Source: Verrucomicrobiota bacterium
GTDB taxonomy: Bacteria > Verrucomicrobiota > Verrucomicrobiia > Limisphaerales > UBA9464
DNA length: 64,000 bases
Assembly (NCBI GenBank): GCA_043788645.1
Contig: JAYVTS010000144.1
Span: 4,736-68,735, forward strand
Reading direction: 5' to 3'
Each line of letters begins with the position of its first letter. Positions within the stretch are counted from its first letter, which is position 1. Shown piece after piece: positions 1 to 64,000 of the stretch. A program made the translations under genes and the position numbers. The notes below the pieces were generated by a model that was not told the origin of the DNA, ran no database searches, and was given only the letters and a program-made list of their open reading frames with translations.

Positions 1-1
1 C

Positions 2-445
2 AACGCCGCCACCGCAGGAGGTGCCGCCGAGCGGCGCGTTACAGATCTAGAGGCCCAGATGAAAGAAGCGATCAAGAACGATCCGACCATCGCTGGGTTA
101 ACCAAGGAGATTCAACTGGAAAAAGGAAAGAAGGTTTTTATGGAGACTTGTTATGCCTGCCATCAACCCAATGGTGAAGGACTCCCCGACGCGTTCCCAC
201 CGCTCGCGAAGTCGGACTATTTAATGGCCGACCGGGATCGCAGCATCCGCGCCCTCATTCAAGGACTGACGGGGCCCATTGAGGTCAACGGCAAGAAATG
301 GGATAGTTCGATGCCCACGTTGGACTTTTCCGATGAACAAATCGCCAACGTCCTGACCTTCGTTCGCAACAGTTTCGGTAATCAGGGCGATCCGGTTTCC
401 CTGAGCCAGGTCCGGCAGGTGCGATCACAATTGCCGCCCCCATGA
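2..445 (+). CDS. Class I c-type cytochrome domain, probably the C-terminal domain of a larger redox protein that starts upstream of the window
   Basis: Heme motif CYACH, a distal Met in KKWDSSMP and the tail ANVLTFVRNSFGN. There is no signal peptide after the ATG at 59. The frame stays open back to nt 2, so the gene is most likely cut by the window edge. Confidence 0.7.
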   Translation, partial: NAATAGGAAERRVTDLEAQMKEAIKNDPTIAGLTKEIQLEKGKKVFMETCYACHQPNGEGLPDAFPPLAKSDYLMADRDRSIRALIQGLTGPIEVNGKKWDSSMPTLDFSDEQIANVLTFVRNSFGNQGDPVSLSQVRQVRSQLPPP

Positions 446-1257
446 GACCCGCACCGTTCCTGCTTAGGCCGAATCTCGGGTGGGGCGGGCTAGTAATTCT
501 ATCCGGGCTGCTCGGTCGCGCCGCCCCCACCACGAATCAGGCCCCTGATTTGGTTTGGGTCCCGGACGGTCTCTACCGGCCTCTTTTTCGTGCGGATTCT
601 GATCCCAAAGAAATCCCGGTGCCCGGCTTCTGGATCGAGACTCGACCCGTCACCGAAGGCCAGTACCTCCACTTCGTCCGTACCACTGCGACATGGCGGC
701 GATCCCGAGTCCGAACACTCTTCGCCGACTCGGGCTATTTGAAACATTGGTCCTCGGATCTCGACCCGGGGACCAACCTGCCCGCTTGGACGGACCGCCC
801 GGTGGTCAATATTTCCTGGTTCGCGGCCAAAGCCTATGCGTCCTCACAGGGTCGCCGCTTGCCCACGACCGCCGAATGGGAACGAGTCGCCGCGGCCGGT
901 TTCACGATCCTCAACGGCGCCGCGGACGTCGCCTTCCAACGTGCGGTCGCCCAGTGGTATGGATCACCCAGTCCACCACAACTCGCGCCCGTCGCCTCCC
1001 ATCGGGCGAACTATTACGGAATCTATGATCTCCACGGATTGGTCTGGGAATGGACCAGTGATTTTAATGCTGCTCTAGGCGTCGGCGATGCGCGCAGTGA
1101 CACCGGCTTAGAGCGGCAACTCTTCTGCGGCGCGGGTTCTCTCGGAGCCACGGATCGGGCTAACTATCCAGCTTATATGAGAGAGGGTTTTCGCAGCAGT
1201 CTTAAAGCCGCTTATACGATTAATAATCTCGGCTTCCGTTGTGCGTTGTCTCCATGA
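442..1257 (+). CDS. Formylglycine-generating enzyme family protein (SUMF1/FGE-sulfatase domain, NirV-like)
   Basis: Motifs NISWFAAKAYASSQGRRLPTTAEWE, GIYDLHGLVWEWTSDF and NLGFRCA. The start ATG overlaps the upstream TGA as ATGA at 442-445. Confidence 0.85.
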   Translation: MRPAPFLLRPNLGWGGLVILSGLLGRAAPTTNQAPDLVWVPDGLYRPLFRADSDPKEIPVPGFWIETRPVTEGQYLHFVRTTATWRRSRVRTLFADSGYLKHWSSDLDPGTNLPAWTDRPVVNISWFAAKAYASSQGRRLPTTAEWERVAAAGFTILNGAADVAFQRAVAQWYGSPSPPQLAPVASHRANYYGIYDLHGLVWEWTSDFNAALGVGDARSDTGLERQLFCGAGSLGATDRANYPAYMREGFRSSLKAAYTINNLGFRCALSP

Positions 1258-1904
1258 ACTCTTCCCACTTCGGCCCAGTGCTCGGCTTCGTCCTGCTCGC
1301 TCTGAATCTCCGAGCGGAAGCTCCCCGAGTCCCCCTCGCGATCCGGGGCACCCACTTGCCCGTAGAAACCAATCCGCCGTGCTGTCGCCGCGAACTCCCC
1401 TCGACCCCTCCGTCTGAAAAGTCCCTCTATCAGCTTGATTCCACCTGGACTTCCGATGTGGGGCGGCGCGTCCGACTCGGTGTTTTCCAAGGGCGGGTGC
1501 AAGTCCTGACGATGTTTTTCACGCATTGTGAGTACGCGTGTCCGCTGATTATCCGCGATCTAAAACGGATCCAATCGGGCCTGCCTGAGGTGGTTCGGTC
1601 GAATGTTGACTTCATCCTGGTCAGCCTTGATCCCGAACGCGACACCCCTTTCGTGCTCCATGCCTATCGCCAAAAAGCGGAACTCGGCAACGACCACTGG
1701 ACCCTCTTAACGGGACAAGCTGATGACGTCCGTGAACTCGCGGTCTTGCTGGGGGTGAACTATCGCCGAGATGCCCGCGGGCAATTCGCCCATTCAAGCG
1801 TCATCACGGTATTAAACACGGCCGGAGAAATTGCCCACCAACAGGCCGGTCTCAACCACGCCCCGGAAGAAACCGTGGCCGCCATCATTCAACTTCTGCG
1901 GTGA
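1254..1904 (+). CDS. SCO1/SenC family copper chaperone (thioredoxin-like)
   Basis: CEYACP (CxxxC) copper motif plus a downstream His in QFAHSSV. ATG 1254 overlaps the upstream TGA (ATGA) and yields the signal peptide MNSSHFGPVLGFVLLALNLRAEA. The ORF track starts 15 nt earlier at 1239. Confidence 0.85.
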   Translation: MNSSHFGPVLGFVLLALNLRAEAPRVPLAIRGTHLPVETNPPCCRRELPSTPPSEKSLYQLDSTWTSDVGRRVRLGVFQGRVQVLTMFFTHCEYACPLIIRDLKRIQSGLPEVVRSNVDFILVSLDPERDTPFVLHAYRQKAELGNDHWTLLTGQADDVRELAVLLGVNYRRDARGQFAHSSVITVLNTAGEIAHQQAGLNHAPEETVAAIIQLLR

Positions 1905-1996
1905 ACCGCTGAATGAAAGCTTGCACTCGTTTTTTTCGGTTCAGAGGGATCGGGTGGTATCGCTTGAAACGGATCGTTGCCTGGTCGGCAGTCGGA

Positions 1997-2716
1997 TCAT
2001 TCTCCGAGATTTCGGTCAAGAACCGCGGCCAATTTGGCAGGACAAACCACGATGAGAACTTTGCCTTTGACATCGATCAGCCCTTGGTCACGAAACCGGG
2101 CGAGTGTGCGCGAAAACGTCTCGCTGACGGTACCCAGTTCGCCCGCCAGCATGCGCTTGGTCATGGTGAGCACGATTTTGACTGGCTGGTAACTGGTCGG
2201 GTCCGGGCAGCGTTTCAATAACCAATTGGCGAGACGGGTTTCGACGTCCTTCAGGGTCAGGTCTTCCAGTTGAGCCACCAGAATGCGCAGGTGAGCACTC
2301 ATCGATCCCAGCATCCGCAAAGCCAATTCCGGTTGGCGTTTCAACAAGGCCAAGATGCCGACTTTCTGCACCAGAAGCACCTGAGACTCTTCCACCGCCC
2401 GGGCGTCCGCCGGATAGCCGTGGTCCGTGGCCAAAGTCCCTTCCGCAAACGATTCCCCGGCGCGGAAAACGTGAATGACCTGTTCCTTCCCACCCGCATT
2501 GACGCGATGTAGGTTGATCGAGCCGGTTTGAATGATGTAGAAACCGAACGAGGGATCGCCTTCGTGGAAGAGGTAGCCACCCTTGGCCACTCGTTTGATC
2601 GAGGTGATTTCCACGATCACTTTTAGTTCCACTGCCGAAATCCCCGCGAAGAGTTGGCAACTGCGCAAGGTGTTCGTGATTCCGGTCTGCCTGAACTCGG
2701 TCAGCGTATGCGACAT
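1997..2716 (-). CDS. Crp/Fnr family transcriptional regulator
   Basis: N-terminal cNMP-binding-like beta-roll (GGYLFHEGDPSFGFYIIQTGSINL) and C-terminal HTH (MTKRMLAGELGTVSETFSRTLARFRDQGLI). No N-terminal Cys cluster, so it is not a classical [4Fe-4S] FNR. Confidence 0.9.
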   Translation of the reverse strand: MSHTLTEFRQTGITNTLRSCQLFAGISAVELKVIVEITSIKRVAKGGYLFHEGDPSFGFYIIQTGSINLHRVNAGGKEQVIHVFRAGESFAEGTLATDHGYPADARAVEESQVLLVQKVGILALLKRQPELALRMLGSMSAHLRILVAQLEDLTLKDVETRLANWLLKRCPDPTSYQPVKIVLTMTKRMLAGELGTVSETFSRTLARFRDQGLIDVKGKVLIVVCPAKLAAVLDRNLGE

Positions 2717-2729
2717 GAGAACGGCTGCG

Positions 2730-2978
2730 TTAGTCCGTTTCGCGCCAGAAGTAAATGATCCAGGTGTTGCGTTCGCCGCGCTCGATCTTTGACTTTAATC
2801 CCAGGCCGACGAGTCGTTCGATCAGGGGCGAGGGCAGGAACGGCGCAATAATGATCAGGCCCTCTCCCGTTTTGAGCGACTGGCTGCGAGTTAATATCGC
2901 TGACAAGGGTTCCTCCCCGCACTGCAGCAGCGGACGCACGTCAAATCGTTTGAATTTTGAGAGTGGAGGCATCGGCAC
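2730..2978 (-). CDS. DUF2249 domain-containing protein
   Basis: An 82-aa protein matching the DUF2249 pattern FDVRPL..EEPL..I......L..GEGL.....F.PSPL...L...G. It lies 14 nt upstream of the Crp/Fnr gene on the same strand. Confidence 0.7.
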   Translation of the reverse strand: MPMPPLSKFKRFDVRPLLQCGEEPLSAILTRSQSLKTGEGLIIIAPFLPSPLIERLVGLGLKSKIERGERNTWIIYFWRETD

Positions 2979-3013
2979 GATCTCGAGTCTGCTTGATACC
3001 CTTCCACCGTGCC

Positions 3014-3027
3014 TTGATGCAAGTCAA
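3014..3027. promoter_or_regulatory. Candidate Crp/Fnr-type operator TTGAT-GCAA-GTCAA
   Basis: A near-palindromic TTGATgcaaGTCAA sits in the 75-nt divergent gap between the DUF2249-crp operon (start 2978) and the TPR ORF (3053). It matches the FNR/DNR-class half-site spacing TTGAT-N4-(A/G)TCAA. Confidence 0.45.
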
Positions 3028-3179
3028 AGTAGCATAGGGTTTCTGGCAGGCAGTGCGCTGGGTGCGCCAGGCCAATGTCCTCCTCCTCGCAGGCGATTTG
3101 AATGAAGCGATTAAAACCATCAGAATCGCTTTAAGGTTGGCACCCCAACACCCTAGACCTACTCCGATGCCTGGCGCAG

Positions 3180-3506
3180 GTGGGTTCGGCGGCGAAAGTG
3201 CCTCAGGCGGTGAGCTATTGGAAAATGCTCGCGCAGGCATCCTCGCTAACGCTGGAAGATCATCACCAGTTTGTGAATGCGGCCTTGGAGTCCGGCCAGT
3301 TTCAGATCGCTGAGGAACAATTGCTCGCGCTTAGAAAACTAGATCCCGGGAACCGTGAAACTCGCGTCCAGATTCTGCGGAGCTTGGAGCTTCAGAATCG
3401 ATTCGACGAGGCGATTCTGCTGGCCCGGGAATCGCTGGCCCTGGCCCCCGCCGAACCGCGGTCGCACTTCAGCCTCGCCACCCTGTTGAGTCGAAGCGTG
3501 GAATAG
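3180..3506 (+). CDS. Tetratricopeptide-repeat protein, possibly the 3' part of a frame-shifted 3053..3506 gene
   Basis: TPR-like helices (AEEQLLALRKLDPGN, FDEAILLARESLALAPAEP). An upstream ORF in another frame (3053..) also reads as TPR (GDLNEAIKTIRIALRLAPQHP). Confidence 0.5.
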   Translation: MGSAAKVPQAVSYWKMLAQASSLTLEDHHQFVNAALESGQFQIAEEQLLALRKLDPGNRETRVQILRSLELQNRFDEAILLARESLALAPAEPRSHFSLATLLSRSVE

Positions 3507-3519
3507 AATTCTGCATTTT

Positions 3520-4236
3520 ATGAAAAAAAGTTTTATTAGGATTGCTCTGCTGGCCGCCGCGACGACGGCCCTGCGGGCAGATGTGCATTACTCATTCAAT
3601 TTCGATTCGGTCGCCCCCGGCAGCCCGGCGAGTTTGTTTGATTCCGATCCCCTAAGCACCGCCTACGCGGTCTTCGCGCCGGACGTGGATGGGTTTGGCT
3701 CGGACATTCCGGGAACGGATCGGTGGCGGCCCGACCCTTCTGCTCCACCGGTAACCGTGGACAACCCCACTCCTTTCGGTAGTTCGACCACGTCGAATCC
3801 GAATGCATTGAACGCAAAATTTCAACCGGTGCTCCTGAGCTTGGCTGTACCTCTGAGCCACATCAGGTTTTCGATCCGACTTGATGGCGACCCCTTTGGC
3901 GATTCAGCGGCCCGGGTGCTCCTGCTGGAGTCGGGGCGGTATGGCCGCATCGTTTTACCGAACCCAGGCGTCCCTATCGTCTTGGAGTCTCGGGAGAAGG
4001 GCGCCGGTCCAGTGAGCGAAACGGCCGATCCGGCTTCCCGGGCGGTCGCTTTCCATTGTTTCCCAACCGATCATGGGGCGATTTGCCGCAGAGTAGGGAA
4101 GGCGAGACTGGGAGAGTGGAGTTCAACAGACCATCGTGGTCAGTCTCCGATCCCAGTCCCGCCCTTCCATCGCCCCGACCGTTCTATCCGTACCCGCTTG
4201 AGGTTCGGCCTTGCAGCCTCATCCCTCGTAAGGTGA
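3520..4236 (+). CDS. Hypothetical secreted protein
   Basis: Clear signal peptide MKKSFIRIALLAAATTALRA. I recognise no family. The last ~60 residues are R/P/S-rich and may not be genuine coding sequence. Confidence 0.5.
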   Translation: MKKSFIRIALLAAATTALRADVHYSFNFDSVAPGSPASLFDSDPLSTAYAVFAPDVDGFGSDIPGTDRWRPDPSAPPVTVDNPTPFGSSTTSNPNALNAKFQPVLLSLAVPLSHIRFSIRLDGDPFGDSAARVLLLESGRYGRIVLPNPGVPIVLESREKGAGPVSETADPASRAVAFHCFPTDHGAICRRVGKARLGEWSSTDHRGQSPIPVPPFHRPDRSIRTRLRFGLAASSLVR

Positions 4237-4700
4237 TTCGGTCGTGAATCGTCTAACTCGACCGACGGGACTTTCACCCGCGAACACACCCACTTCACTG
4301 GCGCACACCGCAGTTGCCAGTTTTTGCCCCATAAAAGCTTTGCCTGTTGTAATCATATCCTGCCAGTTGCCACCAAAAATCAACAAACCAATAATAGCGA
4401 AAACGTGAATTACCGGCATGTACTGATCAGTAATCGCTTTTAACGCTCCACAAGAAATGAGCGGCGAGAAAAGCTGTTCCAGCAGGTAGCGGTTCTGCTT
4501 GAGCAACAGTCCAAAAAATTTCCGCACGTCCATGGCTCACGAGGTCCATCTCCAGTGCGCCGCCGACGAACATTCGGGGGATTCATCATCGACGGCGGCA
4601 CAGAGGCCGCGTCCACCTCCCGCAAGGCCTCGCAGATACGAGGGTCGCTCAATTCTACGACGCCATTTTTGACCTCGCCTCGACACGGTTGAGTTCCCCC
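4219..4700 (-). pseudogene. Possible decayed nucleotidyltransferase-like gene remnant
   Basis: The fragment DVRKFFGLLLKQNRYLLEQLFSPL resembles the conserved helix of DNA-polymerase-beta-superfamily (RlaP-like) nucleotidyltransferases. The sensible reading jumps between three frames around 4530-4600, and no intact start-to-stop gene remains. Confidence 0.25.
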
Positions 4701-4715
4701 GGCAAGCTGTGACTT

Positions 4716-5558
4716 GTGAATTCCGCGCCCACCCCCGGTGCCCGCTTTCGCTTCGCTCTCGAACAAGAGCGCCCGCTGCAAATCGCCGGGGCCATCAACG
4801 CGTACGCCGCCCTGCTGGCTCAGCGGGTCGGTTTTCGCGCGCTCTATCTTTCCGGCGCCGGGGTCGCCAACCATTCGTACGGGATTCCCGACACCGGCGA
4901 GACCGGGTTGGCCGATGTGCGGGCGGATGTCGGGCGAATATCCGCTCGTGTAGCGCTGCCCCTTTTAGTCGATATCGACACCGGCTGGGGCAATCCAGCC
5001 CAGGCCGTCCGCGAGCTGGCCACGGCGGGTGCCGCCGCGGTTCATCTCGAAGATCAAGTTCCAACCAAGCTCTGCGGCCATCTCCCGGGAAAACAGCTTG
5101 TTTCCGTGGACGAAATGGTCCAGCGCGTAAAAGCTGCCGTCGCTGGCAAACCGAATCGCGACTTCGTCGTCATGGCCCGCACCGATGCCGCCGCCAACGA
5201 GGGCGTGCCCGCCGCCATCGTCCGTGCCCAAGCCTACGTCGCTGCCGGGGCCGACATGATTTTCGCCGAGGCGCTCCACTCACTCGACGACTACCAGGAA
5301 TTCACGGCGGCCGTGAAGGTTCCGGTCCTCGCTAACCTCACCGAGTTTGGCCAGACCCCTTATTTCACGCTCGAGGAACTCCGCGCCGCCAGGATTGCCA
5401 TGGTGCTCTATCCGCTCTCCGCCTCGCGCGCCGCCGCCGCCGCGTCGCTCGAAGTTTACCACGCCATTCGCCGGGACGGCACCCAGAAGTCCGTTGTCCC
5501 CAAAATGCAAACCCGCGCCGAACTCTACGATATCCTCGGCTACCCACAGAAAACTTAG
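4716..5558 (+). CDS. prpB: Methylisocitrate lyase
   Basis: ICL/PEP-mutase family: PLLVDIDTGWGN, HLEDQVPTKLCGHLPGK (the K.CGH catalytic loop) and ARTDA. It is followed by prpC and prpD. Confidence 0.92.
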   Translation: MNSAPTPGARFRFALEQERPLQIAGAINAYAALLAQRVGFRALYLSGAGVANHSYGIPDTGETGLADVRADVGRISARVALPLLVDIDTGWGNPAQAVRELATAGAAAVHLEDQVPTKLCGHLPGKQLVSVDEMVQRVKAAVAGKPNRDFVVMARTDAAANEGVPAAIVRAQAYVAAGADMIFAEALHSLDDYQEFTAAVKVPVLANLTEFGQTPYFTLEELRAARIAMVLYPLSASRAAAAASLEVYHAIRRDGTQKSVVPKMQTRAELYDILGYPQKT

Positions 5559-5641
5559 CCGCCACTCCAGACTTCTGAGAGTTTGATCGCGAATGACCGC
5601 TGAAGATGGACGATGCCTGAAACCGGTTTGAGCCCATCACC

Positions 5642-6829
5642 ATGATCGGTGGCCAAAGAAAAAATCCGATGAACCCTGTTCCCAAAAAATCCGTGGCCCT
5701 CTCGGGCGTCCTTGCGGGCCAAACCGCCATCTGCACGGTCGGTCACTCGGGCAACGATCTGCATTACCGTGGCTACGACATCACCGAACTCGCCGACAGG
5801 GCAACCTTCGAGGAAGTCGCCTACCTGCTCATCCACGAGCACCTGCCCTCGGGAGCCGAACTCGCGGATTACCACCGTCGCCTACAATTGCTTCGCGGGC
5901 TGCCCGCGCCGCTGCGCGGGGTGCTGGAACAGATTCCCGCGGACGCGCATCCGATGGATGTCCTGCGAACGGGATGCTCCATGCTGGGCACCCTCGAGCC
6001 TGAAAATCTACCCGCCTCCGGACCCAACGCCAACAGCGTGCCGGGAGCCCGCCGCCTCGGCGACCGGCTCCTCGCCTGCTTTCCCTCAATGCTGCTGTAC
6101 TGGTATCATTACTCAAACGGGAAGCGGCGCATCGAGGTTGAGACGGCCGCGCCGTCCCTCGCGGCGCATTTCCTGGAGCTCCTGCACCAGCGCCTGCCCT
6201 CGGAGGCACAAGTTCATGCGCTCGATCAATCGTTCATTCTCTACGCGGAGCACGAGTTCAACGCCTCCACCTTCACCTGCCGCGTCATTGCCGGGACCGG
6301 TGCCGATTTCTACTCCGCCGTTACCGGTGGCATTGGCGCTCTGCGGGGCCCGAAACACGGCGGAGCCAACGAGGTCGCCCTGGAGATTGCCCTGCGGTAC
6401 GCGTCACCTGACGAAGCCGAGACCGACCTGCGCGCCCGCCTCGCCCGCAAGGAAATCGTCATCGGCTTCGGCCACCCGGTTTATACCATTGCCGACCCGC
6501 GCAGCCCGATCATCAAAGAAAACGCGCGGAAACTCTGCGCCGACGGCGGCAACCCCAACCTCTTTGCCGTCTGCGAGCGGATTGAGCAGGTCCTGTGGGA
6601 ACAGAAGAAACTGTTCCCCAATCTGGATTGGTATAGCGCGCCCGCCTATCACCAGCTCGGGGTGCCGGTGAAAATCTTCACGCCGCTATTCGTGTTTGCC
6701 CGGATTGCGGGCTGGACCGCCCACCTCATCGAACAGCGGCTCGATAACAAAATCATTCGCCCAGGCGCCCAATACATCGGTCCGGCCAACCGTCCCGTCC
6801 CGCCCCTCAACCAACGCGCTCCGGCCTGA
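5642..6829 (+). CDS. prpC: 2-methylcitrate synthase (citrate synthase family)
   Basis: [42 protein letters not shown] and [14 protein letters not shown]. An alternative ATG at 5669 is equally plausible. Confidence 0.92.
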
Positions 6830-8322
6830 TGTCCGCGCCCATTTCCAACGTTCGCCCGGCACCGGACCGGCTCCTTGTCGAGCTCGCCGATTACGCGTTG
6901 AACGCGTCCATCACCAGCGACGAGGCGCTTGATACCGCGGCCCACTGTCTGCTCGATACGTTGGGCTGCGGCATCATGGCGCTGCAATACCCGGCGTGTA
7001 CGAAGCTCCTGGGTCCGATCGTACCCGGGCTCACCATGACCTTCGGCGCGCGCGTGCCCGGGACCCGCTTTGAACTCGATCCCGTTTGCGCGGCCTTCAA
7101 CCTCGGCACGATGATCCGTTGGCTCGACTTCAACGACACTTGGCTCGCCTCGGAGTGGGGCCATCCCTCCGATAACCTCGGCGCCATCCTCGCCACCGCC
7201 GACTGGCTTTCCCGCCACCACGCCGCCCACGTCACCCCTTCCGCTTTTCAAACACTACTCGTCCCACGTTCCTCACCGCTCACCCTCCGTGACGTGCTCG
7301 TCGCCATGGTGAAGGCGCACGAGATCCAGGGCGTGCTCGCCCTCGAAAACTCCTTCAACCGCGTCGGGCTGGACCACGTCTTACTGGTGCGGGTGGCGTC
7401 CACCGCCGTAGTCACCGCCCTGCTCGGTGGCACCCACGAACACATGACCAACGCCATCTCCCACGCCTGGCTCGATGGATCTGCGCTCCGAACGTATCGG
7501 CACGCCCCCAATACTGGCTCGCGCAAATCCTGGGCTGCTGGCGACGCCACCAGCCGCGCCGTCCGCCTCGCGTTGATCGCCATGACCGGCGAAATAGGCT
7601 ACCCTTCCGCGCTCACCGCCCAGACCTGGGGCTTCCAGGACGTCTCCTTTAAGAGCCTCCCCGTCCGACTCGCCCGCCCTTTGGGCAGTTATGTGATGGA
7701 ACACGTCCTTTTCAAACTCGCCTTTCCCGCCGAGTTCCATGCCCAGACGGCCGTCGAATGCGCCGTTCAGCTTCATCCGTTCGTGAAAAACCGACTGCGC
7801 GAAATCGAGCGCATTGAGCTCACCACTCACGAGTCCGCGCTCCGAATCATTAATAAAACCGGCCCGCTGTACAATCCCGCCGACCGCGACCACTGTCTCC
7901 AATACATGACCGCGATCGGTCTTATCTTCGGCACTCTCACCGCGCAACATTACGAGGACCCAGTGGCCGCTGACCCGCGCATCGACGCCCTGCGTGCCCG
8001 CATGGTTGTCGCCGAGAATCCGCAATATTCCCAAGATTATCTCGATCCCGCCCGACGCTCCATCGCGAACGCCGTGCAGATCTTTTTTAAGGACGGCTCC
8101 AAAACCGAAAAAATCGCGATCGAATACCCCCTCGGTCACCCGCGGCGCCGGACGGAAGGCCTCCCGATACTCCAGCAAAAAGCCGCCGGCGCTTTCGCCG
8201 CCCACTACGGCCTCGACCAATCGGCCCGACTCCTGTCACTCTTCGCCGACCGCACGGCCCTCGAAGCGATGCCGGTGCATGAGTTCATGTCGCACTTCGA
8301 CCCCGCTTCCTCGATCCGATGA
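6829..8322 (+). CDS. prpD: 2-methylcitrate dehydratase (MmgE/PrpD family)
   Basis: A full-length 497-aa MmgE/PrpD-type protein. Its ATG shares one nucleotide with the prpC stop (TGATG). Confidence 0.9.
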
Positions 8323-8494
8323 ATGGCAGCCAGGACGAGTATTGATTTCTGTCTTAGTTGCCGTATCGCTCGACGACAATTTTCAAGGCTGCTATCAACA
8401 AGGGACAGGAAAGTTAAATAATATAGAATATTGGTGTCCTGCCCATGAACCTCTCCCCCCAAGAGAGGGAACCGGACGACGACGGGCGACCGGT

Positions 8495-8670
8495 GTTAAT
8501 ACGACCCGCTGAAATAATTAGACCTTGCTGCGGTTGATCCCGTCAAAAGCACGGGACACAACTGCGGTCCCTAAGCGGAAGTATTGAACCGCGGATGCAC
8601 ACGGATGCACACGGATGGGGAGCGTTTGGGGGTTTTCTTATCCGCGTTCATCGGCGTTCATCCGCGGTTC
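8495..8670. repeat. Tandem unit 1 of a ~225-bp duplication; carries an inner hairpin and the GAACCGCGGATG...CATCCGCGGTTC inverted-repeat element (8586..8670)
   Basis: The unit gttaa.ac.acccgctgaaata...ctgcggttgatcccgtcaaaagcacgggacacaac.gcggtcc.taagcggaagtattgaaccgcggatgcacacggatgcaca.ggatgggg...cttatccgcgttcatcggcgttcatccgcggttc recurs almost identically at 8720. Confidence 0.9.
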
Positions 8671-8719
8671 TCTTCGAGTGCAGGGAGAGTAGGAAATCGG
8701 TGTGCAACGGATAGGCTGC

Positions 8720-8896
8720 GTTAAGACAACCCGCTGAAATAGGTGGACGTTTCTGCGGTTGATCCCGTCAAAAGCACGGGACACAACCGCGGTCCGTAAG
8801 CGGAAGTATTGAACCGCGGATGCACACGGATGCACATGGATGGGGAGAGTTTTTTTGGGGTTCTTATCCGCGTTCATCGGCGTTCATCCGCGGTTC
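8720..8896. repeat. Tandem unit 2 of the same duplication (inverted-repeat element at 8811..8896)
   Basis: Near-identical to 8495..8670, with a few substitutions and a small indel in the loop (gagcgtttgggggttttc versus gagagtttttttggggttc). Confidence 0.9.
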
Positions 8897-9125
8897 CATT
8901 TTAGCTTCAGAAAGACTCGCTCCGAGAGAACATCGGGTGAACCGATGTTGAATTGTTGAATTTTCGATTCCCGCTTAGCACGGATATCTGATACTCTTTG
9001 GTCCAGAGACGTAGCGAGTCGTAGCAGAAAGAGTATGAACTATCCGGGCTAGGGCCTCCTCCAGACTACAAAGGACTGTGCTAAGAGCGAAATTGGGCAG
9101 CCCTCAATAGAAACCGATCAAAACG

Positions 9126-12100
9126 ATGAACTTCATTCCCTTCTTCATACTGGTGGGCGCCGTCGTCTGGTTGGCGTGGCGCAGTCGCACCGACCGCCTC
9201 GCTCTCGCCCAACTCCTCAATCAGGTCCGTCACCTCGAAAATCGGCAGAACCAGGTTGAACGGGTCTCAACCGAAACTCCGGCGACCACCGCCGTAATGT
9301 TATCCCCCAAGGTTTCGTCGGAGATTGAGCCCCTCTCCCCGCAGTTATCGTCGTTGCCTCCGGCCTCACTTTTACCCATCCCGACCTCGATTCCTTCATC
9401 CGCGTCGCCCCGGGCAAGCACCTTTACCCGTCCGCCCCCAATTCCGATTCAAATTCCAATCGTGGCATCGCTTTCAGCCGCGCCTGCTAGCGCGCCCGGG
9501 TCGGTGGTTGCACCGACCGATGCCGCAGGCGCCCCTCGCCCGGCCATCGGTCGCGCCAACCCTAAAACCACCTTTGATTGGGAGCAGTTTGTCGGCGTAA
9601 AACTCTTTGCCTGGCTTGGCGGTCTCGCACTGTTCTTTGCCGCAGCGCTGGGACTCAAATACTCCTTCGAACATTCCCTGGTCCCACCCGAGGTCCGAGC
9701 GGCCGGCGGATTTCTCCTCGGCGCAGGCTTGGTGGCGGGCGGTCTCTTCCTCCGCCAACGCCGCGACTCAGTCACCTCCCAGACCCTCGTTGCTTCCGGA
9801 GTCGTGATCCTTTACGCCGTCACCTTCGCTTGCCGTGCGTTCTATCATTTCCCGTTTTTTGGGGTGATTCCGAGCTTTCTATTGATGGTATTGATCACCT
9901 CCACCGCCTTTTTGCTCGCGGTTCGCCTGGACGCCCCGGTCGTCGCTATCCTGGGAATGTTGGGCGGATTCTTAACCCCGGTTCTACTCTCAACCGGGGA
10001 AGACAACCCGCTCGGACTTTTTGGCTATGTTGGGCTGTTAGATCTCGGTTTGATCGCCGTGGCCCGCCGGAAACGTTGGGATTACCTTACACTCCTGGCG
10101 GCCATCGGTACGCTGGCGATGCAAGTGGGGTGGGTGGGAAAATTCTTCGCGCCCGAAAAGATCTTCATCGCTCAAGGCGTTTTCCTCGGATTCCCCCTCC
10201 TCTATCTCGGAGCGTTCGTTTGGGCTTGGCGTCGTCAGTGGGTGAACAACTACCTCACCGCGTCGGCGGCCCTCCTCCCGTTCGCTGCCCTCGCCCTGAG
10301 CTTTCAGTTTGTGCTGGGGCAGGCCCTCGGACCTTTGCCCGGCCGTACGTTTCCCATCGCTTTCGGAGCCGACCTCATCTTACTGGCGCTGGTCGCGCTC
10401 CAGCCCCGGCTGCGAGCACTCGAATCGGTCGGGAGCGGAGTCCTGTTTCTGCTGCTCAGCGCCTGGACGATGACCCGCCTGCAAGGACCGGTGATTTATT
10501 GGGCGCTCGGGCTCTATCTCGCATTCGCGGTGCTGCATACGGTGTTTCCCGTCATCCTGCGAACCCTTCGACCGGAAGCAGAACCGCCGCGGGGTGCTTG
10601 GAACCAATTCATTCCGGCCGTCGCGCTCCTGCTTGCGCTCCTGCCGATTGCGCTGGAACTGACGGTGACGTGGTTGTTCTGGCTGGTGGTGCTCGCGGTC
10701 GATGCCTTAGCCGTCGCGCTCGCTCTAGTCACCGGCGCGTTTCTCGGATTGATCGCGGTGATCGTCCTGACGGTGCTGGTGACCGCCGTGTGGTTGGTGC
10801 ATTCGACGGCCCAAGCGGTAGACCTTTCTGAGAGCATTGTCGTGATTGGCGGGTTCGCGCTTTTCTTTTTTGGCGCCGGGGCTTTCCTATGGCGTCAAGG
10901 ACTTACCCTCCCGCAAAACACCAATACCTGGCCCGCGCGCGTCGGACGCTGGCCAGCTCCGCAACTCCCCTTCGATCCCCGCCCCGTGGTGCTCGCACTC
11001 TCCGCCGACTTACCGTTTCTGCTGCTGGTAATGGTTATCGCCCAATTTAAGCCCGCGAATCCCAATAGTGTCTTTGGCCTCGCCGTCCTTCTGGTGGTGC
11101 TGCTGCTCGGACTCACTCGGTTTACCCGCCATGGAGCCCCGGCCGCGGCGGCGCTCGCGGGGGTTTGGCTGGTGCAAGCAGCGTGGTTCGCGACGTCATT
11201 CAACCCCGAACGTGCCGCGCTCCCTTTGCTCTGGGCTGTCGGCTTTTATGCACTTCTCTCGATCTTTCCCTTCCTCTTCCATCGTACGTGGGTGGATCGG
11301 CCGTTGCCTTGGGCGGTGGCGGCACTGGCGGGTCCTGCTCAATTCTGGCTCGTCTATTCGATGGTCAAACAGGCCTATCCCAACCCAGCTCTGGGCCTGC
11401 TCCCGGCGGCGTTCGCCCTGCCTGCGCTGGCGGCAGTCGCCTTCCTGGTGCGAACGCTCCCGGCGGACGCGCCGCGGCGCCTAACCCTGTTGGCTTGGTT
11501 TGGGGGCGTAGCGTTGTTCTTCATCACGCTGGTATTTCCGATCCAATTCGACAAGCAATGGATCACGGTGGCGTGGGCACTCGAAGGTGCGGCGCTCTGC
11601 TGGCTGTTTCACCGCGTGCCCCATCCAGGACTCCCCGGTACCGGTGTGGCCCTGCTCTTGATTGCGTTTGCACGCCTGGCCTTGAACCCAGCCGTCCTCG
11701 AGTATCATCCGCGCACCGAGACACCGATCCTCAATTGGTATCTTTACGCCTACGGAATCACGGTGGTAGCGCTTTTCGTCGGCGCCTACTTGCTCGCGCC
11801 CCCGCGGAACCTCGTCCTCCGCACGAACGTCCCTCCCCTTCTCCAAAGCCTCGGGACCGGACTGCTTTTTCTGCTGCTAAACGTTGAAATTGCTGACTAT
11901 TTCGCCACCGGCCAAACGCTTACGTTTGAATTTGAAGGCAGTTTCGGCCGGGATATGACTTATACGATCGGGTGGGCCTTGTTCGCCTTTGGCCTCCTCC
12001 TGGTGGGCATCCGCCGTCGCGCTCCCGTAGTCCGTTATTCGGCCATGGGCCTACTAAGTGTTGCCTTGCTGAAACTGTTCCTCCACGACCTCGCGCAGCT

Positions 12101-12227
12101 CAGTCAGTTATACCGCGTCGGTGCCTTCGCGGCGGTGGCCGTGATCGCAATGATTGCCTCGTTCCTTTATCAACGATTTCTGACCAGCGACGCCGCTACC
12201 TCGGCCGAAGAACCACCACGCCCATGA
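9126..12227 (+). CDS. DUF2339 domain-containing polytopic membrane protein
   Basis: 1033 aa. It has an N-terminal anchor, a coiled segment (LAQLLNQVRHLENRQNQ) and a Pro/Ser-rich linker. FDWEQFVGVKLFAWLGGLALFFAAALGLKY follows, then more than 20 hydrophobic helices. This is the typical DUF2339 layout. Confidence 0.8.
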   Translation: MNFIPFFILVGAVVWLAWRSRTDRLALAQLLNQVRHLENRQNQVERVSTETPATTAVMLSPKVSSEIEPLSPQLSSLPPASLLPIPTSIPSSASPRASTFTRPPPIPIQIPIVASLSAAPASAPGSVVAPTDAAGAPRPAIGRANPKTTFDWEQFVGVKLFAWLGGLALFFAAALGLKYSFEHSLVPPEVRAAGGFLLGAGLVAGGLFLRQRRDSVTSQTLVASGVVILYAVTFACRAFYHFPFFGVIPSFLLMVLITSTAFLLAVRLDAPVVAILGMLGGFLTPVLLSTGEDNPLGLFGYVGLLDLGLIAVARRKRWDYLTLLAAIGTLAMQVGWVGKFFAPEKIFIAQGVFLGFPLLYLGAFVWAWRRQWVNNYLTASAALLPFAALALSFQFVLGQALGPLPGRTFPIAFGADLILLALVALQPRLRALESVGSGVLFLLLSAWTMTRLQGPVIYWALGLYLAFAVLHTVFPVILRTLRPEAEPPRGAWNQFIPAVALLLALLPIALELTVTWLFWLVVLAVDALAVALALVTGAFLGLIAVIVLTVLVTAVWLVHSTAQAVDLSESIVVIGGFALFFFGAGAFLWRQGLTLPQNTNTWPARVGRWPAPQLPFDPRPVVLALSADLPFLLLVMVIAQFKPANPNSVFGLAVLLVVLLLGLTRFTRHGAPAAAALAGVWLVQAAWFATSFNPERAALPLLWAVGFYALLSIFPFLFHRTWVDRPLPWAVAALAGPAQFWLVYSMVKQAYPNPALGLLPAAFALPALAAVAFLVRTLPADAPRRLTLLAWFGGVALFFITLVFPIQFDKQWITVAWALEGAALCWLFHRVPHPGLPGTGVALLLIAFARLALNPAVLEYHPRTETPILNWYLYAYGITVVALFVGAYLLAPPRNLVLRTNVPPLLQSLGTGLLFLLLNVEIADYFATGQTLTFEFEGSFGRDMTYTIGWALFAFGLLLVGIRRRAPVVRYSAMGLLSVALLKLFLHDLAQLSQLYRVGAFAAVAVIAMIASFLYQRFLTSDAATSAEEPPRP

Positions 12228-12267
12228 ACGCTTTCCCAGTCCACACTTCGCGCCCAACCCGCCGTCC

Positions 12268-13134
12268 TTGGGCCGTCGTCAAGCTCCGTTTCACCCCCTG
12301 GATCGGCCCCCCCCCATCGGTGCTCTTGCGCTCGCGCTTGTTGGCGTAACCACGGTTCAGGTGGCGATTAACCTCGCTGATTGGCGTCTCGCCCAGCCCC
12401 TCAACCTGCCCCTTCCCGGCCTCATCAAGGTGCCCCTGGCCGCGGAAACCCTTGCCGCCTTGCGACCCGAGGCCGCGGACCTTCGACTGATCGACCCTGC
12501 CCAGAGCGAAATCGGTTGGTTCTTAGAACGTCCTTTGCACTTACAGCCCGACGCCCCGATCCGCCCTGCGAAATCCTTCAATGTAACCGTGCGCCCGCAA
12601 GCGACCGACGTGCTGGTTGAGACGGGCATCACCGATCCCTTAGTTGGCCTCGCACTGGAAACGGGAAACGGTTCTTTTCTGAAAGCAATTCCCATTGTGA
12701 GCGCGGGAGCACAAGTACTCGAGCTTGACCCCGAGATACTTGCCCACGGGCAATCCGGCCTAGCGGATCTCCGACTCATTTGCGACGGCCGTCAGCGACC
12801 CTTCGTGCGTGAACCGAACCCGGCGTGGCGAACGTTCACCGTCGAACCGACGAGTCAGGATCCGCCGAAACAAACCGCCATCAGCCGCTGGAAATTAAAA
12901 CTGCCGTACGCCGCACTTCCCATCGGGGCCCTCGCGGCCGAATCCGGCGCGACGCTATTTGATCGGAGTGTGACCATGTATGAAACCATCGACGACGGTC
13001 GCGGGGACAAGGTGAACCGTGCCCTGGGAGATGACCGATGGCGGCGCGCACCGGGCGAACCGAAACGGAGCCTCAAACTCCCGCTCGCGGTCCGTCCGAT
13101 CACCGACACGTTCTGGATCGAAATACGTAATTAA
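12268..13134 (+). CDS. DUF3999 family protein, N-terminal 288 codons up to an in-frame TAA
   Basis: TTG start with the signal-like segment RRQAPFHPLDRPPPIGALALALVGVTTVQVA. It sits directly after DUF2339, the usual partner arrangement. The ORF ends at TAA 13132-13134, but the same frame continues to read sensibly (next entry). Confidence 0.7.
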   Translation: MGRRQAPFHPLDRPPPIGALALALVGVTTVQVAINLADWRLAQPLNLPLPGLIKVPLAAETLAALRPEAADLRLIDPAQSEIGWFLERPLHLQPDAPIRPAKSFNVTVRPQATDVLVETGITDPLVGLALETGNGSFLKAIPIVSAGAQVLELDPEILAHGQSGLADLRLICDGRQRPFVREPNPAWRTFTVEPTSQDPPKQTAISRWKLKLPYAALPIGALAAESGATLFDRSVTMYETIDDGRGDKVNRALGDDRWRRAPGEPKRSLKLPLAVRPITDTFWIEIRN

Positions 13135-13462
13135 GACAATGCGCCCCTCCCACTCACTGGCGTAGCACTCAACTACGTCGCGCCCCGAATTCGTTTTCTG
13201 GCGCCAGTCGCACCGGCCACCTCGCTGTATTATGGGAATCCGAACGCGACCGCGCCGAGCTATGATCTGGAACTGGTTGCTGGCGCGTTGTTCGTCGCCG
13301 AAACGGTCGTCGTCACCGGCGCGGCCGAAGAAGTGCTCCGGGGCGGAACCTGAACTCGCTTGGGGTGGTCTCAACACGGCCGATGGCTCTTCTGGGGCGC
13401 GCTAGCCGTTGTGGTGGCGCTGCTCCTCGGGGTCATGCGTCGACTTCTGCCGCCCGTTGTGC
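13135..13462 (+). pseudogene. In-frame continuation of the DUF3999 reading frame beyond TAA (13132) and TGA (13351)
   Basis: In the same frame, ...FWIEIRN-TAA-DNAPLPLTGVALNYVAPRIRFLAPVAPATSLYYGNPNATAPSYDLELVAGALFVAETVVVTGAAEEVLRGGT-TGA-TRLGWSQHGRWLFWGALAVVVALLLGVMRRLL. It ends in a C-terminal TM helix, as expected for the family. Confidence 0.5.
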
Positions 13463-13899
13463 CCCCCCAAACCCATGAGCTTCGGTTGTCGCACGGGTTC
13501 GGTGGGTTCAATCTCGGCCCACAATTTTTCCAATTCTTGCAGGCGGGCAGTTGCCTCGCTGAGTCCTCCGGCGGTGAGCGAACCATCCCGAATCAGCCGT
13601 TGGAGGGCGGAGGTACATTTAACCGGCATGCCCCGCCACGCCCTGATCCTCAACCACCGAAATGGGTTCGTAACAATAGGTTTTTGATGATGAAGACTTC
13701 TGGTCGTGCTGGATGCACTACGCATCACGGGAGGGTGGGTGAACAAACAAGTGTTGGCACGGGTGGGTCGTCACGCCGCCGAAACGCCGCCGCTGCGGCA
13801 AACGGTAGTCAACTAGATTTTCATGGAACCCATCGGCGTAATCGCCGAGGAGAGTTGATCGGAAGTGCGGCCAATGTGCGCAAACGCTTGGAGCATAAG

Positions 13900-14520
13900 C
13901 ATATTTACTTGATTATTATATTGACATGACATGTTTATGTCAACTTTAAAACATGGAATTTTATAAAATAAATTATTTTATCTGTCTATTTATATTGAGA
14001 CGCTGCCCATTTTCTTGGTTCAGAACCACAAATATTATAACTGTATATTTATGTTGACTTAGCTAAACAGTATTTTAGTCAACTAGTTTTGACGGGCTGT
14101 CCATTAGCGTAACCGCCGGGGTGATTTGAGAGTTAGATCATCAAATTTGGCCCTCAGACGCTTGAATCAGACGCTTGAATCAGACGCATGATGACTTGAT
14201 CTTTATATCGACACGGGATCATTAAGTAACAGTTTAACCATGTCAATTTATCCTAATGTGCATCATGTCAGTCTATTTATATTTACAATGTCTATTTCTG
14301 AAATTCTCTGTAACTAACATGCTGACAGAAATTTTATATTGACAATAATTTGTTATAGTGTGCCATTATTATTGTATTTACAAATTTAAAAACATCTTAG
14401 GTATGATGCTTGGATATTTATATTGACAGAGAGTTGTGTCAAATTAAATTAACATGTTGCAATGCAATTTCGGCACAATGATCTTCCGTTGCAAACATTC
14501 TAACAGGATTACTATCTCAA
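13900..14520. other. A+T-rich ORF-free island with a repeated TTTATATTGACA-like word
   Basis: Composition shifts sharply to A+T. The track lists no ORF of 60 or more codons starting inside 13930-14453. Same-orientation hexamer cores (TTGACA or one-mismatch variants, each preceded by TTATAT-like sequence) are at 13921, 13995, 14054, 14208, 14282, 14339, 14377 and 14423. Inverted TGTCAA-like partners are at 13938, 14077, 14241, 14266 and 14437. Confidence 0.8.
14155..14193. repeat. 13-bp tandem repeat, 3 copies (cagacgcttgaat x2, then cagacgcatgatg)
   Basis: Read directly: cagacgcttgaat|cagacgcttgaat|cagacgcatgatg. Confidence 0.9.
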
Positions 14521-15052
14521 AATGGTCCTGCGTAGGGTACCCTGGTTTTGGTTGCGCTGGGGCATTGGATGCTGGCATCAAGTGCGCCAGGACCTCTGGG
14601 TGTTGCCAAACCTGGCACCACCTTCACCGTCAGACAACGATCAGGTCGAGAGTTCTGCGGCTCCCATGAGCTTGATCCTCGAAACCGGAGTTGCCCGGCA
14701 TCAATCTGGCACAAGATCTTGTCGAAGAAGACTTTTGTCGAATCGCACCAGATCACTCTCTCGATACGCTTCGATTCTCCGCCAGCCTTCTTTGCTCAAG
14801 CTTTTGCGCATCTCGACTTCGCTCAACTCCGGTTTCCAGGTTCAATCTTCCTGGCCCTTGCTTTTGGTGAGAAGCGGAAGGAGCGGGAGGAGTTCAGATT
14901 CTGCGGCACAGCAATTCGAGTTCGCATAGCTCCACGCTCCAAAATACGAGGGACTTTAAGGGCTTGCGGGAGTGCGTCCTGCCGCATCCCATTCAAAGAA
15001 TTCTAGAAATTGAGTCTTGCCCACCGGCTAGGTTTCGCGGTTTATCCCTGCC

Positions 15053-15847
15053 ATGTCTGATTGGCTCAGCGTCGTCCTCCTCGGTTTGATCGAGGGCATC
15101 ACCGAATTCCTACCGGTCTCTTCCACCGGCCACTTGCTCCTGGCCGAACATTGGCTGGGAGAACGGTCCGAAGTCTTCAACGTCGTGATCCAAGCGGGCG
15201 CGGTCCTGGCGGTGCTCGCGGTTTTCCGGGTGCGTGCCGCCCAATTGATCTCCCGATGGCGCGAGCCCGCGAACCTGGACTACTTGGTCAAACTCGCCCT
15301 GGCCTTCGGAATTACGGCGGTAGGCGGGCTTCTCCTCAAGAAGGCACACTTTGCATTGCCGAAAACGCTTCCGCCCATCGCGTGGGCCACTCTCGTCGGT
15401 GGCGTGCTCTTTGTGGTGGTTGAAACTTGGCTGAAACGATCGAATCGCAAGGTCTCCGATTATGTGTCTTGGCCCGTGGCAATCGCGGTGGCCGGCGGAC
15501 AATTACTAGCGATTATTTTCCCCGGTGCCTCGCGTTCCGGCACCACCATTTTGTTGGCATTAGTGCTGGGGCTCAGTCGGCCGGCGGCGGTTGAGTTTTC
15601 TTTTCTGCTAGGCATTCCCACTTTGCTCGCCGCCGCCGCCAAAGAAATGAGAGACGCTCTCAAAGAACATGTGCCGCACGAATCTTGGGCCATGATCGGT
15701 CTCGGCACGGCAGTGGCCGCGGTAGCAGCGTTTCTTGTCGTCCACTGGCTATTGGGTTATGTACGGAGTCGCGATTTTCGTCCGTTTGGTTGGTATCGAA
15801 TCGCCTTGGGCGTAGCGATTCTGTTATTGGTTCATTTCGGAGCGTGA
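15053..15847 (+). CDS. uppP: Undecaprenyl-diphosphate phosphatase
   Basis: BacA/UppP signature LIEGITEFLPVSSTGHLLL and FPGASRSGTTI, with 8 predicted TM helices. Confidence 0.92.
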   Translation: MSDWLSVVLLGLIEGITEFLPVSSTGHLLLAEHWLGERSEVFNVVIQAGAVLAVLAVFRVRAAQLISRWREPANLDYLVKLALAFGITAVGGLLLKKAHFALPKTLPPIAWATLVGGVLFVVVETWLKRSNRKVSDYVSWPVAIAVAGGQLLAIIFPGASRSGTTILLALVLGLSRPAAVEFSFLLGIPTLLAAAAKEMRDALKEHVPHESWAMIGLGTAVAAVAAFLVVHWLLGYVRSRDFRPFGWYRIALGVAILLLVHFGA

Positions 15848-15853
15848 TGCCCA

Positions 15854-17260
15854 TTACTTACCCAGACAAAACGTACTGAAGATACGATCTAGTAGATCGT
15901 CCGTGGTCGTAGCTCCCACCACTTCCCCAACCGCACTGACCGCGGTTCGCAAATCAAACGCGACTAACTCCAGCGTTGCTTGCGAAGCCAACGCCGCCTC
16001 GGCGCGTTCCAACGATTCGTAACTCCGGCGCAAGGCGTCGTGATGCCGAGCACTAATCGCGATCTGGATGGATTCGGTGCCCACGCCACCGCGCCACACC
16101 AATCCCTTCAGCGCATCCTTCAAGTCCTCCAATCCAAGCCCACGGGTGCAGCTCACTGAAATGACCGGCACCCCGGACGGTAGCGGCGTGGGCAATTCCA
16201 AGCGACGGGGTAGATCGGTCTTGTTCAAGACGAGAATTCGCGGACGATCCACAAACTCCGCCAACAAAAGGGCATCTTCGGGATGGAGTTCCTCGGTGGA
16301 GTCGAGTACGTGAAGCAACAATTCCGCCCGACCCGCCGCCTCGCGACTGCGCCGGATTCCCTCGGCTTCGAGCGCATCTTGGGAATGTCGCAAACCCGCG
16401 GTATCAACAAACACAACCGGCAAACCTCGCACATTAGCCGTCTCTTCAATCGTATCACGCGTGGTCCCGATGATCGGCGAAACAATCGCCCGTTCGTACC
16501 CGAGCAGCAGGTTGAGCAGCGAAGACTTACCGGCATTCGGACGCCCCACAATCGCTGCTCGAATACCCCGCCGGAGGAGCTGACCTTCTGGGGCGGTACG
16601 GCAAAGTTCAGCGAGCAATTCGCGGCCGTCAGCGAGTCGTCGGATTAACCCGGCATGAGTATCCGGGCTGATGTCTTCGTCGGGGAAGTCGAGGTGAGCT
16701 TCCACATGCGCCAGGGTCAGCATTAACGAGTCGCGCAACGTTCGGATGCGGGCGCTCAAACGGCCCGCGAGTTGTTCGCGAGCGGCTGCTAACGAGAGTT
16801 CAGTCCGCGCATGAATGAGATCCGACACCGCCTCCGCTTGGGCGAGATCCAATCGGCCATTGAGAAACGCACGTTGGGTAAACTCTCCGGGCTCGGCCAT
16901 CCGAGCGCCACTGGCGAGCAACACGTCCAAAATGAGGCGCGTCACCAAAACCCCACCATGACACGATATCTCGACCGTATTCTCACCCGTGAAACTGCGC
17001 GGTGCGCGGAAGACCGTGATCATCACGTCATCCAATATCTCCCCTCCGGGCCCACCTCGGCGCAGGTGGCCGTAGTGAACCGTGTGACTTAAGGCGACCG
17101 ACGCCTTGAGATTCCGGGTTCCGAGCGGGACAAAACACGCGTCAGCCACCGCCATCGCAGCGGCTCCGGAAATGCGCAAGACCGCCAACCCACCTTCGCC
17201 CAAAGGAGTCGCTAGCGCGGCAATGGTGTCCGTGGGCGCCAACATTCGCTTCGTGGTCAT
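15854..17260 (-). CDS. mnmE: tRNA modification GTPase MnmE
   Basis: DTIAALATPLGEGGLAVLRISG, G1 motif GRPNAGKSSLLN, DTAGLR, NKTDL and the C-terminal FCLGK. I chose ATG 17260 so the gene does not run into purC; the ORF track extends to 17398. Confidence 0.9.
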   Translation of the reverse strand: MTTKRMLAPTDTIAALATPLGEGGLAVLRISGAAAMAVADACFVPLGTRNLKASVALSHTVHYGHLRRGGPGGEILDDVMITVFRAPRSFTGENTVEISCHGGVLVTRLILDVLLASGARMAEPGEFTQRAFLNGRLDLAQAEAVSDLIHARTELSLAAAREQLAGRLSARIRTLRDSLMLTLAHVEAHLDFPDEDISPDTHAGLIRRLADGRELLAELCRTAPEGQLLRRGIRAAIVGRPNAGKSSLLNLLLGYERAIVSPIIGTTRDTIEETANVRGLPVVFVDTAGLRHSQDALEAEGIRRSREAAGRAELLLHVLDSTEELHPEDALLLAEFVDRPRILVLNKTDLPRRLELPTPLPSGVPVISVSCTRGLGLEDLKDALKGLVWRGGVGTESIQIAISARHHDALRRSYESLERAEAALASQATLELVAFDLRTAVSAVGEVVGATTTDDLLDRIFSTFCLGK

Positions 17261-17292
17261 TTCATCTCCAACCCATTCCATCCGAATCACCG

Positions 17293-18207
17293 CTACAACG
17301 GCCGCCCGGTGATCCGTTCGTAGGCTTCGAGGTACTTCGCCTGGGTCTTTAACACCACCTCCTGCGGCAGGCGAGGTGCCGGTGGGTTCTTGTTCCAATT
17401 GAGCGTCTCGAGATAGTCGCGAACGAACTGTTTATCGTAGCTCGGCTGGATGCGTCCCGGAAGATAGCGGTCAGCCGGCCAAAAACGTGAAGAATCAGGG
17501 GTCAACACTTCGTCAATCAGAATTAATTTTCCCTCAAACAAGCCAAACTCGAATTTCGTATCAGCGATAATAATGCCGCGTTTCCGGGCATAATCACGAG
17601 CGGTGGCGTAAAGCCGCAAGCTGAGTCGGCGCGCTTCCGCGGCGACGGCTTTACCGACCAAGACTTCGGCCCGTTCAAACGAAATATTTTCGTCGTGGCC
17701 GGTCTCCGCTTTGATGGCGGGAGTAAAGATCGGTTCTGGAAGTTCGCTGCCTTGCAACAGGCCGACGGGCAAAGAGATTCCGCACACGGTCTGTTGGGTA
17801 AGATATTCCTTCCAACCAGAACCAGCGAGGTAACCCCGGACGACACATTCAATGGTGAGAGGAAGTGCCTTTTTGACGATCATGCTACGGCCCGCGAGTT
17901 GGGCCGCGAACGGGGTGAGGCGGGCCGGTAACGGATCCTGCGCCCGAGCCAAGCGATGATTTGGCAACCACGACTCGGTGTAATCGAACCAAAAATGCGA
18001 CAACTGGGTCAGCACCTCGCCTTTGCGAGGAATACCGTTGGGCATGACGCAATCGAAGGCGGAGATACGGTCGGTCGCGACAAACAGCAGGGAATCCCCA
18101 AGATCGAAAACCTCACGAACCTTACCCGATTTGGGTGGGGGCAGGCCGGGAAGCACCAGTCGCAGAAGCGGCGCATTCGGCGTAATTTCGGAAAGTGGCA
18201 CGGACAT
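17293..18207 (-). CDS. purC: Phosphoribosylaminoimidazole-succinocarboxamide synthase
   Basis: SAICAR synthetase motifs GKVREVFDLGD.LLFVATDRISAFD and IIIADTKFEFG. Start taken at ATG 18207 (MSVPLSEI). Confidence 0.9.
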   Translation of the reverse strand: MSVPLSEITPNAPLLRLVLPGLPPPKSGKVREVFDLGDSLLFVATDRISAFDCVMPNGIPRKGEVLTQLSHFWFDYTESWLPNHRLARAQDPLPARLTPFAAQLAGRSMIVKKALPLTIECVVRGYLAGSGWKEYLTQQTVCGISLPVGLLQGSELPEPIFTPAIKAETGHDENISFERAEVLVGKAVAAEARRLSLRLYATARDYARKRGIIIADTKFEFGLFEGKLILIDEVLTPDSSRFWPADRYLPGRIQPSYDKQFVRDYLETLNWNKNPPAPRLPQEVVLKTQAKYLEAYERITGRPL

Positions 18208-18556
18208 GACGCCAGAAGGATACGAATTCAGAAAGAGGATCGAAAGCAAAAGCTGTTATTCCAATTTGTGTTCCAGAGGGGACTCGTTCTCACCGCTGCG
18301 GTCCAATCCGATTCGTGGTTGGAATACGACCAACGTCCCCGGTGGGGCCTCTTACGAAATCCTCGTTCAGCTCCGCAAGTTCGATAACACGGCTGACACC
18401 GCAAAGTCTGTGAGGTTCTCCTGGCCCATGTAATCGGCCCGAACCCGGATTGAAGAACACCTGCCTACTCGGGAACACACGGGGTCAGAGGTTAAGGTTA
18501 TAATCCGGTCATTTTCCGCCCTTTCCTTGGCGCAGATCTGCGCTCTTCTAAATCGA

Positions 18557-19207
18557 ATGAACGGACGTTTCGTGCTTTACCTCACCGCCACACTGTGTGC
18601 GGCATCGAATCTCACTGGCTGTCAAACTGCCTATTACGCCACGATGGAGAAATTTGGTTACGAAAAACGTGACCTGCTCAAGAAGGCCGTGGTGGCCGTC
18701 CGCCAGGAGGAAAAACAGGCGGGCACAGAATTTAAGGACGCGCTCACTCGATTGAAAGAGATGTACGCATTCCAAGGGGGCGACTTGGAAAAATCCTACA
18801 ACAAACTGAAGAGCGACTACGATGGCTGTGATAGCCAAGCCAAGGACGTCCGAAAGCGGATCAAAGACATGGACCAGGTGGGCACCGATCTCTTCGCGGA
18901 GTGGGAGAAGGAGATTGGAACGATGCAGAACTCAGGGCTGGCGAGTGATTCACGCCGAAAATTGAGCGAGACGAAGTCCCGCTTCGCCGGCCTTTCCAGC
19001 AACCTCCACCGTGCCGAAGCGACGATGGAACCGGTCCTCACGTCGTTGCGTGACCATGTGCTCTATCTGAAGCACAATCTCAATGCCTCCGCGATCGGCT
19101 CGCTGCGCAATGAAGGGGCAAACATTCAATCGAGCATTGATCGTTTGATCATCCAAATGAACGGATCCATCGCCGAAGCCGATGCGTTCCTTAAAACTCT
19201 GAATTAA
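18557..19207 (+). CDS. DUF2959 family lipoprotein
   Basis: Lipobox LTGC, then QTAYYATMEKFGYEKRDLL...SYNKLKSDYDGCDSQAKDVRKRI...HRAEATMEPVLTSLRDHVLYLKHNLNASAIGSL, which is collinear with DUF2959 proteins. Confidence 0.8.
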   Translation: MNGRFVLYLTATLCAASNLTGCQTAYYATMEKFGYEKRDLLKKAVVAVRQEEKQAGTEFKDALTRLKEMYAFQGGDLEKSYNKLKSDYDGCDSQAKDVRKRIKDMDQVGTDLFAEWEKEIGTMQNSGLASDSRRKLSETKSRFAGLSSNLHRAEATMEPVLTSLRDHVLYLKHNLNASAIGSLRNEGANIQSSIDRLIIQMNGSIAEADAFLKTLN

Positions 19208-19267
19208 GTCGTACCGCACCCCTGCCCCTCCCCTCATTCGCTAGCTCCAAATTGTAAAAAGATACCG

Positions 19268-19306
19268 GGTCGGCGCGAATTTTTTGATTCTCGCGCCGAC
19301 CTTTTT
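19268..19306. terminator. Rho-independent terminator between convergent genes
   Basis: An 11-bp stem (ggtcggcgcga / tcgcgccgacc) is followed by TTTTT on the plus strand. An A-run upstream gives a U-tract for the minus-strand secDF transcript. Confidence 0.75.
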
Positions 19307-19340
19307 AGAAATCCAGATCGCCCTATTTTACGCCTCCGCC

Positions 19341-21944
19341 TCAAGCCTCTTTCAATACGGTCGGATCAACGACAGCAAGGGCCGGGTTAATCGGGGAGCC
19401 AATGTGCGGACGGGCGCCCTGGTGCCACCACAACACCAGCGCGCTGGCAATATAGATGGACGAATAGGTGCCAGTAATAATACCCACGAGGAACGTAAAG
19501 GCGAAGTCGTTGATTCCACCACCGCCAAACACATACAAGATGAGGGTGGCCAGAAAGACCGTTCCAGACGTGATAATCGTTCGGCTCAACGTCTCGTTGA
19601 GGGCTCGATTGATGACTTCACGGAAAGTACCCGGCTTCCCTAGTTTCAGATCCTCGCGGATACGGTCGAAGATGACGATGGTGTCGTTGATCGAAAAACC
19701 GATGATCGTTAGGATGGCCGCCACAAAGGTGGCATTAAACTGCCGACCCTGTCCGGCCAGGCCCGTCAGGCAATACCAGCCAATGGTCATCAGGACGTCG
19801 TGAATACCCGCCACCACGGCGCCAATCGCAAAACTGAATTCATAGCGGAAGGCAACGTAAACCAGAATGCCAAAGAACGAGAGCAACATCGAGATAATCG
19901 CCGACTTCTGAATTTCAAAACCAACGGACGGGCCAACTGAATCGAGGGCCGTACGGTCAAACTCGGCCTTGGGGAACGCCTTCCTTAGTGCGGCTTCAGC
20001 CTTTTCACCATTGCCGGGTTGGCCCGCGATAATGGTATCGTCGTGGGGCACAATCACCGTCAGCGATTCTTTGCCGTTGGAGAGATCGCGCTGATAGCGA
20101 GCGATCGCGTCACCAATCTTGAGGTCTTCAACCACTTTCTTCACTTCGCTGTCGCTGGGCTTTGCGGCCGGGTTAAAGCGCCAGGAGATGCTATCACCCC
20201 CCGCAAACTCGACTCCCAACATGTTCTTGCCTCGACCAAAAATTCCGTACGTAATGCCCACGACAATTAACGCCCAAGATATAATAAAAGCTGGCTTGGC
20301 TAACTGCATGAAGTCGAGCTTCGTGGCGGGGATAATGTGCAACATCGGCAATCTTGTGATGACGCCTTTGGCGATCAAGAAGTCGAAAATCAGTCGAGTG
20401 ACGACGAGCGAAGTAAACAAGGAGAGGATCAACCCGACCGTCAACGAAACGCCGAAGCCCTTGACCGAGCCGGTACCGAGCAGAATCAACAGCACGGACG
20501 AGATCAACGTGGTGACGTGCGAATCCAAAATGGTACTAAAAGCTTTGTCATATCCGGCGGTAATCGTGCCGCGAAGCGATTTTCCTTGCGCCGCCTCTTC
20601 GCGCATCCGCTCGAAAATCAGCACGTTGGCATCGACCGCCATACCGATCGTCAGCACGATGCCCGCGATGCCTGGCAGGGTGAAGGTAACTCCCAGCGAG
20701 CACATCACGCCTAAAAGCAGGAGGACATTCAGGAGAAGTGCCACATTCGCAACGGCGCCCGCGAACATATAATACACGAGCATGAAGGTGACGACCGCGA
20801 TGACGCCCCAAATACAGGCTTTGAGGCCGGACTCGACAGAATCGCGACCGAGGGAAGGGTCGATGCCGGTTTCGTTAATGATACTCAACGGTGCGGCGAG
20901 TGGATTTTCTAAGGTGGAAGCAAGGTCCTGGGCCTCTTTCATCGTGTAATTGCCGGTGATTTGACCAGAACCAGTGTTCATGACCCCTTGAATGGTCGGG
21001 GCGGAAATGAGTTCGCCGTCGAGCACGATCGCGAGTTGACGCCCCAGGTTCGCCGTTGTGACATCTCGGAGTAGATTCACGCCCGAACCTTTGACGGCAA
21101 ATAGCACCAACGGCTTCCCGGTCGCCGGCTCGATCGATACCGACGAGGTGTCGATATATTGGCCATCCAATCCTTGCTCCGGAGATTCAGCCACGACATA
21201 TCGGTTGAATTCCGTTTGGCCGGTTCGTTTGTTCCGGATCTTTTCGGTCAATACGGTATATCCAGGCGGTATGAGACCCGTTTGGAGCAATTGCATACTG
21301 TCTTGATGAACGATACGAAATTCGAGGTAAGCGGCCTTGGTGATCAGGCTCCGCGCGCTGGCTTTATCTGATTCCGTCAATCCGGGTAATTGGACCAAGA
21401 GTCGATTTCGACCAGAGGGTTGAATGATCGGTTCCGAAACCCCGAGGGCATCGACGCGTTTGCGAATCACGCCCATGGCCTGATCGACCAGTTGTTGGTC
21501 ATTCAGTTTGGACGTGAAGTTTGTGGAGTTCCGCTGCCCACCCTTGCTCGGGTCGAGTTCGAGCAAGAAAGCCGTGCCACCTTGGAGATCGATGCCGAGA
21601 TGGAATTTACTTGAGGCATCGCGCTGAACGCGGTTGAGCAAGGATCGGTTGACGTCCGTGGCTTGGCTCAGATCGACGTAATTCTTGGGGAAGAACGGCG
21701 CGAGTTCATTCGTACCCACGGCGACCATCAAATTGGAATAACTGTTTCCGGGAAGCCGAGCGTCGAGTTCTTTCGCTCGAGCAATGATGCCGTCGAGCTG
21801 CTTCACTTGGTTCGTATCCCCCTCCGTCGCCGCTTTCGCAAATTGATCAATGAGATTGCGTGGATGAATGGGTACAATCGAGCCCACTGCCAAAGCGATG
21901 ACGAGCAGGATGAACAGGAACTTCCAAAGATGGGTACGGGTCAT
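19341..21944 (-). CDS. secDF: Protein translocase subunit SecDF (fused)
   Basis: 867 aa with a SecD periplasmic domain plus two RND-like 6-TM bundles (GIAGIVLTIGMAVDANVLIFERMREE and IGFSINDTIVIFDRIRED). Confidence 0.92.
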   Translation of the reverse strand: MTRTHLWKFLFILLVIALAVGSIVPIHPRNLIDQFAKAATEGDTNQVKQLDGIIARAKELDARLPGNSYSNLMVAVGTNELAPFFPKNYVDLSQATDVNRSLLNRVQRDASSKFHLGIDLQGGTAFLLELDPSKGGQRNSTNFTSKLNDQQLVDQAMGVIRKRVDALGVSEPIIQPSGRNRLLVQLPGLTESDKASARSLITKAAYLEFRIVHQDSMQLLQTGLIPPGYTVLTEKIRNKRTGQTEFNRYVVAESPEQGLDGQYIDTSSVSIEPATGKPLVLFAVKGSGVNLLRDVTTANLGRQLAIVLDGELISAPTIQGVMNTGSGQITGNYTMKEAQDLASTLENPLAAPLSIINETGIDPSLGRDSVESGLKACIWGVIAVVTFMLVYYMFAGAVANVALLLNVLLLLGVMCSLGVTFTLPGIAGIVLTIGMAVDANVLIFERMREEAAQGKSLRGTITAGYDKAFSTILDSHVTTLISSVLLILLGTGSVKGFGVSLTVGLILSLFTSLVVTRLIFDFLIAKGVITRLPMLHIIPATKLDFMQLAKPAFIISWALIVVGITYGIFGRGKNMLGVEFAGGDSISWRFNPAAKPSDSEVKKVVEDLKIGDAIARYQRDLSNGKESLTVIVPHDDTIIAGQPGNGEKAEAALRKAFPKAEFDRTALDSVGPSVGFEIQKSAIISMLLSFFGILVYVAFRYEFSFAIGAVVAGIHDVLMTIGWYCLTGLAGQGRQFNATFVAAILTIIGFSINDTIVIFDRIREDLKLGKPGTFREVINRALNETLSRTIITSGTVFLATLILYVFGGGGINDFAFTFLVGIITGTYSSIYIASALVLWWHQGARPHIGSPINPALAVVDPTVLKEA

Positions 21945-22007
21945 GGTGGAAAAATGGCTGGGAAAAAATAGCGAATGAACGGGGGCAATGGTGGAAGACC
22001 TTTGAAC

Positions 22008-22358
22008 TTAGCTGCTAGCGCGCTCGGTGACATCGACGATGGAAACTTTCGTCACTTCCAGGGTCGATTCGCCCGAGCGAAGAGTCACCGTATTGTCTTT
22101 CACGTTGACCACGGTGCCACACAGGCCGGCGGAAGTGGTGACTTTATCGTTCCGTTTCAACTGCTTCAGGAGTGCGGCTTGCTCACGGGCTTTCTTTTGC
22201 TGCGGACGGATCGTCAGCAACCAAAAGACGACACCAATGACGAGCATGAGCGAAAACTGGGTCACCATCGCCCGGCTTCCGGCATTAGCGTCCACCATGC
22301 CGTTAGCGGCAGTCGGTGGCGCGGTGAACGCAAACATAAGAGTGACTAAAGACAGCAT
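22008..22358 (-). CDS. yajC: Preprotein translocase subunit YajC
   Basis: LMLVIGVVFWLLTIRPQQKKAREQAALLKQLKRNDKVTTSAGLCGTVVNV, immediately upstream of secDF. ATG 22358 chosen; the ORF track extends to 22544. Confidence 0.85.
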   Translation of the reverse strand: MLSLVTLMFAFTAPPTAANGMVDANAGSRAMVTQFSLMLVIGVVFWLLTIRPQQKKAREQAALLKQLKRNDKVTTSAGLCGTVVNVKDNTVTLRSGESTLEVTKVSIVDVTERASS

Positions 22359-23292
22359 GATTCCTAACAAAAAATTGAGGCGTGAGCCTAAGAACGGGCG
22401 TCCCGGTGGCAAGGGCTGGTTCCAAACAGCTCGATCAGCCCGAAAAGAGCGGAAAACGACCGATTTCATCGGAAAGAAACGCGCGGGGAACCGGTGTTGA
22501 GCGCACTCCAAGGCGATGCCCGGCAAAATATCGCCGAGTTGCAATCAATTGGATACCAATAGGATAAAAATGCCAAAGCACTCGTGGGGTGCCCGCTGAT
22601 CGGAATTGACATGGATGCGCAGACTTGCCAATCCGCACGCGTTAGACCTGATGGCAAATGGCTCCTGGGCGGATGGATTGCCGTCCGGATTTGACCGACG
22701 CATCCCAATCTTGAGATTTTTAGTTCCTTCTTTGGGGTGCTTTGGGTCCCCATTCCATCTCCGTGATCATTGAAAAGGAACGGTTGGCTGGGCCGATGAT
22801 GTGGCCCCCCGAAATCACCGCTGAATTGCGGGTCCTTGTCAAAATGGGGACGGCTGGGCGAAATGGTAGCGCGGGTGCAAAAACGTCGCAGCCAAATGGA
22901 AGTCTTGCTCCGTCTCGATTTTATCGGTCAGGCGGCCGCCGTCCGATTGGCCGCCGATTGCTTCGAGTCGGCCTGAGGGATGGGTGATCCCGGCTTGCAG
23001 CGAGAGCCTCGGGCACCTAACCAACCTGTGGCTGAAGCTTCTACGCTTCAGGCACGGCCCGCAGTGGACCGGTCAGGCCTCGGCCGAAAGCTTGATTTAA
23101 CCACCACTGTCTCGAGCCTGGCTGGGCGGGAGCGGACCCTCGGGTCCGTTCGGCCACCTCTTCTCCCGCCCGGTCAATTTCACGCCCAGTTGGATTTTTA
23201 CACGGGGATTTTTCCCACTCGAAGGCACAACGGCACGACGAAGGGGTTGCGACACGGTCCCATTCGGGTGATCGAATTTCGCTCTGGAGAGG

Positions 23293-23682
23293 TCAGTTGA
23301 CGATGCGTTTAAGGCCGTCTTTGAGGAGGGCGGATCCAAAATTCAGGAGCAGCCCGAGTCGGAATTTCCGTAGCTTGAGATAGGTCAGTAACTGCTTACC
23401 ATGTATTGGTCCCAGCTGTTCCACGGATTTCAATTCTACGAGGAAACAATCATCAATCACGAGGTCCGCCCGAAACCCCTCTTCAAACCGCAAGCCGTCA
23501 TATTCAATTGCCATCGGTTTTTGTCGCTCCACCACGTATCCGCGCCGGGCCAGATCCCGGGCCAAAATCGCCTCGTAAACCGATTCCAGTAGACCCGGCC
23601 CGAGTTCGACATGCAGCCGGTAGGCCGCGGCTAGGACGTCGGTGGCGATGCTTTCGAGCTTCAGGGGAATGGGCGCGAACAT
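23293..23682 (-). CDS. GxxExxY protein (PD-(D/E)XK-like small protein family)
   Basis: Signature GPGLLESVYE, then RGY.VERQKPMAIEYDG......RADLVIDDCFLVELKSV and the C-terminal LLLNFG. Start at ATG 23682 (MFAPIPLK). Confidence 0.85.
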   Translation of the reverse strand: MFAPIPLKLESIATDVLAAAYRLHVELGPGLLESVYEAILARDLARRGYVVERQKPMAIEYDGLRFEEGFRADLVIDDCFLVELKSVEQLGPIHGKQLLTYLKLRKFRLGLLLNFGSALLKDGLKRIVN

Positions 23683-23754
23683 AAATATAAATTTGTCGTT
23701 GATGAGGACACCGCTTCCTACGGAGCATTGTTTCAAGTGTCACACCGCCTTTTG

Positions 23755-23955
23755 CTTTTTTCACACGGAGACCCGTTTTTTCACACGAAGACTCGAAGAC
23801 ACCAAGGAGTTTTTTGTTTCCTCAATGCACGTTTCGACCCGACGCAGTTTCAAGTTCTATCAAGCGTAGAGAATTTGCCCCATCCAAATCTGAATCCCTC
23901 TTCGTGTCTTGGTGCCTTCGTGTGAAAAAATTCCCCTCCCCTTCGTGTGAAACCT
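23755..23955. repeat. Cluster of TTCACACGAAG / CTTCGTGTGAA words with a perfect 16-nt inverted repeat
   Basis: ttttttcacacgaag (23775..23790) has the exact reverse complement cttcgtgtgaaaaaa at 23916..23930. Further copies are tcacacggag at 23761, cttcgtgtctt at 23899 and cttcgtgtgaaa at 23941. Confidence 0.8.
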
Positions 23956-23992
23956 TGCCCGAGGGGGAAGGGGCACGAATGGTCCGGGGCAC

Positions 23993-25552
23993 ATGTCGCG
24001 GATATTGAAATCGTCGGGAACCGCCGGGGCCGCAACGGCCCTGAGCCGCGTGCTCGGCTTCGTTCGGACCTCCGCTTACGCCGCCTTCATGGGTGATGGA
24101 CCGGTCGCCACCGCTTGGATGACCGCGGAGCAGGTGCCCAATCTTTTTCGCCGCCTTCTGGGTGAAGGCGCGCTCACCGCCGCCTTTGTCCCCACCTTCA
24201 AGGCGCGTCTCAAAAGCGATGGCGAAACCTCCGCCTGGCGATCCGCGGCCGCGGTCCTCTGCGCCCTAATCCTGGTCACAACCGCTCTCATCACCCTGGT
24301 AACCGTCGTCGTCACGGCCTTGTTGCATTTTGGGGCGTTCTCGTGGCGACAGGACCTCATGCTCCGACTGTTGCGAGTTATGTTTCCATATGTGCTGCTG
24401 GTTTGCTCAACGGCGGTGTTCATTGGGTTATTGAACGCCCGCGGCCGATATTTCCTGCCGGCGCTCGGCGCGGCGATGCTGAATGTCGTGATGATCGCGT
24501 CGGTTTATTTCCTGACGCCCTGGTTTGGATCGACCCCAGAAGAACAGATTTTCGGATTGGCCGTGGGTTACCTGATTGCGGGTGTCGCTCAAGCTGCCTT
24601 TCAGATTCCGGCCGTTCGGGCGGAAGGTTTTCGCTTCAAGTGGGTCAATCCGATCCGCGATCCGGTCGTCCGTGAAGTGCTTACCAAAATGGGCCCAGCC
24701 ACCCTGGGAGCGGCCGCGTATCAAATCAACGTTTTGACGACCAGCCTTTTCGCGGGAGCGGTGAGCGAAAACGCGGTGGCGTCGTTTAACTACGCCACGC
24801 GTCTCATGGAATTGCCCCAGGGAATCGTCGGGATTTCGATGGCCACGTTTCTCCTGACCGAGCTAAGTGGGCTGGCGGTCGATAAGAAATTTCCAGAGTT
24901 TCGGCGGACTCTCACGGAGGGGCTGCTCCATATGGTCTTTGTGAATGCGCTCGCCCTAGTGCTCCTAGTCGGGTTGAGTCAACCGATGATTCGTCTCTTA
25001 TTTGAACACGGTCGATTTACCGAAGTCTCGACCGCCCGAGCGAGCGGTGCATTGTGGTTCCTGGCACCGGGCTTGTTGTTTTTCTCCGCCAATAATATTC
25101 TGGCCCGTGCTTTCTACGCACTGCACGACACCCGAACGCCGATGATGATCAGCTTGTTTTGTCTGGGGACGAATCTGGTGCTGGTCTTTTTTTTGGCGGG
25201 ACCGATGCAACAACGGGGGATGGCCCTGGCCAATACCCTCTCAGCAACGGGCAACACCTTGCTGCTGTTCTATGCCCTGAAGAAAGCACTGCCCAAATTC
25301 GCAATCCGCGAGTTCGGTCCCGCACTAGGGACCATGGCCTCCGCGGCCTTGATCGTCGGATTGCTCGCTTGGGAACTGAACCGCCTCATTGAAGGCCAAT
25401 GGGGAACGAGAACGTTGGGTGCCCGGTTGATTGGGGTATTCGTGCCCATTACCGTCGCCGCCCTTACTTACCTAGGACTGGGACTCTGGCTCCGACTGCC
25501 CCAAGCACAGGAAATGCGAGCTGCGTTGTGGAGACGGGGTCGTAAGGTGTGA
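23993..25552 (+). CDS. murJ: Lipid II flippase MurJ
   Basis: LSRVLGFVRTSAYAAFMGDGPVATAWMTAEQVPNLFRRLLGEGALTAAFVPTF and 14 TM helices, as in MviN/MurJ. Confidence 0.9.
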   Translation: MSRILKSSGTAGAATALSRVLGFVRTSAYAAFMGDGPVATAWMTAEQVPNLFRRLLGEGALTAAFVPTFKARLKSDGETSAWRSAAAVLCALILVTTALITLVTVVVTALLHFGAFSWRQDLMLRLLRVMFPYVLLVCSTAVFIGLLNARGRYFLPALGAAMLNVVMIASVYFLTPWFGSTPEEQIFGLAVGYLIAGVAQAAFQIPAVRAEGFRFKWVNPIRDPVVREVLTKMGPATLGAAAYQINVLTTSLFAGAVSENAVASFNYATRLMELPQGIVGISMATFLLTELSGLAVDKKFPEFRRTLTEGLLHMVFVNALALVLLVGLSQPMIRLLFEHGRFTEVSTARASGALWFLAPGLLFFSANNILARAFYALHDTRTPMMISLFCLGTNLVLVFFLAGPMQQRGMALANTLSATGNTLLLFYALKKALPKFAIREFGPALGTMASAALIVGLLAWELNRLIEGQWGTRTLGARLIGVFVPITVAALTYLGLGLWLRLPQAQEMRAALWRRGRKV

Positions 25553-25609
25553 AATCGCAAGCTGGCATTCCGATCCATCGTATCGTACCCTACCTACGTA
25601 GAGGGTAGA

Positions 25610-25819
25610 TTGTTTCAGATAGTTCGGGGACTCTGCTGCTTTTTGCTGGCATTTTCGGACCGAAATGCCGTTGCCGAACAGAATGCGGGTCGAATTTTCG
25701 GGCCGGATGAGCGGGCGAAAATCCGTGCGCTGCTCCAACCCCATCCGGATGGGAGCCGCTACCAGCTAAGTCGTCAGCTCGCCTGGCCGTGGCACTGGCA
25801 CAGCTCCAGCGGTCAGTAA
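25610..25819 (+). pseudogene. Possible N-terminal remnant of a DUF4338 (DruA-like) gene
   Basis: GRIFGPDERAKIRALLQPHPDGSRYQLSRQLAWPWHWHSSSGQ-stop follows the DUF4338 N-terminal pattern (GR.F...E...IR.L....P..SR..LSR.L...W.W....G). It ends after about 70 codons, and nothing family-like follows. Confidence 0.3.
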
Positions 25820-26047
25820 CTCGACGAGATCGTTGACAGCGGCACCGGGGAGCGATAGCGTCACCTTTTTCCAGCTTCCAACGATGCCCCCGTTCCTCAT
25901 ACTCAAATTGCTATTTGGCTCGTTAGCTTGCTGGTAGGAGTGATTTCACTTTGACAAACCCTGCTGGACAAAAAAAGTTTCTCTCCCCTTTCTAGAATTG
26001 AGGCCTATTCAAATCTAAATTTCACTCGAATCGAGACGGATAGGAAT

Positions 26048-26686
26048 ATGAATGCTCGACGCTTAGCGGTTATATCCATCGGGATTGTTGTCTTCCTCTT
26101 CTGGCAACAGCACCAACAGATGATGGGCTTGAAGACCGAAGGAACCGCTCTTCGCAAGCAGGTCGAGCAAGTAGCAGCGCAGCGGGATGAAGCACGAAAA
26201 TTGGCCGCTCAACTCCGAACAATCGTTGAAGGCTCCGAGTCGGACCGGGGCGAGCTCATACGCTTACGTGGCCAGGCGGCCAGATTGGGTCGGGTGGAAC
26301 AGGAAAATGTCCGCTTTAAAAATGAACGCCAGAACTCGGCCAATCGGCTCAAGTCCCTAAAATCTGCGCCCCCCCTCTCCGAACAGCCGTTGTCGGCGGC
26401 CGAGGTCAATTCCACTCAACTCCCACCCGGCGTCACCAACTTGGGGATCATCGAGTTTTCAGATCGGACCCCGATGCGACTTGATTTGGGGGAAGGCACG
26501 ACATGCCTCGTTACGACGACTCTGCTCGACGACGGCCAACTTAGCATGGTTTTTTCTTTTGAAACGGACGTGGATGGAGTCCCCACTCGGACCGAACAGT
26601 CAGCGACGGTCGTTCCAGGCAAACAATTCGCGATGACCCTTCACGGTGCGCTGATCGCCTTGACACCCACTCTCGGAACCCAATGA
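26048..26686 (+). CDS. Hypothetical membrane-anchored coiled-coil protein
   Basis: N-terminal TM (LAVISIGIVVFLFW), a long charged helical segment and a C-terminal beta-rich domain. I recognise no family. Confidence 0.55.
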   Translation: MNARRLAVISIGIVVFLFWQQHQQMMGLKTEGTALRKQVEQVAAQRDEARKLAAQLRTIVEGSESDRGELIRLRGQAARLGRVEQENVRFKNERQNSANRLKSLKSAPPLSEQPLSAAEVNSTQLPPGVTNLGIIEFSDRTPMRLDLGEGTTCLVTTTLLDDGQLSMVFSFETDVDGVPTRTEQSATVVPGKQFAMTLHGALIALTPTLGTQ

Positions 26687-26715
26687 GGAAGCGGCGGATA
26701 CATCCCACCGCCCGA

Positions 26716-28140
26716 TCAATATCGAGCGGGAACGGATACCGATAGCGTAATTTTTTCCTCGTCTTCATGGTTTCGGCCGCTGAATCGCGCCGAAATCGTT
26801 GAACCCAAATCCATCACTTCTACCAAACCAAAACACCCTTCGTGTTTGCGCGGTTTATAGACCCCTTGGCTATACGGTCCTCCCTTAATGCTAGCGTCTC
26901 GATCCAGGGGTGCAGCCGCCATGACCGGGATCGGCGCACCCCCGTGGGTCGCGAAATCGGAATTCGACCCATCATCCGCCGCGAGCGCATGCATATCTCC
27001 TTGTAAGATCACTAACCCACGAATCTGATTCGCTTTGACAAAATCCGCAATTTCCCGCCGTTCATGAGCAAATGCGGCCCAGGAATCGACCGCAACGGGT
27101 CGAGTCGGGCGAGCGTTCGTGGTGGGGATATAACTGAGGTTTTGATGGTGGAGATACCCAACATCGTTGGTCGTGACCGGCCAATAATAGTTGGTATGCC
27201 AGTTGCCGCTCCACGGCACGCTGCTAATCCAGAAAATCAGCGGATACACGCCATTGGCCGCTAGCAACTCGCGCTTAAGCCAGTTTTTTTGCAAGGCACC
27301 GAGCATGGATTTCCCTGGGCCGTCACGCGTCAACGCTCGGTCGCGTTGGGAACGAAGGTCGGTCATCAGGAATTTCACTCGCCCGACCTCAAAGGTCTGA
27401 GTAATCGGCCCAGCGGGGCTCTCGTCCAGGAGCGGATAATGTGGAAAATAATCGCGGTACGCCTGTTTTACCGCAATTCGGCCCCGGGCTCGGTCATCAC
27501 TATTATTGCCGCAAAAATCATGGTCATCCCACATATAAATCAGCGGAACTTCACGATAGAGTTGAGCTTGCACCGGTGAGGCCAACACTTTGTCATAGGC
27601 GTGTTGGAATTTCTCCACTCGATTCGTGTCGATATCTTCGTAGTGAAAATCGCCCGTGCAGAGAAAGAACAGCGGCTCGTGACGCCGAATGCAGTCGTAG
27701 CTGGCGTTGGTCGATCCGGTGATACCACAAGAAGCAAAGGCGAATGTGAACGACGCGGGCCGGGCCGGGAACGTGTGAAAACGGCCCGCTTTGATCCGCT
27801 CGACCTCGCCCTTCACTTCAAACGCGAAATAGTAGGTGGTGTCCGGGCGCAGATAGGTCAGGTGAAACCCCACCACGTTACCGGCGATATTGGTCCGGCT
27901 TACGGCGGGACCATAGATAGCGGACCGAGTCAGGTTTGGGTCTCGGCTGACCCACAGCCGAACCTCGCGGCCGTCCTGGTCGAGCTTCGCACGAACTTCC
28001 GCGGTGGTAGGCGTGATATCGCCTGACCAAGGCCCCCGAGCCAAGCGGGTATGGGAAGCGTCATTGCCCAAGGCAGCCAGGGCGAAAGCCACTCCCCAAA
28101 CCCGGGCGAACCACGGATAGAAGCGAAACAGCAACATCAT
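26716..28140 (-). CDS. Alkaline phosphatase D family protein (PhoD-like metallophosphatase)
   Basis: GPWSGDITPTTAEVRAKL, YYFAFEV, FAFASCG, TGDFHYEDI, MWDDHDF.GNN and LQGDMH. ATG 28140 chosen because the longer ORF (to 28389) would run across the tRNA gene. Confidence 0.85.
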   Translation of the reverse strand: MMLLFRFYPWFARVWGVAFALAALGNDASHTRLARGPWSGDITPTTAEVRAKLDQDGREVRLWVSRDPNLTRSAIYGPAVSRTNIAGNVVGFHLTYLRPDTTYYFAFEVKGEVERIKAGRFHTFPARPASFTFAFASCGITGSTNASYDCIRRHEPLFFLCTGDFHYEDIDTNRVEKFQHAYDKVLASPVQAQLYREVPLIYMWDDHDFCGNNSDDRARGRIAVKQAYRDYFPHYPLLDESPAGPITQTFEVGRVKFLMTDLRSQRDRALTRDGPGKSMLGALQKNWLKRELLAANGVYPLIFWISSVPWSGNWHTNYYWPVTTNDVGYLHHQNLSYIPTTNARPTRPVAVDSWAAFAHERREIADFVKANQIRGLVILQGDMHALAADDGSNSDFATHGGAPIPVMAAAPLDRDASIKGGPYSQGVYKPRKHEGCFGLVEVMDLGSTISARFSGRNHEDEEKITLSVSVPARY

Positions 28141-28246
28141 CAAGTGCCCGCAAGCTGCCGTCTGGGGCCTGAACCGCAAGACCCACGGGAACCGGAACAG
28201 ACCTTGCTTCGCCCCCGAAGTTAGCGGCGGGTCGCCGCCAAAAAAA

Positions 28247-28332
28247 TGGTGGTAGGAACTGGATTCGAACCAGTGAAGGCGTAAGCCAGCAGATTTACAG
28301 TCTGCCCCCGTTGGCCACTTGGGTATCCTACC
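28247..28332 (-). tRNA. tRNA-Tyr (anticodon GTA), class II long variable arm, CCA encoded
   Basis: The reverse complement is GGTAGGATACCCAAGTGGCCAACGGGGGCAGACTGTAAATCTGCTGGCTTACGCCTTCACTGGTTCGAATCCAGTTCCTACCACCA. It folds with acceptor GGTAGGA/TCCTACC, anticodon stem GCAGA/TCTGC with loop CTGTAAA, and T arm ACTGG-TTCGAAT-CCAGT. Confidence 0.92.
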
Positions 28333-28435
28333 ACCCAGCCGTGCTCTTTTGAGCGGGCCGCAATAGAGAAGCCCATCGCTCGCCGACAAGAGGTTTTTCC
28401 AGGAAACTCCCCGTCCGACCCGGTAGCTTCCTCAG

Positions 28436-29392
28436 ATGCCGTCGTCCACCGAAGAGCCAAAGGGCCTTTTCGCCCAGTTTCTTCGCTATCTCGAAGCCGA
28501 AAGACTCGCGTCGCCTCACACACGTCGCAACTACGCCCAGGCCGGGCGCGAATTCGAGCGTTGGCACGTCCGCGTCCACGGGGCGGGTCCGGCTTGGCCC
28601 GAACTGACCCGAGACACCTTTCGCGGATACCTGCGCTGGTTAGGACGAGGTTCGCTGGATGCCCGTACCGTAGCGTTGCGATTCAGCGCGTTGCGTTCGT
28701 TTTACCGCTGGTTGCAACGCCACGAACACACCCAAAGCTCACCACTCCGAGGAGTAGTCTTGCCGAAGCGCACTCGTAAATTGCCCCGATTTCTCTCGGA
28801 AAACCAAATGCGCGACCTCCTCGCCGCGCCGCTGCGCGAACTCGAGCGCCGGTTACCCCTCGACCCGCCCCCGAGCCGAGCAGAAAAAGTCGCGCTCGTC
28901 CGAGACCTCGCCGTCCTCGAACTGTTTTACACTGCCGGCCTGCGGATCAGTGAACTTTGCTCGCTCAGACTCCAACAATTGGACCTCGACTCCCGTCTCG
29001 TGCGGGTCCTGGGGAAAGGCAGGAAAGAGAGGGAAATTCCGGTCGGTCGACCTGCCCTCAACGCCCTGTCCGCCTATTGGCTGGCGGTCGCCCATCCCAA
29101 AACGCCCGACGCGTTTGTGTTTTGGGGCTCCGAACACGGCTCGGACCCCTTGACCCCGCGTACCGTCCAGCGGCGACTCAAATTCTACCTCGCTGCCGCC
29201 CAACTCGATCCCGCGCTGAGTCCGCATAAGCTTCGTCATAGTTTTGCCACCCATCTGTTGAATCGAGGAGCGGACCTCCGCAGTGTCCAAGAACTCCTCG
29301 GGCACGCCCAACTCGCGACCACTCAAGTTTACACGCATGTCTCCCTGGAACGGTTGCAGCAGGTCTATCGAAACGCTCATCCGCGCGCATGA
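28436..29392 (+). CDS. xerC: Tyrosine recombinase, XerC/XerD family
   Basis: N-terminal SAM-like domain (FLRYLEAERLASPHTRRNYAQAGREF) and catalytic residues in LRISEL (R), HKLRHSFATHLL (H..R), LLGH and the Y of TQVYTHV. Confidence 0.8.
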   Translation: MPSSTEEPKGLFAQFLRYLEAERLASPHTRRNYAQAGREFERWHVRVHGAGPAWPELTRDTFRGYLRWLGRGSLDARTVALRFSALRSFYRWLQRHEHTQSSPLRGVVLPKRTRKLPRFLSENQMRDLLAAPLRELERRLPLDPPPSRAEKVALVRDLAVLELFYTAGLRISELCSLRLQQLDLDSRLVRVLGKGRKEREIPVGRPALNALSAYWLAVAHPKTPDAFVFWGSEHGSDPLTPRTVQRRLKFYLAAAQLDPALSPHKLRHSFATHLLNRGADLRSVQELLGHAQLATTQVYTHVSLERLQQVYRNAHPRA

Positions 29393-29472
29393 GGAACCGG
29401 ACTTCTGCAACTCCTCCCTTCGTCGCAATCCGGGCTAGCCCGTCGTCCAATCCTCGGCGAAGCGTATCCCCC

Positions 29473-30444
29473 ATGAAACCTACCACGCGGGCACGCCAGG
29501 TTTTCTCCATTGAAATCGCCGCTCTTCAAGCCGTACGTCGACGCCTTAATGCCGCATTTGATCAAGCCGTTGCGCTCATTTCTGATACCCTCGCGGCTCG
29601 GGGCAAGGTCATCGTCGTCGGGGTCGGTAAATCCGGCAATATTGGTCGCAAACTTGCCGCCACCCTCAGCTCTACCGGCACTCCCGCCGTGGTGCTCGAT
29701 CCCGTGGATGCACTCCACGGGGATCTGGGAATTGTGGCTGACGGCGACCTCGTCCTGGCCCTGAGCTATTCGGGAGAATCCGACGAACTCCTCAACTTAC
29801 TCCCGGCTCTCAAACGATTTTCCGTCAAACTGATTGCCCTCACCGGTGGGCGCCGCTCCACCTTGGCTCGACACAGCGAGGTGGTGCTCGACGTCCGCGT
29901 GCCCAGAGAAGCGTGTCCCTTCAACCTCGCTCCCACCGCCAGTACCACGGCCACTCTGGTAATGGGCGATGCACTCGCCTTAGCCGTCATGGAAGCGCGG
30001 GGGTTCAAGAAAAAAGACTTCGCCCAACGTCACCCCAGCGGAGCCATTGGGCGAGCGATGCTGGTAAAAGTCGGCGACATCATGCGCCGCGACGCTCGCA
30101 ACGCAGTCGCCTCCAGTGATCTCACTGTCAAAGAAGCCCTCCTCATCATGACGCGGGCAAAATCGGGTTCCGTCGCCGTCGTGGACTCCCGGAACCGGCT
30201 GGTGGGAGTGTTCACCGATGGCGATCTGCGACGGCGGATGCCAGAAGATCCGGACATTCTCGGTCGAAGACTCCGAACCGTTATGACGAGCGCCCCGGTT
30301 CGCATCCGGGAAGACGCGTTGGCCGTCGAAGCATTGAAAATTTTCAACGAACGCAACATTGATGACCTGATCGTCGTCAATGCTCAAGGCCATCCGGTGG
30401 GGTTGGTCGATAGCCAAGACCTGCCAAAGCTAAAGCTGATGTAA
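29473..30444 (+). CDS. kdsD: KpsF/GutQ family arabinose-5-phosphate isomerase (SIS plus tandem CBS)
   Basis: GKVIVVGVGKSGNIGRKLAATLSSTG, LSYSGESDEL, and two CBS domains at the C-terminus. Start at ATG 29473. Confidence 0.85.
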   Translation: MKPTTRARQVFSIEIAALQAVRRRLNAAFDQAVALISDTLAARGKVIVVGVGKSGNIGRKLAATLSSTGTPAVVLDPVDALHGDLGIVADGDLVLALSYSGESDELLNLLPALKRFSVKLIALTGGRRSTLARHSEVVLDVRVPREACPFNLAPTASTTATLVMGDALALAVMEARGFKKKDFAQRHPSGAIGRAMLVKVGDIMRRDARNAVASSDLTVKEALLIMTRAKSGSVAVVDSRNRLVGVFTDGDLRRRMPEDPDILGRRLRTVMTSAPVRIREDALAVEALKIFNERNIDDLIVVNAQGHPVGLVDSQDLPKLKLM

Positions 30445-30505
30445 TTCCAAGTTGGATCCTTAAGTCTCCACTTGGCCCGGCTTGCCCGGATCGGTCCTAT
30501 CCGGG

Positions 30506-31252
30506 CTAGGGCCGATAGAGCAGATCAACCACGTTCCTAAGAAATTGCTCTTCGGAAAGACCATCGACGATTTCTATCGGAAATTGCACTTCAGCGCGAA
30601 AGTGTTCTGCCAAATCGTGGTAGAGTTGGACGCGGGCCGTGGCCTCAAATTCGTCGCGACGCAAAATTGCCTGCAGCGCCAAACTGGCTTCAGGTGCGCC
30701 CAGCCGCTGCCGGAGGCGGGCGGCTAGATGCGGTTGAGTGCGCAGAGAATTAAAATGACCCGCTAATAACTGACGTAAATCCGGTTCCGCAGCCTTGGGT
30801 TGGCGCACCACCACGGTGCCCGCGGCAATATCTCCTAGACGTTGGCACCGCGGTGAAAGCACACTGGCGACCCCGCCCACGAAATAAAAATAGGGAAGAA
30901 AATCCACCGCCCGGAGGAGATTTCGGAGGACTACTTGTCCAAAAGTGAGTTTGAATCCCCGAGCATCGACCACGCGCAAGCGGAAAACCCGTTTCCCAAT
31001 GGTCTGCCCGCGCCAAAACCATTCGAAAATAATGCCGTAGGCCAGGGGCAAAATGAATCCACCGAGCAACGCGACGGAGGAAGCCAGCTCCCCGGAAATA
31101 AGTCGCAAAGCCGCCGCCGCGAAACCCAGCCCTACGAGTAAGCCGATCAAGACGGTGAAATCGACCAGCCAAGCCAAAAGCCGTATGAACGGCCCCGCCA
31201 GCGGCAAAGCGAACTCCACACCTTCAGGAGTACGTATACGAAGGGTCTGCAC
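30506..31252 (-). CDS. RDD family membrane protein
   Basis: RLLAWLVDFTVLIGL, three TM helices, RGQTIGKRVFRLRVVD, and a soluble C-terminal extension. Confidence 0.7.
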   Translation of the reverse strand: MQTLRIRTPEGVEFALPLAGPFIRLLAWLVDFTVLIGLLVGLGFAAAALRLISGELASSVALLGGFILPLAYGIIFEWFWRGQTIGKRVFRLRVVDARGFKLTFGQVVLRNLLRAVDFLPYFYFVGGVASVLSPRCQRLGDIAAGTVVVRQPKAAEPDLRQLLAGHFNSLRTQPHLAARLRQRLGAPEASLALQAILRRDEFEATARVQLYHDLAEHFRAEVQFPIEIVDGLSEEQFLRNVVDLLYRP

Positions 31253-31287
31253 AGTGAACGGTACGAAGAGGGAGCCCGACTCTTCCC

Positions 31288-33234
31288 TTATTTGAGGATC
31301 AGCCGACCCCAGTCGTCGGGTCGGCCTTGAACGCCGCTTCGTGGAGCCCAGGCTAAGCGGGACTTATTAATGTTTTCACCCGGCACGGCATTGATTTTGT
31401 CTCCGTCGTAAATCAAAACATTAAAACCGAGTTCGCCCCGGAATTTTGCTGGCCTTCCCAATTCGCGCAACGGAATGGCGACGCGAAGGGTGTATCCAGT
31501 CGGTGTTTTCCAAGAAACTAAGCGCGTGCCCGGTGCGGTTTCTTCGATCAAACCTGGCTTTGCATCCGCATCTCGCACCCCTCGAGCGTGGCCCGCAGAG
31601 TCAAACGGGAATAACCCGAGTTTATAGCAACCCAGCGTGTGTTCAGAACCAGGATGTGGATCGAGACAGAGTTCGACCGAATCACTTCGCCAATGCCCCT
31701 TAATATCGTTGGGAGCAATATTGCTCACCACTTGATCGTCGGCCACCTGGACCTCGATGAAGAGGGTTTCGCCGGCTCGAATGAGATGAACGACCGCGCT
31801 GCTATCCGCGGCGTCCCGTGTTTTTCCCTCCCAAAGATTTGTGTGTGAAATGGCGATCTCTGGGGTTGTATTGGGCCACGCGAAATCTGGGTCGAGTTTG
31901 GGTTCGACTCGGGAGCGAGGCACGGTGATTTGTGGGATCACATGCAAGCGGGCTTTCGCCTGAATGACCGTTCCCAAGGCCGAACCGCCTTCCGCGATCA
32001 GGTCGTGGTCACCCGTCGCCTCGGCGGGCACGGTAAACTGTGCCGTGATTTGGGTTTTATCTCGGGATGTTTCAATCCTCAGCGGCTTCCATCCGGACGG
32101 CCACAGGAGTCTGGGTGCTTCTAATTTCGTTCGGGTACCGGTATTCAGAACCACTGTGTTCATTGAACCAGCGACGACCGGTAGATCGGGGGCGAAACTC
32201 GCGGCCGCGTGATCAATACCTTGCTGGCGGACGAAGGTTTGGTAATTCTCGACTGCAGGGCGGGCAACAAAAGAGAGCACTTCCCGTTTTTCTGGGTTGG
32301 GGGGTGGAAAAACTCGGGGGACGAGCGTGGGCGCGCCGGGCAACGGGAGGCCGCGAAAGAGATCGGTTTCTTCCGCGATGAACGGCACCACACTTTTGAC
32401 GAGTTGCAAACGCTGTGGACGAACGAACCAAGGCGAATTTCCAAAATTTCCGAACCCTTGAGAGCGATGATTCGCTAGGGCTTCACCGGCCAAACGAGCC
32501 GGGATGCGACCGTCGGTCAGGGCATTGGTAGTCGTTAAAGTGGCCATAAACTGGCCGTTTCCGCCAAAGTACAATTTTCGCGGCTGCCAAACGCTGAGAC
32601 CCTCGTGGGTCAATTGCTCAGGAAATCGCTGGGCGTTGGCCGCGGCGTCGAAGGCTTCCGTTGCGAGCCATCCCGCCGCTTGATGGTTGCCGTGCTGGCC
32701 GGGGGTGGGAGCGGGGTTCATCGTCACAATGACCTCTGGACGCAGCAGCCGGACGAGCCGGACCAGTCGTCGGAGTGTCTCTTCGTGACCCCATTTTTCA
32801 AGGGTGACTCGTAAGCTCTCGGTGTAGGCGAAATCTTCGCGTTCAAGAAAATAGGCAAAGCGGACGCCGATCTTGACCAAACACGCCCGCAATTCTGCCT
32901 CACGCAGGAGGCCCAGGCTAGGCCCATATTGCGTGCCGACCATATTACCACCGCCCTCACCGCGGGTGCAATAGACGTGCGCCACCGTCCGCCCTTGTCG
33001 CCAGGCGAGGTCTGCGATCAGCGGAGCAATTCCCGTTTCATCGTCAGGATGAGCAAAAACTCCGAGGACATCCGTCTTGAGCAGAGCGGCGCCTTGGAGC
33101 GGCCCGGAGGACTCCGGTTGCGGAGTCGCTGTGTCCTCACCTTGCAGGCGGGTCCAGGCCAGCAAAGGCACGATGGCCAAGAGTGCAAGACGGACGAACC
33201 CACTGATGACCCGAGCCCGTGAAAGAAGGTGCAT
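31288..33234 (-). CDS. PIG-L family deacetylase with a C-terminal carbohydrate-binding (CBM9-like) domain
   Basis: Signal peptide, then LmbE/PIG-L motif VLGVFAHPDDETG and HGNHQA. The C-terminal ~200 aa (WRSDSVELCLDP, FNVLIYDGD) resemble family-9 sugar-binding modules. Confidence 0.75.
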   Translation of the reverse strand: MHLLSRARVISGFVRLALLAIVPLLAWTRLQGEDTATPQPESSGPLQGAALLKTDVLGVFAHPDDETGIAPLIADLAWRQGRTVAHVYCTRGEGGGNMVGTQYGPSLGLLREAELRACLVKIGVRFAYFLEREDFAYTESLRVTLEKWGHEETLRRLVRLVRLLRPEVIVTMNPAPTPGQHGNHQAAGWLATEAFDAAANAQRFPEQLTHEGLSVWQPRKLYFGGNGQFMATLTTTNALTDGRIPARLAGEALANHRSQGFGNFGNSPWFVRPQRLQLVKSVVPFIAEETDLFRGLPLPGAPTLVPRVFPPPNPEKREVLSFVARPAVENYQTFVRQQGIDHAAASFAPDLPVVAGSMNTVVLNTGTRTKLEAPRLLWPSGWKPLRIETSRDKTQITAQFTVPAEATGDHDLIAEGGSALGTVIQAKARLHVIPQITVPRSRVEPKLDPDFAWPNTTPEIAISHTNLWEGKTRDAADSSAVVHLIRAGETLFIEVQVADDQVVSNIAPNDIKGHWRSDSVELCLDPHPGSEHTLGCYKLGLFPFDSAGHARGVRDADAKPGLIEETAPGTRLVSWKTPTGYTLRVAIPLRELGRPAKFRGELGFNVLIYDGDKINAVPGENINKSRLAWAPRSGVQGRPDDWGRLILK

Positions 33235-33428
33235 GACTTAAAGAACAACGTCCGGCGCAGCCGTAAAGCAAGACCAGGAGTCTTCCTCATCAAAAACCGA
33301 TGGTTACGAACCTCTTTCTATGGGTAAGGATGAGAGAGGACTTGGCATACTCCCAAGCCCTCCTCCTCTACCCCCAAAGTCAGGTCAGCCTGATTCCACC
33401 CGGGATGAGAAGTTCTCGGGCTTTGGCG

Positions 33429-34106
33429 TCAGGGCCCACCAAATTTCTCTACCCACGGGCGAACCACCGGCGCCCAAACAGCATACCCGGCTCGATTTAA
33501 GTGAAGACGGTCCGCCTCAAACAATTCGGCCCGCGGCGCCCGGGCAGTATCCAACAACGGCGACGCCACATCCAATTCGATCCAATTTGGTTCAGTCAGC
33601 AAACGCCGACGAATTCCTTCGTTGAGTTCATCCTGTAAGGCGAATAGATGTTGGCGCACAGGACTGTGTTTGGTGCTGAGGATCGCCACGGGCAGTCCCG
33701 GAAGCGTTGCTCGCATCTGGGCCCGGAATTCATCAAAATCGGCCAGGCATTCCTTCACTGAACGACCGGCGGCCAAGTCATTGTCTCCCTCATAAACGAC
33801 GACTGCGCGAGGACGATACTTCGGCACCAACCGTGCAAAGTAGAAATTGAGATCTCGCCACGTCGACCCTCCAAAACCACGGTTCAGCACATAGTGACCC
33901 GCAAAGTCGTTGGAAAGGCTTTGCCACTTTACAATGCTCGAACTGCCGGTGAACAATACGGGGCCGGCCAGGGGCGGGTTCGTTTGATCCCGACGTTCAA
34001 AAAAGCGGATCTCGTTCTCGAAACGACGCGGGTCGTCATCCGCCACCACTGGGTCAGCACCAAAGCAAGAAAGCATTAGGGTGATCGCGAGCAGTCGTGA
34101 CATCAT
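33429..34106 (-). CDS. SGNH/GDSL hydrolase family protein
   Basis: Block I FTGSSS, block II GFGGST, block III YEGDNDL and block V DRLHLN. The signal peptide appears if the gene starts at ATG 34106. Confidence 0.75.
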   Translation of the reverse strand: MMSRLLAITLMLSCFGADPVVADDDPRRFENEIRFFERRDQTNPPLAGPVLFTGSSSIVKWQSLSNDFAGHYVLNRGFGGSTWRDLNFYFARLVPKYRPRAVVVYEGDNDLAAGRSVKECLADFDEFRAQMRATLPGLPVAILSTKHSPVRQHLFALQDELNEGIRRRLLTEPNWIELDVASPLLDTARAPRAELFEADRLHLNRAGYAVWAPVVRPWVEKFGGP

Positions 34107-34163
34107 GGTGAGAGAGTCTTCGGTAAAAGGTTCTCCCGACAACTCAATTTATTGGCGACCGTG

Positions 34164-35588
34164 TTACGCTTCCACCAACTGACCCGGACCCGGCGTGTAA
34201 ACTTTAATTCTCGGCCAGCTTTTCTTAATCTGCGCCGAGAACCAGGATCGAGCCGCTCCATCGCCATGACCGAGCAACACCACTTTGGGCTGCACCTGCC
34301 CGACAAATTCTAGCAGATCACGCCTGTTGGCATGGGCTGTTAGATCAAATTCCTCTAACTGACACGACTTAGTCAATTGCCCGGCAGAACTACTAAAGTT
34401 GAAACGAGAACCCGGGCGGGCCTTCCGCAAACGTCCAGCCGGTGAATCGGGATCCGAATAGCCCACAAAAAGGATCGAATGTTTGGGGTCGGCTGCCATC
34501 CGAACGGCGAGGTCATGCGCCGCCGTGTGCTCGGTCATCATTCCCGCAGTGATGACGAAAATCTTACCCGGAGAAAGTTTAAGACTATCAATGTTCTTAG
34601 GCGAGAGCACTTGCAAATCCAGGGCCTCAGTGAGTTTGAGTTTGGTGAGGGAGCGATTTGCTCGATGAGATTCAAGATCGTAAATCTCGGTAAAAACTCG
34701 GCCCAATCCCCCGATATGAACCGGCTGCCGACGCAAGCGTCCCGAGTCCATGAGGAGGGCTAGTTCGGCGAGAATTTCTTGAGTCCTCCCCAGCGCAAAG
34801 GCCGGGATTAGCACCGATCCCTTCCGTTTCAAGGTCTCTAACATGACGTCCGCCAATCGGTCCAGCTCAGCCTCTCTCGACCATTTTTTGGGCACTTCCA
34901 CCGCACCGCGAGTCGTCTCCATGATCAACACATCCGCCCGGACGTCCTGGAATTCCGCCTTGCGCAAGATCGTTTGATCATGAAAACAGACGTCACCGGT
35001 GTAAAACAGCGTCTGTTTTTGGCCCCGCATGAGGACCCCCGCCGAACCGAGCGCGTGGCCCGCATCGTGAAATTCCAAGGTCGGTGAGCGCACCCCACGA
35101 TAAACCTTGTGAGGAAGCGCGAACTCGATTTCCCGACCACACTTAAACCCCTGAAACACTGGCGCGTAATCATCCACTTGTTCGTGGGTAAAAAACGGAT
35201 AATCCCGAATTCCAAGCTCGGTCCGCTGCCGTTCCATGACGTTGACGGAGTTGTGGAGGACGCGCTCGACCAAGAAGTAACTCAGCTCCGTCATCAGCAC
35301 CCGTGCCGAGGGGAACTTCTGCAACGCCACGGGCAGCGCACCCACATGGTCATGGTGACAGTGAGTAATGACAATGGCATCGAGGTCCTCGCGTTCGATC
35401 TTGCTGAACAGGGGTAAGCCTGCTCGCCCTTCGCGTTTTGGGTGGACGCCCGCATCGAACAACACGGTATGCCCTTCCAGGTCGACAAACCACGAACTAG
35501 CACCGATGTCCGCGTCAGGATTCAGATTGATGATCCGCACCCCGGTATGGAGACAGGCTTTTGGCCCGGGCGAAACCCATTTCGGCAA
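34164..35588 (-). CDS. MBL-fold metallo-hydrolase with beta-CASP / RNA-specificity domain
   Basis: HCHHDHVGALP, the beta-CASP segment and the C-terminal LLGHGD. The architecture is that of RNase J/CPSF-like nucleases. Confidence 0.8.
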   Translation of the reverse strand: MPKWVSPGPKACLHTGVRIINLNPDADIGASSWFVDLEGHTVLFDAGVHPKREGRAGLPLFSKIEREDLDAIVITHCHHDHVGALPVALQKFPSARVLMTELSYFLVERVLHNSVNVMERQRTELGIRDYPFFTHEQVDDYAPVFQGFKCGREIEFALPHKVYRGVRSPTLEFHDAGHALGSAGVLMRGQKQTLFYTGDVCFHDQTILRKAEFQDVRADVLIMETTRGAVEVPKKWSREAELDRLADVMLETLKRKGSVLIPAFALGRTQEILAELALLMDSGRLRRQPVHIGGLGRVFTEIYDLESHRANRSLTKLKLTEALDLQVLSPKNIDSLKLSPGKIFVITAGMMTEHTAAHDLAVRMAADPKHSILFVGYSDPDSPAGRLRKARPGSRFNFSSSAGQLTKSCQLEEFDLTAHANRRDLLEFVGQVQPKVVLLGHGDGAARSWFSAQIKKSWPRIKVYTPGPGQLVEA

Positions 35589-35619
35589 AAACCCAAGCCG
35601 AATTCCTCGACGAACAATC

Positions 35620-35895
35620 TCAATTCTGTTCCGGCTTCGGTGGACGAAGACCCACTGCGCCCGCGATCTCTTCGAATTCTTCGCGAGAGACTTCGTGAAG
35701 CTCTCGACCGCGCCGGGCTAGGTGTTCATTCACCTTAATGGCCTTTTCGGTCATTTCCTCGTGGGTCTCGGCTGAACCGCCGAGCAGGGCGAAGTTCTTG
35801 CCCGTGGTGATACGCTTGTGACCATCGCGACCATCCAGGCCGACGCCGACCAAGAGCGCCGGGACCGGTTTTGTTGGAGATTTCTCCTTCGCCAT
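35620..35895 (-). CDS. Conserved small hypothetical protein
   Basis: A 91-aa ORF (MAKEKSPTKPVPALLVGVGLDGRDGHKRITTGKNFALLGGSAETHEEMTEKAIKVNEHL...) 31 nt upstream of the beta-CASP gene on the same strand. Composition is coding-like, but I cannot name a family. Confidence 0.55.
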   Translation of the reverse strand: MAKEKSPTKPVPALLVGVGLDGRDGHKRITTGKNFALLGGSAETHEEMTEKAIKVNEHLARRGRELHEVSREEFEEIAGAVGLRPPKPEQN

Positions 35896-36002
35896 AGGCG
35901 CGAACCTAGAGGAAGGCTCCGGTGCTGCAAGCAGCCGTCGTGAATCGAAGTACATCATCCACGATTGCCGCGCATCCGCTCAGACGCTCTATTGGCGGGT
36001 CA

Positions 36003-36227
36003 ATGATTGTGCGTATGAGTTCCCGACGCGTCGTCGAGAACATTTTGCGGTGTGGGTTCGCAGGCATCTGCGCCCTGGCGTCTGGCGGATGCCGGACGGT
36101 GGATCCCGGCACCCATGAAACCAGCACTGGGTTGCAATATCGCCCCTTGGGGGACCTGCAATATGTCGAGAACCCCGGGGTTTACGTCGGAGAAAAGTCC
36201 GGCTACCCAGTTAAACCTGTCCGTTAA
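36003..36227 (+). CDS. Small lipoprotein, paralogous to the N-terminal module of the next gene
   Basis: Lipobox ALASGGC, followed by RTVDPGTHETSTGLQYRPLGDLQYVENPG. This mirrors ITGC-RTTPGDPNETSTGLPYHPPPGMTYVDTPPG in the NlpC/P60 protein. Its stop TAA shares a nucleotide with the next ATG. Confidence 0.5.
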   Translation: MIVRMSSRRVVENILRCGFAGICALASGGCRTVDPGTHETSTGLQYRPLGDLQYVENPGVYVGEKSGYPVKPVR

Positions 36228-36925
36228 TGAAAATTAGCCCCCTTTCCCTAGTCGCCGCGGCCGTTCTGACCGGGAGCATCACGGGTTGCCGCACCACCCC
36301 CGGCGATCCAAATGAAACCAGCACCGGCTTGCCCTACCATCCACCCCCGGGGATGACCTACGTGGATACCCCGCCTGGTTTCAGCGCCCCGGCCCCCGGG
36401 GAGCCCCTCACCCAACGCCGGTATCTTCCGCCGACACCCGAAATCCCATCCCCCAAGCGACGGTTGCTGACGACCCCCTTGACCAACCCGGCAATCCCGG
36501 AAATTGGAATTAGGTCTCCCGCCAACCCCTTTCCGACGGCGGAGGTAGGCGTGCCACAAAATGAGTGGGTACAAGCGGCCGCCGAGTGGAAAGGTGTGCC
36601 GTACCGACTCGGGGGTACGACCCGGCAGGGAATTGATTGCTCAGGCTTAGTGCAACAGCTGTATCGAGAAGTGCGCCATCAAGAACTTCCTCGAACGACC
36701 TCCGAGCTATTTGCGAAGACGGTCTCCACGGGCGTCAGCGAAGTTCAGCCGGGCGACTTGCTTTTTTTCACTAGTGGGAAGGGCGACGAATCGAGTCACG
36801 TCGGCCTCGTAATTGGCAACCGTGTGTTCGTTCATTCGAGTACCACGCTGGGCGTGACCTACGGTTCCCTAGACGATAAGTATTGGAGCAAGCGCTTTAC
36901 CGGTTCTCGGCGGTATGATCCGTGA
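36227..36925 (+). CDS. C40 family peptidase (NlpC/P60) lipoprotein
   Basis: Lipobox SITGC. Catalytic domain WKGVPYRLGGTTRQGIDCSGLVQQLY ... SHVGLVIGNRVFVHSS. Confidence 0.85.
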   Translation: MKISPLSLVAAAVLTGSITGCRTTPGDPNETSTGLPYHPPPGMTYVDTPPGFSAPAPGEPLTQRRYLPPTPEIPSPKRRLLTTPLTNPAIPEIGIRSPANPFPTAEVGVPQNEWVQAAAEWKGVPYRLGGTTRQGIDCSGLVQQLYREVRHQELPRTTSELFAKTVSTGVSEVQPGDLLFFTSGKGDESSHVGLVIGNRVFVHSSTTLGVTYGSLDDKYWSKRFTGSRRYDP

Positions 36926-37039
36926 GGGTTGGGTGGCTTAATTCACTTACCGACTTCTTCTGGCACAATCTGCCTCGAGATAAAGTCGCAAAGTTCGACG
37001 TGGACGAGCCCGGCTCGGGCCGGTTGCCGTGATTTCTGA

Positions 37040-37852
37040 TCACGGCTCGAGATCCGCTTGCTCCAGCACTTTAAGAATCTTGTCAAACGCTTGCTTCACT
37101 TCGGCGTAGTCCCTCAAATCGATCGTAAAACGGCCGTCCCGATTGGAGCGGGAAACGACGTGCCCATCGGCAAATAGGATATTCGCAAAACGCAGGTCAT
37201 GATGGGTTCGCGGTTTCACGTTGAAAGCGGCTAAATCGGGCGGGCTCAAAAGCATTGAATCAATCGCCAACGCCCGAATGGGTTGCCCCACTCGGTTAAG
37301 TCCCAAGTTGTCGAGCCGAAGGTTCGGGGGCGCCGGGGGCGGTCCGGTTGGATCGAACAGCTCCGTATTTCCACCGTGCCGATAGTAGTAACTCCCTTGT
37401 GATTGAAACCGACCGACCTTTGCCAACTCAGCGCTCGCATCCATAGGCTGATCGGTTCCGGGACAAAATAGCACTCTAGGCTGCGCGGCCAAATGCTGAC
37501 TGAGAAGCAGCCCGAGTCCCACCGGAGCGCCGCCTTGGATCGACAGCAGACTGGTCGGTGAACCGGTCGATGGATAAAAACTCGCTGGACTCGTGAACGG
37601 CGGTGCCTGCGGTCCGTACGGGATGGAGCCCGCGTAATCACTAGAATAGGACTGAATGGCAATTCCGATCTGCCGAAGATTTGACAGGCAGACCGCCTGT
37701 TTACCGGCACGATGAGCCGATGCCAGCGCGGGCAGAAGCAACGCGGCGAGTAGCGCGATGATCGCAATGACGACCAACAATTCGATCAAAGTGAAAGCCC
37801 GACGGCGCGGAACCCGGGGGCGCAAGGGTCGTTTAGTCCAATTTGCTTTCAA
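37040..37852 (-). CDS. DUF1559 domain protein with prepilin-type N-terminal cleavage/methylation domain (H-X9-DG family)
   Basis: [25 protein letters not shown], with C-terminal FADGHV. The ORF stays open to 38083. I placed the start at TTG 37852, about 18 codons before the methylation motif as is usual for the family; the true start is uncertain. Confidence 0.8.
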
Positions 37853-38086
37853 AATCAGAGTTGGCGGAGATGAATCTTTGAAGGTTGCGAGGCGTCCCTG
37901 TGGAGAAATTCCCGGAGCATTGGTAACCAGGGACCAACGAGGTCCGCATCGAAAAAAAACCCGCGAAATACCATCATCGTCCACCCAAACCCGCCGTATC
38001 ATCCCCTTTTTTACCCAGTAAACAAGTGGGTATTTTTGCACCACGAATCCTGGAGCGCGCCGGTCCTCTGGCGATCCATGCACCGT

Positions 38087-38848
38087 TCATTCCGCCGCCA
38101 ATTCCGCCCCTACCACCGCCAGGGCCGCCACGGCGGCGGTATCTGCCCGCAGCACGAGCGACCCTAAGGTAAACGGCACAACGCCGACCGCCCGAAACGC
38201 GGCATATTCTGCCGTTGTAAAATCTCCTTCGGGTCCCACGACCACCGCGACCGACTGCGGACGACGCCCGTGACCGGTCGTAAAGTTCGCCACCGCCGCC
38301 CGGATGGACCCCGCCCCCAATTCTAACGAAGCCACCATCCGCAACTCTGGGCTTCGGGAGCTTGAGCCCAAGGACCGCAGCCAATCGTGCGGAGTTGTCG
38401 GGTTGGGCAAATCCGGTAACCAAGGCGTACCACACTGTTTGGCGGCGGCGATCATCGTTGCCCTCCATCCCGCCAGTTTGGATTGCGCGACGGCGGGGGT
38501 TACTTGCACAATACTGTGCTCGGCCGCCAACGGCTGAATCACGGCCGCCCCCAGTTCCGTCCCCTTTTCCAATACGGCATCCCAAGCTCGCCCTTTGAGC
38601 AAGGCCACAACGAGTTGCAATTCCACGAGTCGTTCCGGGTAACGAACGCGTTCTCGAACGGTGACCGTCACGGTTTGTTTCGAGACACTCTCGATGACCC
38701 CGCGAATCTCTGTCCCGACGCCATCCAGGATGATCACTGCCTCACCCATTCGCACCCGCAGCACATTGGCCGCGTGATGTGAATCTTCCGGGGACAACGT
38801 CAATGTCTCTCGGGGTGTCAATTCCGTCGGCAGAAAAAACCGATGCAC
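38087..38848 (-). CDS. rsmE: 16S rRNA (uracil1498-N3)-methyltransferase
   Basis: HRFFLP start motif, HHAANVLRVRMGE, and the C-terminal SPOUT knot VVVGPEGDFT..E. GTG 38848 chosen as the start. Confidence 0.85.
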   Translation of the reverse strand: MHRFFLPTELTPRETLTLSPEDSHHAANVLRVRMGEAVIILDGVGTEIRGVIESVSKQTVTVTVRERVRYPERLVELQLVVALLKGRAWDAVLEKGTELGAAVIQPLAAEHSIVQVTPAVAQSKLAGWRATMIAAAKQCGTPWLPDLPNPTTPHDWLRSLGSSSRSPELRMVASLELGAGSIRAAVANFTTGHGRRPQSVAVVVGPEGDFTTAEYAAFRAVGVVPFTLGSLVLRADTAAVAALAVVGAELAAE

Positions 38849-38950
38849 GCCCGAACTAAAGCGCGAGAAAGCGCCACTGACTAATTCCAATTTGGGTTCA
38901 AGCAGAGCCCATTTCCCTGGATTTTTTTGATGCGAGCCTCGTCGCCCACT

Positions 38951-39008
38951 CGTTACAGATCCGCTACGATTGGGCGGAGTCTTCGCGCTTCGCCCGCATC
39001 AAAAACTC
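38951..39008 (+). repeat. Conserved intergenic element, copy A (CGTTACAGATCC-N19-TTCGCGCTTCGCCCGCATCAAAAACTC)
   Basis: It shares both blocks and their spacing with 59414..59469, and lies 75-130 nt upstream of the tsaC/sua5 ATG. Confidence 0.7.
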
Positions 39009-39082
39009 CGGTGCGCCATCGTCGACTTTCAAACCCAAACGGGAATAACGAGTGCGCCGCAAAAGATTTAGAAGTGAACTCA

Positions 39083-40141
39083 ATGACCTCCTATCTCTTT
39101 CCCGACATGTCGTCTGGGATCGCGGAAGTTTTGCCCACTCACACGCCCGCGCTCTTTGCGGCGGCGGTAGCGCGTGCGAGCGCGGCGCTGCGAGCCGGTG
39201 AGATAGTGGCCCTACCGACCGAGACGGTGTATGGCTTGGCTGCCAATGCACTGGACCCGGCAGCGGTGGCGAAAATATATGCGCTCAAAGATCGGCCGCC
39301 TCACAATCCGATTATCCTTCATGTTGCGTCACGTCCTCTGGCCTGCGCCTGTGCGAGCCATTGGCCGCAGCTCGCTGATCAACTCGGTGAAGCATTCTGG
39401 CCGGGACCACTGACCTTGGTCGTGCCGAAAGCCGCTCACATCCCCGACATTGTTACGGCGGGTGGACCCACCGTAGGCATTCGCTGGCCGCAACATCCCT
39501 TCATGCAGGCGGTGATTCGGGCCTGTGGCTTCCCGCTGGCCGCCCCCAGTGCCAATCTTTCCAATCAACTTTCACCGACTGCCGCCGCGCATGTGGTTCG
39601 ACACCTCGGCCACCGGCTCTCGCTCATTGTCGACGGCGGAGATGCTAACGTGGGCATCGAAAGCACGGTCGTCGACGTCTCGGGGATAAGTCCCCGGATT
39701 CTTCGCCCGGGCATGATTGACGCCGCGGCGATTGCTAAAGTGGTGGGCACCCCTACTTCGTTCACACACGAAAAAAAAACCTCCCCAGATAACGCCGGAG
39801 CGCCGCTACGCAGTCCGGGCTTATTAGCCAAGCACTACTCGCCCCGCGCTCGACTTCATATCCTTCAGTGGACCGACGAGCTCGATTTGCAGCAACAACT
39901 TCGGGGCGCGGCTTTGGCAAACGATCAATGCTGGATTCTCGCTCACACCCACGTTCCACTCAGCGGTGCGTTTCCGCAGGTTTCTATCATTCCGCACGAT
40001 CCCGAAGCCTATGCCCGCGCCTTATATGGCGAATTACACCGATGCGACGACGCCAACGCAAAATTCATTATCATTGAAGCGCCCCCTGAAGGTCACGCCT
40101 GGGAAGCGATCAAGGATCGCCTCCGCCGAGCCGCCGCGTGA
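39083..40141 (+). CDS. tsaC: L-threonylcarbamoyladenylate synthase (YrdC plus Sua5 domains)
   Basis: VALPTETVYGLAANALDPAAVAKIYALKDRPPHNPIILHV, SANLSNQLSPT, and a C-terminal Sua5 domain. Start at ATG 39083. Confidence 0.88.
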   Translation: MTSYLFPDMSSGIAEVLPTHTPALFAAAVARASAALRAGEIVALPTETVYGLAANALDPAAVAKIYALKDRPPHNPIILHVASRPLACACASHWPQLADQLGEAFWPGPLTLVVPKAAHIPDIVTAGGPTVGIRWPQHPFMQAVIRACGFPLAAPSANLSNQLSPTAAAHVVRHLGHRLSLIVDGGDANVGIESTVVDVSGISPRILRPGMIDAAAIAKVVGTPTSFTHEKKTSPDNAGAPLRSPGLLAKHYSPRARLHILQWTDELDLQQQLRGAALANDQCWILAHTHVPLSGAFPQVSIIPHDPEAYARALYGELHRCDDANAKFIIIEAPPEGHAWEAIKDRLRRAAA

Positions 40142-40174
40142 CAACGGTCACTCATCCCTCGCCTTATCCTTCCA

Positions 40175-41116
40175 ATGTCTTCCTCTCCGCGCCTAATATT
40201 CATGGGCACCGCTGATCTGGCCGCCACGGTGTTAAGCCGTTTGACGGATTCGTTTCCCGGTCAGGTATTGGGCGTCGTCAGTCAGCCGGATCGCCCGAAG
40301 GGCCGCGACTTGCAATGGTCGCCGACGCCGGTCAAAGCCGAAGCGATGCGGAGAGGGTTGCCTGTGTGGCAGCCGGAGAAGGCCCGTTCGCTCGAGTTTC
40401 AAACGCAACTTCGGGAGCTAAAACCAGACCTCCTGGTCGTCGCTGCTTATGGGCAAGTGCTCCCGCCTTCATTGCTCGAAATCCCCCGGCTAGGTTGTCT
40501 TAATGTGCATACCTCCTTGCTTCCGCGCTGGCGAGGTGCCGCCCCGATTCAAAGGGCGATTGCGACCGGTGACGCCGTCACCGGGGTAACGCTCATGCGA
40601 ATGGATGCAGGTCTTGATACCGGTCCGATGCTGGCTAGCTGCACGACTGAAATCGAGGACACCGATACCGGCCAAACGCTTCATGACCGCTTGGCCCAAT
40701 TGGGTGGGGATCTCCTGGTGGAATCTCTGCCAGCCTATTTCGCGGGTCAACTCCTCGCCCAAGCACAACCGCTGGAAGGCGTTACCTACGCCCGTAAAAT
40801 CACGAGAGAGGAGGGTCGCGTCGATTGGACCCAATCGGCTGACGTCCTCTGGCGGCAGTTGCGAGCGTTCACGCCGTGGCCCGGGACGTTTGCGTTTCTT
40901 CCCGGGGAGCCAAAACCAAAATTGCTCAAGATACACGCCGCAGTTCCTACCTCAGGCCGAGGCCAGCCGGGTTCAATTCTATCGACTGATAAATCCGGTC
41001 TCGAGATTGCTTGCGGCCAAGGCGCGCTCCGCATTACCGCGTTGCAGATTGAAGGTGGCAAACGCCTCAACATCGCGCAATTTCTCGCGGGACATCGAGT
41101 CACCTGCCTGGAATAA
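40175..41116 (+). CDS. fmt: Methionyl-tRNA formyltransferase
   Basis: LIFMGTADLAA, NVHTSLLPRWRGAAPIQRAI, and a C-terminal OB-like domain. Confidence 0.92.
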   Translation: MSSSPRLIFMGTADLAATVLSRLTDSFPGQVLGVVSQPDRPKGRDLQWSPTPVKAEAMRRGLPVWQPEKARSLEFQTQLRELKPDLLVVAAYGQVLPPSLLEIPRLGCLNVHTSLLPRWRGAAPIQRAIATGDAVTGVTLMRMDAGLDTGPMLASCTTEIEDTDTGQTLHDRLAQLGGDLLVESLPAYFAGQLLAQAQPLEGVTYARKITREEGRVDWTQSADVLWRQLRAFTPWPGTFAFLPGEPKPKLLKIHAAVPTSGRGQPGSILSTDKSGLEIACGQGALRITALQIEGGKRLNIAQFLAGHRVTCLE

Positions 41117-41123
41117 GGCTCGG

Positions 41124-41453
41124 TCAAAGCTCATCGGCAAAAATCTGACGTCCGCGTATCATCCCAAGGGGACAGGAAATGGATACGTCATCACGCTGGG
41201 TGGACGACGCATTTATTGTTCGGGTGACACGGAGGATATTCCCGAAATGCGTGCGCTGCAGAATATCGACGTCGCCTTTGTTTGTATGAATCTGCCGTTT
41301 ACGATGCCGGTCAACAAAGCGGCGAGTATCGTCCGTGGCTTTCGACCCAAGATCGTCTATCCCTACCATTTTTCCGACTCCAATACGCAACAGTTTAAGA
41401 ATCTGGTCGGCACGGATCTCAATATTGAGGTCCGGATCCGGAAATGGTACTGA
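41124..41453 (+). pseudogene. 5'-truncated MBL-fold metallo-hydrolase remnant (C-terminal ~105 aa only)
   Basis: HPKGTGNGYVITLGGRRIYCSGDTEDIPEMRALQNIDVAFVCMNLPFTMPVNKAASIVRGFRPKIVYPYHF...VRIRKWY is the C-terminal half of a ~250-aa secreted MBL family. The frame upstream of 41116 overlaps fmt and reads as nonsense, and no start codon is available. Confidence 0.55.
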
Positions 41454-41458
41454 ACCTT

Positions 41459-41884
41459 CTAAACCAAAGGCCAAGCCGCTTGGTGCAAACGGACTAATAA
41501 TCGGGCATCGGCGGCAGGGAATTCGTATTGATTTAACTGCACTCGAGTCACCCAGGCCAAGGCAGCGCACTCTAACGTCTGGGGTTCACCCCTCAACCAC
41601 TGGCAAAGGTAAAAACGCAGGTGAACGGTTTTATCCGAGTAGGAATGGGTGATTTCTTCAAACAGGCTGACGACTTCAACTTCGGTAGCCAACTCTTCGC
41701 GGAGTTCGCGATGGAGGCCCTCGATCCAGTCTTCGCCGGGTTCTAACTTGCCGCCGGGGAATTCCCAAAGGCCCGCCAAATGTTTGTGCGTTGGACGTTG
41801 AGCGATCAGGAGGTGATCGCCCCGAAAAATCAGCGCAGCAACCACCGGAATGGCGGGCATGGCGGGCAAATGGACTTCGTTCAA
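41459..41884 (-). CDS. mutT: NUDIX hydrolase, MutT-like (8-oxo-dGTP diphosphatase family)
   Basis: Nudix box GGKLEPGEDWIEGLHRELREELATEV, preceded by GLWEFPGG. Confidence 0.85.
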   Translation of the reverse strand: MNEVHLPAMPAIPVVAALIFRGDHLLIAQRPTHKHLAGLWEFPGGKLEPGEDWIEGLHRELREELATEVEVVSLFEEITHSYSDKTVHLRFYLCQWLRGEPQTLECAALAWVTRVQLNQYEFPAADARLLVRLHQAAWPLV

Positions 41885-41893
41885 TGCGTTTGC

Positions 41894-43192
41894 TTAGCGG
41901 CCCACACCTTTATAAATGAAACCGAGTGCTTCAACCTCTGCCCGATCCAGGAGATTGCGGCCATCAAAGATGATCGGTGTCACCATCGTTTTACGAGCGC
42001 GGACGAGATCTAGTTTGCCGAATTCGGGCCACTCGGTGGCGAGTACCAAAGCGTCGCAGCCGTCCGGTACGGCCGCCATGCCTGGCAGGTACTCGACCCG
42101 ATCTGAGGGCGGTAAGAGGATTTTGGCTTTGTTCATCGCCTGGGGATCATAGACGCGGAGGCTGGCTCCCTCTTTGAGCAGGCGTTGGCAAAGCTCTAGC
42201 GCCGGGGATTGTCGGACGTCATCGGTGTTTTGTTTGAACGCCAGACCCAGTACGCCAATGCGTTTGTCTTTTAGGACCCACAAGGTGTCCGAGATTTTTT
42301 TTAAAAAACGGTCCATTTGATCCGCATTAATACGCTGAACTTCTTTGAGGAGCCGGAAGTCGTAACCGAGTTGCTCGGATATGCGGATAAATGCGCTGAG
42401 ATCCTTCGGAAAACAGGACCCTCCGAACCCGATCCCAGCGTTGAGGAAGCGGCGTCCGATCCGTTCATCCATGCCCATGCCTTGGGCGACCTCCAGGACG
42501 TTTGCGCCGGCCGATTCGCAGATCGCCGCGATGGCGTTGATATAGCTGATCTTGAGGGCGAGGAACGAATTCGCGGCGTGCTTAATGAGTTCCGCCGAAT
42601 TCGTGTCGGTAACAATCAGCGGCGCGTCAAATGGAGCATAGAGTTCCCGCAAGGCCGCCGTGGGTCGTGGGCTGGACGTGCCCACCACGATCCGATCTGG
42701 TTTCCGCAGATCTTCAACGGCAAACCCTTCTCGGAGGAACTCGGGATTGGAGACGACGTCAAAATCAACCTTTGTCCGGGCGTAGCGTCGGATGGTTTCG
42801 GCGACTTTCTCGCCGGTTTTTACGGGAACCGTGCTTTTATCAACAATGATGCGGTAACCCGTGAGGTTGGTGGCGATTTCGCGGGCGACTCCTTCGATGA
42901 AACTGAGGTCCACGCCCCCATCCGGCAGGGGCGGAGTCGGAACACAGATAAAAATGATTTCCGAGGCAGCGACCCCGGCGGCGATGGAGTGGGTGAATTG
43001 CAGACGGCCGGCGGCGGTCATGGCTTTCACCAACTCTTCGAGGCCAGGCTCAAACAACGGGATTCCGCCCCGCTGAAGAACTTCGACCTTTTGACGGTCA
43101 TTGTCGACGCAGATGACGTGGTGACCGACCTCAGCGAAGCAGGCGCCTGTCACGAGGCCAACGTAACCGGTGCCAATGATAGCGAGTTTCAC
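41894..43192 (-). CDS. ugd: UDP-glucose 6-dehydrogenase
   Basis: MKLAIIGTGYVGLVTGACFAEVGH, catalytic GFGGSCFPKD, and a C-terminal UDP-binding domain. Confidence 0.9.
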   Translation of the reverse strand: MKLAIIGTGYVGLVTGACFAEVGHHVICVDNDRQKVEVLQRGGIPLFEPGLEELVKAMTAAGRLQFTHSIAAGVAASEIIFICVPTPPLPDGGVDLSFIEGVAREIATNLTGYRIIVDKSTVPVKTGEKVAETIRRYARTKVDFDVVSNPEFLREGFAVEDLRKPDRIVVGTSSPRPTAALRELYAPFDAPLIVTDTNSAELIKHAANSFLALKISYINAIAAICESAGANVLEVAQGMGMDERIGRRFLNAGIGFGGSCFPKDLSAFIRISEQLGYDFRLLKEVQRINADQMDRFLKKISDTLWVLKDKRIGVLGLAFKQNTDDVRQSPALELCQRLLKEGASLRVYDPQAMNKAKILLPPSDRVEYLPGMAAVPDGCDALVLATEWPEFGKLDLVRARKTMVTPIIFDGRNLLDRAEVEALGFIYKGVGR

Positions 43193-43358
43193 GAAACTGG
43201 AGGCAAACGATGGGGTAGAGCTGGGTGACCGATCCTTTGGGTGATAGGCTCCGTTCGCGCCTTGTCAGAATCAAAATCTTGGCAATCCAGAGTCTCGTCT
43301 TGGGAAAGCGACTTGAATTCAGGATGATCGCGAGCGGGACGTAGCGTCGTCGCTTCGA

Positions 43359-44060
43359 TCACTTGGCGGGGACGGGGGCAACACTCGCCGCGGGGGGAAT
43401 CTCAGCCGGTTTGGTATCGAGTTCAGGATGGCGACGAACCAATTCCGTCCTGAGCTGGGACGCTTCCGTAGCCGACGCGGACGTGGGCAGCTTGATCACT
43501 GCATCATACATGGCCAAGGCTTCCTTAAATTGGCCGAGGGATTCATGCACCCGCCCTTTGGTGATTCGGGCGAGACCAGCGAGGTGTCGTGCGCCGGGAA
43601 AATCGATCACCTGTTGGTAGGCGTTTAGGGCTTCGGTGGTCTTATTTTCGGCGTCGAAACACGCAGCGAGACCATACTGAGCGGAGGCCGCCAAGTCATC
43701 GGTCCCGTTCGAATTGGCGGCGGCATCGAATTGAGCCCGAGCTTCCGCAAACTTACCGTCCTCGAACAGGGATTTGCCGGCCAAGAGCGCGGCCTGGGCG
43801 GCGGCGGGGGTCCCTGGGTGATCCGCGATAATCTTTCGAAGTTCCGCAATGGGGGCCTTCTCTTTGGTCGCAGCCAGGGTTGCCAAGAGGGCGCCGCTCG
43901 AAGTTTCGAGTTTGGATCGCACTAGGCCTTTCCACAGAATGACTCCCGCGGCCGCCGCAACGATCACGCCCAGGCCAATGAAAACGGCCTTTTTATTGAC
44001 TTCGTACCAGGTCAGCAGGTCGATTGGCAGGGCTTCAACCTGCTTTGCCACTTCGCTCAT
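43359..44060 (-). CDS. Membrane-anchored tetratricopeptide-repeat protein (YfgM-like architecture)
   Basis: Single TM (AVFIGLGVIVAAAAGVILW), followed by TPR-like helices (GKFAEARAQFDAAA, TEALNAYQQVI, FKEALAMYDAVI). Confidence 0.6.
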   Translation of the reverse strand: MSEVAKQVEALPIDLLTWYEVNKKAVFIGLGVIVAAAAGVILWKGLVRSKLETSSGALLATLAATKEKAPIAELRKIIADHPGTPAAAQAALLAGKSLFEDGKFAEARAQFDAAANSNGTDDLAASAQYGLAACFDAENKTTEALNAYQQVIDFPGARHLAGLARITKGRVHESLGQFKEALAMYDAVIKLPTSASATEASQLRTELVRRHPELDTKPAEIPPAASVAPVPAK

Positions 44061-44671
44061 GAGGGGGCGGATATTGCGGATTGAGCGGGGGGTGGGCAAG
44101 AAGGGTTTAGGGCACCCACCTTGGAAAATTCGCGCGCCGATGTGTTCTGGGTTCTGGAAAAATTGCTGGCAATGTGCCGGGCGGTGTCCGCCGGGGACCG
44201 AAAATCGACTCCGACCAAGTGATCAGCGTTCCGGTAGGAGGGCGCGCGACGCTGCATCAATTCGCGAATGGTGGCCAGTGGATCCGAGGTTTGGAGGAGC
44301 GGCCGATGGGTCTGGTGTTGGAGCCGTGAAAAAATGGTTTCCGGCGATGCCCAAAGACAGACCACCAAAGCGTGGCGCCGCAAGCTTTCGAGGTTGGCCG
44401 GATCTACGATGAACCCGCCACCCGTGGAAATGACGTGATGACTCAGCGTTTCCAATTCCAGAGCTACATGGCGTTCCTGTTCCCGGAAATAGGCCTCACC
44501 CCGCGTCGCAAATACGTCACTAATTCGGCTTCCTTCGCGTGCTTCAATCAGGCGGTCTGTATCTTTGAACTCAAACTTAAGCAAGTGGGCTACGATCTGG
44601 CCCACGGTCGTTTTGCCCGCACCCATGAAGCCAACGAGGGCGATGTTGCGAATATGCCGGTCGGCTAACAT
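44057..44671 (-). CDS. aroK: Shikimate kinase
   Basis: IALVGFMGAGKTTVGQ, FKDTD, and the SKI-family EAYFREQE and ISTGGG motifs. Start at ATG 44671. Confidence 0.88.
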   Translation of the reverse strand: MLADRHIRNIALVGFMGAGKTTVGQIVAHLLKFEFKDTDRLIEAREGSRISDVFATRGEAYFREQERHVALELETLSHHVISTGGGFIVDPANLESLRRHALVVCLWASPETIFSRLQHQTHRPLLQTSDPLATIRELMQRRAPSYRNADHLVGVDFRSPADTARHIASNFSRTQNTSAREFSKVGALNPSCPPPAQSAISAPS

Positions 44672-44746
44672 TTTAAACAGTGTGGCGGGTTGGGCGCCCC
44701 TCAGACAACAATTCGCCGACCCGGTCTGATCCGCTACTTTTTGCCC

Positions 44747-45370
44747 ATGAACGAGGCCACTTTGGCGCATCTAGCAAAAGCGGATCCGGTTTTGCGACGA
44801 GTCATCCGTGAGATCGGCGCGTGTACGTTGCGGCCTGAAAGACGACGTTCTCCCTTTGAATCGTTGGTCCGCGCCGTGGCCCATCAACAGCTGAATGGAA
44901 CCGCCGCCGAAACCATCCTGGGTCGGTTCCTGGCTCTATTTCCGGGACGACGATTCCCGGAACCTACGGATCTCGCGGAAGTAACGGACGAGGCGATTCG
45001 GGCTGCCGGATTCTCTCGAGCCAAATTGGCGGCGATTCGGGACATTGCGGCTCGGTCGATCACCGGGGTAGTGCCGACTTCTCGACAGATTACCCGATTG
45101 TCCGACGAGGAAATCGTGACCCGGCTCACCGAATGCCGCGGGGTGGGTCGGTGGACCGCCGAAATGCTGCTCATTTTCAAACTCGGGCGTCCGGATGTTT
45201 TGCCGGTCGATGATTTCGGCGTGCGCCAGGGCTTCAAAGTGGCCTACGGGCTTGCCGATCAACCGAAGCCGAAGGAATTGCTGGCGTACGGTGAGCTGTG
45301 GGCACCTTATCGAACCACCGCCGCGTGGTATCTATGGCGGGTCGCGGATCAAGCCAAGGAAGCCAGGTGA
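44747..45370 (+). CDS. DNA-3-methyladenine glycosylase II-like (HhH-GPD superfamily)
   Basis: FESLVRAVAHQQLNGTAA, the HhH element CRGVGRWTAEMLLIF, and catalytic Asp in LPVDDFGVRQG. Confidence 0.8.
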   Translation: MNEATLAHLAKADPVLRRVIREIGACTLRPERRRSPFESLVRAVAHQQLNGTAAETILGRFLALFPGRRFPEPTDLAEVTDEAIRAAGFSRAKLAAIRDIAARSITGVVPTSRQITRLSDEEIVTRLTECRGVGRWTAEMLLIFKLGRPDVLPVDDFGVRQGFKVAYGLADQPKPKELLAYGELWAPYRTTAAWYLWRVADQAKEAR

Positions 45371-45411
45371 TCGGTTGAATCGGTCCGGTTACTGATCGGA
45401 CCATGGGATCA

Positions 45412-45486
45412 GAACCACGGATTCATAAGGATGGGAAAGGTTCGCAATTTAGCCAATCCGCGTTTATCAGCGTGCATCCGTGGTTC
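45412..45486. repeat. Short copy of the GAACC(A/G)CGGAT ... ATCCG(T/C)GGTTC inverted-repeat element
   Basis: gaaccacggattcataaggatgggaaaggttcgcaatttagccaatccgcgtttatcagcgtgcatccgtggttc. It has the same termini, the same GGATGGG box and the same agccaat loop word as the 61.7-kb copy. Confidence 0.8.
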
Positions 45487-45653
45487 TCGGCGCCGCTCTC
45501 CGAAGACCCGGCGCCTTCGCGCCGGGCGGCCAGCGAAGGCGTCGGCCGGTCCGAACTTCCCCGGGGCGGGTGCCGCCCCGGCACCCACGCGCGACGAAGG
45601 GAGCGCGTCCCTCCCAAAAACACCGGACACGGACAAGAAGAGGTCGCCTTGCA

Positions 45654-46631
45654 ATGGAAAAACGACTAGCTTCCCCCATGTCGATCTCTCGTCGTTGTTT
45701 TCTAACGACTGCCGGGTCCGGGGCGGTACTGGCGACCGCACTTGGGCAGGCGGCCCTGCTCTCCAAACGCGAAGTCAAAAAACCGGTTGCAAAACCCGCC
45801 CCGAAGGTGCCGCTGCAACCTTGGGATCGACCGCTCGTTGGTAGTCAACTCTACGGCTGGGGTCAGTATTGTCAGCGCGCCGGTAAACCCGTCGATCACG
45901 ATGAGATTTTCACCGCGCTCAAAATCGCGGGATATGACTACGCGGAAGGCACGCTGGACCTCGTGGACCACGCCGCAAATACGAAATTCTCCGAACGGCT
46001 CCGTTACCATGGGCTGATGCCGGTGAGCCTCTACACGGGCGGCGAATTTCACATCGTCGGCCGAGCCTCGCGGACCGCCCATTGGATTGCCGAAGCGGCC
46101 AAGGCCGCGAAAAAAGTCGGATTTGAAACCATCGTCTGTAATCCAGACGCCGTGGGGCGCGACAAAACGGATCCCGAACTGGCGATTCAAGCGTCTGCGT
46201 TGACCGAACTAGGACAAGAATTAAACCGTGCCGGAATGAAGTTGGGCCTGCACCAACACACCCCTGAATTTCGCAATCAAGCCCACGAGTTTCATGAAAC
46301 TTTCCGCCAGACCAAGCCAAATGAGGTCGGCTTTTGTATCGACACGCATTGGCTCTTCCGCGGTGGGGTCAAGCCGTTGGATGCCTTGAAACAATACGGC
46401 GATCGGGTCTGTGCCTGGCATTTGCGCCAGAGCCGAGGCGGGATTTGGTGGGAGGATTTGGACGAGGGCGATATTGACTATCCCGCCCTGGTAACCACGG
46501 CCCAGGCACAGAAAGTCCCTCTGCGTTTGACCGTTGAATTAGCGTTGGAAGAAGGTACCCTCATCAGTCGGGATGCGGCCACCAACCATGTTCGGAGTCG
46601 CCTGTGGGTGAAGCGGATGTTTGGTGTATAA
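45654..46631 (+). CDS. Sugar phosphate isomerase/epimerase (xylose-isomerase-like TIM barrel) with Tat signal
   Basis: Twin-arginine leader MSISRRCFLTTAGSGAVLATA. The body resembles AP-endonuclease-2/xylose-isomerase-like barrels, but this call is weaker than the others. Confidence 0.6.
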   Translation: MEKRLASPMSISRRCFLTTAGSGAVLATALGQAALLSKREVKKPVAKPAPKVPLQPWDRPLVGSQLYGWGQYCQRAGKPVDHDEIFTALKIAGYDYAEGTLDLVDHAANTKFSERLRYHGLMPVSLYTGGEFHIVGRASRTAHWIAEAAKAAKKVGFETIVCNPDAVGRDKTDPELAIQASALTELGQELNRAGMKLGLHQHTPEFRNQAHEFHETFRQTKPNEVGFCIDTHWLFRGGVKPLDALKQYGDRVCAWHLRQSRGGIWWEDLDEGDIDYPALVTTAQAQKVPLRLTVELALEEGTLISRDAATNHVRSRLWVKRMFGV

Positions 46632-46633
46632 GG

Positions 46634-49435
46634 TTAGTTTGGCCGAGCCGTCTGGGCCGGGCGGGTCTCCTGCGCTCCTTTTTTAAGAATCTTTTCCATT
46701 TCGTCATCGTCATCCATGGAGATAGATTTCATCCGTCGGGCTTGACCGTAATCGGGATCCTTCGGGTCGCGGGCCTTTTCCGGATCAAAGATGCGGGCAT
46801 CCACGGGACGAGCGTGGTACGGAGTAAAATCCGGCGTGGTCGTAAAACAGTCCGAGAAATCGTTGACGAGGGCATCGAACATATTCAGCGGCGGAAGACC
46901 AAAAATTTGATAGAGCGTCCGATGCATGCTGACGATGGTCGTGTGCCGATGGGATACATTTCCGCGCTTGGCCCAAGGGCTGATCACCAATAAAACACTC
47001 CGTTGCGCGTCGACATGGTCCGGTTCACCACCGGCATCGTCTTGGGTGACGAAAATGGCCATGTTCTTCCAATACTTCGTGCGGGAAAGAAATTCGACGA
47101 TGCGGCCGAGTGCGAGGTCGTTATCAGCCATCCAGGAGGCAAAATAGGGATAACCCTTGTCCGGCTTGGGATCAGCGCCGTGGTCGTTGCAGAGGGCAAT
47201 ATTCACAAACGATGGAAATCGGCGGAAGCCGTGCGTGTACCGGTGATTGACATCCTTCATGAACCAATGCGCCCGGTATTGATCCGGGATATTCATATTG
47301 AAGATCGGATAGCCGAAACAGGTGTTATCGTAGAGAACCTTGGGCATGGGCACATTGACGACCTCGCGGGCTCCCGTGGGAGCTTCGTCTGCTTCCTCTT
47401 CCACGCCCGGAAACTCAAACCCTTCCCCGTAATTCCGAAACCGGATGCGATGGCGCCCAAGATGATCCCACATCGAACCCGCTTCAGGATAGTCCTCCGG
47501 CATGAGCGAGCCATTCGAGCCCATGGAATAACGCCGTCCTGGGGCCGTGCTGTCCTTGTTAAATTTCCAACCGACCGAATAAGTCATTTGCATTAAGTTA
47601 TTCGGCTGCACGCCTACCAGCCAACGGTGTCCGACCCCGGAGGCTTCAGGTTCCATATAGAAATTATCGCTGACCGTGAATTCACGGGCGAGTTGGTTGT
47701 GATTCACCATCACCGCGGCGTGTTCCAGCGTGGGTTGACCGGGTTGTTTTATTGTCTGGTTCAACCCCCATCGCAACAACGTCGGGTCATTTCGAGCGCC
47801 CGGAATGCGATCAAAAATGGCATCGAAGGTATGGTTCTCTTTCGTGATGAAGACGACGTATTTGATTTGCGGCGACAGTTCTCCTGGAACGTTTGGAATC
47901 ACGGGAGAACTCATTTTTGCTCGGTCCGCCTCATGATTAATAATCCCATTATTTTCGAGGACGGTTTGGGTCAACGCAGCGAGATCGGCATCCTTCGGAA
48001 CCTCGAGAATGGAGAGGACCCCACGCATTCCTAAGAACTCACTTTGCGGAATCGCTGAGCCTCCGTTGGGGCCGTTACCGAAGCCTCGGAAACAAATACA
48101 CGCGAGCTGTTTTCCATCCGGGGAAACGGTGACGCGATAGGGATACCACGCGGTCGGAAGATGGCCTAGCACGGCCAATGTCTGACTATCGAGGATGGCG
48201 ATGGCGTTGATGCCGAGTTCGGTTACATAAAGGCGCCGTCCATCCGGAGAAACCACCATACCAGACGGATTTACGCCCCGAACATGCGCGACCAAAGGCG
48301 AAGGAACGAGGCGTTGGTGGGCTTCAATCACACCGGTGAGTGGATTGATCCGTTCGATTCGATCATTATTGCCGTTAGAGACGAAGAGCGAGTTTCCGCC
48401 CACGGCCAGGAAATTGGGCGCACTTCCGCCTACGGTTTTTCCATTATCCGACGCGGCCCCCATTAGTAGTCCGGTCTTGATGCGCCGCGTGACGGTGGCG
48501 TGGTCGGGTGGGGCCACGTTTAAGCCCCAGACAGAAAACGATTCTACCCCATTGGGATCGCCCAAGCCGGGGATTTTTCGACCTTCAAATTCCACGCCGT
48601 CGCGCGCGGCTCGACTGGGAAACCCAAAGGGGGGTCGAGTGAGACCTCGCGGATCGAATCGCGTGTCTTTTGGCGACGGGATTGGGCTATATTCAAAGAC
48701 CCCAATATTAGCGACAAACACTTGGTTCCCGATTTCGGCCAGCGCATAGGGATAACGCCCCACGGGCACTGATTGGACGATTTTGCCCCGGCGAAGATCA
48801 AAGACCACCACTCGAAAATTGGTGACGTCCGCGACGTACAAGTAGTTGCCGTCGGAACTGAGGCGAAGGTCAACAGCGTAACTATCCTGAAAATCTCGTC
48901 CGGCCACTGTGGAATTGAGTTCAAGCGGGCCGATGGACTGGCGAGTTGCCGTGCTAAAAACGAGGATGCTACCGGCCTCACCACCGCTCCAGTACAGCCA
49001 TTGGCCATCGGCTGAAAACTCCGCGCCGCCGCTATTGCGTTGGCCATTTTTATGGGGATCACTGGTGGCAGGGAGCGGTTGCAGAGCGACTATCTGAGGT
49101 GAAGCACTTTGCCATTCCGAGATCAATTGTCCCACCCCTTCGTTGGCAACGAACAGCTGTCGTCCATCCCGACTCATCACCAATCCATAGGGCAATCGTC
49201 CGACGGGAAAGTGGCGACCGACTGGCTTGAGCCACCGACCATTGGAGAGAATGGTAACCCCGTGTGGATCGTGGGTCGCGTAGGTTTCCCAGGAGGGCGC
49301 GTGGAGGTAGGGGGGCGACTGGGGCGGTAGGGTTGGCAAACCAGCGGCAAGTATCGCGCCGCAGGTGAGCCATCCGAAAAACGCTTCGCAAAATTGTGCT
49401 AGGAAGTTAATGGAGGGAGGGTGGTGAACGATCAA
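46634..49435 (-). CDS. Bifunctional beta-propeller (YncE/YVTN-like) / phosphoesterase family protein
   Basis: The N-terminal half has repeated propeller blades (GQWLYWSGGEAG, GNYLYVADVTNF, GRRLYVTELGINAIAILD). The C-terminal half has phosphoesterase (PLC/AcpA) motifs VVFITKENHTFDAIFDRIPG and IFVTQDDAGGEPDHVDAQRS. Confidence 0.8.
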   Translation of the reverse strand: MIVHHPPSINFLAQFCEAFFGWLTCGAILAAGLPTLPPQSPPYLHAPSWETYATHDPHGVTILSNGRWLKPVGRHFPVGRLPYGLVMSRDGRQLFVANEGVGQLISEWQSASPQIVALQPLPATSDPHKNGQRNSGGAEFSADGQWLYWSGGEAGSILVFSTATRQSIGPLELNSTVAGRDFQDSYAVDLRLSSDGNYLYVADVTNFRVVVFDLRRGKIVQSVPVGRYPYALAEIGNQVFVANIGVFEYSPIPSPKDTRFDPRGLTRPPFGFPSRAARDGVEFEGRKIPGLGDPNGVESFSVWGLNVAPPDHATVTRRIKTGLLMGAASDNGKTVGGSAPNFLAVGGNSLFVSNGNNDRIERINPLTGVIEAHQRLVPSPLVAHVRGVNPSGMVVSPDGRRLYVTELGINAIAILDSQTLAVLGHLPTAWYPYRVTVSPDGKQLACICFRGFGNGPNGGSAIPQSEFLGMRGVLSILEVPKDADLAALTQTVLENNGIINHEADRAKMSSPVIPNVPGELSPQIKYVVFITKENHTFDAIFDRIPGARNDPTLLRWGLNQTIKQPGQPTLEHAAVMVNHNQLAREFTVSDNFYMEPEASGVGHRWLVGVQPNNLMQMTYSVGWKFNKDSTAPGRRYSMGSNGSLMPEDYPEAGSMWDHLGRHRIRFRNYGEGFEFPGVEEEADEAPTGAREVVNVPMPKVLYDNTCFGYPIFNMNIPDQYRAHWFMKDVNHRYTHGFRRFPSFVNIALCNDHGADPKPDKGYPYFASWMADNDLALGRIVEFLSRTKYWKNMAIFVTQDDAGGEPDHVDAQRSVLLVISPWAKRGNVSHRHTTIVSMHRTLYQIFGLPPLNMFDALVNDFSDCFTTTPDFTPYHARPVDARIFDPEKARDPKDPDYGQARRMKSISMDDDDEMEKILKKGAQETRPAQTARPN

Positions 49436-49700
49436 GTGATTGCAAGTTGCTCACGTTTTCTCCCAATGCGGGCTCAGCATCCGATGGTGCCGGTGCTTGG
49501 TTTAATGCGGCCAATAGTTCGCGGGCGTCGGCGACTTGTTCATCCCGCAAGATCCATAATTCGGCCTGGAACGGTGCGTTACCCGGCCAACTTGCGCTAA
49601 TATTGTCGTTGCGAATTTCACAGGCAATCCCGGCTGATTCCAACTGACTGTGAAGGAGCCCAATTTGCGCACTCTCTGAAGTTGTAAAAAGTCTGGTCAT
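49407..49700 (-). CDS. DUF2007 domain protein (putative signal-transducing protein fold)
   Basis: ESAQIGLLHSQLESAGIACEIRND...ELWILRDEQVADARELL matches the DUF2007 pattern. Confidence 0.7.
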   Translation of the reverse strand: MTRLFTTSESAQIGLLHSQLESAGIACEIRNDNISASWPGNAPFQAELWILRDEQVADARELLAALNQAPAPSDAEPALGENVSNLQSLDRSPPSLH

Positions 49701-49761
49701 AAGAGCATTGAAGAAGGAACGGGCGGGACGTCGGAGGCAGGGAGGTGGGGAACTGATTCAT

Positions 49762-49983
49762 TCACGCGGTTCGACAGGTCGGCTTTCTCCAGCCGAGCCA
49801 GCGGGCGGGAAGAAAAAGTACCGCTTCCAGGAGCGCGAAGGCCGCCCGAAATGTCAGCCCAACGACCCGGAAGGGCAGGGCAATCAGCCACACCAACGGA
49901 AAAAGCATCAGTGCGAGGAGGGCGATTGGCCAGCACAGCACGAGTAAGAGACACCATCCGATCAGAAGAATCAGCATCTTCAT
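49762..49983 (-). CDS. Small hydrophobic membrane protein
   Basis: 73 aa with two to three TM helices (MLILLIGWCLLLVLCWPIALLALMLFPLVWLIALPF) and no recognised family. Confidence 0.45.
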   Translation of the reverse strand: MKMLILLIGWCLLLVLCWPIALLALMLFPLVWLIALPFRVVGLTFRAAFALLEAVLFLPARWLGWRKPTCRTA

Positions 49984-50466
49984 ACCCCAAACGTTCCACG
50001 TTCTAGGCGTACGTCAATACTGGGCACCAAGCGGTCTCTCCCGAATCATTTTCCAGCAGCGGTGAATACTTCACCTCTATCGGCCTCCCGCCGAGATTCC
50101 ATTAGGAGGACCCCTCCATCGAATGGTGAACTCGACACGCGAGTGGTCCGGCGGCATCAACAAAACAGCGCGAGTCACGGAGCAGCGGACACAATGTTTT
50201 GGTCGCGTGCCGTTGCTCATGGGTCATCGAAGCGCTGCGGGTACCTGCTCGCGAAGCCGCTGAATCATCCTCCGGTTCCCTCGCTGACTCCGTGGTGATG
50301 ACGGACCGTCTCGCCACGGTGTTGGAATCAGCCATTAAACGCAAACCGGGACAAACTCCTTTGCGAGTGACTCCGGATGTCTCGGGGCGCTTGTCGCGAG
50401 ATTGTAACCCAGAGGTATTCTTGATGACTCATCGCTTGAATACTTATGGGACTGGTCCAAATAAAA

Positions 50467-51099
50467 ATGAAAAATACATTCCGATTAGCACTTGGTTCTG
50501 CGGCCGTGATGGGCGCGCTCCTCAGCCCGCCGACAACGCTTGCCACCAGCATTTACCACGTTGACCTCAACACCGCGGCTTTGGCGTCCAATCCCAATGG
50601 TCCCTTTGCCCTTGATTTTCAACTCACGGACGGCGATGGCGTCCAGAATACCCAAGCAGTTGTCAAGAACCTCACCTTCAGCGGTGGCAGTCCGGTCGGC
50701 AGTCCGGACCTCACGGGGGGCGCTTTCGGAGACCTTTCGTCGACCGTAATGCTCCAGGATAGCACCTTTTATAACGATCTTTTTCAGGGTTTCACCTCGG
50801 GGCCTACCGTTTCCTTTGATCTCTGGGTGACGACCGGTGCTTCAGGACCCGTGCCCGACAGTTTTGCTCTAGGAATTGGGAGTGCCCTGGATGGTGGCAA
50901 GAACTTCTTTGATGTGTTCGTCCAGCTGGACATCCGCAGTAGCGGTCAAAGCCTCTCGATTACCAGCCCGCAAGATGGGGTGAGTGCTGCCGTTCGGGTT
51001 CCCGACAACGGCTCGCTGGTATCCTTCGCAATGGCCTTGGCCTCTCTCGGCCTTTTTGGCGCACGCATGGGCACCCGCAATGCTCAGGTGAACCCTTGA
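50467..51099 (+). CDS. Secreted protein with VPDSG-type PEP-CTERM sorting tail
   Basis: Signal peptide MKNTFRLALGSAAVMGALLSPPTTLA. The C-terminus VPDNGSLVSFAMALASLGLFGARMGTRN has the motif, a TM helix and a basic cluster, as in the verrucomicrobial VPDSG-CTERM variant. Confidence 0.75.
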   Translation: MKNTFRLALGSAAVMGALLSPPTTLATSIYHVDLNTAALASNPNGPFALDFQLTDGDGVQNTQAVVKNLTFSGGSPVGSPDLTGGAFGDLSSTVMLQDSTFYNDLFQGFTSGPTVSFDLWVTTGASGPVPDSFALGIGSALDGGKNFFDVFVQLDIRSSGQSLSITSPQDGVSAAVRVPDNGSLVSFAMALASLGLFGARMGTRNAQVNP

Positions 51100-51125
51100 A
51101 TTTTCAACCCTCAGCTCAAACCAGC

Positions 51126-53456
51126 ATGATCCAAACCAAAAACTCAAACTTTTTGATCCCATCAAAAAGTATCCCGGTATTAGCCGGTCTCGTTTTATTC
51201 GCTTCGAGTTCAGTAAGCGCGGCTTTCTCTTTTGTCGGTGTGGCTGCCGGGGATGCGTCGACCACGGGCGCCATTCTCTGGACTCGCGGCGTCGACGACA
51301 GTTCCCCGGCCGCCGCTTTGGTAACGGTACAGGTCTCGACTGACCTCACTTTTTCGTCGATCTCGGTCAGTTCTAGCGAGCTGACCAACCCCGCCCGCGA
51401 CTATACAATCAAGTTTGGCGTGACGGGGCTTTCGCCTTCAACCGTTTATTACTATCGGTTTGTCGGGCCGAGTTCGGAGTTGAGCGTGATCGGGCGATTC
51501 AAGACCGCGCCCGACCCGGCCGCCGCCGTTCCGATTCACTTTGCCTTCAGCGGCGACAACGATGGCCTCATGCGTCCGTACGCTTTGGCGAGTGTGTTCC
51601 CGGCGCAAAACCTGGACTTCTATATTAACCTCGGCGACGTCATTTATGAAAATTTGAGCGATTTAACGAAGAGTGGAGTTCATAACGGTGCGTCGTGGTT
51701 GAACTCACCTTCCGTCAAACTATCCAATGATTCCTTGAGCTTTAACGGCGTTCCCAGGGGGCTCATCCCCGGCGGCACACCCTTCGCTACGCAAGCCCAA
51801 TTGAAGGCGGATTACGAAAAGAAATACCGTGAAAACTTCCTGCCGGTAAATAGCGGCGGCCAGAATTCCCTTCAAGTGCTCTATTCAGCACAGGGCAATT
51901 ACACCACCTGGGACAACCACGAATTGGGCAACCGCAAGTACATCGATGGCGGCGCTCGTGCGGGAGGATCGGTGGGAGGCGCTAACGGGAATGATATGCT
52001 CACAGGCCGGGGCGTTGATGCGCGGAATAACGTCGGCGGCAACGTTGGAAACGTGAACGACGTCAACACCTCACCGACCGATTACATGAATCGCTCGACG
52101 GGATTCCTGACCCTCGAAAACGTGTTCCTGGCCTACCAACCGATCGCAGACCGGGGCTTGGTCAATGCGCCGACCGACCCCCGCAGCCACGGGACAGAGT
52201 TACTCTACAACGCCCAGCAGTGGGGAAGGAATGCGATTTATATCAACACCGACGCTCGATCTTACCGGGATCTCCGTCTCAAGACGCCCACCGCCAGCGC
52301 GGACGATACCGGTTCTCGGGCGGACCATCCGAGTCGCACTTATCTTGGCACCACCCAGTTTGTTTGGCTGAAACAGACTCTGTTAAATGCCGAGCAAAAT
52401 GGGACGTTGTGGAAATTCGTCTCCGTCTCCGATCCCATTGACGAGATTGGGCCCATTGCCGGAGTGCTCACGAGCGTTACCGCGGCGGCGATGCAACCCT
52501 TCAGCGGAAATCTCGCGTATGGTCCCGTCAATGCCGACGGTGGCAAGGCGTACCTCGGCGGTTACCGCGCAGAGCGCAACGCGTTGTTAAAATTCATCGC
52601 GGATAACCAGATTAAGAATGTGGTCTTCCTCTCTACGGACGATCACCAGAATCGCATCAATGAAGTTTTGTATTCGCCGTCTGGCCGCACCGGCCCCGGC
52701 TCGGTGGGGTTCGCCCAATCGGACTACGTGAAGGTGCCCTATTGCTTCTCGATCGTGTGCGGGCCGCTCGGGGCCACTGGCCCGGACCTGTTCAAAAACC
52801 ATGACTGGGCCAGCATTCAAGGAGCCGCCAACTTGGTTGCGGACGCCGAGACGGCCGCCGGGGTCGAGCCCATTGGCATCAAAGGCTACCCAGGATTGCA
52901 CGATGTCAAACGTGATCAGAATGGAATACTGGTCGCTGAACCCACGCCCCAGGCGGCGGACTTCTACAGCCCAGACACCTTTAACTTCGACGTGCTCGAT
53001 GTGACCGCCGACGGCCGGACGTTGACGGTGGTCAGCTTCGGCATGAGTGCCACCGCGCAGAACGCGGGAATCGAATACCCCGATGGCCCACAGGCCCACA
53101 CGATCCTTACCTTCCAAGTGGACGCCGCGACTCGCCCGGATATCACGTTCAGCGGGTTTGTATTGGATCGCCGCACCAACAAGATGCTGCAACGGGTGAC
53201 CGTGGTGAACCACGGAATGGCTCCAATCAGTGGGCCGATCTACTTGGCACTCGACAGTCTCTCGGCCAGCACCTCCCTCGCCAATAGCGTCGGGTCCACC
53301 GAGAATGCCCTCCCCACGGGTAGCCCCTATGTGAAAGTGTCGTCGGAATCCCTCGCTCCAGGTGCTTCCGTAGTCGTCGACTTGCAGTTCACTCGTCCGC
53401 TTTCAGGCGGTATTATCTACCACGCCCGGAGCGTATCGGGATTGTTGACTCCGTGA
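51126..53456 (+). CDS. Large PhoD-like alkaline phosphatase/phosphodiesterase family protein
   Basis: Signal peptide, then FVGVAAGDASTTGAILWTRG, YYYRF, HFAFSGDNDG, TWDNHELGN and FLSTDDHQNRI. A TTG at 51096 overlapping the upstream TGA is an alternative start. Confidence 0.8.
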   Translation: MIQTKNSNFLIPSKSIPVLAGLVLFASSSVSAAFSFVGVAAGDASTTGAILWTRGVDDSSPAAALVTVQVSTDLTFSSISVSSSELTNPARDYTIKFGVTGLSPSTVYYYRFVGPSSELSVIGRFKTAPDPAAAVPIHFAFSGDNDGLMRPYALASVFPAQNLDFYINLGDVIYENLSDLTKSGVHNGASWLNSPSVKLSNDSLSFNGVPRGLIPGGTPFATQAQLKADYEKKYRENFLPVNSGGQNSLQVLYSAQGNYTTWDNHELGNRKYIDGGARAGGSVGGANGNDMLTGRGVDARNNVGGNVGNVNDVNTSPTDYMNRSTGFLTLENVFLAYQPIADRGLVNAPTDPRSHGTELLYNAQQWGRNAIYINTDARSYRDLRLKTPTASADDTGSRADHPSRTYLGTTQFVWLKQTLLNAEQNGTLWKFVSVSDPIDEIGPIAGVLTSVTAAAMQPFSGNLAYGPVNADGGKAYLGGYRAERNALLKFIADNQIKNVVFLSTDDHQNRINEVLYSPSGRTGPGSVGFAQSDYVKVPYCFSIVCGPLGATGPDLFKNHDWASIQGAANLVADAETAAGVEPIGIKGYPGLHDVKRDQNGILVAEPTPQAADFYSPDTFNFDVLDVTADGRTLTVVSFGMSATAQNAGIEYPDGPQAHTILTFQVDAATRPDITFSGFVLDRRTNKMLQRVTVVNHGMAPISGPIYLALDSLSASTSLANSVGSTENALPTGSPYVKVSSESLAPGASVVVDLQFTRPLSGGIIYHARSVSGLLTP

Positions 53457-53752
53457 TTGATTTTTAGAGGCGTATTCAGCACCCAGCCGCCGGATGGACC
53501 GAGCGATTCCATCCGGCGCGTGGTGGGTGCTGATTCCACCCAGACCAGTATCGAAAAATCCGGGTGCGAACTGCCCCTATCAACTGAGTTGCGAGCGAAG
53601 ACGTACCCGGTGTCGACCTCGCTGACAAAAAACAGCGGTTGGTATTCGGGTGGATGCGCTGGGCAACGACGGCGAGTGCTTCGGCTGTGTCGGATCGTGA
53701 CTGCACGGAGGTTTTGCATTGCGCCTGCCATCGGGGCGGACAATCTCCCGGG

Positions 53753-55936
53753 ATGAAGACCCCTCGTCTATTTGTCCTCGGAAATCTGCTCGCGTTGGCG
53801 GTTGGATGCTCGACTCGATCAAACCTGAGTCCATCCGCTCCACCGCCCCCCGTCTCGACCTCTCCAAGCATTGCCCCAGTGAAACCTTCCGCTCTCAAAT
53901 ATCCAATCACCGCGAAAGTCGACGTGGTGGACGACTATTTCGGGACCTCGATAGCGGATCCCTATCGGTGGTTGGAGGATGATCATTCGGCGGAGACGAA
54001 AGCCTGGGTGGAAGCGCAAAACTCGGTCACCTTTGGCTATTTGGGTCAACTTCCGCAACGAGCGGCACTCAAGGCACGTTTGCGAGAATTATTCAATTTT
54101 GAACGTTTTGGGACTCCTTACCGACGAGGTAATCGTTACTTTTACAGTTACAATTCGGGGCTCCAAAACCAATCGGTTTGGTTTACCACTACGGCCCTCG
54201 ATCAACCCGGGACCTTGTTGCTGGATCCGAACACGTTATCCACGGATGGCACGGTTTCTACGGGTGGACCGGTGGCCTCCGAAGACGCACGATTCGTCGC
54301 GTATCAAATTTCGCGGAGTGGCAGCGATTGGCAGGAGGTTCGGGTGCGCGAGGTGACGACGGCGACGGATCTCACCGATCGGTTGGAATGGGTCAAGTTT
54401 AGTGGTCTATCGTGGTTGAAAGACAGTTCGGGTTTTTTTTACAGCCGTTATGCGGCGGCGCCTGAAAATCAAAAGCTGACTCAGGTGAATGAGAATCAGA
54501 AATTTTACCTCCACCGCCTTGGAACGACGCAAAATGAAGATCAGCTGATTTATGAACGGCCGGATCATCCAAAATGGGGCATTGGCGGAGCGGTGACCGA
54601 TGATGGGCGGTATCTCATTCTCACCTTGAGTGAAGGAACGGACGTCAAGAATCGCGTGAGCTATCGAGACCTCACGCAACCGGACGCGCCGGTGGTGGAG
54701 TTGTTAATGGATTTCGATGCGTCGTATGATTTCGTGGGCAATGACGGTCCAGTTTTCTGGTTCAAGACGGATCTCGCCGCTCCTCGCGGTCGAATTTTGG
54801 CCGTGGATACCCGGAACCCGGCTCGGAGCAACTGGCGCGAGTTGATTCCACAAAATGAAGCAACCCTCACCGCGGCGAACGTGGTTGGCGACCGGTGGGT
54901 AGTGGACTATCTCAAGGATGCGCGCAGTCAGGTAAAACGGTTTCGGCTCGATGGCACCTTTGAATCGGAGATCCAACTTTCTGGGATCGGCAGCGCCAGC
55001 GGATTCGGTGGGCAACGGAGTGACACGGAAACCTTCTATAGTTTTACCAGTTTTAATATTCCGGGCCGGATCTATCGGTACGATTTTTTGACGGGCCGAA
55101 GTACCCTCTGGAAGGAGCCCAAGGTGGCCTTCAATCCGGACGATTACGAAACCAAACAAGTGTGGGTGACCAGCAAAGATGGAACAAAACTGCCCATGTT
55201 TATTAGCCATAAAAAGGGGTTGAAACTCCAGGGCATGAACCCGACGCTTTTATATGCTTACGGCGGGTTTAATATCTCACTGACTCCGAGTTTCAGTGTG
55301 GGGAATCTAGTCTGGATGGAGCAAGGTGGCGTATATGCGGTGCCCAATTTGCGGGGTGGGGGTGAGTACGGTGAAGAGTGGCATCAGGCGGGGACTAAAT
55401 TGCGAAAACAAAATGTCTTTGACGATTTTATCGCTTCCGCCGAGTGGTTAGTTCAGAACCAATATACCCAACCGAAACGGCTGGCCATTCAGGGAGGTTC
55501 CAACGGAGGGTTACTGGTGGGGGCGTGTCTGACCCAACGCCCGGATTTGTACGGGGCATGTCTTCCCGCGGTGGGCGTGATGGATATGTTGCGGTTTCAC
55601 AAGTTCACCATTGGTTGGGCTTGGAAAAGCGATTACGGGTCGAGCGAAAATCCGGATGAGTTTCGAGCCTTGCGCGCTTATTCGCCCTATCATCACTTGA
55701 AGCCCGGGGTGAGTTACCCGCCGACCTTGATCACGACGGCCGACCATGACGACCGGGTCGTACCGGCGCATAGTTTTAAGTTTGCCGCGCGGTTACAGGA
55801 GGTGCAGAGCGGCTTGAATCCGGTCTTGATCCGAATTGAGACTAAGGCGGGCCACGGTACGGGCAAGCCGGTGAGCAAACAGATCGAGGAACGCGCCGAC
55901 CAATTGGCGTTTATCTTGGCCCAATTCGAGAAGTGA
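53753..55936 (+). CDS. Prolyl oligopeptidase family serine peptidase (lipoprotein)
   Basis: Lipobox LAVGC, DPYRWLED, propeller domain, and the catalytic triad context GGSNGGLLVG ... DHDDRVVPAHS. Confidence 0.9.
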   Translation: MKTPRLFVLGNLLALAVGCSTRSNLSPSAPPPPVSTSPSIAPVKPSALKYPITAKVDVVDDYFGTSIADPYRWLEDDHSAETKAWVEAQNSVTFGYLGQLPQRAALKARLRELFNFERFGTPYRRGNRYFYSYNSGLQNQSVWFTTTALDQPGTLLLDPNTLSTDGTVSTGGPVASEDARFVAYQISRSGSDWQEVRVREVTTATDLTDRLEWVKFSGLSWLKDSSGFFYSRYAAAPENQKLTQVNENQKFYLHRLGTTQNEDQLIYERPDHPKWGIGGAVTDDGRYLILTLSEGTDVKNRVSYRDLTQPDAPVVELLMDFDASYDFVGNDGPVFWFKTDLAAPRGRILAVDTRNPARSNWRELIPQNEATLTAANVVGDRWVVDYLKDARSQVKRFRLDGTFESEIQLSGIGSASGFGGQRSDTETFYSFTSFNIPGRIYRYDFLTGRSTLWKEPKVAFNPDDYETKQVWVTSKDGTKLPMFISHKKGLKLQGMNPTLLYAYGGFNISLTPSFSVGNLVWMEQGGVYAVPNLRGGGEYGEEWHQAGTKLRKQNVFDDFIASAEWLVQNQYTQPKRLAIQGGSNGGLLVGACLTQRPDLYGACLPAVGVMDMLRFHKFTIGWAWKSDYGSSENPDEFRALRAYSPYHHLKPGVSYPPTLITTADHDDRVVPAHSFKFAARLQEVQSGLNPVLIRIETKAGHGTGKPVSKQIEERADQLAFILAQFEK

Positions 55937-56115
55937 ACCGGGGCGGAACTCAACCCAAAGGGTTTGTCACCAGCTCACGACAACCAATGGGCGGAACGTT
56001 TCGCTTTTTCCCATGGTCCGATTCAAACACAACGCGACTCGGGCGTGAAGGGAGCAAGGCGATGAGACGGAGCGCGGGCCTCGACTCCGCGTCAGGCACC
56101 TGCAATGCTCTCCGG

Positions 56116-56679
56116 ATGCAAGCTTGGATTGAGTCGTATTTAATCGCGCAAAAGCGGGCGGTGGATTCTCTGCAACCCGCCCAGTTAGTGAAATTGGTCG
56201 AAACCCTCAAGACCGCTCACCTCGCGGATCAGCATATTTTTGTCGTGGGCAACGGTGGCAGCGCGGCCAACGCAAGCCATTTTGCCGTCGATTTGGGCAA
56301 AGGGGCATCGGACAAATTAGGTCGCCGTTTTCGGGTCATGTCTTTGTGCGACAACACACCGTGGCTGACCGCTCTGGGTAACGACTACAGTTACGACGAA
56401 GTATTTGTACGCCAACTGCAAAATTTTGCACGACCGGGGGATGTTTTGTTGGGGGCAAGTGTGAGTGGCAATTCCCCAAACCTGGTGAAGGCGTACGAAT
56501 GGGCGCAAGCCCATGAACTCCGAACGATCGCGCTCGTCGGAGCGAAACGAGGCCGACTGGCGGAGCTTGCAGAACAGACCATTGTGGTCGGGGACACCCA
56601 TTATGGACGTGTCGAGGACGTCCAGATGCATGTTCTGCATCTTTTGTGTTATGCCTTCATGGAAGGCGCTACGGCTTGA
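56116..56679 (+). CDS. SIS domain protein, GmhA-like (sedoheptulose-7-phosphate isomerase family)
   Basis: IFVVGNGGSAANASHFAVDLGK and GASVSGNSPNL, 187 aa from ATG 56116. Confidence 0.75.
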   Translation: MQAWIESYLIAQKRAVDSLQPAQLVKLVETLKTAHLADQHIFVVGNGGSAANASHFAVDLGKGASDKLGRRFRVMSLCDNTPWLTALGNDYSYDEVFVRQLQNFARPGDVLLGASVSGNSPNLVKAYEWAQAHELRTIALVGAKRGRLAELAEQTIVVGDTHYGRVEDVQMHVLHLLCYAFMEGATA

Positions 56680-56712
56680 CCGCAGCTGGCTAGGGGCCAA
56701 TTCTTAGGTGTC

Positions 56713-57240
56713 ATGGCAGCTGCTGGTTCCAAAATGACCGTCGCGGTTGAGCCGCCGAATGCGTTCGTGAAAATCACGGGCCGGGCGGCAGTCGAGCGGG
56801 CGCGCGATTTTAAGGCCCTCGTCCTTCGGCTCTCCCAAGAGGGCGTGCATCATTTTGTCGTCGAATTGGGTGAGTGCCCGCTGATGGATAGCACGTTCTC
56901 CGGGGTTTTGGCCGGCTTGGCGGCCCCGCATTTTACGGATCAGACGACCTTGGAGGCGGAACGGTTTACGCTGGTCAATGCGAACGAACGAGTGACCGAT
57001 TTGCTGGATAATCTCGGAGTGCTTCCTTGGATCAAAAGGATCCAGGGTGATCGGGTTCTGCCGATGTCGGGCACGGATATCGAGTTGAAACTAAGCCCCT
57101 ACTCTAAAAACGAGGTCACCGCCTTTTGTCTGGAAGCCCACCGGATCCTGATGGCGTTGAAGCCCGAAAATGTCGCGAAGTTTCGCTCGGTCGAACAGTT
57201 GTTGGCGGCGGAGCTTTCAGCCTCGGGCTCGGCTCCATGA
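56713..57240 (+). CDS. STAS domain protein (anti-sigma-antagonist-like fold)
   Basis: FVKITGRAAVERARDFKALV...GVHHFVVELGECPLMDSTFSGVL...FTLVNANERVTDLLDNLGV. An AGGTG Shine-Dalgarno sits 8 nt upstream. Confidence 0.6.
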   Translation: MAAAGSKMTVAVEPPNAFVKITGRAAVERARDFKALVLRLSQEGVHHFVVELGECPLMDSTFSGVLAGLAAPHFTDQTTLEAERFTLVNANERVTDLLDNLGVLPWIKRIQGDRVLPMSGTDIELKLSPYSKNEVTAFCLEAHRILMALKPENVAKFRSVEQLLAAELSASGSAP

Positions 57241-57357
57241 CGTTCGGTAAAACGAACGGCGATGAAACGAAGCCACGCCGCGGTTCGGTGGCGGGCGGAG
57301 AAACCTTTGACAAATTTCTAGCTTTGTCGGCGGAAGAGAGCCACATTAAGCCATCGG

Positions 57358-57385
57358 AGGGGCGTCTGGACGCCCTCATTTTTTA
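57358..57385 (+). terminator. Rho-independent terminator after the STAS gene
   Basis: aggggcgtc-tg-gacgccct stem followed by cATTTTTT. Confidence 0.7.
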
Positions 57386-57628
57386 GTACGCGAGATCAAG
57401 AATCGGGTTTACGGAACGGGGCAATGATATCGAGTGGCGGTTAGTCCAAATCACTTTCAAAATGATCCTTATGCAATGGCTTTTTTCGCCACGGGCGACG
57501 TTATTCGTCGGGCTCAGATCCATTGGGCTAAGCACCGTCCTCGCGCTCTGATCGGGGCGAATAATCCGTCCCACTCAAATCTTGTCTCACCTTGAAAGCG
57601 AAGAGGAATAGCCGCCTAAGAATCGTCC

Positions 57629-59347
57629 ATGCAGGCCTCGATGAATAGCCAAAGTTCCGTTCGGCAGCGGACGGATTTCACCGCCGAACGGATGGCTCCA
57701 GAGGGGGGCGAATCGGGTGGTCTATTCGGAACCATTCGGTTGTTTTTCGCCCATGACCGGCTGGCGAACGCTCTGTGGATCCTCACCATTGTCATCGGTT
57801 TTTTTCACGGCTGGCTCAAGATCAGATTCCGGGCTAACTGGGTGACGTTTGCCTTTGATGTCCCGCTGATTTTGGCTTGGTTGGTCACCGTGATCTCCGT
57901 CAGCAAAGGTCGTTCGTTGTTTCCAAACTGCAATACGAGCCGACTGCTCATGGCTCTGACGGCGATAGGAATCGCTTACGTAGTCCTCCCTTTCGGCTTG
58001 CCGCTGGCGGTCGGCCTCGCAGCCTTTCGGGGTTGGTGTTTTATCCCCTTGGTTTTCCTGATCGGCTATCACCTCACCCGTTCGGTGAGGCAGATTGAAG
58101 TCTACATGTGGTTGTTGCTGATTTTGGCGATGATCACCTGTTTTTACGGCGTGTTCTTCCAAACGATCGAAGAAGTGATGGAACTCATGAAGAACGATCC
58201 GGAGTTTAACTTTCGCCTGAGTGGCCAATTTTATTCGGATTCAAACGGCGTTGGAACCTTCCGCCGTTTCTCAACGTTCGTCAGTTCAGCGGCCTTTGGC
58301 GGTGCGTTGGCGTATAGCATCGTCTTCGCAATTTCTCGATTGACCTTTCCGGGGTGTGGTTGGGGAGAACGGATTTTTCTCGTTTCAGCCAGCCTCTTTA
58401 TGAGCTACGGCGTTGTTTTAAGTGGCTCTCGCTCGGCCATCGTCACCTTGATGGTCGGTTTTGGTTTTACCGTCTGGTATCGACGCGGTGCCCGGAACGT
58501 CATGCTACTCCCCATCATGTTCGCGGGGATCTTTATTTATGGTGTGATCCGATTGGGCGGTGGTTCGGCAGAGAGATTTGCGACTTTGGGTAATCCGGAG
58601 ATTTTGTTGTCGCGGCTCTATATTGTGGCCGCACCCGGTATTGAAAATCTGATTCAATATCCGATGGGCGGCGGCTTGGGTCGTTCAGGGCATGGATTGC
58701 CGGTGATCATGTACACTCCGGAACTCCAAGCCATGTTGCGCGCGGTCGATGGAGATATGGGGCGATACGTCGTCGATATGGGAATTATTGGCTTAATCCT
58801 GTTCGTCCTGCTGGTGGTGGTGGGAATCACGGACGCGTTGAAATGGATGGAGCAACTTCGAAACACGATGCCCGGATTGATCGCTCTACCGGCTGGATCC
58901 ATGTTTATCCTGGGTTGCGTGCAACTTTTCTACGGCTCCCCCTTTCTCGGAATTCCAAATGGCGTGCTGCTCTGGTTCTTCATGGGGTCCTTGCGGAGGC
59001 TCGTCGAAGACTATGGCAACCTGAAAGCGGAAGCGGGCCAAGAGGCCGCGGATACAGCACCCCAGTTCGCTTCGTTCCTTGCCAAAAATCGCGTGATTCC
59101 TTTGTACCGGCAAGCCTCTCGCGGCCTACAGGGAAGGATTCGCGGGCTGACTCACCCCGGATTGGGCTTGACCGCCGTCACTCCCAAAACGGCCACGGCC
59201 CGGATCGGATCCCTCGTCCGGACTGGGCCGAAGACGACGCCCGGCGCGGTAACCCTCGATGCTCCCACCCGACCGGCGGTAGGCCCGACCAAACGATTTC
59301 TTTTCCGGCGCCCGTCCGATACACCCGACCGTCGGAAGAAGGGCTAA
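57629..59347 (+). CDS. O-antigen ligase-like (Wzy_C) polytopic membrane protein with a Pro/Arg-rich C-terminal tail
   Basis: More than 10 TM helices with the Wzy_C-type loop VLSGSRSAIVTLMVGFGF. The last ~110 aa are hydrophilic (…RRPSDTPDRRKKG). Confidence 0.65.
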   Translation: MQASMNSQSSVRQRTDFTAERMAPEGGESGGLFGTIRLFFAHDRLANALWILTIVIGFFHGWLKIRFRANWVTFAFDVPLILAWLVTVISVSKGRSLFPNCNTSRLLMALTAIGIAYVVLPFGLPLAVGLAAFRGWCFIPLVFLIGYHLTRSVRQIEVYMWLLLILAMITCFYGVFFQTIEEVMELMKNDPEFNFRLSGQFYSDSNGVGTFRRFSTFVSSAAFGGALAYSIVFAISRLTFPGCGWGERIFLVSASLFMSYGVVLSGSRSAIVTLMVGFGFTVWYRRGARNVMLLPIMFAGIFIYGVIRLGGGSAERFATLGNPEILLSRLYIVAAPGIENLIQYPMGGGLGRSGHGLPVIMYTPELQAMLRAVDGDMGRYVVDMGIIGLILFVLLVVVGITDALKWMEQLRNTMPGLIALPAGSMFILGCVQLFYGSPFLGIPNGVLLWFFMGSLRRLVEDYGNLKAEAGQEAADTAPQFASFLAKNRVIPLYRQASRGLQGRIRGLTHPGLGLTAVTPKTATARIGSLVRTGPKTTPGAVTLDAPTRPAVGPTKRFLFRRPSDTPDRRKKG

Positions 59348-59413
59348 TCCCAATTCGGGTCCAAGATGAGACGCTTTCACCGGTTCTTTTGGATGTGGGC
59401 TTCGTTGCTCACG

Positions 59414-59469
59414 CGTTACAGATCCCTTGGAGAGCCACCTCGTTCGCGCCTCGCCCGCATCAAAAATTC
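59414..59469 (+). repeat. Conserved intergenic element, copy B (CGTTACAGATCC-N17-TTCGCGCCTCGCCCGCATCAAAAATTC)
   Basis: Same two blocks as 38951..39008, lying 47-102 nt upstream of the glycosyltransferase ATG at 59516. Confidence 0.7.
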
Positions 59470-59515
59470 GCACGTCTCATCGTTTCCTCTTGGACGCGAA
59501 TTGGAATAAGTCCGC

Positions 59516-60628
59516 ATGCACGTTGCTCTCGTTGTTCACGATTTTAGTCCCAATTTCGGCCAGGGAAGATATAGTGTCGAAATTGTTCGCCGGTTGGCTT
59601 CACGTTGCTCCTTCACCATTTTCGCCAATACGTTTGGCGGGCCACCAATGAGAGGAGTGGCATTTTGCAAAATACCCGCTTTCCGAAAGCATGCGCTGAC
59701 GTCCGTTTTTAGCTTCCTTCCGTTCGCCGAAGCGGCCGTTCGCCGGGCGCGCCCGGATCTGGTCCATGCGCAGGGCATTACCTGCTGGAACGCCGATATC
59801 ATCACGGCCCATATGTGTCACGCCGCAAAAGCAAAGGCTTACTCGAAATCCGATTCGCGAGCCCGCTGGTTCATGCGAGTGATTATCCCCTTGGAGCGGG
59901 CCTACTATCGCCAGCGGCGGGCACGGCATGTCATTGCCATTTCACGGGTTTTCGAACGTGAGATACAGATGGAATACGGCTGGAAAAAACCGTCCACGGT
60001 CATCTACCACGGAACCGATACGGAGGTGTTCCGACCTGCGCTCGACCCACGGGAACGTTTGGAACTGCGGCGCCGCTTCCAAGTTTCTGAATCCGCTTGG
60101 TGTTGGTTGTTCATGGGCGAGGCGATTAAAGGACTCCGGCAGTCCATCACCGCCCTCAAGGCCAATCCGGGGGCGCGTTTGCTGGTGGTGTCCCGGTCGG
60201 ATCTGACGCACTATCGGCGCCAGGCCGAGGAGGATGGAGTCGCGGATCGGGTGATCTTTCACGGTTTTGAACCCCGCCCAGAAGAGGCTTTCCGGGCCGC
60301 GGATGTTTTTATTTATCCGAGTGATTATGATCCGTTTGGTATGGTTGCCACGGAAGCCATGGCGACCGGTCTGCCGGTGATTCTAGGTAAGGAAATTGGA
60401 GCGGCTGAACTCGTACAGCATGGCCGCAATGGGTTTCTTTGCGATCCCGGCGAGGATGCGTCGATCCAACAGGCTCTAAAAACCATCTCCGGCAATCCTG
60501 CAGCCGCACGGGAGCTGGGGCGACAAGGCCGTCAAACCATCGGAGGAATCAGTTGGGATCATTGCGCGGATCAAACCTTTGCGGTTTATGAAAAAGTTTA
60601 CGCGGAATTAGCCGCCCGCGCCCGATGA
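59516..60628 (+). CDS. Glycosyltransferase family 4 (GT-B)
   Basis: MHVALVVHDFSPNFGQGRY and the E-x7-E region FIYPSDYDPFGMVATEAMATGLPVI. Confidence 0.85.
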   Translation: MHVALVVHDFSPNFGQGRYSVEIVRRLASRCSFTIFANTFGGPPMRGVAFCKIPAFRKHALTSVFSFLPFAEAAVRRARPDLVHAQGITCWNADIITAHMCHAAKAKAYSKSDSRARWFMRVIIPLERAYYRQRRARHVIAISRVFEREIQMEYGWKKPSTVIYHGTDTEVFRPALDPRERLELRRRFQVSESAWCWLFMGEAIKGLRQSITALKANPGARLLVVSRSDLTHYRRQAEEDGVADRVIFHGFEPRPEEAFRAADVFIYPSDYDPFGMVATEAMATGLPVILGKEIGAAELVQHGRNGFLCDPGEDASIQQALKTISGNPAAARELGRQGRQTIGGISWDHCADQTFAVYEKVYAELAARAR

Positions 60629-61725
60629 GTCCGCCACGGGTTACGTTTTTGGTCAATGCAGGACCCAACAGTATCGAGGCAGTTCGCGCGCGTGGCTTGA
60701 CGCTTTCCTATCCGGCGGGCCGAATCCAATTCTTATTTCGGGAAGGATCACGAGTCTCAACCCTTCGACGTTGGCATCGGGAACTTCGGAGCGGCCGACC
60801 GGACCTCCTCTATGTTCTTAATACGGCTTTACCGGGAGTACCGCTCGCCGTTTGGTGGCGTCGGGTTCATGGACTCCCTTATCTTCTCGATACCGGCGAT
60901 GCGATTGTCGAGATGGCGCGGCGATCAGGGATCGGGGCCGGCTGGCGGCTTCCGCTGTTGCGCTGGATCGAGGGCGCGGGGCAACGCGATGCGACGACCG
61001 TTGTCGTCCGGGGTTCCCGACATCGCGAATACCTCCTTCAGTCGGGACTGAGGCGCGTCGAATTAATCCGCGATGGTTATGCCGAGCAAACGACCGTTCA
61101 GCCGGAGGCCGTTTCGGCATTGCGTAGCCGCTTAGGACTGACCGGCCGGTTCGTGGCGGGCCTATTGGGTTCGTTGGTTTTTAGCCCTCGATTCGGTATT
61201 TGTTACGGGTGGGATCTCGTGGCGGCGTTGGGCGAACTTCGGGACCTTCCGATTACCGTTTTAATTATTGGAGACGGCAACGGGTTGGACTGGCTCCGGG
61301 GTGAGGTGCAACGATTGGGCGTCGCTGATCAGGTGCGTTTTACCGGACGAATTCCCTATATTGAAGTGCCGACTTATTTACGACTCATGGATGTCGCACT
61401 GTCGACCCAAACGAACAACCTCCCGGGCCAAGTGCGGACGACGGGCAAGCTTCCGGAATATATGGCAGCCGAACGTTTTATCTTGGCGAGTCGCGTCGGC
61501 GAAGCGGCCCTCGTCCTTCCGGAAATAATGCTTTTGGACTACGAGGGCGAAGTGGATCGGTCCTATCCGTCGCGATTGGCCGCGCGAATTCGGCATTTGT
61601 ACGCCCACCCGATCGAATTAGAAATTCGGCGTACCCTTCCTGCGAAGGCGGCGGCGCTGTGTGCTTATAGCGTGTTGGCTCAACGCTTTCGTGAAGTGGT
61701 CGCGGCGGCCGCGACCCAAAAGTGA
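60625..61725 (+). CDS. Glycosyltransferase (GT-B fold, GT4-like)
   Basis: ATGA overlap with the upstream gene. Two Rossmann-like halves, with VRFTGRIPYIEVPTYLRLMDVAL and GKLPEYMAAERFIL. Confidence 0.65.
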   Translation: MSPPRVTFLVNAGPNSIEAVRARGLTLSYPAGRIQFLFREGSRVSTLRRWHRELRSGRPDLLYVLNTALPGVPLAVWWRRVHGLPYLLDTGDAIVEMARRSGIGAGWRLPLLRWIEGAGQRDATTVVVRGSRHREYLLQSGLRRVELIRDGYAEQTTVQPEAVSALRSRLGLTGRFVAGLLGSLVFSPRFGICYGWDLVAALGELRDLPITVLIIGDGNGLDWLRGEVQRLGVADQVRFTGRIPYIEVPTYLRLMDVALSTQTNNLPGQVRTTGKLPEYMAAERFILASRVGEAALVLPEIMLLDYEGEVDRSYPSRLAARIRHLYAHPIELEIRRTLPAKAAALCAYSVLAQRFREVVAAAATQK

Positions 61726-61731
61726 AGCTTT

Positions 61732-61867
61732 GAACCACGGATGAACACGGATACACGCGGATGGGAACCTAAAAATGGGCGAAAACATTCATCAGCCAAT
61801 CGTGAGATTAATGCACTACCAGAGGCCTCATTTCTGATCCGCGTTCATCGGCGTTCATCCGCGGTTC
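61732..61867. repeat. Long-loop copy of the GAACC(A/G)CGGATG ... CATCCGCGGTTC inverted-repeat element
   Basis: gaaccacggatgaacacggatacacgcggatggg ...~70 nt... tgatccgcgttcatcggcgttcatccgcggttc. Confidence 0.85.
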
Positions 61868-61889
61868 TTCGCCTTGGATTGGCGAAAGA

Positions 61890-61918
61890 GCGTCCTTCCG
61901 AAGGGTTCGGAAGGACGC
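61890..61918. terminator. Perfect 13-bp hairpin between convergent genes (candidate bidirectional terminator)
   Basis: gcgtccttccgaa-ggg-ttcggaaggacgc. The flanks are only weakly T-rich, so terminator function is inferred from position. Confidence 0.5.
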
Positions 61919-61937
61919 GTTGGAATTTGAACCCCGC

Positions 61938-63293
61938 TCAGACGATCCGCTTGCGCCATTCGCTATTGCCCGGAATGGCTACCGCATAACGGCCGTCGGC
62001 GTCCGGGAGGCTTTTAGGAGTAGAACTAAACTTCAAATGATCGTAGTCTTCTGGCGACAAGACCACTTTGGAATTAAGCGCCTCATCCCAAGTGACTTCG
62101 GTGCCGGAATACGTTGCCATACGACCGAGAAGTGCGGTCATGGTTGATTTGGCACCGTTGAATGCCTCGTTATATTCTGTATTATTGCGAATGGCCGCGA
62201 AGAGATCGTTGTGCTCTTGCTGGTAAGGATCGACTTGGTTTTCGCCGTGGAATTTCCACGGATCCCCACCGTTCGCTCGGATGGTGAACGCGCTGACGTC
62301 CGCCGAACCCTTGGACCCCTGAACGTGTTCGCTGACTGAACTCCAGGCGCCCCGGATATGCCGACATTGGCTAAACATCCAGGAGCCATCGGCGAATTGA
62401 TACTCGACGGCGTGATGATCAAAAATCTCGCCAAAGTCCTTGCCGGTCCGCACTTGGCGGCCGCCCATGCCGCGGGCGCGAACGGGGTAAGCATTCTTGA
62501 TCCAGCACCCCACATCGAGGTTATGAATGTGCTGTTCATTAATGTGATCTCCGCAAAGCCAGTTGAAATAGTACCAATTCTTGAGTTGATACTCCAGCTC
62601 CGTCGGCTCATGCCCGAGCATTTTGGCAACTTCTACTCGCGAAAAGTTCCAAACTCCGCCGTCGTTCCAGTAGACGCGCACCGAATGTAAGTCGCCAATG
62701 GCGCCATCGTGCAGGCGCTTGATGGTTTCAAGGTACCCGGCCTGGTGATGGCGTTGGAGTCCTACGCCAACCTTGAGGTTTTTTTTCTTGGCTGCTTCCG
62801 CGGCCGCCAGAACGCGACGGACTCCCGCGGCATCGGTGGCCACGGGTTTTTCCATGAAGATGTTTTTCCCTTGCCGAACCGCCTCTTCAAAATGCAGGGG
62901 ACGAAAACCCGGCGGAGTGGCGAGGATGACCACGTCGGCAAGGGCAATGGCTTGTTTGTAACCGTCCAACCCCAAGAATTGGCGCTCGGCCGGGACATCG
63001 ACTTTTGCGCCGTGCTCCGTTTTGAGGTTGGCGAGGGAGGAATTGAGTCGATCAGGAAACGCATCGGCGACGGCGACTAACCGGGTGCCTGGGACATTGA
63101 GGGCCTGATTGGCAGCGCCCGACCCGCGTCCGCCGCAGCCGACGAGGGCGAGTTTGAGTTCGCTGCTGCCTTGGCCATAGGCCATTCGTTCAATGGCAAG
63201 GGTACTAATCGCGGCCGCGCCAATGAGCGTGCCGGAGGAGGAGAGAAAGCCGCGACGGGTGACACCGGCGGCCGGGGTGATAATCTGGCTCAT
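61938..63293 (-). CDS. Gfo/Idh/MocA family oxidoreductase with Tat signal
   Basis: Tat leader TRRGFLSSSGTLIGAAAIS, Rossmann motif LALVGCGGRGSGAA, and EKPVATD. Confidence 0.85.
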   Translation of the reverse strand: MSQIITPAAGVTRRGFLSSSGTLIGAAAISTLAIERMAYGQGSSELKLALVGCGGRGSGAANQALNVPGTRLVAVADAFPDRLNSSLANLKTEHGAKVDVPAERQFLGLDGYKQAIALADVVILATPPGFRPLHFEEAVRQGKNIFMEKPVATDAAGVRRVLAAAEAAKKKNLKVGVGLQRHHQAGYLETIKRLHDGAIGDLHSVRVYWNDGGVWNFSRVEVAKMLGHEPTELEYQLKNWYYFNWLCGDHINEQHIHNLDVGCWIKNAYPVRARGMGGRQVRTGKDFGEIFDHHAVEYQFADGSWMFSQCRHIRGAWSSVSEHVQGSKGSADVSAFTIRANGGDPWKFHGENQVDPYQQEHNDLFAAIRNNTEYNEAFNGAKSTMTALLGRMATYSGTEVTWDEALNSKVVLSPEDYDHLKFSSTPKSLPDADGRYAVAIPGNSEWRKRIV

Positions 63294-63433
63294 GTGCTGT
63301 AACTAATACTGTTGGCCGGAACCGACGCACCAAACGGCGCGGCGATTCAGGCGGATTTCCAAGGAGACTTCCCTCAGGCTACCCAGCTGCCGGGTGGGAA
63401 CAACTGAAACTTCAGTCGATTCTTCTTCGGCGA

Positions 63434-64000
63434 TTAATCGAGCTGCTGGGTGGGACCTTCGATTGGAACGGTGGGTTGCGAAGGTTTCCGCACCGGGAGC
63501 CACCGAGAGAGGTCGGCTGGATGACCTTCAAACCGCGACCACAGCGGTCGCACTCGATAAAAGACAGCACCTTGTTTTCGCGCCGTACTCTGCCATCCCA
63601 GCCAACCGGGGCGGGCTAGATCGACTTCAATGGATTCCCAATGGATCAGGTCGAGGGACCCTTCTATCCGATAGAGTTGACCGGCGGGAATATTGAGATC
63701 ACAGCCAAAACGGCCACCGGCAATTCGTTCACCTGAGAGAGTCGGCAGGGTCTGAGTGAGGATTTCACAATGAAAACCACCCGCAGCGAGGGCGACCACA
63801 TTGGTCAGGCCGAGCGGAATCAAGGTTTGGCCAGCCGCATTGTCTCCCCACACGACGAGGGTGCCATTTTGGCGTAGCGCACACGCATGATAGTTTCCGG
63901 CCGCAATGGCCACGACCTGACCAGCGGCCGTCGGCACGTCTAGCTGATGAAAATCATTGTTTCCCCAAGCCCGTACGGTCCCGTCTGGCTTGAGTGCAAG
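63434..64000 (-). CDS. RCC1-repeat (beta-propeller) protein, 3' part; the 5' end lies beyond the window
   Basis: Repeats DGTVRAWGNNDFHQLDVP, VVAIAAGNYHACALRQNGTLVVWGDNAAGQ and VVALAAGGFHCEIL. The frame is open to nt 64000. Confidence 0.75.
   Translation of the reverse strand, partial: LALKPDGTVRAWGNNDFHQLDVPTAAGQVVAIAAGNYHACALRQNGTLVVWGDNAAGQTLIPLGLTNVVALAAGGFHCEILTQTLPTLSGERIAGGRFGCDLNIPAGQLYRIEGSLDLIHWESIEVDLARPGWLGWQSTARKQGAVFYRVRPLWSRFEGHPADLSRWLPVRKPSQPTVPIEGPTQQLD

What the first reader, a model, noticed from the sequence alone, without database searches (positions are those of the whole stretch)
13900..14520. ORF-free A+T-rich island packed with a TTTATATTGACA-like word, wedged between a decayed DUF3999 gene and uppP
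The window is uniformly G+C-rich and densely coding. Here about 600 bp switch abruptly to A+T-rich sequence, and no ORF of 60 or more codons starts between 13930 and 14453. At least eight same-orientation copies of a TTTATATTGACA-like 12-mer occur (hexamer cores at 13921, 13995, 14054, 14208, 14282, 14339, 14377, 14423). Inverted TGTCAA partners lie at 13938, 14077, 14241, 14266 and 14437. Two of these give TTGACA-N11-TGTCAA (13921-13943) and TTGACA-N8-TGTCAA (14423-14442) palindromes. Multiple direct copies of one word over a few hundred bp is the layout of protein-binding arrays: iterons, Tn7/Mu-type transposon ends, or operator clusters. It could also be a promoter island in acquired DNA. 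None of the neighbouring genes explains it, and the DNA on both sides looks degraded (DUF3999 with stops on the left, 14.5-15.0 kb without a convincing gene on the right).
Basis: seen in the sequence. Interest (0 to 1): 0.65.

Follow-up and report, generated by a model that had tools for sequence, protein, structure and literature searches.

The report
Tandem promoter and mini-gene cassettes
The A+T-rich island is a conserved tandem array, best read on the opposite strand, of cassettes each carrying a near-perfect bacterial promoter and a candidate 29-30-codon gene, plus extra orphan copies of the promoter-proximal segment; it is real and under constraint, but it belongs to a fairly ordinary class of thing and its function is unknown.

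Summary
Window 13900-14520 is 31% G+C against about 59% around it. It holds 7 strong and 1 weak same-strand copies of TTTATATTGACA, against 0.27 expected from shuffles of the island itself.

The word is only the 3' end of a 28-nt unit. The units form two full tandem repeats (13806-14075 and 14076-14360) and a truncated third.

A syntenic relative (L101, flanking genes 92% identical) and a third lineage (L099) carry the same array. The 28-mers are 80-84% identical and the spacers 60-62%. Spacings of 74, about 57 and 84 bp are preserved.

On the minus strand each unit reads as a cassette: an A/T tract, -35 TTGACA, 17-18 bp, -10 TATAAT or TATAAA, 12 nt, then ATG and a 29-30-codon ORF. Five copies match the promoter consensus 12, 11, 11, 11 and 8 of 12. 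The ORF is intact in unit A here and in unit B of L101.

The other 28-mers are orphan copies of the -10-to-ATG segment.

Iterons, Tn7 ends, CRISPR, dif, oriC and an acquired promoter island are not supported. The peptide's function is unknown. A recurrent alternative junction at 14510-14563 is unexplained.

The parts
13806..14075 (-). Tandem unit A: a G+C-normal 'head' (13806-13898) followed by three 28-nt units.
   Evidence: Homologous end to end with unit B (local alignment z=21 against shuffles; alignment). Orthologous copy in L101.
13813..13902 (-). Candidate small ORF A, 29 codons: MLMLQAFAHIGRTSDQLSSAITPMGSMKI.
   Evidence: The ATG lies 12 nt after the -10 in 5 of 5 class-1 copies. N-terminus M-x-[MIV]-[LI]-Q-[AS]-F in 5 of 5. 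C-terminal QL..AITPMG is shared with the intact 30-codon ORF of L101 unit B. No Pfam or NCBIfam match.
13915..13954 (-). Consensus sigma-70-type promoter of cassette A: -10 TATAAT (13920-13915), 17-bp spacer, -35 TTGACA (13943-13938), and an A/T-rich UP-like tract (13954-13944).
   Evidence: 12/12 match. The equivalent promoters score 11/12 in L101 c1, L101 c4 and L099 s1. Alignment.
13899..13926 (+). 28-nt unit c1 (class 1). On the minus strand it spans spacer end, -10, a 12-nt leader and ATG.
   Evidence: Matrix score 27.8. 82% identical to L101.
13973..14000 (+). 28-nt unit c2 (orphan copy).
   Evidence: Matrix score 24.6. 64% identical to L101.
14032..14059 (+). 28-nt unit c3 (orphan copy).
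   Evidence: Matrix score 27.1. 79% identical to L101.
14076..14360 (-). Tandem unit B: head plus units c4, c5 and c6. The cassette is decayed in this genome.
   Evidence: Orthologues in L101 and L099.
14154..14192 (.). 13-bp tandem triplication (TCAGACGCTTGAA x2.9) that truncates small ORF B to MRLIQASDSSV* (ORF remnant 14154-14189, minus strand).
   Evidence: The motif is single-copy in L101.
14186..14213 (+). 28-nt unit c4 (class 1 of unit B). The minus-strand promoter is degenerate here (GTTACT-17-TATAAA, 8/12) but 11/12 in L101 and L099.
   Evidence: 86% identical to both L101 and L099.
14260..14287 (+). 28-nt unit c5 (orphan copy).
   Evidence: 79-83% identical in relatives.
14317..14344 (+). 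28-nt unit c6 (orphan copy).
   Evidence: 75-89% identical in relatives.
14355..14382 (+). Weak unit c6b. Probably not a real member of the family.
   Evidence: Matrix score 22.8 in the window, but no matrix hit at the equivalent place in L101 or L099.
14401..14428 (+). 28-nt unit c7 (orphan copy, part of truncated unit C). Its + strand TTGACA, with TAAATT 16 bp downstream, is a possible rightward promoter.
   Evidence: 79% identical to L101 and 93% to L099. TTGACA-16-TAAATT scores 10/12. The adjacent block 14438-14453 is 16/16 identical in L101.
14495..14522 (+). Degenerate last unit (c9), at the A+T to G+C boundary.
   Evidence: Matrix score 8.8. Aligns with the class-3 units.
14523..14679 (.). 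Conserved G+C-normal segment ('seg') between the array and uppP.
   Evidence: 88% identical to L099 and 80% to L100 and L101. No coding signal against L100.
14510..14563 (.). Recurrent alternative-junction point.
   Evidence: Two independent Logan contigs (automated assemblies of public read sets) end at 14509 and one starts at 14556. L100 and L101 are 99.6% identical to the right of the equivalent point and unrelated to the left.

Best explanation
The island is a vertically inherited, tandemly duplicated set of small cassettes that read on the minus strand.

Cassette layout. Each full cassette has, in order:
- an A/T-rich UP-like tract;
- a -35 TTGACA;
- a 17-18-bp spacer that is itself a palindrome (TTGACAT-N9/10-ATGTCAA);
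- a -10 TATAAT or TATAAA;
- a fixed 12-nt leader;
- an ATG opening a 29-30-codon ORF.
The G+C-normal 'head' of each unit is this ORF. The A+T-rich remainder is promoter and upstream DNA.

The 12-mer TTTATATTGACA is the reverse complement of spacer end plus -10. It is the best-conserved part of a 28-nt module running from the spacer end to the start codon. Class-1 copies (c1, c4) sit in full cassettes. The others (c2, c3, c5, c6, c7) are orphan copies of this module, lacking a -35 and an ORF.

Shown: the hierarchy of repeats; the conservation of modules and of their spacing in three lineages; the near-consensus promoters.

Inferred:
- the promoters fire leftward, giving a near-leaderless mRNA with a leader of about 6 nt;
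- the ORF is translated, with one functional copy per genome (unit A here, unit B in L101);
- the orphan modules persist either because a factor recognising this segment binds them (a repressor or RNA polymerase), or through gene conversion from the selected class-1 copies.

The function of the peptide is not known.
For: Word enrichment holds against local composition.

The repeat is a 28-nt unit.

Units A and B are homologous end to end (z=21; per-segment identities).

L101 is syntenic. Its flanks are 92% identical and the 12677-14679 region about 80%.

Conservation is site-specific.
- Window against L101: sites 79.6%, 14-nt cores 86.7%, spacers 61.6%; Fisher p = 3e-5 and 2e-6.
- Window against L099: sites 84.2%, spacers 59.9%.

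Spacing is preserved: 74/59/154/74/57/84 in the window, 74/55/141/75/56/83 in L101, and 74/59/84 in L099.

Minus-strand promoters score 12/12, 11/12, 11/12 and 11/12 in four of five class-1 copies.

The cassette alignment shows a fixed 12-nt gap from -10 to ATG, and the N-terminus M-x-[MIV]-[LI]-Q-[AS]-F in 5 of 5 copies. Substitutions there are conservative or synonymous (CAA/CAG, GCG/GCT).

The two intact ORFs are 29 and 30 codons and share QL..AITPMG.

The transcribed head shows no conserved RNA fold, and the island as a whole has no fold signal. Rfam gives nothing.
Against: There is no transcription or translation evidence.

A 29-30-codon ORF stays open by chance about a quarter of the time (my estimate, (61/64)^30). 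Variable sites in codons 2-7 are not clearly biased to third positions.

The orthologous heads are poorly conserved (51-56%). This is read here as reciprocal decay of redundant copies, but it could equally mean the heads are unconstrained.

The peptide has no homologue in Pfam or NCBIfam and is absent from the protein collection.

Nothing explains why the orphan modules keep both their sequence and their spacing.

The promoter consensus used is that of E. coli sigma-70. The one host promoter inspected, upstream of tRNA-Tyr, is much less consensus-like.
Confidence: 0.55

Rival explanations
1. The region is a pure protein-binding array. The 28-nt direct repeats would be operators or architectural sites for an unknown DNA-binding protein, building a nucleoprotein complex that controls neighbouring promoters (leftward ones, or uppP). 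The small ORF would be fortuitous.
For: Sites are conserved over spacers, and their spacing is fixed at 74, about 57 and 84 bp in three lineages. The palindrome TTGACAT-N9/10-ATGTCAA has conserved arms and variable centres, as an operator would. This overlaps with the best explanation rather than excluding it.
Against: No candidate regulator lies next to the array. The only DNA-binding genes found in the 64 kb are a Crp/Fnr-type regulator at 1997-2716 and a Xer-like recombinase at 28436-29392. It does not account for the fixed 12 nt from -10 to ATG, or for the conserved ATG and N-terminal codons. Gene conversion could mimic selection on the sites.
Confidence: 0.2
2. The cassettes are a type I toxin-antitoxin-like locus: tandem small-toxin genes under strong promoters, held in check by antisense RNA.
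For: The architecture matches that used to discover such loci: tandemly duplicated ORFs of about 29 codons, similarity extending beyond the ORF, and a long intergenic region that varies between strains (PMC2887945, zorO/orzO example).
Against: The peptides fail the published hydrophobic-stretch criterion of 10 of 15 residues; the best stretches are 8 and 7. No convincing antisense promoter or terminator was found. No structured RNA signal was found.
Confidence: 0.1
3. The array is the arm region of an attachment site at the edge of a large excisable, invertible or otherwise rearranging segment. The direct repeats would be arm-type sites for a recombinase and its accessory proteins.
For: There is a precise, recurrent alternative junction 0-40 bp right of the array in two lineages. 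The DNA is A+T-rich and carries many direct repeats next to a breakpoint.
Against: There is no integrase within 14 kb to the left or 14 kb to the right. The array spans about 700 bp with 28-nt units, much larger than known att arms (my knowledge of lambda-type sites). No reciprocal junction sequence was recovered. The breakpoints could be assembly artefacts.
Confidence: 0.08
4. The array is a relic of Tn7/Mu/Tn5053-type transposon ends, that is, orphan arrays of transposase-binding sites.
For: Each unit holds three direct sites spaced 75 bp or less, and each site ends in ...ACA-3'. This resembles a Tn7-like left end. Adjacent insertions can multiply ends (PMC8649781).
Against: There is no oppositely oriented array anywhere in the window. 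There is no tnsB or other transposase in the 64 kb. The array is orthologous and constrained in relatives, which a dead relic would not be. Plasmid and phage collections give no match.
Confidence: 0.03
5. The region is a promoter island in horizontally acquired, silenced DNA, or simply a composition effect.
For: The segment is A+T-rich in a G+C-rich genome and contains promoter-like hexamers. Promoter islands are described in E. coli (PMC3661553).
Against: Full promoter-like sites are not enriched (4 found, 2.7 +/- 1.6 expected). The word count far exceeds local-composition shuffles. The locus is syntenic in a relative rather than recently acquired. The one other A+T-richer patch in the window (25901-26101) has no copy of the word.
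Confidence: 0.03

Closest known systems
Tandemly duplicated small-ORF loci in long intergenic regions (type I toxin-antitoxin loci such as zorO-orzO, ibs-sib and ldr-rdl; PMC2887945)
   Same: Two or more tandem copies of an ORF of about 29 codons. Similarity extends beyond the ORF into promoter and flanks. The intergenic region is long and varies between strains. Redundant copies decay.
   Different: The peptide is not hydrophobic enough (8 and 7 of 15 residues, against the criterion of 10). No antisense RNA gene was identified. Extra orphan copies of the promoter-proximal module with fixed spacing are not a described feature. The host phylum is Verrucomicrobiota, judged from the record titles of the closest MAGs (metagenome-assembled genomes).
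Consensus sigma-70 promoters with UP element, as at rRNA and phage early promoters
   Same: TTGACA-17-TATAAT with an A/T-rich tract directly upstream. Phage contigs found with the same word pair show this arrangement.
   Different: Its spacer is a conserved palindrome. The -10-to-ATG segment has been copied several times without a -35.
Tn7-like transposon end arrays (PMC8649781)
   Same: Arrays of sites of 20-odd bp in direct orientation, three per unit, spaced 75 bp or less.
   Different: No inverted partner array, no transposition genes, and orthologous conservation in a housekeeping context.
Promoter islands of E. coli (PMC3661553)
   Same: A+T-rich DNA holding multiple promoter-like elements.
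   Different: No excess of complete promoter-like sites, not linked to acquired genes, and a discrete repeat family rather than a diffuse density of signals.

Membership tests
Sigma-70-type promoter (class-1 copies, minus strand) | -35 TTGACA and -10 TATAAT separated by 16-18 bp | tested here: met
   12/12 at 13943-13915. 11/12 in L101 c1, L101 c4 and L099 s1; 8/12 in window c4.
Sigma-70-type promoter (class-1 copies, minus strand) | Transcription starts about 7 nt after the -10 | not testable with these tools
   No RNA data are available. The predicted start is about 13908.
Small protein-coding gene | Start codon, frame and length conserved in relatives, with substitutions that spare the protein | tested here: inconclusive
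   The ATG and the first 7 codons are conserved in 5 of 5 copies. Two intact ORFs of 29 and 30 codons share QL..AITPMG. Three copies are truncated, frameshifted or cut by a contig end, and there is no clear third-position bias.
Type I toxin-antitoxin locus (criteria of PMC2887945) | Small ORF (16-70 aa) tandemly repeated within one intergenic region | tested here: met
Type I toxin-antitoxin locus (criteria of PMC2887945) | Putative transmembrane stretch: at least 10 of 15 residues from I, V, L, F, C, M, A | tested here: not met
   The best stretches are 8/15 (window A) and 7/15 (L101 B).
Type I toxin-antitoxin locus (criteria of PMC2887945) | Antisense or divergent antitoxin sRNA | tested here: inconclusive
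   No conserved structured RNA and no terminator-like site in the island. Expression cannot be tested.
Tn7-like transposon ends (PMC8649781) | Arrays of sites of about 20 bp, spacing 75 bp or less | tested here: met
   Within-unit spacings are 74/59 and 74/57. The units are 28 nt.
Tn7-like transposon ends (PMC8649781) | A second array in inverted orientation at the other end | tested here: not met
   No strong minus-orientation match to the matrix anywhere in the 64 kb.
Tn7-like transposon ends (PMC8649781) | tnsB or another transposase within about 20 kb | tested here: not met
   Pfam scans of window ORFs found no transposase. Only 14 kb is available on the left.
Iteron-type replication origin | Adjacent rep gene, closely spaced iterons of 17-22 bp, and DnaA boxes | tested here: not met
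   No rep gene (Pfam calls as above). Spacing is 57-154 bp. There is no DnaA-box cluster: 5 matches in the window against 7.2 expected, none in the island.
Chromosomal oriC or dif | DnaA boxes for oriC, or a 28-bp Xer site with conserved arms for dif | tested here: not met
   The best match to seven remembered dif sequences has 10 of 28 mismatches.
CRISPR array | Near-identical repeats with regular spacers, and cas genes nearby | tested here: not met
   Repeats are 60-80% identical to one another. Gaps are 46/31/126/46/29/10/18 nt. No cas genes were found (Pfam calls).
Promoter island (PMC3661553) | Extreme density of potential start sites, and association with acquired genes | tested here: not met
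   4 promoter-like sites against 2.7 expected. The locus is syntenic in L101.
Known RNA family | Match to an Rfam covariance model | tested here: not met
   No match at E of 1 or below in 13000-15500. Only a chance RNase P fragment hit in L099.

The most novel reading that the evidence does not exclude
The array of fixed-spacing 28-mers, together with the precise alternative junction at 14510-14563 seen in two lineages, marks a site-specific DNA rearrangement module. It would be the arm and core of an attachment or switch site at the edge of a large segment (over 14.5 kb) that excises, inverts or is exchanged. The rearrangement would couple or uncouple the strong leftward cassettes and uppP from different neighbours.
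Probability: 0.08. Interest if true: 0.6.

Novelty: new variant of a known kind. Interest (0 to 1): 0.35.

Why it matters
If the reading is right, this adds an unannotated small-gene family to an uncultured verrucomicrobial lineage. The family sits under a textbook-strength promoter, is duplicated in tandem, and shows what looks like reciprocal loss of paralogues. It also shows how an apparent 'binding-site array' can be the shadow of promoter modules on the other strand.

The conserved orphan copies of the -10-to-ATG module, with their fixed spacing, are not explained by any described mechanism. The same holds for the recurrent breakpoint beside them. Both are cheap to test.

The practical value is modest: a candidate strong promoter for Verrucomicrobiota genetics, and a caution for annotating A+T-rich islands.

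Tried and rejected
Database searches with no useful result:
- Rfam on the region and on L099: nothing.
- tRNA/tmRNA scan: nothing in the region.
- blastn against plasmid and phage collections: no match.

Hypotheses tested and dropped:
- oriC and dif: the DnaA-box and dif searches were negative.
- A structured RNA: fold z-scores are -0.25 and -1.16, and the consensus fold of the transcribed heads shows no covariation.
- CRISPR-like reading: rejected on irregular spacing.
- Small + strand ORFs (for example 13953-14057): their start codon is not conserved in L101.
- The right flank as a remnant of the PIG-L paralogue: no.
- 'Seg' as a protein-coding gene: a coding-like signal against L099 (12 synonymous to 11 non-synonymous changes) is not reproduced against L100.

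Comparative searches that led nowhere:
- UppP-based search of GTDB genomes: the closest are 74-51% identical, without synteny or an island.
- Exact word-pair scan of viral contigs: ordinary phage promoters in A+T-rich phages.
- Exact word-pair scan of metagenome contigs: 59 loci, consisting of eukaryote-like satellites, A+T-rich promoters and an interrupted IS110-like gene. None carries the 28-nt unit.
- Homology search with the left-flank 114-aa ORF: only itself.
- Literature search for the word itself: irrelevant hits.
Full report

Yes. G+C drops from 0.56-0.66 to 0.29-0.37 between about 13800 and 14500. It is the only strong A+T-rich segment in the 64 kb.

TTTATATTGACA with at most 2 mismatches occurs seven times on the + strand inside the island. 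Across the whole window there are 12 matches against 1.74 expected. Dinucleotide-preserving shuffles of the island itself give a mean of 0.27 and a maximum of 3 in 2000 trials. This removes the composition-effect refutation.

The only other A+T-richer patch in the window (25901-26101) has no copy of the word. The rest of the genome could not be examined.

No ORF of 60 or more codons starts in the island.

**2. Anatomy**

*The unit is 28 nt.* The word is the 3' end of a unit of about 28 nt, with 17-copy consensus acATnaTGaCtgnATaTTTATATTGACA. Sequence downstream of TTGACA is not conserved among copies.

*The units are arranged hierarchically.* 13806-14075 (unit A) and 14076-14360 (unit B) are homologous end to end, with local-alignment z=21 against shuffles and about 59% identity. 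Each consists of a G+C-normal 'head' of 95-110 bp followed by three 28-mers, spaced 74/59 bp in A and 74/57 bp in B. A truncated third unit holds c7 and degenerate copies.

The repeated structure therefore starts at 13806, inside G+C-normal DNA. The inverted TGTCAA at 14437 reads better as a degenerate direct copy, because it aligns with the class-2 units in the column alignment.

**3. Relatives**

*Searches that failed.* UppP-based retrieval from GTDB genomes gave only distant, non-syntenic MAGs without an island. Exact word-pair scans of viral and metagenome contigs gave phage promoters and satellites.

*Searches that worked.* The useful relatives came through proteins.
- L101 was reached through a 90%-identity cluster member of the DUF2339 protein. 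Its gene order is DUF2339, an intact 695-aa DUF3999-like gene, the array, seg, uppP, mnmE. Flanking genes are 92% identical and the 12677-14679 region about 80%.
- L099 was reached through an ORF overlapping the right flank. It carries units B and C plus seg at about 76% identity.
- L100 is 99.6% identical to L101 from seg rightwards. It has unrelated DNA where the array should be.
- Logan contigs from four sequencing runs reproduce the island at 99.9-100% identity.

*What the comparison shows.* The island is not a misassembly and is not recently acquired.

| Comparison | 28-mers | 14-nt cores | Spacers | Fisher p |
|---|---|---|---|---|
| Window vs L101 | 79.6% | 86.7% | 61.6% | 3e-5 (28-mers), 2e-6 (cores) |
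| Window vs L099 | 84.2% | not pooled | 59.9% | not tested |

Site spacing is also kept:

| Sequence | Spacing between successive sites (bp) |
|---|---|
| Window | 74 / 59 / 154 / 74 / 57 / 84 |
| L101 | 74 / 55 / 141 / 75 / 56 / 83 |
| L099 | 74 / 59 / 84 |

The weak copy at 14377 is not conserved.

**4. What the units are**

*The + strand reading fails.* The TTGACA copies have no conserved -10, and complete promoter-like sites are not enriched (4 found, 2.7 expected).

*The minus strand gives a full promoter.* The scan found a perfect TTGACA-17-TATAAT at 13943-13915. The equivalent class-1 positions score 11/12 in L101 c1, L101 c4 and L099 s1, and 8/12 in window c4.

*The five class-1 copies align as one cassette*:
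- an A/T tract, ATGTTTTAAAt;
- -35 TTGACA;
- a palindromic spacer, TTGACAT-N9/10-ATGTCAA, with conserved arms and variable centre;
- -10 TATAAT or TATAAA;
- exactly 12 nt;
- ATG.

*A small ORF follows the ATG.* The first codons read MLMLQAF, MRLIQAS, MLIIQAF, MFMIQAF and MLVLQSF in the five copies. The substitutions are conservative or synonymous.

Two copies are intact. The window unit A ORF (13902-13813) has 29 codons and the L101 unit B ORF has 30. Both end in QL..AITPMG plus 3-4 residues.

The other copies are damaged or incomplete:
- Window B is cut by a 13-bp triplication.
- L101 A has lost 18 nt.
- L099 runs off its contig.

The A+T-rich remainder is promoter and upstream DNA.

*The orphan copies.* The remaining 28-mers (c2, c3, c5, c6, c7) are copies of the -10-to-ATG segment without a -35 or an ORF.

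*The head is not a structured RNA.* It shows no conserved fold.

*The peptide is an orphan.* It matches nothing in Pfam or NCBIfam and is absent from the protein collection.

**5. Mechanism and confidence**

Shown:
- the repeat hierarchy;
- constraint on the modules and their spacing;
- near-consensus promoters conserved across lineages.

Inferred:
- leftward transcription from about 13908, giving a leader of about 6 nt;
- translation of a 29-30-residue peptide;
- one functional copy per genome, with reciprocal decay of the other copy;
- orphan modules kept either by binding of a factor (a repressor of the palindromic or -10 region, or RNA polymerase) or by gene conversion from the class-1 copies.

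I put 0.55 on this cassette reading.

The main rival, at 0.2, is a pure binding-site array with a fortuitous ORF. It overlaps with the best explanation rather than excluding it.

A type I toxin-like locus is an attractive analogue in architecture (PMC2887945). The peptides fail its hydrophobic-stretch criterion, with 8 and 7 residues of 15 against the 10 required.

Features tested and not met for the other candidates:
- Tn7-like ends (criteria from PMC8649781): no opposed array and no transposase in the 64 kb.
- Iterons and oriC: no rep gene and no DnaA-box cluster.
- dif: the best match has 10 of 28 mismatches.
- CRISPR: irregular spacing and no cas genes.
- E. coli-type promoter islands (PMC3661553): no excess of complete promoter-like sites, and the locus is syntenic.

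**6. Surroundings**

The left neighbour is a decayed DUF3999-like gene. It has two in-frame stops and a deletion of about 826 nt relative to L101.

Between that gene and unit A lies an 80-nt copy of the 5' region of the PIG-L/CBM9 gene at 33.2 kb.

To the right, seg (14523-14679) is conserved non-coding DNA upstream of uppP. It is followed by a window-specific MITE-like insertion at 14680-14855.

The rest of the window is housekeeping genes.

**7. Unexplained**

Two independent Logan contigs end exactly at 14509 and another starts at 14556. In the sister lineage, L100 and L101 switch from unrelated to 99.6% identical within 8 nt of the same point.

This could be the edge of a large rearranging segment, ectopic recombination, or an assembly artefact. 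Read-level data are needed to decide.

**8. Verdict**

The finding is real and its sequence is under constraint. It is best described as tandem promoter and small-ORF cassettes, with orphan promoter-proximal repeats, at a conserved intergenic site.

It is not a transposon end, an iteron origin or an acquired promoter island. It is a new variant of a known kind of locus, of modest interest (0.35). Two loose ends are worth a cheap follow-up: the function of the orphan modules, and the breakpoint at 14510-14563.

Noticed in passing
window 14680-14855 (inverted-repeat arms 14669-14693 and 14824-14848): A 176-bp MITE-like insertion with 25-nt imperfect terminal inverted repeats. It is present in the window but absent from the otherwise 92-93% identical L100 and L101.
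   Followed up: partly
window 14510-14563; L100 1-248 against L101 6385-6632: A recurrent alternative junction. Two Logan contigs end at 14509 and one starts at 14556. L100 and L101 are 99.6% identical to the right of the equivalent point and unrelated to the left.
   Followed up: partly
window 8490-8900: Two tandem copies, each about 235 bp, of an intergenic element. Each copy holds a long hairpin (GAACCGCGGATG...CATCCGCGGTTC). It lies between prpD and the DUF2339 gene.
   Followed up: no
window 13637-13720 (+) and 33267-33334 (-); L101 5757-5830: An approximately 80-nt motif, 82% identical between the two window copies. At 33.3 kb it is the 5' region of the PIG-L/CBM9 gene (31288-33234, minus strand). 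Beside the array it is an orphan copy pointing rightwards towards the small ORF, and it is conserved in L101.
   Followed up: partly
window 12268-13480: The DUF3999-like gene carries in-frame TAA (13132) and TGA (13351). It lacks about 826 nt relative to the intact 695-aa orthologue in L101 and L103. Pfam does not recognise the window copy, even when it is read through the stops.
   Followed up: yes
window 14523-14679: The conserved segment upstream of uppP. Against L099 it shows 12 synonymous to 11 non-synonymous codon changes in the frame of ORF 14548-15006, plus one compensatory change in GCCAGG-N18-CCTGGC. Against L100 there is no coding signal. L100 and L101 carry a 12-nt tandem insertion (ACCTTAACCTTA).
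   Followed up: partly
window 28247-29392: A Xer-like tyrosine recombinase (318 aa) lies directly beside tRNA-Tyr. It is the only recombinase found in the window.
   Followed up: no
L095, L098, L103, L024, L097: Short-read assemblies repeatedly break inside or at the edge of the array: at window 13940 (the c1 hairpin), 14168 (the 13-bp tandem), head A of L101, and 14509.
   Followed up: no
L042 and L088 (metagenome contigs): An IS110-like transposase gene interrupted near its 5' end by 2-3 copies of a 52-bp repeat (GTTAACCAGGGACAGTCACCCTTTATATTGACAAATGGCCTTACCGGCGTTAG). It is unrelated to the finding.
   Followed up: no
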